Origin: an uncultured bacterium
GTDB lineage: Bacteria > CAIJMQ01
Length of the DNA stretch: 15,069 bases
Assembly: GCA_964573245.1 (NCBI GenBank)
Contig: CAZNJA010000033.1
Location: 1 to 15,069 of the forward strand
Direction: 5' to 3'
Part shown: positions 1 through 15,069 of the stretch, in pieces
Layout of the letters: every line of letters begins with the position of its first letter
Position numbering within the stretch: the stretch's first letter is position 1
Translations under genes and position numbers: made by a program
Notes under the pieces: generated by a model
Database searches by the model: none
Seen by the model: only the letters and a program-made list of their open reading frames with translations
What the model was told of the DNA's origin: nothing

Positions 1-724
1 AATTGGATACAAGTCCTATGGCAAATATCAAAAAAGAAAATATTAACGTGAAAAAGACCTGGCCTTTCAGTGCAAAGAGCGAAGCAATTGGACAGATAAG
101 AACACTTGCCAACCATAGAAGAGTAGACGGATAAAACAGATTTAACTGAAGAGTCCCTTTACTCATAAACCATAGAACAGATAAAGAAATTACAACAAAA
201 ATGCTAAATAGTATTATAAAACTGGATGCGAAATTTTTGTCGGCATAATAATTTGCCGCAGCGGCTACAAACGCGGCCAATAACATAGGCAAAAATTCAA
301 ACCAAAGCGTGCTATATTTGACATCACTCCATACGGCTTCTGGAACCCCCATCCTTAACGTCATTATAAGCGCGGAGGTGAGAGGAATGAGAACAAGCAA
401 CAAAGCTAATGCTATTGCGCAAAATTTAGACAGAAGAAAAGTGAAACGAGACAAAGGTTTGCTTAAAAGCAATGTGGTTGTTTTTTCCTCTATTTCTCCT
501 CCAACTATTGAAGAAGTCGCAAGGACACTGACCAACAACCCGACAATAAGAATAGTGGCCATGCCCATATCAAGTACCAACTTTTCCGCGTCCCAAAAAG
601 TGAACATCGTAAAAGCAGGAGTGGAAACTATGAAAACATACGCACCTAAAATCGCAAGATAAAAAAACGACTGTCTGATAATATTATTAAACGAAACATT
701 AATTAGAGATGGTAGAGCTCGCAT
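1..724 (-). CDS. ABC-2 type transporter permease (3' end runs off the window)
   Basis: Manual translation from ATG at 724: MRALPSLINVSFNNIIRQSFFYLAILGAYVFIVSTPAFTMFTFWDAEKLVLDMGMATILIVGLLVSVLATSSIVGGEIEEKTTTLLLSKPLSRFTFLLSKF... It has several hydrophobic helices and the EIE-x-KT-x3-LLSKPLSR-x3-LL-x-KF signature of ABC-2 family permeases. Not in the ORF track, presumably because it is truncated by the window edge. Confidence 0.85.
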   Translation of the reverse strand, partial: MRALPSLINVSFNNIIRQSFFYLAILGAYVFIVSTPAFTMFTFWDAEKLVLDMGMATILIVGLLVSVLATSSIVGGEIEEKTTTLLLSKPLSRFTFLLSKFCAIALALLLVLIPLTSALIMTLRMGVPEAVWSDVKYSTLWFEFLPMLLAAFVAAAANYYADKNFASSFIILFSIFVVISLSVLWFMSKGTLQLNLFYPSTLLWLASVLICPIASLFALKGQVFFTLIFSFLIFAIGLVSN

Positions 725-732
725 AAGGCTGA

Positions 733-741
733 ATTATAACA
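733..741 (-). promoter_or_regulatory. Extended -10 promoter element (TGTTATAAT) of the ABC permease gene
   Basis: Minus strand reads TGT-TATAAT, ending 8 nt before the ATG at 724. The -35 is poor and there is no Shine-Dalgarno. Confidence 0.55.
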
Positions 742-912
742 TATTTCAAAAACAGGAAAAATCTTAAAATGAACCCTTAAAAGAAAACACTATATTCTCC
801 AAATATAAAAAATTACGCTTGTATGGAATTAGACAAATTCCCCATAGAATTCTTTGATTTTGGGAATAAATCATCGGGTAATAAAATTAATATCCAAGCT
901 ATTACCGTATCA

Positions 913-3900
913 TTATTGTATCTGCTCTACTCTCTTGCCTATGGGATTATCTAACCATACAAGATAGCATTTAATCTCCTTGTCAGGATAAATCTTAGAA
1001 ATGCCAACCCTATAATTTTGCATCTGTTTGATGTATTTTTTAGTTGAATTGGGAGTGGTACCCATAAATTTTTCGCCTGTTTTATAATCTATAATTTTTA
1101 TACAATCACTTTCTATAATTAGTCGGTCTATCCTTCCTAATACACTTGTTTTGTTTTTTTTGAAATAAATGGATATTTCGTTTTTAACCTTTGCCGTGTC
1201 GTCTAAACAAAAAACAAACCGCAGGTCTTCATCTGTCAGAACATCTTTCAATGTAAGATGTAATTTTTCAGACAGTTCTTTCTGTTCTTGCAAATTGCGC
1301 GAATAGGTTGCCTTTGTCTTGTCTATTGCGAAACAGATTACTTGTTCAAGGTTGGCTTCGTTTACTTTTTCTACGTTTGACAAAGCACAGTGACAGATTT
1401 CTCCCCACCTTAAAATGTCTCTTTGCTTATCCGAGATAATAGTTTTTTCTTCAGGTTCCATAAGAACTTTTTCCCGTTTGGGATAAGAGATAAAACCCTC
1501 TATTTTTCTTGCGGAAGATTCCCTTTTCCTTTTTGGTGAATTTTTTCTGTCTTGAATTTGTCCAAGTCTGTAAGATTTATTTTTAATTTGGATGTTTCCT
1601 GATTTGGTTATAAAGTTAAACCATGTTTTAGACAATCGCGCATTGTCATAGCCGATTATCCATAATCCTTCTTTGGCACGGGTCATAACAACATATAGAT
1701 TGTTTAATTCGTCATTGTAAATGCGTTTTTTCTCATCCCGGAAAATCTCCTTTCGGAATAATTTGAGCAGAGGGTCTTTTCTGTAATAGATATCATTTGT
1801 AATAAGTTTGGAGTTTGTTTCAGCATATTCAAAAATAAAATGTTCGTTTTCTATACCTTCCATATTCCATACGGTTTCGGCAAGCAACACAACCGGAAAT
1901 TCCAATCCTTTGGCTTTATGACAAGTAAGAATTTGCACGCCGTCGATTTCGCTTTCCGAAAATTTCAATGTTTGTCCGTATTGTTGCAGGTATTCAATAA
2001 ATGAAAATAAGGATGCTCCCTTCTCGTTTTCGAATTTATAGGCAATCTCCAACAATGCGGAAAAGGCGCCTTTGTTGTGTTTATATTTTCCCATCACATT
2101 AAATTGCGAATATATAAAAGAAATCAATTCGTATGGGCTGGCAAAGTCGCAAATTTCCAATATTTTCTGCAGTTTTTTGGTTGCTTCCCAATGTGGGTAT
2201 TTATTTTTTAGGGTTTCAAAGAGTCCGCAATCTTTTTTTTGCCTCAATATTTCCATCGTTTTTCCCTTAATGCAGAATAGCGGTGAGAGCAATGATAAAG
2301 AAAGATAAAAGTCCTCATAAGGATTAATTAGCCATTTCAACAGATTCACGATATCGCAAATTCCTTCTTGGTAAACAAGAGACCTCTTGGATTCGCTTCG
2401 CGTTGGGATGCCAGATTGTTCTAAAATTTCGGAGAATTTAGTCCCTGTTTGATTTCTGCGGATTAACAATGCGATTTCGTTGTAATTATAACCTTTCTTT
2501 TTTAAAGTTCTGATTGCATCTACAAGACTTGACTGAACCGCTTCAAACCCTTCTTTTTGTCTATATTCCCCAAAATTTTCCACAACAACCCATCCACCTT
2601 GCCCTTGCATTGCTTTCATTGGTTTATGAGTTGGGATAAGAGAAAACACATCATTAACAAAGTTTACTATTTCCTCTTTGCTTCGATAATTTTCCGTAAG
2701 ATATTCGGCTCGTATTTTGCCCGAGAATTTGTTTTTTATATGGTCGAATAATCGACTTTCTCCACCTCTAAAACGATAAATAGCTTGGTTCGGGTCTCCT
2801 ACATAAAAAAAACTATGATTTTGTCCGGCTACGATTTCTTCGGCAACCGGCTCCAATATTTTCCATTGGATTATAGAAGTGTCTTGAAACTCATCTATCA
2901 AAAGATGTTCTATTTGGCTTGAGGATTTAAAATATAAATAATCCTTTGTTTGAATATTCGAAAATGCTTTGAGCGCGTAATTTTCAAGGTCGCTGAAAGT
3001 GACTAAATTTGCGTCCTTTTTTGCCCCTTGCAGCCTGTCATGAATTGTAAAAAGCAGATTAAGATTATCGAAAAGAAGTTTGCGGTTGTTAAAAGATGCG
3101 AATTCTTTTGCCTGACGGCTTATGGATAAAGCCAACCTGTTCAATTGCGTGCCTATTTGCGGCTCTTCTTTTAATTTTTCAAAATAACTTTTATTGAATA
3201 GGTCTATTATTTCGCTTATCAAAGTTTCTTTTTCTCCGTTCCTCAAAAGATTGTCTATTGTTTCTATTTTTTTGCTCAAGTTTTTATTGTTGCTACCGCT
3301 GTTTTTCAGAAGCTCTACAATCCCCAAGCAGTCTTGTCCCAAACAAGCAAAATCCTGAAAAGGTTTTTGTTTTGTCTCTTTTAGATATGTAAAAATTCCT
3401 TGTATTTCGAGCATTCTAGGAAGCACAGACAAAAAAAGATTTTTTACGGTGTCTTTTGCATTACGCTTTTTTACATCTAATACCTTGCTTACCAGTGCCC
3501 TATGATTGGGTTCATTTATCGAATCTTTTAAAAATTCGTCTATGACCTTATCTATTAAAATGTTTTCTTCATATGTTTCCATTATTCTAAAATCAGGCAG
3601 GACATTTGTCTGGAATGGAATTGTTTTTAATATGGAATTCAGGAAAGAATGAATCGTGGAAACGTTGAAATCCGAAAAACTGGAAAAAAGCCGATGTTTT
3701 AAACCCTCAGCTTTTTTTGTTATATCTTTGAAACGAGAACTAAATATTTGCGTAATTTCTTTTTCTTGCGGAAATTTTTCGGGGCTGGCCAAAATGTTTA
3801 AATAATGGACTATTCGCTCTTGCATTTCTCGAGATGCTTTATTTGTAAATGTGAGCGCGTATATGGATGAGATATTTTCGTGTTTCAAGTAGAGGTCCAA

Positions 3901-3990
3901 AAAACGAAGAGACAACGCACGTGTTTTCCCTGTTCCTGCAGATGCGGACAGGGCTAAATTTGTGTTTGAGTTGAATAGAATCTTATCCAT
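913..3990 (-). CDS. addA: AddA/RecB-like SF1A (UvrD-type) helicase with C-terminal PD-(D/E)xK nuclease
   Basis: Walker A SASAGTGKT, LTFTNKASREMQERI, STIHSF, IDEFQDTS, VGDPNQAIYRFRG, LTENYRS, TCHKAKGLEF, LYVVMTRA. The C-terminus has the RecB-type nuclease motif GRIDRL...IIDYKTG...QMQNY. 1025 aa. Confidence 0.9.
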   Translation of the reverse strand: MDKILFNSNTNLALSASAGTGKTRALSLRFLDLYLKHENISSIYALTFTNKASREMQERIVHYLNILASPEKFPQEKEITQIFSSRFKDITKKAEGLKHRLFSSFSDFNVSTIHSFLNSILKTIPFQTNVLPDFRIMETYEENILIDKVIDEFLKDSINEPNHRALVSKVLDVKKRNAKDTVKNLFLSVLPRMLEIQGIFTYLKETKQKPFQDFACLGQDCLGIVELLKNSGSNNKNLSKKIETIDNLLRNGEKETLISEIIDLFNKSYFEKLKEEPQIGTQLNRLALSISRQAKEFASFNNRKLLFDNLNLLFTIHDRLQGAKKDANLVTFSDLENYALKAFSNIQTKDYLYFKSSSQIEHLLIDEFQDTSIIQWKILEPVAEEIVAGQNHSFFYVGDPNQAIYRFRGGESRLFDHIKNKFSGKIRAEYLTENYRSKEEIVNFVNDVFSLIPTHKPMKAMQGQGGWVVVENFGEYRQKEGFEAVQSSLVDAIRTLKKKGYNYNEIALLIRRNQTGTKFSEILEQSGIPTRSESKRSLVYQEGICDIVNLLKWLINPYEDFYLSLSLLSPLFCIKGKTMEILRQKKDCGLFETLKNKYPHWEATKKLQKILEICDFASPYELISFIYSQFNVMGKYKHNKGAFSALLEIAYKFENEKGASLFSFIEYLQQYGQTLKFSESEIDGVQILTCHKAKGLEFPVVLLAETVWNMEGIENEHFIFEYAETNSKLITNDIYYRKDPLLKLFRKEIFRDEKKRIYNDELNNLYVVMTRAKEGLWIIGYDNARLSKTWFNFITKSGNIQIKNKSYRLGQIQDRKNSPKRKRESSARKIEGFISYPKREKVLMEPEEKTIISDKQRDILRWGEICHCALSNVEKVNEANLEQVICFAIDKTKATYSRNLQEQKELSEKLHLTLKDVLTDEDLRFVFCLDDTAKVKNEISIYFKKNKTSVLGRIDRLIIESDCIKIIDYKTGEKFMGTTPNSTKKYIKQMQNYRVGISKIYPDKEIKCYLVWLDNPIGKRVEQIQ

Positions 3991-3991
3991 A

Positions 3992-4080
3992 ATAAAGTGG
4001 AGAGTATAACAAATAGAAAAAAGCAGTAAAATCCTAAAATGTATTTCTCTGTACTCTTTGCTATCTATTTGCTACTTTAT
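3992..4080 (-). repeat. Imperfect inverted repeat with purine-rich and pyrimidine-rich arms spanning the pgm-addA spacer
   Basis: Complementary blocks: ATAAAGT/ACTTTAT (ends), CAAATAGA/TCTATTTG, AGAGTA/TACTCT. TAGCAAA occurs twice; 7-nt periodicity is weak. Confidence 0.5.
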
Positions 4081-5435
4081 ATTTCAGCGGTAATAAATGG
4101 GTATTCTTCAAGTTTTTTCTTTATTTCGTTTTTTATTTCTTGAAGACTTTGTTCGGTTTTTGCTTCAAATCTTAACACCAGTATGGGTTGAGTGTTGGAA
4201 GCTCTGATAAGTCCCCATCCATTTTCAAAAAGGACTCGGACTCCGTCTATGTCTATTGTTTTATATCTTTTCTGAAAATAGTCTTTTAGTTGCTCCACGA
4301 CTTCGAATTTTTCTTGTTCAGGGCAATTAATTCTTATCTCCGGCGTAGAATAATAATTCGGAATTTCGTCTGCCAATTGCGAAAATTTTTCTCCTGTTTT
4401 CGAAAGTATTTCAAGTAGCCTCAAAGAAGCAAAAAACGCGTCATCGAAGCCTAAGTAATTATCTTTAAAAAACATATGTCCGCTCATTTCACCGGCGAGC
4501 AAAGCACCTTCTTCTTTCATCTTTTCTTTTATAAGGGAATGCCCTGTTTTCCACATTATCGGCTTGCCCCCGTATTTTTCTATGTATTCCATAGTCGCTT
4601 GCGAGCACTTGACGTCCATAATAACTTTTGAATGTGGATGTCGAGAAAGCACCTCTTTTGCGTAAAGGCATAAAAGTCTATCGCCCCAAATGATTCTTCC
4701 TTTGTCATCTATTGCGCCTATACGGTCTGCATCGCCGTCGTATCCTATGCCTATATCCGCATTCAGCTCTTTGACTTTGCCTATCAAATCCTGCATGTTT
4801 TTTAAAACGGTCGGGTCGGGCAGATGGTTCGGAAAATTTCCGTCAGGATCTATATAAAGATAAAAAGGGTCAAGGTTTAATTTTTTCATTAATTCGGGGA
4901 CCAGAAATCCTGATGTCCCGTTTCCCCCGTCTATTACAATTTTCAAATCGGGATCAATCTTTACTTTTTCCGCGACGAAATCAATATAATCTTGTTTGGG
5001 GTTTTTCTTTGAAAGAGTTCCTTTTCCCTTTTCGAAGTTTTTCGACTCTATTATGCATCGTAATTTTTGTATATCTTCGCCGTAAAGAGAACTCAAGCCT
5101 TTGCAGACCTTAAATCCGTTGTATTCGGGCGGGTTGTGGCTTCCGGTGAGCATCACTCCACCGGTTTGAGAATATAAATGTATGGAAAAATAAAGAAGCG
5201 GTGTAGGCAAAGTCCCAACATCTATTACATCGCAACCGGTAGCCAATAATCCTTTAATAAGCGCGTTTGCAAGCAGGGGGGAACTTTTGCGATTATCTTT
5301 GCCTACTACTATTTTATTTCCGTATTTTTTCAAATATGTGCCAACGGCTTGTCCGATTTCTCTTGCGACTTCTTCGGTCAAATCTTTTCCTACAAGCCCT
5401 CTTATGTCGTACTCGCGGAAAATATGCGGATTCAT
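4077..5435 (-). CDS. Phosphomannomutase/phosphoglucomutase (AlgC-like alpha-D-phosphohexomutase)
   Basis: IFREYDIRG N-terminus, catalytic TGSHNP, metal loop DGDADR, sugar-binding GEMSGH, phosphate-binding RASNT. Start moved from TTG 5453 to ATG 5435, which has an AGGAG Shine-Dalgarno at 5440-5444. Confidence 0.95.
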   Translation of the reverse strand: MNPHIFREYDIRGLVGKDLTEEVAREIGQAVGTYLKKYGNKIVVGKDNRKSSPLLANALIKGLLATGCDVIDVGTLPTPLLYFSIHLYSQTGGVMLTGSHNPPEYNGFKVCKGLSSLYGEDIQKLRCIIESKNFEKGKGTLSKKNPKQDYIDFVAEKVKIDPDLKIVIDGGNGTSGFLVPELMKKLNLDPFYLYIDPDGNFPNHLPDPTVLKNMQDLIGKVKELNADIGIGYDGDADRIGAIDDKGRIIWGDRLLCLYAKEVLSRHPHSKVIMDVKCSQATMEYIEKYGGKPIMWKTGHSLIKEKMKEEGALLAGEMSGHMFFKDNYLGFDDAFFASLRLLEILSKTGEKFSQLADEIPNYYSTPEIRINCPEQEKFEVVEQLKDYFQKRYKTIDIDGVRVLFENGWGLIRASNTQPILVLRFEAKTEQSLQEIKNEIKKKLEEYPFITAEI

Positions 5436-5446
5436 AAGTCTCCTGT

Positions 5447-5594
5447 AAATCAAAAATCAAATACCAAATATTACCCCTAGAAATTCCAGAGGGAAAACAC
5501 AAACCAAAAAGATAAAAATTCAGAAAACAAAATAACTTTCAAACGAGATATTCTAGTCCTTAATTTTTTATTTTTATATTTTGATATTTAATAT
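5447..5594 (-). repeat. Heptamer-periodic inverted-repeat element (ATCAAAA/TTTTGAT type) with a 20-bp GC-rich palindromic insert
   Basis: Sense-strand 5' arm ATATTAA ATATCAA AATATAA AAATAAA AAATTAA. 3' arm ...TTTTTGGTTTGTGTTTT[CCCTCTGGAATTTCTAGGGG]TAATATT TGGTATT TGATTTT TGATTT. Homologous to 11371-11545. Confidence 0.8.
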
Positions 5595-5605
5595 GTTTTT
5601 TAATG

Positions 5606-6595
5606 CTACCATCTTAAAAGAACGGCGCCCCAAGTAAGTCCACCCCCAAAAGCGTCAAGCAAAAGCAAATCTCCTTTTTTTATTTTACCTGCTCTAAATG
5701 CTTCATCTAAAGCGATAGGTATGGTGGCAGCAGAGGTGTTTCCGTATCTTTCTACGTTTATGTAGACCTTTTCCCTGGGAATTCCTAATCTGGTTGCCGT
5801 TGCGTTTATTATGCGGATATTTGCTTGGTGGGGAATAAATAAATTTATATCTTCGGGTTTTACTTTTGCCCTCTGCATCACATCTTTGGCGGCGTCTACC
5901 AATGATTTTACTGCCAATTTAAATAGTTCGTTTCCATGCATTTTCAAATAATGCATTTTCCCATTTACTGTTTCGTGCGTTGCAGGATTGCGGGACCCCC
6001 CTGCAGGCAAGTAAAGTAATTTTCCCGCCGAACCTATTGCCCCCAAAGAACTTGCCAATAAACCTTCATTTTCATTATCGCCGGCACTTATGACAACTGC
6101 ACCCGCGCCGTCGCCTAATAATACGCAAGTTCCTCTGTCTTCCCAGTCCGTTATTTTGGATAATGTTTCTGCAGCTATCAAAAGAATATTTTTATATTGT
6201 CCTTGGCATATTAACGAATGACCTACGACTAATCCATAAATAAATCCAGAACAAGCAGCTGAAATGTCCAAAGCCGCTGCATTTTTGGCGCCCAGTCTGT
6301 CTTGAATTATGCATGCTGTGGAAGGGAAAAACATGTCCGGGGTAATAGTGGCTACTAATATCAAATCTAATTCCGCAGGGTCCAAAGAAGCAGTTTTAAG
6401 CGCGATTTTTGCGGCTTCTATGCCCAAATCGGAAGTTGCTTGTTCTTTTTCCGCAATTCTTCTTTCTTTAATCCCGGTTCTCTCGGTTATCCACTCGTCT
6501 GTCGTATTAACCACTTTTTCCATATCCGCGTTGGTAAGAACCCTTTCGGGCAAATACGAGCCTACCCCTATAATTTTCATGTTTTTTGCCATCAT
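5606..6595 (-). CDS. fabH: Beta-ketoacyl-ACP synthase III
   Basis: WITERTGIKERR, catalytic triad AACSGF / PHQAN / GNTSAA, FGGGLTWG. Overlaps the plsX stop (ATGA); the start could be either tandem Met. Confidence 0.97.
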   Translation of the reverse strand: MMAKNMKIIGVGSYLPERVLTNADMEKVVNTTDEWITERTGIKERRIAEKEQATSDLGIEAAKIALKTASLDPAELDLILVATITPDMFFPSTACIIQDRLGAKNAAALDISAACSGFIYGLVVGHSLICQGQYKNILLIAAETLSKITDWEDRGTCVLLGDGAGAVVISAGDNENEGLLASSLGAIGSAGKLLYLPAGGSRNPATHETVNGKMHYLKMHGNELFKLAVKSLVDAAKDVMQRAKVKPEDINLFIPHQANIRIINATATRLGIPREKVYINVERYGNTSAATIPIALDEAFRAGKIKKGDLLLLDAFGGGLTWGAVLLRW

Positions 6596-7596
6596 GTTTG
6601 AGTCCTTTCTGCAACATGGTTGGTTTCAAAATACCTTTGTATTTCTTTGTTTACGTTTGTCTTCACTTCTTTTCCCGCCACAAGAATACTGTTTTTTATA
6701 GCGGCAGAAGAAGACGAACCATGTGCTTTTATACAATATCCTCCTGTTCCTAACAAAGGAACTCCGCCGTATGAAGCATAGTCGAGTTTGCATTTGAAAG
6801 TTTTATACGCATCTTTTACTAAAAATGCTCCCAATTTGGAAAGCATCTTTTTATCTATTTCTTTTTTGAGTAAAACCTCTAATGTCTCGGTGAAACCTTC
6901 CATACACTTGAGAAGTATATTGCCTACAAAACCATCACACACAATCACATCTACACTACCAAAAAAAATATCTCTACCTTCAATATTTCCGATAAAATTA
7001 AGATTGCTGTTTTTAAGGAGTTTATATGTTTTTTTAACCACTTGATTGCCTTTGGAACTTTCTTCCCCGATATTAATTAGCCCTACAATAGGGTTTTCCT
7101 TTTCCATAATCTTTTTTGCGTAAATACTACCCATTATTGCGAACTGAAAAAGATTCTCCGCGGAAGAATCTACGGTTGCGCCCACATCCAAAAGCAAGGA
7201 TACACCTTTGGCGGTTGGCAAAGGACTGGCTAAAGCAGCTCGCTTTATCCCCGGTATAAGTTTAAGATTAATAGTCGCCGCCGCAACATACGCTCCCGTA
7301 TTCCCTGCGGTAACCACCGCGTCAACTTCCCCAGTTTTTAACAAATTAATCGCTTTGACTATGGAAGAGTCTTTTTTCTTTCTTATGGCAAACGAGGGGG
7401 ATTCATCCATCCTAATAACTTCAGCGGCATGACAAATAGGGATTTTATAAGTATTTTTCCCCAGAAAAGGGGTTATTTTTTCTTTATCGCCAACAAGAAC
7501 GATTTCTTCTTTAATTTGCTTAAGAGCGGATAAGACGCCGTCTATTACTGCTTGCGGAGCATTATCTCCTCCCATCGCGTCAACTGCTATCTTCAA
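6592..7596 (-). CDS. plsX: Phosphate acyltransferase PlsX
   Basis: IAVDAMGGDNAP, AGNTGA, NIGEESSKGN, GNIEGRDI, VCDGFVGNILLK, KAHGSS. TTG start with GAGGA Shine-Dalgarno; rpmF-plsX-fabH synteny. Confidence 0.97.
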   Translation of the reverse strand: MKIAVDAMGGDNAPQAVIDGVLSALKQIKEEIVLVGDKEKITPFLGKNTYKIPICHAAEVIRMDESPSFAIRKKKDSSIVKAINLLKTGEVDAVVTAGNTGAYVAAATINLKLIPGIKRAALASPLPTAKGVSLLLDVGATVDSSAENLFQFAIMGSIYAKKIMEKENPIVGLINIGEESSKGNQVVKKTYKLLKNSNLNFIGNIEGRDIFFGSVDVIVCDGFVGNILLKCMEGFTETLEVLLKKEIDKKMLSKLGAFLVKDAYKTFKCKLDYASYGGVPLLGTGGYCIKAHGSSSSAAIKNSILVAGKEVKTNVNKEIQRYFETNHVAERTQT

Positions 7597-7611
7597 TTTG
7601 TCCTCACTTTG

Positions 7612-7679
7612 CTAGAGATAGTTAATAGTTCGTAGTATTTGGTTTATAGTTATTGCTATCCACTATCCAATATTAACTA
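7612..7679 (-). repeat. Heptamer-periodic inverted-repeat element (TAGnnnn/CTAnnnn type)
   Basis: Sense strand TAGTTAA TATTGGA TAGTGGA TAG caataa CTATAAA CCAAATA CTACGAA CTATTAA CTATCT. TAGTTAATA/TATTAACTA is a perfect 9-bp pair. Confidence 0.8.
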
Positions 7680-7685
7680 AGTAAG

Positions 7686-7862
7686 TTAACCAACTTCCAT
7701 AACTTTTTTCTTCCCATAATAACCGCAATTGGGGCATATATGATGGGGAAGTTTCAGGTGATGGCACTGAGAACATTCAACGAGAGTAGGTGCTTTTAAC
7801 TTCTTTATGGATTTTCTTTTCCCTTGCTTTGACTTTGATACTTTCCTTTTCGGAACTCCCAT
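7686..7862 (-). CDS. rpmF: 50S ribosomal protein bL32, zinc-binding form
   Basis: Manual translation MGVPKRKVSKSKQGKRKSIKKLKAPTLVECSQCHHLKLPHHICPNCGYYGKKKVMEVG (58 aa) with two CxxC motifs. AAGGAG Shine-Dalgarno; lies directly upstream of plsX. Confidence 0.97.
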   Translation of the reverse strand: MGVPKRKVSKSKQGKRKSIKKLKAPTLVECSQCHHLKLPHHICPNCGYYGKKKVMEVG

Positions 7863-7900
7863 GTTAACTCCTTTTTAAGTTTACATTGTTAACATTTTAA

Positions 7901-9994
7901 TCAGTTTTTTGAAATTTGCAATCTTGCGTCTATTACCCTGCCACCCCTTCCAAACACCAAAAAAGGATTTGCTTCAATTTCTATTATTCGTTCGGAAAAA
8001 TCCGAAACCAATTGAGAAAGTCTCAAAATCGCGTCCACAACGGACGAGATATCTGATGGTTTTTCCCCTCGCACTCCCGCAAGCAGCGGATAAGCGTATT
8101 TTGTCTCTTTGAGCATTTCAAGAACCTTTTTCTGCGTGACGGGTACTATTCTGGAAGAAGTGTCTTTGAATACTTCAACATACTTGCCACCCAATCCGAA
8201 CCTAATCATATGTCCAAATATTTCGTCCTTTGAAACCCCGACAAGCACTTCTTTGCCTTCTTTTATCATGGGTTGCAAAGAAACCCCAGATATTCTAGAA
8301 GTGATTTTTTTCGCTTCTGCCATCATATCTTTGAAATTATCCAACAGTTGGGATTTTTCTATATTCAACCTGACCCCTCCCATATCGGATTTATGAATGA
8401 TATCCTGTGATTCTATTTTCATAACATAAGGTGGGGTTATCTTATGATAGGCTTTTTCGATTTCCCCTTCATTTTTTACGAGTATGTTTTCAATGACTGG
8501 GATACCATACAGCCCCAAAATTTCTAATGCAGTGCTACCCCCTATTATATCTTGAGAATTGTTTCTTAATTCTTCCATAATTTTGGAAACTTTCTTTTTA
8601 GGAACATTGAATTTTGTAATTTTATCTTCTTTGCTTTGCATCCATTCACCATGATTTTTCAATGCCTCCAGAACCTTTACTGCTTCTTCAGGGCTGGAAT
8701 AATTGGGTATTCCGCTTACTTCAAGCCGCTTGACTGCGTCTTTTATTTTCTCGTGTCCCATGAAAGACGTAAGCAATGGTTTTTTTATATTTTTGCATTC
8801 TTCGGTTATAACATCTGCAATTTGTAGTGTGTTTGTGGCTGATTGGGGAGTAAGAAGCACCAGAAAAGCATCGATATTTTTATCTTTCCCGGCTCTTTTC
8901 AAGGCTGTGCTGTACCTGTCGTCTTGGGCATCGCCTAAAATATCCACGGGATTATTTACGGAGGCGCTGGAGGGCAACACTCCCTTTAATTTTGCTTTTG
9001 TAGCTCCTTCAAGTTTTGCCATTTCAAGCGTTGTTTTTTCTACCATATCCGTAGCAAGAATTCCCGCGCCTCCAGCATTCGTAATGACCAATACCTTATT
9101 GCCTTTCGGAGGTTTTTGCTTTAAGAACCCTTTTACGACGGCAAATGCGTCTTCGAAAGTATCGACTCTTATGATTCCACATTCTTTGAACGCTACGTTA
9201 AACGCTTCGTCTTTTCCTGCAAGTGCTCCTGTATGGGATGATGCGGCTCTGCTTCCCCATTCGGTTCTACCAGACTTTATCATTATTATAGGTTTTTTCT
9301 TGCTTACTTTTTTTGCGACTTCTATGAATCTATTTCCGTTTTCGATACTTTCCAAGTATCCAAGAATGACTTTTGAGGTTTCATCTTCCGCAAGCATTTG
9401 AAGGACTTCTATCTCGCTTATGTCGGCTTTGTTTCCCAAAGATATGAATTTCGACATCCCAATATCTTTGCCTGATATTCTATCCAAAACCGCACATCCC
9501 AGCGCTCCTGATTGAGAAAAAAACGCAAGATTTCCTTTGAAAGGATACACCGGAGCAAAAGACGCATCCATCTTCGAATACGTGTCTATAATACCCAAAA
9601 CATTTGGCCCTATCATTCTAATGCCGTATTTTCTACATTTTTCGACTAATTTTTTCTCGAGAACAGCGCCTTCTTTCCCTGTTTCTTTAAATCCCGCAGA
9701 AATAACCACAATTGCTTTTACGCCCTTTTTGCCGCATTCTTCTATTACTTGCAATATAACTTGGGATGGGATAATAAGAATAGCCAAATCTACTTGTGAG
9801 GAGATATTTTTTACCGACGAGACCACCTTTTTATTTAAAAGAGTTCCGCCTTCAAGTTTGGGATTTACAGGATAAACCTCTCCATCATAGCCGGCTTTCA
9901 ATATTTTTTCGAAAACTTGATAACCCAACTTTTGTTTATTCTCGCTGGCTCCTATGACTGCTATACCCTTCGGGCGAAAAAAATCTCTCATCAT
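7901..9994 (-). CDS. ADP-forming acetate/acyl-CoA ligase, fused alpha-beta (ACD family)
   Basis: CoA-binding domain (IAVIGAS, YPVNP, ISAGFKE, GPNVLG), SQSGALG, phospho-His SHTGALAG, TNAGGAG, NPVDI, and ATP-grasp domain with HKSDMGGV and IEANP. No GNAT domain, so not a Pat/PatZ acetyltransferase. Confidence 0.9.
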   Translation of the reverse strand: MMRDFFRPKGIAVIGASENKQKLGYQVFEKILKAGYDGEVYPVNPKLEGGTLLNKKVVSSVKNISSQVDLAILIIPSQVILQVIEECGKKGVKAIVVISAGFKETGKEGAVLEKKLVEKCRKYGIRMIGPNVLGIIDTYSKMDASFAPVYPFKGNLAFFSQSGALGCAVLDRISGKDIGMSKFISLGNKADISEIEVLQMLAEDETSKVILGYLESIENGNRFIEVAKKVSKKKPIIMIKSGRTEWGSRAASSHTGALAGKDEAFNVAFKECGIIRVDTFEDAFAVVKGFLKQKPPKGNKVLVITNAGGAGILATDMVEKTTLEMAKLEGATKAKLKGVLPSSASVNNPVDILGDAQDDRYSTALKRAGKDKNIDAFLVLLTPQSATNTLQIADVITEECKNIKKPLLTSFMGHEKIKDAVKRLEVSGIPNYSSPEEAVKVLEALKNHGEWMQSKEDKITKFNVPKKKVSKIMEELRNNSQDIIGGSTALEILGLYGIPVIENILVKNEGEIEKAYHKITPPYVMKIESQDIIHKSDMGGVRLNIEKSQLLDNFKDMMAEAKKITSRISGVSLQPMIKEGKEVLVGVSKDEIFGHMIRFGLGGKYVEVFKDTSSRIVPVTQKKVLEMLKETKYAYPLLAGVRGEKPSDISSVVDAILRLSQLVSDFSERIIEIEANPFLVFGRGGRVIDARLQISKN

Positions 9995-10169
9995 AATTTT
10001 TAAAGGTTATTTAAAAGTAATTTAAAATTTGGGAATAGATTATATCTGATAACATCATCTTTTTCAATTTAAGGTATTTTTTTTTAAAAGGATTTCTTTT
10101 TTAGAAAAATGAATGTTTGTCTCAAAGATGGTAATATAGGCAGTATATAAAATATATAGGGAGGTAAAA

Positions 10170-11228
10170 ATGCGAAAAGAATCGTTGGGTTTTTTGAAAG
10201 AACTCGTGGAAACCCCGTCACCTTCGGGTTTCGAAACGGCGGCGAGGAAAGTTATAGAAACCAGAATGAAAAAAATCACAAAGGACATTTCAGTCGATGT
10301 ATTGGGAAATCTGACCGCCATTTTAAACAAAAACGCAAGACCAAGAATTATGCTTGCAGCGCATTGCGATGAAATAGGATTTATGGTGAAGTTCATATCC
10401 GATGACGGCTTTATATATTTTACTACAATCGGAGGGATAGATACTCACTTAATCCCTGGCAGAAAAGTTTATATCCATAATAAGAAAGAAAAAATTTTGG
10501 GAGTAATAGGCAAAAAAGCAGTGCATTTGATGGATGAAGAGGAAAGAAAAAAAATCTCCAAGATAGAAGACTTGTGGATAGATATTGGCGCAAAAAATAA
10601 AAAACAGGCCCAAGGATTAGTAGCTATTGGCGACCCTATAACTTTTGTGGAAAAAATGGATGTTTTAAAGGACGACCTGATAGTGTCAAGAGGTTTGGAC
10701 GATAAAATGGGGGTATATCTTATTGTGGAAATTATGGAACAGCTCAAAAACAAAAAACTATCTTCTTCCTTATATGGAGTTATCACCGTTCAAGAAGAGG
10801 TAGGTTTAAGAGGCGCCGTTCCTTCTACTTTTAGAGTGGCACCGGATATAGGTATTTGTATCGAAGTTACTCATGCAACAGACTATCCTTCTGTTGACAA
10901 AAAGAAAGTCGGGGAATACAAAATTGGTTCAGGTCCCGTTATAAGCAAAGGCGCGAATATAAATCCCACGTTGTTTGATATTTTGGTAGATACCGCAAAA
11001 AAAGAAAAAATACCTTATCAAATTTTAGGAGAACCAGGCAGAACCGGAACAGACACAAATGTTATGCAACTTTCCAGAGAGGGCGTTGCGACCGCGCTTG
11101 TATCCGTTCCTTTGAGATATATGCATACTCCGATTGAACTGCTTTCCACAAAAGACCTTGACTGGACTGTGCGCCTAATTGTCGCGACAATTAGCAGAAT
11201 TAAGCCGAGCGTACATTTCACGCCGTAA
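10170..11228 (+). CDS. M42 family metallo-aminopeptidase (TET/FrvX-like)
   Basis: SPSGFE, AAHCDEIG, GGID, LDDK, QEEVGLRGA, EVT, GTD, RYMHTP metal-ligand motifs; GGAGG Shine-Dalgarno. Confidence 0.95.
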   Translation: MRKESLGFLKELVETPSPSGFETAARKVIETRMKKITKDISVDVLGNLTAILNKNARPRIMLAAHCDEIGFMVKFISDDGFIYFTTIGGIDTHLIPGRKVYIHNKKEKILGVIGKKAVHLMDEEERKKISKIEDLWIDIGAKNKKQAQGLVAIGDPITFVEKMDVLKDDLIVSRGLDDKMGVYLIVEIMEQLKNKKLSSSLYGVITVQEEVGLRGAVPSTFRVAPDIGICIEVTHATDYPSVDKKKVGEYKIGSGPVISKGANINPTLFDILVDTAKKEKIPYQILGEPGRTGTDTNVMQLSREGVATALVSVPLRYMHTPIELLSTKDLDWTVRLIVATISRIKPSVHFTP

Positions 11229-11241
11229 ACGTTCTTGTAAA

Positions 11242-11270
11242 TTGACTGGAAAATCTAAACCACTTATAAT
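11242..11270 (+). promoter_or_regulatory. Sigma70-type promoter of the tRNA cluster
   Basis: TTGACT (11242-11247), 17-nt spacer, TATAAT (11265-11270), 13 nt before tRNA-Lys. Confidence 0.85.
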
Positions 11271-11283
11271 AAAATCCGCTTTT

Positions 11284-11360
11284 GGGCCATTAGCTCAATT
11301 TGGCAGAGCAGTGGACTCTTAATCCATTGGTTGCAGGTTCAAGTCCTGCATGGCCCACCA
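11284..11360 (+). tRNA. tRNA-Lys (anticodon CTT), CCA encoded
   Basis: Acceptor GGGCCAT/ATGGCCC, anticodon arm GTGGA-CTCTTAA-TCCAT, T arm GCAGG-TTCAAGT-CCTGC, ends ACCA. Confidence 0.97.
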
Positions 11361-11370
11361 ATTAACTGAA

Positions 11371-11545
11371 ATATTAAAAATCAAAAATAAGATATCAAAA
11401 ATAATGTATACATATAAAAAGAATTTTTAGGTTTTTGGTATGTGTTTTCCCTCTGGAATCTTGGAAAGATTCCGAGGACTCAGTCCCTGAAATTGCTTCG
11501 CAATTTCTAGGGGTGGTTTTTGGTCTTTAATATTTAATTTTATTT
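11371..11545 (+). repeat. Heptamer-periodic inverted-repeat element (ATCAAAA/TTTTGAT type) with a 65-bp double-hairpin insert
   Basis: 5' arm ATATTAA AAATCAA AAATAAG ATATCAA AAATAA. 3' arm TTTTTGGTATGTGTTTT[insert 11449-11513]TGGTTTT TGGTCTT TAATATT TAATTTT. Confidence 0.8.
11449..11513. mobile_element. Putative REP-doublet-like non-autonomous palindromic element
   Basis: CCTC-T-GGAATCTT-GGA-AAGATTCC-GAGG, then ACTCAGT, then CCCT-GAAATTGC-TTC-GCAATTTC-T-AGGG. Both ends are identical to the shorter copy at 5474-5493. Mobility is inferred, not shown. Confidence 0.5.
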
Positions 11546-11546
11546 C

Positions 11547-11629
11547 GCGGACGTGGCGGAACTGGTATACGCGTACGGCTTAGGACCGTATCCTCTCGTG
11601 GGTTGAGAGTTCAAATCTCTCCGTCCGCA
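11547..11629 (+). tRNA. tRNA-Leu (anticodon TAG), CCA not encoded
   Basis: Acceptor GCGGACG/CGTCCGC plus discriminator A, anticodon arm TACGG-CTTAGGA-CCGTA, long variable arm, T arm GAGAG-TTCAAAT-CTCTC. Confidence 0.96.
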
Positions 11630-11651
11630 CTGTTTAAGTAACATGGAAAAG

Positions 11652-11680
11652 TTGACAGTTTAGGGTTTATGGTTTATAGT
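11652..11680 (+). promoter_or_regulatory. Sigma70-type promoter upstream of tRNA-Gly-tig-clpP
   Basis: TTGACA (11652-11657), 17-nt spacer, TATAGT (11675-11680). The spacer and -10 lie within the heptamer repeat arm. Confidence 0.6.
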
Positions 11681-11730
11681 TGTCCTTCCAAAACCGCTTA
11701 CAATATACCACACACTATAGACTATTAGCT
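11656..11730 (+). repeat. Heptamer-periodic inverted-repeat element (TAGnnnn/CTAnnnn type)
   Basis: CAGTTTA GGGTTTA TGGTTTA TAGTT ... CCACACA CTATAGA CTATTAG CT. Shares the 12-mer TGGTTTATAGTT (11670-11681) with 7640-7651. Confidence 0.7.
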
Positions 11731-11737
11731 GGTCTTT

Positions 11738-11809
11738 GCGGGTGTAGCTCAGTGGTAGAGCATCACGTTGCCAACGTGAGGGTCACGAGTTCGAACCTCG
11801 TCGCCCGCT
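11738..11809 (+). tRNA. tRNA-Gly (anticodon GCC), CCA not encoded
   Basis: Acceptor GCGGGTG/CGCCCGC plus discriminator T, anticodon arm TCACG-TTGCCAA-CGTGA, T arm ACGAG-TTCGAAC-CTCGT. Confidence 0.97.
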
Positions 11810-11872
11810 CTAATCGGAACACAGAAATTTCCCCGATATCTTACGATGCGGGATTTCATAGGGAATAATAAA

Positions 11873-13111
11873 ATGCAAGTAGAAGTAAAAGTTTTAGAAA
11901 AACATAAAAAGTTGTTGTCCATCGAAATTCCGCAAGAAGAAGTGGAAAGAAGATTGACGAAAACGTATTCTACTGTCTTAAATAGTGCATCTGTCCCCGG
12001 ATTTAGAAAGGGGAAAGTCCCCCTTAAAATATTAAAACTTTATTACGGTAAAGACATAAAAAAACAAGTAGCCGAAGAACTCGTAAGCGAGTATTATAAA
12101 AAAGCGATTGAAGAGAAGGACTTGAAAGTAGCGCTTGCCCCGGAAATTAAAGAAGTGCAATTGGATGAAGGCAAACCACTGAAATTCGAAGCAGTGGTTG
12201 AGACATTTCCCAAATTCAAAATAGGAGAATATAAAGGTATTGAGATTGAAAGAGAAAAAGCCGAGATTACTAAAGAAGACGTTGAAGCAGTGCTTGAAAG
12301 GAAACGCGAAGAAAACGTTGAACTTATTCCTGTTAGTAATCGCCCCTCTCAAAACGGAGACCTTATAACGCTTGATTATAAGATTGAAATCGATAAAAAA
12401 ACAGCAAAAGAATTAAAAGACCAAAAGTTAATATTGGGGAAAACACCTGTTCCCAAGGAGTGGGAAAGAGAATTAACCGGGGTTAAGAAAGGTGATGTTA
12501 AGGAAATTCGGGCAAAATCCAAGTCGGAAAAACCTAAAGAAGTAGTATACAAATTCATTGTAAAAGACGTTCAGGAAAGAAAACTTTTAATTCTTAGTGA
12601 TGATTTCGCAAAAAAATTGGGCGATTTCGAAAATTTAGACAAGGTGCGGGAAAAGATAAAAACGGAGCTTGAAGGAATATCCAAGGTTTACGAAGAGGAA
12701 AATTTAAGAAGAGCTGTTATCGAGAAAGTGTTTAAAAATTCCGACATAGAAGTCCCGTTTTCCGTAACTAAACGGTTTTCGGAATATTACAGGTCTTTGA
12801 ACAAAGAATTAAGCGAAGAAGAAAGCAAAAAGATGGCGGAAGAAAACCTCAAGAAACAACTAATAATTGAAGAAATTGCCAAAAAAGAAAAAATAAAAGT
12901 GACTGACGAAGAAGTTAATAGACGAAAAATAGAAATTAAAGCGCGGGACGGTTCCGAAGAAAATATCAGAGAAGACTTGCAAAAAGACAAGGTTCTGAAA
13001 TTCCTTGTCGAAAACGCGAAAATAAAAGAAAAAGCGAAAAAAGTAATTCTTACTCCCAAAGAAGAAAATAAATCTTCTTTCTCCGAAAAAGGGAGTATCA
13101 TAACAGTTTAA
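11873..13111 (+). CDS. tig: Trigger factor
   Basis: Ribosome-binding signature [13 protein letters not shown]-like middle domain (GDLITLDY), tRNA-tig-clpP synteny. Start moved to ATG 11873 (MQVEVKVLE) with AGGGA Shine-Dalgarno. Confidence 0.93.
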
Positions 13112-13119
13112 AAACTAAA

Positions 13120-13719
13120 ATGGCTTTGATACCTATTGTTGTTGAGCAAACGGGCAGAATGGAAAGGGCTTACGATATCTATTCCCGCCTGTTGAAGGAC
13201 AGAATAATAATTTTGGGGGTTCCGATAGATGACCACGTAGCAAACGTGGTAATCGCCCAACTGTTATATTTGGAATCAGAAGATCCCAAAAAAGATATAT
13301 TTTTATATATAAATTCTCCAGGGGGTTACGCAACTTCGGGACTAGCGATATACGACACTATGCAATTTATAAAATGCGATGTGTCAACAATATGCATAGG
13401 ACAAGCCTCTTCGGCTGCTGCGTTATTGTTGATTGCCGGGGCCAAAGGCAAAAGGTTGTCTTTGCCTCACAGCAGAATTCTCATTCATCAGCCTTCCGGC
13501 GCTATCCAAGGGCAGGCAACCGATATCGGAATCCACGCAAAAGAAATATTGAACTTGAAAGAAAAAATGAACCAACTTATTGCAGACCACACGGGCCAAC
13601 CCTTAGAAAGAATTCAAAAAGATACGGAAAGAGATTTTTTCATGAATCCCGAAGAAGCAAAAAAATATGGTATCATAGATGAAATAATTCATTCTAAAAA
13701 ACTTGCCCGAAAAGATTAG
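13120..13719 (+). CDS. clpP: ATP-dependent Clp protease proteolytic subunit
   Basis: [20 protein letters not shown], catalytic Ser (GQASS), His (IHQP) and Asp (ERDFF). Confidence 0.98.
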
Positions 13720-13783
13720 GCAGGCAACAATGTCAATTCCGGCAAAAAGTAGTTAAGCAAAAAGCACAAGGGGCAAACAAAAA

Positions 13784-14227
13784 ATGAAAACATTTACTCT
13801 TAAAAAAGAACAAGTCGAAAGAAAATGGTATTTAGTGGACGCCAAAGATGAAATTCTTGGCAGGTTAGCCTCAAGAATAGCTCTCGTTTTGCAAGGCAAA
13901 CACAAACCCTCGTATACACCCAATGTCGACATGAGCGATTTTGTAGTGGTTACAAACGCAGAAAAAATAAAACTTACAGGGAAAAAATTGGGAAACAAGA
14001 AATACGCAAGCCACTCTATGTATCCGGGCGGATTTAAAGTCAAAACATTGGAAGTATTGATGAACACAAAGCCCGAAGAAGTTATAAAGCGGGCGGTAAA
14101 AACAATGTTGCCCTTTAATAAATTAAGAGACCGAAGAATGAAGAAACTAAAAGTTTATAAGGGCTCTGAGCATCCGCATAAAAGCGTGAAGTTAGAACCT
14201 ATAAATCTTACAAAGAAGCGGAATTAG
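13784..14227 (+). CDS. rplM: 50S ribosomal protein uL13
   Basis: RKWYLVDA, LGRLAS, GKHKPSYTP, YPGG, LKVY..SEHPH. Confidence 0.98.
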   Translation: MKTFTLKKEQVERKWYLVDAKDEILGRLASRIALVLQGKHKPSYTPNVDMSDFVVVTNAEKIKLTGKKLGNKKYASHSMYPGGFKVKTLEVLMNTKPEEVIKRAVKTMLPFNKLRDRRMKKLKVYKGSEHPHKSVKLEPINLTKKRN

Positions 14228-14235
14228 TCCGGTTC

Positions 14236-14316
14236 TTTGTGAGCCCTAAATCGAATTTATTCTGGTTTAGGGCTTATAAAACACCTGCCTCGCCGAAAAC
14301 GGCGATTTAAGGCGGG
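14236..14316 (+). other. Two tandem stem-loops in the rplM-rpsI spacer
   Basis: 17-bp stem 14236-14252/14264-14280 with three G-U pairs, then CCTGCC-TCGCCG-AAAA-CGGCGA-TTTAA-GGCGGG (14284-14316). No U tract. Confidence 0.65.
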
Positions 14317-14334
14317 GAGGAGAATTTTACTTTT

Positions 14335-14724
14335 ATGGAAAAAAAAGTTAATACTACAGGGAGAAGGAAAGAAGCAGTTGCAAAAGTTTTGCTTTCCTTG
14401 GGAACAGGCAATATTGTTGTAAACGGCAAAAGGTTAGACGAGTACTTCCCTCAACCAAGTCTTCAGTCCAAAGTTATCTGCCCGTTGGAGGTCACCGATA
14501 ACCTAAAACGATACGATGTAAAAATCAAGGTGGTCGGAGGTGGTATCTCGGGACAAGCCGGCGCGGTTATGCTTGGAATTTCGCGCGCTTTAGTTGAGAC
14601 AGACGCAAAATGTAGAGCTACGTTAAAGAAAAAAGGATTGCTAAAAAGAGACTCCAGAATGGTGGAGAGAAAAAAATATGGAAGAAGAAAAGCTCGCGCC
14701 AAACCCCAATACTCAAAACGGTAA
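14335..14724 (+). CDS. rpsI: 30S ribosomal protein uS9
   Basis: TGRRKEAVA, GGGISGQAGA, RDSRMVERKKYG, QYSKR C-terminus. Confidence 0.98.
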   Translation: MEKKVNTTGRRKEAVAKVLLSLGTGNIVVNGKRLDEYFPQPSLQSKVICPLEVTDNLKRYDVKIKVVGGGISGQAGAVMLGISRALVETDAKCRATLKKKGLLKRDSRMVERKKYGRRKARAKPQYSKR

Positions 14725-14998
14725 AGGGGAAATCGTAATTGTTAATATTCTTGGCAACGAAATCAGATTAAGAACCGCGGCTGATTCCGCTTATGTCCAT
14801 AAATTGGCAAAAGATATCGAAAACAGAATAAAACTTTACATGAGCGATTTAGGCATTATGTCCTCCCTGAAAGCGGTTATTCTGGTTTGCCTTGAACTTG
14901 CCGACGAATTGGAAAAAAGCAAACAACAAAATTCCAAAAAAGACAAACTCTGGGAAGAGAAAATACACAAACTTCTTAATAAAATTTCTACCATTTAA
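14678..14998 (+). CDS. zapA: Cell division protein ZapA
   Basis: VNILGNEIRL beta hairpin, YVHKLAKDIENRI helix, KAVILVCLELADEL motif and C-terminal coiled coil. Start overlaps rpsI by 47 nt. Confidence 0.85.
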   Translation: MEEEKLAPNPNTQNGKGEIVIVNILGNEIRLRTAADSAYVHKLAKDIENRIKLYMSDLGIMSSLKAVILVCLELADELEKSKQQNSKKDKLWEEKIHKLLNKISTI

Positions 14999-15029
14999 TT
15001 TGCCATCGCCAACAATTGTTGATGAGGGC

Positions 15030-15057
15030 TTTACAACTCAAATTCCCATGTTATAAT
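15030..15057 (+). promoter_or_regulatory. Sigma70-type promoter with extended -10, firing out of the window
   Basis: TTTACA (15030-15035), 16-nt spacer, TATAAT (15052-15057), with TG at 15049-15050. Confidence 0.75.
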
Positions 15058-15069
15058 AAAACCGAGGCT

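Follow-up and report, generated by a model that had tools for sequence, protein, structure and literature searches.

Heptamer-armed elements in operon and tRNA spacers of an Omnitrophota genome: probable gene-less miniatures of selfish PF05635 cassettes

A 15,069-nt stretch of an Omnitrophota MAG (hereafter, the window) contains five elements with degenerate heptamer arms that are probably gene-less miniatures of selfish PF05635 cassettes colonizing the spacers between co-transcribed genes and tRNAs; we put the probability of this interpretation at about 0.6. The architecture has a 7-nt period, is linked to PF05635 genes across phyla, includes a family of deletion derivatives, and turns over among related species, with one cassette occupying different loci in two of them. 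It is little described and recurs in distant bacterial phyla. Most copies are gene-less miniatures, and the window holds gene-less forms only, three of them decayed.

Heptamer-armed elements of the window

3992-4080, reverse strand: gene-less hairpin with heptamer arms, pgm-like/1025-aa gene spacer (period 7, z 3.5)
5438-5606, reverse strand: decayed ATCAAAA/TTTTGAT-armed copy in the fabH-pgm spacer (aligns with 11358-11548 on the reverse strand)
7612-7672, reverse strand: gene-less TAGnnnn/CTAnnnn element in the rpmF-plsX spacer (period 7)
11284-11360, forward strand: tRNA-Lys (ARAGORN, Rfam)
11361-11546, forward strand: full ATCAAAA/TTTTGAT-armed element in the tRNA-Lys/tRNA-Leu spacer (fold, period 7, alignment)
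11449-11513, forward strand: REP-like doublet, hairpins 11449-11477 and 11485-11513, linker GGAC-TCA-GTCC
11547-11630, forward strand: tRNA-Leu (ARAGORN, Rfam)
11642-11732, forward strand: element with weak heptamer arms in the tRNA-Leu/tRNA-Gly spacer (period 7, genome scan)
11738-11810, forward strand: tRNA-Gly (ARAGORN, Rfam)

All five elements are located between co-oriented genes or tRNAs, as originally predicted, and no ORF was found between the arms of any of them, which means that the window copies must all be derivatives without a gene. In a lag-7 self-identity test with 500 dinucleotide shuffles per element, period 7 stood above the shuffles in all five (z 3.0-5.0; 4.2 for 5447-5594, 4.2 for 7612-7679, 3.0 for 11371-11545 and 5.0 for 11656-11730). 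The complementarity of the arms, which the original prediction ascribed to every element, can be seen by eye, and folding backs it in two of them: RNA folds beat shuffles at 11358-11548 (z -5.1) and at 3985-4085 (z -2.4 and -2.6 on the two strands), but not at 5438-5606 (z -0.6), 7597-7700 (z -1.3/-1.1) or 11631-11737 (z -0.1/+0.6). Because the latter three folds are no better than those of the shuffles, membership of the respective elements rests on period 7, position and the comparison of orthologous sites.

In the element between tRNA-Lys and tRNA-Leu, a 5' arm (~11370-11404) is followed by an inner tail motif, the hairpin doublet and a 3' arm (~11514-11546); this element contains an inverted repeat (11360-11387/11517-11544, 82%) and can be aligned end to end with copies on contigs C21, C16, C44 and C4. 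The fabH-pgm element, read on the reverse strand, is homologous to it, with the core shrunk to ~5474-5492, where one half of hairpin 1 is fused to one half of hairpin 2. Neither this homology nor the conserved hairpin pair at 11449-11513 had been noticed in the original prediction. The rpmF-plsX element spans the whole spacer, from the rpmF stop codon to the plsX Shine-Dalgarno sequence, and the element at 3992-4080 is bounded by the stop of the pgm-like gene near 4077 and the start of the 1025-aa gene at 3990. Within the tRNA-Leu/tRNA-Gly element, 11642-11687 is the only tract of the window called at the genome-scan threshold, and part of the 5' arm (11652-11680) is promoter-like (TTGACA-17-TATAGT, 11 of 12 sigma-70 positions). 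The window copies are weak members of the population. The elements had been said to be unlike intrinsic terminators, a statement to be qualified: a simple scan, which yielded 8 sites in the region compared to 7.7 expected, flags among the elements only the core remnant at 5474-5492 as terminator-like, on the transcribed strand.

Period-7 tracts across the genome

Scanning the genome at one threshold, we detected 133 tracts of period 7, compared to 11, 3, 32, 13, 21, 10 and 1 tracts of periods 4, 5, 6, 8, 9, 10 and 11, respectively; at a stricter threshold, there were 72 period-7 tracts against 0-9 for the other periods. The excess is specific to period 7 and, as had been claimed for the window, the periodicity is real. 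Most of the period-7 tracts (102 of 133) are intergenic, and roughly one tenth of all spacers (106 of 1084) contain them. When only spacers of at least 60 nt are considered, tracts are present in 79 of 446 co-oriented, 12 of 97 divergent and 7 of 56 convergent ones. Tract flavors are numerous, with 3-5 of the 7 heptamer positions conserved and a variable number of units. For 24 tight arm pairs, the median z of the fold is -3.4, and 21 fall below -2; mismatches in these stems sit at the variable heptamer positions. Several element copies are located at contig ends.

Tract density is 9.1 per 100 kb here and 14.0 in the related genome G001 (5-6 PF05635 genes), and drops to 0, 1.0 and 0 in G004, G005 and G028, respectively, where PF05635 was not found; G012 has 9 PF05635 genes yet only 2 tracts per 100 kb. 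In 89 kb of a sister genus of similar GC content, there were no tracts.

Deletion derivatives and hairpin doublets

The GATnCTn family has 22 arm pairs. One of them contains a gene; the other 21 are deletion derivatives that enclose 14-66 nt and retain the leader and final codons of the gene-bearing copy. This full-length copy encodes a 127-aa TIGR02436 protein and nothing else. The original suggestion that the elements are empty or miniature forms is borne out by these derivatives, for this one family only. Exactly 4 heptamers are present in 42 of the 60 GATnCTn arms. The elements start ~10 nt past a stop codon and end 7-20 nt ahead of the next start, 11 in the same orientation as the host genes and 1 in the opposite one. 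The sense strand folds more stably in 9 of 16 cases, that is, the two strands do not differ (p 0.98), and no target-site duplication is seen around the 17 GATnCTn elements inspected together with their flanks.

REP-like hairpin doublets, a part of the ATCAAAA/REP family, occupy 45 loci genome-wide, including 11449-11513. In an alignment of 21 doublet copies, 12 of the 24 consensus pairs show pair-preserving changes on both sides, and all 21 copies have the hairpin feet CCCT/CCCC...AGGG/GGGG. T-rich tracts come after the doublets, nested insertions are seen among doublets and elements, and one ATCAAAA-armed pair holds an HNH endonuclease gene in place of a PF05635 gene. A constant order of the arms relative to transcription had been taken to argue for a role at the level of RNA or single-stranded DNA. 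This argument fails because an inverted-arm pair reads alike from both strands; the ATCAAAA/REP family, which has an asymmetric core, shows no bias (10 same, 16 opposite), and GATnCTn alone is biased (11:1).

PF05635 genes between heptamer arms

This MAG contains six PF05635/TIGR02436 genes (contigs C46, C42, C15, C25, C91 and C64), of which five are surrounded by inverted heptamer arms, as judged by eye. With the arm-score threshold set at the 95th percentile of 525 control windows, at least one flank scored above it at 29 of 42 PF05635 loci from ~25 genomes of many phyla, both flanks at 16 and neither at 13. The statement in the original prediction that similar arms flank TIGR02436/PF05635 genes in other genomes is supported. 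At many of these loci, the upstream and downstream heptamer consensuses are reverse complements of each other, and PF05635 is the sole gene recurring within arms across phyla. The family is present in 28 of the 61 sampled genomes; in G020, G034 and G043, its genes are bracketed by AACTGA-type flavors.

Arm flavor correlates with protein clade (Spearman 0.26, permutation p 0.0015, 327 cross-lineage pairs), and co-inheritance of the gene with its arms alone would yield some correlation of this kind. In the protein tree, clades whose members belong to different phyla, with an amino-acid divergence of 31-50%, retain their flavor. In a search of the freely readable literature, we found no paper stating a general association of heptamer arms with PF05635 and no published name for such cassettes, a class that is defined here; the only published contexts found for TIGR02436/PF05635 were the 23S intervening sequence (IVS) and a distant likeness to the Avd protein of DGRs.

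Turnover of spacers in related genomes

The variation in presence and cargo among relatives that had been proposed as a check was found. In the spacer at 3991-4076, the orthologues in G001 and G003 contain CAGA/TCTG-flavor heptamer hairpins, G002 carries a different 264-nt insert, and the spacer of G004 is short. The fabH-pgm spacer measures 37 nt in G001 and 39 nt in G004. Between rpmF and plsX, G001 has an element of the same TAGnnnn/CTAnnnn flavor, G002 and G003 have CAGA-flavor elements, with a second element nested within that of G002, and in G004 the spacer, 40 nt long, shows no period 7. The hypC-hypD spacer holds nothing in G004, an 81-nt GGTAA-flavor hairpin in G001, a 115-nt GTTAAC-flavor hairpin in G003 and, in the present genome, a 473-nt gene-bearing CGGTTAT cassette that is 88% identical to a cassette at another locus of G001. 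The content of the hisB-hisA spacer varies among species as well. At four examined sites, G004 is devoid of elements. Thus, the window elements fill intercistronic or inter-tRNA spacers that vary among relatives.

Comparison with known repeats and search for enzymes

The closest counterparts come from several groups of elements. The 23S IVS of Leptospira, Coxiella, Brucella and Xanthomonas contains an S23p (PF05635) ORF and, in the account of PMC4990558, is considered a selfish element whose mobility is unknown; in Coxiella, its ends are inverted repeats, and the ORF is preceded by heptameric repeats that vary in number, and the Xanthomonas campestris S23p protein is described as a homopentameric toroid. 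The protein family inside, the terminal inverted repeats and the sense orientation in the host transcript are shared with the cassettes. However, the IVS is inserted into rRNA and, as described there, has a near-perfect 28-bp stem, whereas the cassettes lie in mRNA and tRNA spacers, are mostly gene-less, and have degenerate heptamer rows with mismatched stems, in a lineage (G000-G004) where RNase III was not found. We rejected identity with the 23S IVS, given that the elements lie between protein genes or tRNAs and not in a 23S helix. This MAG has no 23S gene; that of G001 (2977 nt, compared to a 2925-position model) has no insert and no period-7 tract nearby.

Direct TAACTGA heptamer repeats are found in Beggiatoaceae, Cyanobacteria and Bacteroidetes (MacGregor 2015, PMC4679880). 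According to that paper, they are intergenic tandem heptamers with 2-6 copies in a set, usually lie just ahead of a start codon, at a distance of a few nucleotides, and are patchily distributed across phyla, all in common with the present tracts; in that account, one heptamer is repeated exactly and in direct orientation, apart from one inverted case. The terms "helix bundle", "intervening" and "S23" are absent from its main text. The cassettes described here differ from those repeats in their many flavors, paired inverted arms and cargo gene. In cyanobacteria, STRR tandem heptamers reportedly occupy spacers, and small hairpin-forming Nostoc repeats are said to insert into each other, findings associated with Mazel 1990 and Elhai 2008; such mutual insertion resembles the nested hairpin doublets observed here. 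We know of no link to PF05635 made in those papers.

In REP palindromes, the tetranucleotide GTAG or CGTC is conserved at the foot, in contrast to the CCCT/CCCC...GGGG feet and the unbiased orientation found here. Otherwise, the doublet at 11449-11513 and those at 44 other loci are imperfect 20-40-nt palindromes in inverted doublets and resemble REPs and REPINs (PMC3116915) as extragenic, intergenic, high-copy palindromes of ~29 nt, with compensatory changes that maintain the stems. A cognate RAYT was not found in this MAG, which is only 93% complete; nor were a transposase, a reverse transcriptase or an RNase III, or the RVT_1 (PF00078), IS110 (PF01548) and TnpB-type (PF07282) domains. There was one match to PF01797 (Y1_Tnp; 32.7 bits), in a 436-aa protein that has KVYLL at what we take to be the place of the HUH motif and, thus, presumably lacks this motif. 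The RNase III domains PF14622 and PF00636 were not found in any of the five family genomes (G000-G004), so that excision by RNase III is doubtful here.

Proposed mechanism and alternative explanations

An intact cassette consists of a 5' row of ~4 degenerate heptamers, a short A-rich leader, a gene (~120 codons) encoding a PF05635/TIGR02436 four-helix-bundle protein, and a complementary 3' heptamer row; some gene-less copies bear REP-like hairpin doublets in place of the gene. We infer that the cassettes are not host regulatory sites but selfish DNA mobilized in trans. Once transcribed, their arms would pair into a weak stem, with blocks of 3 bp and 2 bp split by single mismatches, which could tuck the insert away between the stop codon and the following start codon. 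The ring-shaped protein of a cassette may recognize the heptamer rows of that same cassette, in which case the match between arm flavor and protein clade would be explained. Tentatively, we propose that PF05635/TIGR02436 proteins might read heptamer rows in a sequence-specific manner, each ring subunit taking one heptamer and each clade having a flavor of its own, and that they might be the trans factor for the spread or persistence of transposase-less cassettes and their miniatures in transcribed spacers; this is a possibility rather than an expectation. Among ring proteins, HutP reads UAG every 7 nt and TRAP reads GAG/UAG every 5 nt. The analogy is functional only, in that an oligomeric ring could read one motif per subunit at fixed spacing; arms mostly have 4 units, and the depositions of the PF05635 relatives 2GSC and 2RLD contain five chains each. 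Among PF05635 proteins, binding is, to our knowledge, documented only for DGR Avd.

Alternatively, these could be host RNA elements, with stems in polycistronic or pre-tRNA transcripts that direct processing as in the 23S IVS, stabilize the mRNA upstream, end transcription or tune translation of the following gene, and with PF05635 genes as passengers. The placement shortly after stops and before starts, the 11:1 sense orientation, the better-than-shuffled folds of 21 of 24 tight pairs and the T-rich tracts after the doublets all fit, as do the RNase III cleavage of the Coxiella IVS stem (PMC4990558) and the proposed role of TAACTGA repeats upstream of starts as translational regulators (PMC4679880). 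A fixed regulatory role does not predict, however, that the same spacer in a sister species has another flavor, nothing or a gene, and G004 lacks the elements at four sites. Tracts are also found in divergent and convergent spacers, and the RNA-level role originally claimed is unproven, given the equal sense and antisense folds and the negative search for RNase III domains in the five family genomes. Host RNA elements are, in our assessment, unlikely. We give even less credence to neutral slippage, in which microsatellite-like heptamer tracts, akin to the cyanobacterial STRR repeats, would arise and decay in AT-rich spacers, palindromic duplication would yield the inverted pairs, and PF05635 genes would simply favor these places for insertion. 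Slippage would accommodate the many flavors, the conservation of only 3-5 of 7 positions and the variable number of units, which also differs among Coxiella strains (PMC4990558), but not the exact 4 units of 42 of the 60 GATnCTn arms, the conserved inner leader and tail sequences, the retention of flavor in clades spanning phyla, the lack of a comparable excess at periods 5, 6 and 8, or the lack of tracts in 89 kb of the sister genus.

The elements might also be non-autonomous transposons of the MITE or REPIN type, with heptamer rows as subterminal binding sites and the transposase or RAYT encoded in the unassembled 7% or on another replicon. Transposon ends, such as those of Tn7, Mu and Ac/Ds, typically bear inverted rows of short repeated sites, as do both ends of these elements. 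The many copies, several at contig ends, the nested insertions and the REPIN-like hairpin doublets (PMC3116915) point in the same direction. Against this, many flavors would require many transposases, and none of PF01797 (except for the HUH-less relative), PF01548, PF07282 and PF00078 was found in the MAG; target-site duplications are not visible in the 17 GATnCTn elements, and only PF05635 recurs inside arms across phyla. We rate this explanation as improbable, on a par with host RNA elements. A MITE with an autonomous transposase partner was discarded, the full GATnCTn copy encoding the TIGR02436 protein alone.

Implications

If the elements are miniatures of selfish PF05635 cassettes, numerous operon spacers that look "structured" in genomes of this kind would be selfish insertions rather than regulatory RNAs, which calls for caution in annotation, and the breaks of MAGs of this group at these elements would be accounted for. 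Heptamer repeats that have been reported so far without explanation would gain a possible origin. TIGR02436/PF05635, a very common orphan family, gains a candidate job, the binding of its own heptamers, because the arms bracket PF05635 genes across phyla and track their clades, and miniatures fill about a tenth of the spacers. If true, this reader role would unite four subjects hitherto considered separately: the 23S IVS, the unexplained heptamer repeats known from cyanobacteria, Beggiatoaceae and Bacteroidetes, a large orphan four-helix-bundle family and the Avd accessory protein of DGRs.

Heptamer elements and their setting

The 7-nt-periodic elements are real and more general than the original prediction proposed, and the copies in the window are gene-less and partly decayed. 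The window is an entire 15-kb contig (C33) of a 1.46-Mb genome (110 contigs, 38% GC, 93% complete), the PlsX of which is 84% identical to that of the nearest named record, a Candidatus Omnitrophota MAG. The features are as follows.

Minus strand: 1025-aa gene, pgm-like gene, fabH, plsX, rpmF, 697-aa gene
Plus strand: M42-like peptidase gene, tRNA-Lys, tRNA-Leu, tRNA-Gly, tig, clpP
Period-7 elements: ~3992-4080, 5438-5606, 7612-7679, 11358-11548, 11642-11732

An Rfam search of the window with E values up to 1 returned three tRNAs only. Two promoter-like sites, each matching at 11 of 12 positions, were found at 11242-11270, ahead of tRNA-Lys (TTGACT-17-TATAAT), and at 11652-11680, within the 5' arm of the element preceding tRNA-Gly (TTGACA-17-TATAGT). 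The arrangement of this tRNA cluster recurs at C47:4839-5102 of the same genome, where a tRNA gene has a GATnCTn miniature on each side. The rpmF frame (7673-7705) apparently runs a few codons into the adjoining element, ending in …KLWKLVNLLS*, compared to …VMEVTK* in the related genome G001; judging from these translations, the C-terminus of L32 appears to have been altered by insertion of the element. Contigs of four DNA runs over 3900-11900 were shallow and yielded single-contig joints with short sides (one X1 contig skips 3993-4076), and were set aside.

Period-7 signal and arm pairing

The periodicity was borne out for all five elements, each of which exceeds 500 dinucleotide shuffles in lag-7 self-identity (z 3.0 to 5.0). 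In a sliding-window scan of the genome, we detected 133 period-7 tracts, compared to 11, 3, 32, 13, 21, 10 and 1 tracts for periods 4, 5, 6, 8, 9, 10 and 11, respectively; at a stricter threshold, 72 period-7 tracts remained against 0-9 for the other periods. Most of these tracts (102 of the 133) lie mainly outside crude ORFs, although such ORFs take up 91% of the genome. When the scan was relaxed (198 tracts), 106 of the 1084 spacers contained a tract, namely, 85 co-oriented, 12 divergent and 9 convergent ones, roughly in proportion to availability. The possibility that period 7 derives from stop codons in all three frames was rejected by inspection because heptamers such as CAAGATA and CGGTTTT lack a stop on either or one strand.

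The two arms of each element had been predicted to pair. Folding bears this out for 11358-11548 (fold z -5.1) and 3985-4085 (z about -2.5), whereas 7597-7700, 11631-11737 and 5438-5606 fold at the level of shuffled sequences. For 24 arm pairs at close spacing in the rest of the genome, the median fold z is -3.4, with 21 of the 24 below -2, and their stems consist of 3-bp and 2-bp blocks interrupted by single mismatches where the heptamer is variable. Folding was chosen over match or PWM scoring because the mismatches recur periodically and a flavour (heptamer consensus) can be common to many tracts: ungapped inverted-match scoring (28 of 133 exceeding the control's 99th percentile) and PWM pairing of adjacent tracts (13 of 106 neighbour pairs over the random 95th percentile) were both too blunt. 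Arm pairs 400-1500 nt apart, apart from the ATCAAAA pair around an HNH gene, enclose ordinary genes (one GTPase-like and another ITPase-like, as read from translations alone) and were therefore considered neighbouring elements rather than bearers of cargo. Heptamer arms were also looked for in the rRNA operon of G001, and none were found.

PF05635 genes between heptamer rows

The cargo of the intact cassettes is a small four-helix-bundle protein of the PF05635/TIGR02436 family. The genome encodes six such proteins, and inverted heptamer rows are visible on both sides of five of the genes, with a different flavour each time.

CGGTTAT/CGATAAC: rows around the PF05635 gene between hypC and hypD
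TAAGTAn/CTTAATn: rows around the PF05635 gene between hisB and hisA
GATACTn/nAGTATC: rows around a third PF05635 gene
Two A/T-rich flavours: rows around two further PF05635 genes

The two proteins scanned, from contigs C15 and C46, match TIGR02436 with 105 and 133 bits, respectively, and match the Avd accessory protein of diversity-generating retroelements below the cut-off. The C15 protein has PDB relatives in 2GSC and 2RLD, and each of these two entries comprises five chains as deposited. The bracketing extends to relatives and to genomes from other phyla: using a fixed flank score and a control of 525 windows from the same 42 loci, at least one flank exceeded the 95th percentile at 29 of the 42 loci, and both flanks at 16, compared to about 4 and 0.1 expected. 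At one locus (L150, G015:C13), the PF05635 gene is bracketed by repeats of a period of about 9, of the GTTTAAAC/GCTTGAAC type, instead of 7. Period-9 tracts outnumber period-7 tracts in the genomes G012 and G028.

In a tree of the 42 PF05635 proteins, a common flavour (TAGRCTn, CGGTTAn or AACTGnn) is found within starred clades whose members come from different phyla. Protein identity correlates with arm-flavour similarity across 327 cross-lineage pairs, among which kin are not independent (Spearman 0.26, p 0.0015; roughly 2 of 2000 label permutations reached this value). This comparison used 29 of the 42 loci; the other 13 were dropped for arms that were weak or missing or for an ORF that was broken or fused. 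Some of the correlation between flavour and clade is explicable by co-inheritance alone; at 31-50% amino acid divergence, unconstrained spacer DNA should retain no likeness.

The cyanobacterial STRR repeats and the small dispersed repeats of Elhai are reportedly a partial precedent. As further partial precedents, heptameric repeats are mentioned in passing for the 23S rRNA intervening sequence (IVS) of Coxiella, for which an RNase III step is known (PMC4990558), and TAACTGA direct repeats are described in Beggiatoaceae, Cyanobacteria and Bacteroidetes (PMC4679880), with “helix bundle”, “intervening” and “S23” absent from the main text of the latter paper. A general link of heptamer rows with PF05635 genes was stated nowhere in the literature found by our search.

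Gene-less derivatives

A motif scan of the genome identified 60 GATnCTn arms, of which 42 consist of exactly four heptamers, 9 of three, 7 of five and 2 of six. These arms form 22 pairs, with 16 left unpaired. One pair encloses a 127-aa gene (C15), and the other 21 enclose 14-66 nt. The inner pieces of these miniatures retain the leader of the cassette (GTAGAA..., A-rich, with AGGAGG in some) as well as its last codons, TTATTAAC TAG AAT C TAG, the stop codon being within the 3' arm, and are therefore internal-deletion derivatives of the gene-bearing cassette. The elements begin about 10-20 nt past the upstream stop codon and finish 6-30 nt ahead of the next start; no target-site duplication was visible at their ends. 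By eye, a direction could be assigned to 18 of the 22 pairs; among those in co-oriented spacers, 11 follow the direction of the host genes and 1 opposes it (binomial p 0.006). Folding energy does not distinguish the sense from the antisense strand (sense more stable in 9 of 16, p 0.98). The argument that a constant arm order relative to transcription indicates a role at the RNA or ssDNA level fails in its original form.

Turnover among relatives

Comparison with four genomes of the same family (G001-G004) revealed different inserts at the same spacers. The hypC and hypD genes overlap in G004. In G001 they are separated by a GGTAA/TTAC hairpin of 81 nt, in G003 by a GTTAAC hairpin of 115 nt, and in the present genome by the 473-nt, gene-bearing CGGTTAT cassette. 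Over 416 nt, this cassette shares 88% identity with one at a different locus, on another contig of G001, and the flanks of the latter match those of C15:15270-15391 in the present genome, the site of a GATnCTn miniature. At the hisB-hisA spacer, G003 has 44 nt, G001 a TAGAAAT hairpin of 93 nt and G002 a stretch of 322 nt in which nested hairpins accompany ATCAAAA arms; the present genome has the gene-bearing TAAGTA cassette there. Between rpmF and plsX, the TAG/CTA flavour is common to this genome and G001, G002 and G003 have an element of the CAGA flavour, which in G002 harbours a second element, and G004 has 40 nt without period 7. At 3991-4076, G001 and G003 carry the CAGA flavour and G002 another insert, and the spacer is short in G004. 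The fabH-pgm spacer, 171 nt long here, measures 37 nt in G001 and 39 nt in G004. Compared with this genome, at least four spacers in the his operon of G002 (C57:3478-9237; L140, L143) contain additional inserts, of about 540, 322, 189 and 1550 nt; the first two hold nested hairpin doublets and A/T-rich heptamer rows.

There are 9.1 period-7 tracts per 100 kb in the present genome and 14.0 in G001 (200 kb), compared to 0 in G004 (89 kb), 1.0 in G005 and 0 in G028, the latter three being genomes where PF05635 was not found; yet G012, with nine PF05635 genes, has 2.0.

Hairpin doublets and ATCAAAA/TTTTGAT elements

One element is represented by two copies in the window, 5438-5606 (reverse strand) and 11358-11548, a relationship that had not been recognized previously. 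The outer ATCAAAA/TTTTGAT arms of 11358-11548 are shared with five copies, and its centre is a two-hairpin doublet with the joint GGAC-TCA-GTCC; the middle of the doublet is lost from the 5438-5606 copy. An iterated nhmmer search of the genome identified 45 loci with doublets or arrays, 44 of them outside ORFs and several at contig ends.

11449-11513 and 44 further loci: doublet consensus CCCYNGRAAT...ATTYCNRGG, GGAC-TNA-GTCC, then second hairpin
C3:4253-4425, C9:19982-20153, C34:1192-1345: examples of the further loci

Of the 24 consensus pairs in an alignment of 21 copies, 12 covary, with both sides changed and the pair kept. Some arrays, such as C3:4253-4425, read as doublets inserted in the loop of an older hairpin. 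Relative to flanking co-oriented genes, 10 doublets have the same and 16 the opposite orientation, and the doublets are only weakly associated with called period-7 tracts (9 of 45 loci versus 21 of 226 control spacers).

The doublets resemble REPINs, but no accompanying RAYT, the transposase of such elements, was found: the sole Y1_Tnp-like protein (436 aa) lacks the HUH motif. A RAYT/REPIN mechanism was rejected, given that no HUH transposase was found in the genome, which is 93% complete. The N-terminus of the 436-aa protein (C12:23859-25169; L007:1429-2739) matches Y1_Tnp with 32.7 bits and has KVYLL where the HUH motif is expected, and its C-terminal part resembles a 202-aa protein encoded just upstream. 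At C9:13376-14107 (L230/L231), a 205-aa HNH endonuclease gene lies within inverted ATCAAAA/TTTTGAT rows, between gatC and gatA (both read from translations). In the sister species G001-G003, this gene is missing and another HNH paralogue alone is present. This pattern could point to homing; HNH as a general cargo of ATCAAAA arms was rejected because arms are lacking around the only full-length relatives of this gene that were found, those in G004 and G060.

Possible mechanism

Beyond the architecture, cargo, miniatures, turnover and orientation bias of one family, which are directly observed, the elements are probably selfish, as sister species manage without them. Protein-binding sites might be what the heptamer rows are, given that positions are conserved within a row, yet the two arms show no complementarity at the variable ones, and that flavour follows protein clade; the candidate reader would be the cassette protein itself, putatively ring-shaped. 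A genome search found no enzyme for DNA movement; IS110 and TnpB-type domains were not found, and retro-mobility was rejected as RVT_1 was not found in the genome either. RNase III processing, as in the Coxiella IVS, was not carried over to these elements because the RNase III domain was not found in G000 (the present genome) to G004: PF14622 in G000 and PF00636 in all five genomes, which are 81-96% complete, had no match, and 8 of 14 control genomes are matched by both models. This lineage, if the result holds, would be one without a classical RNase III.
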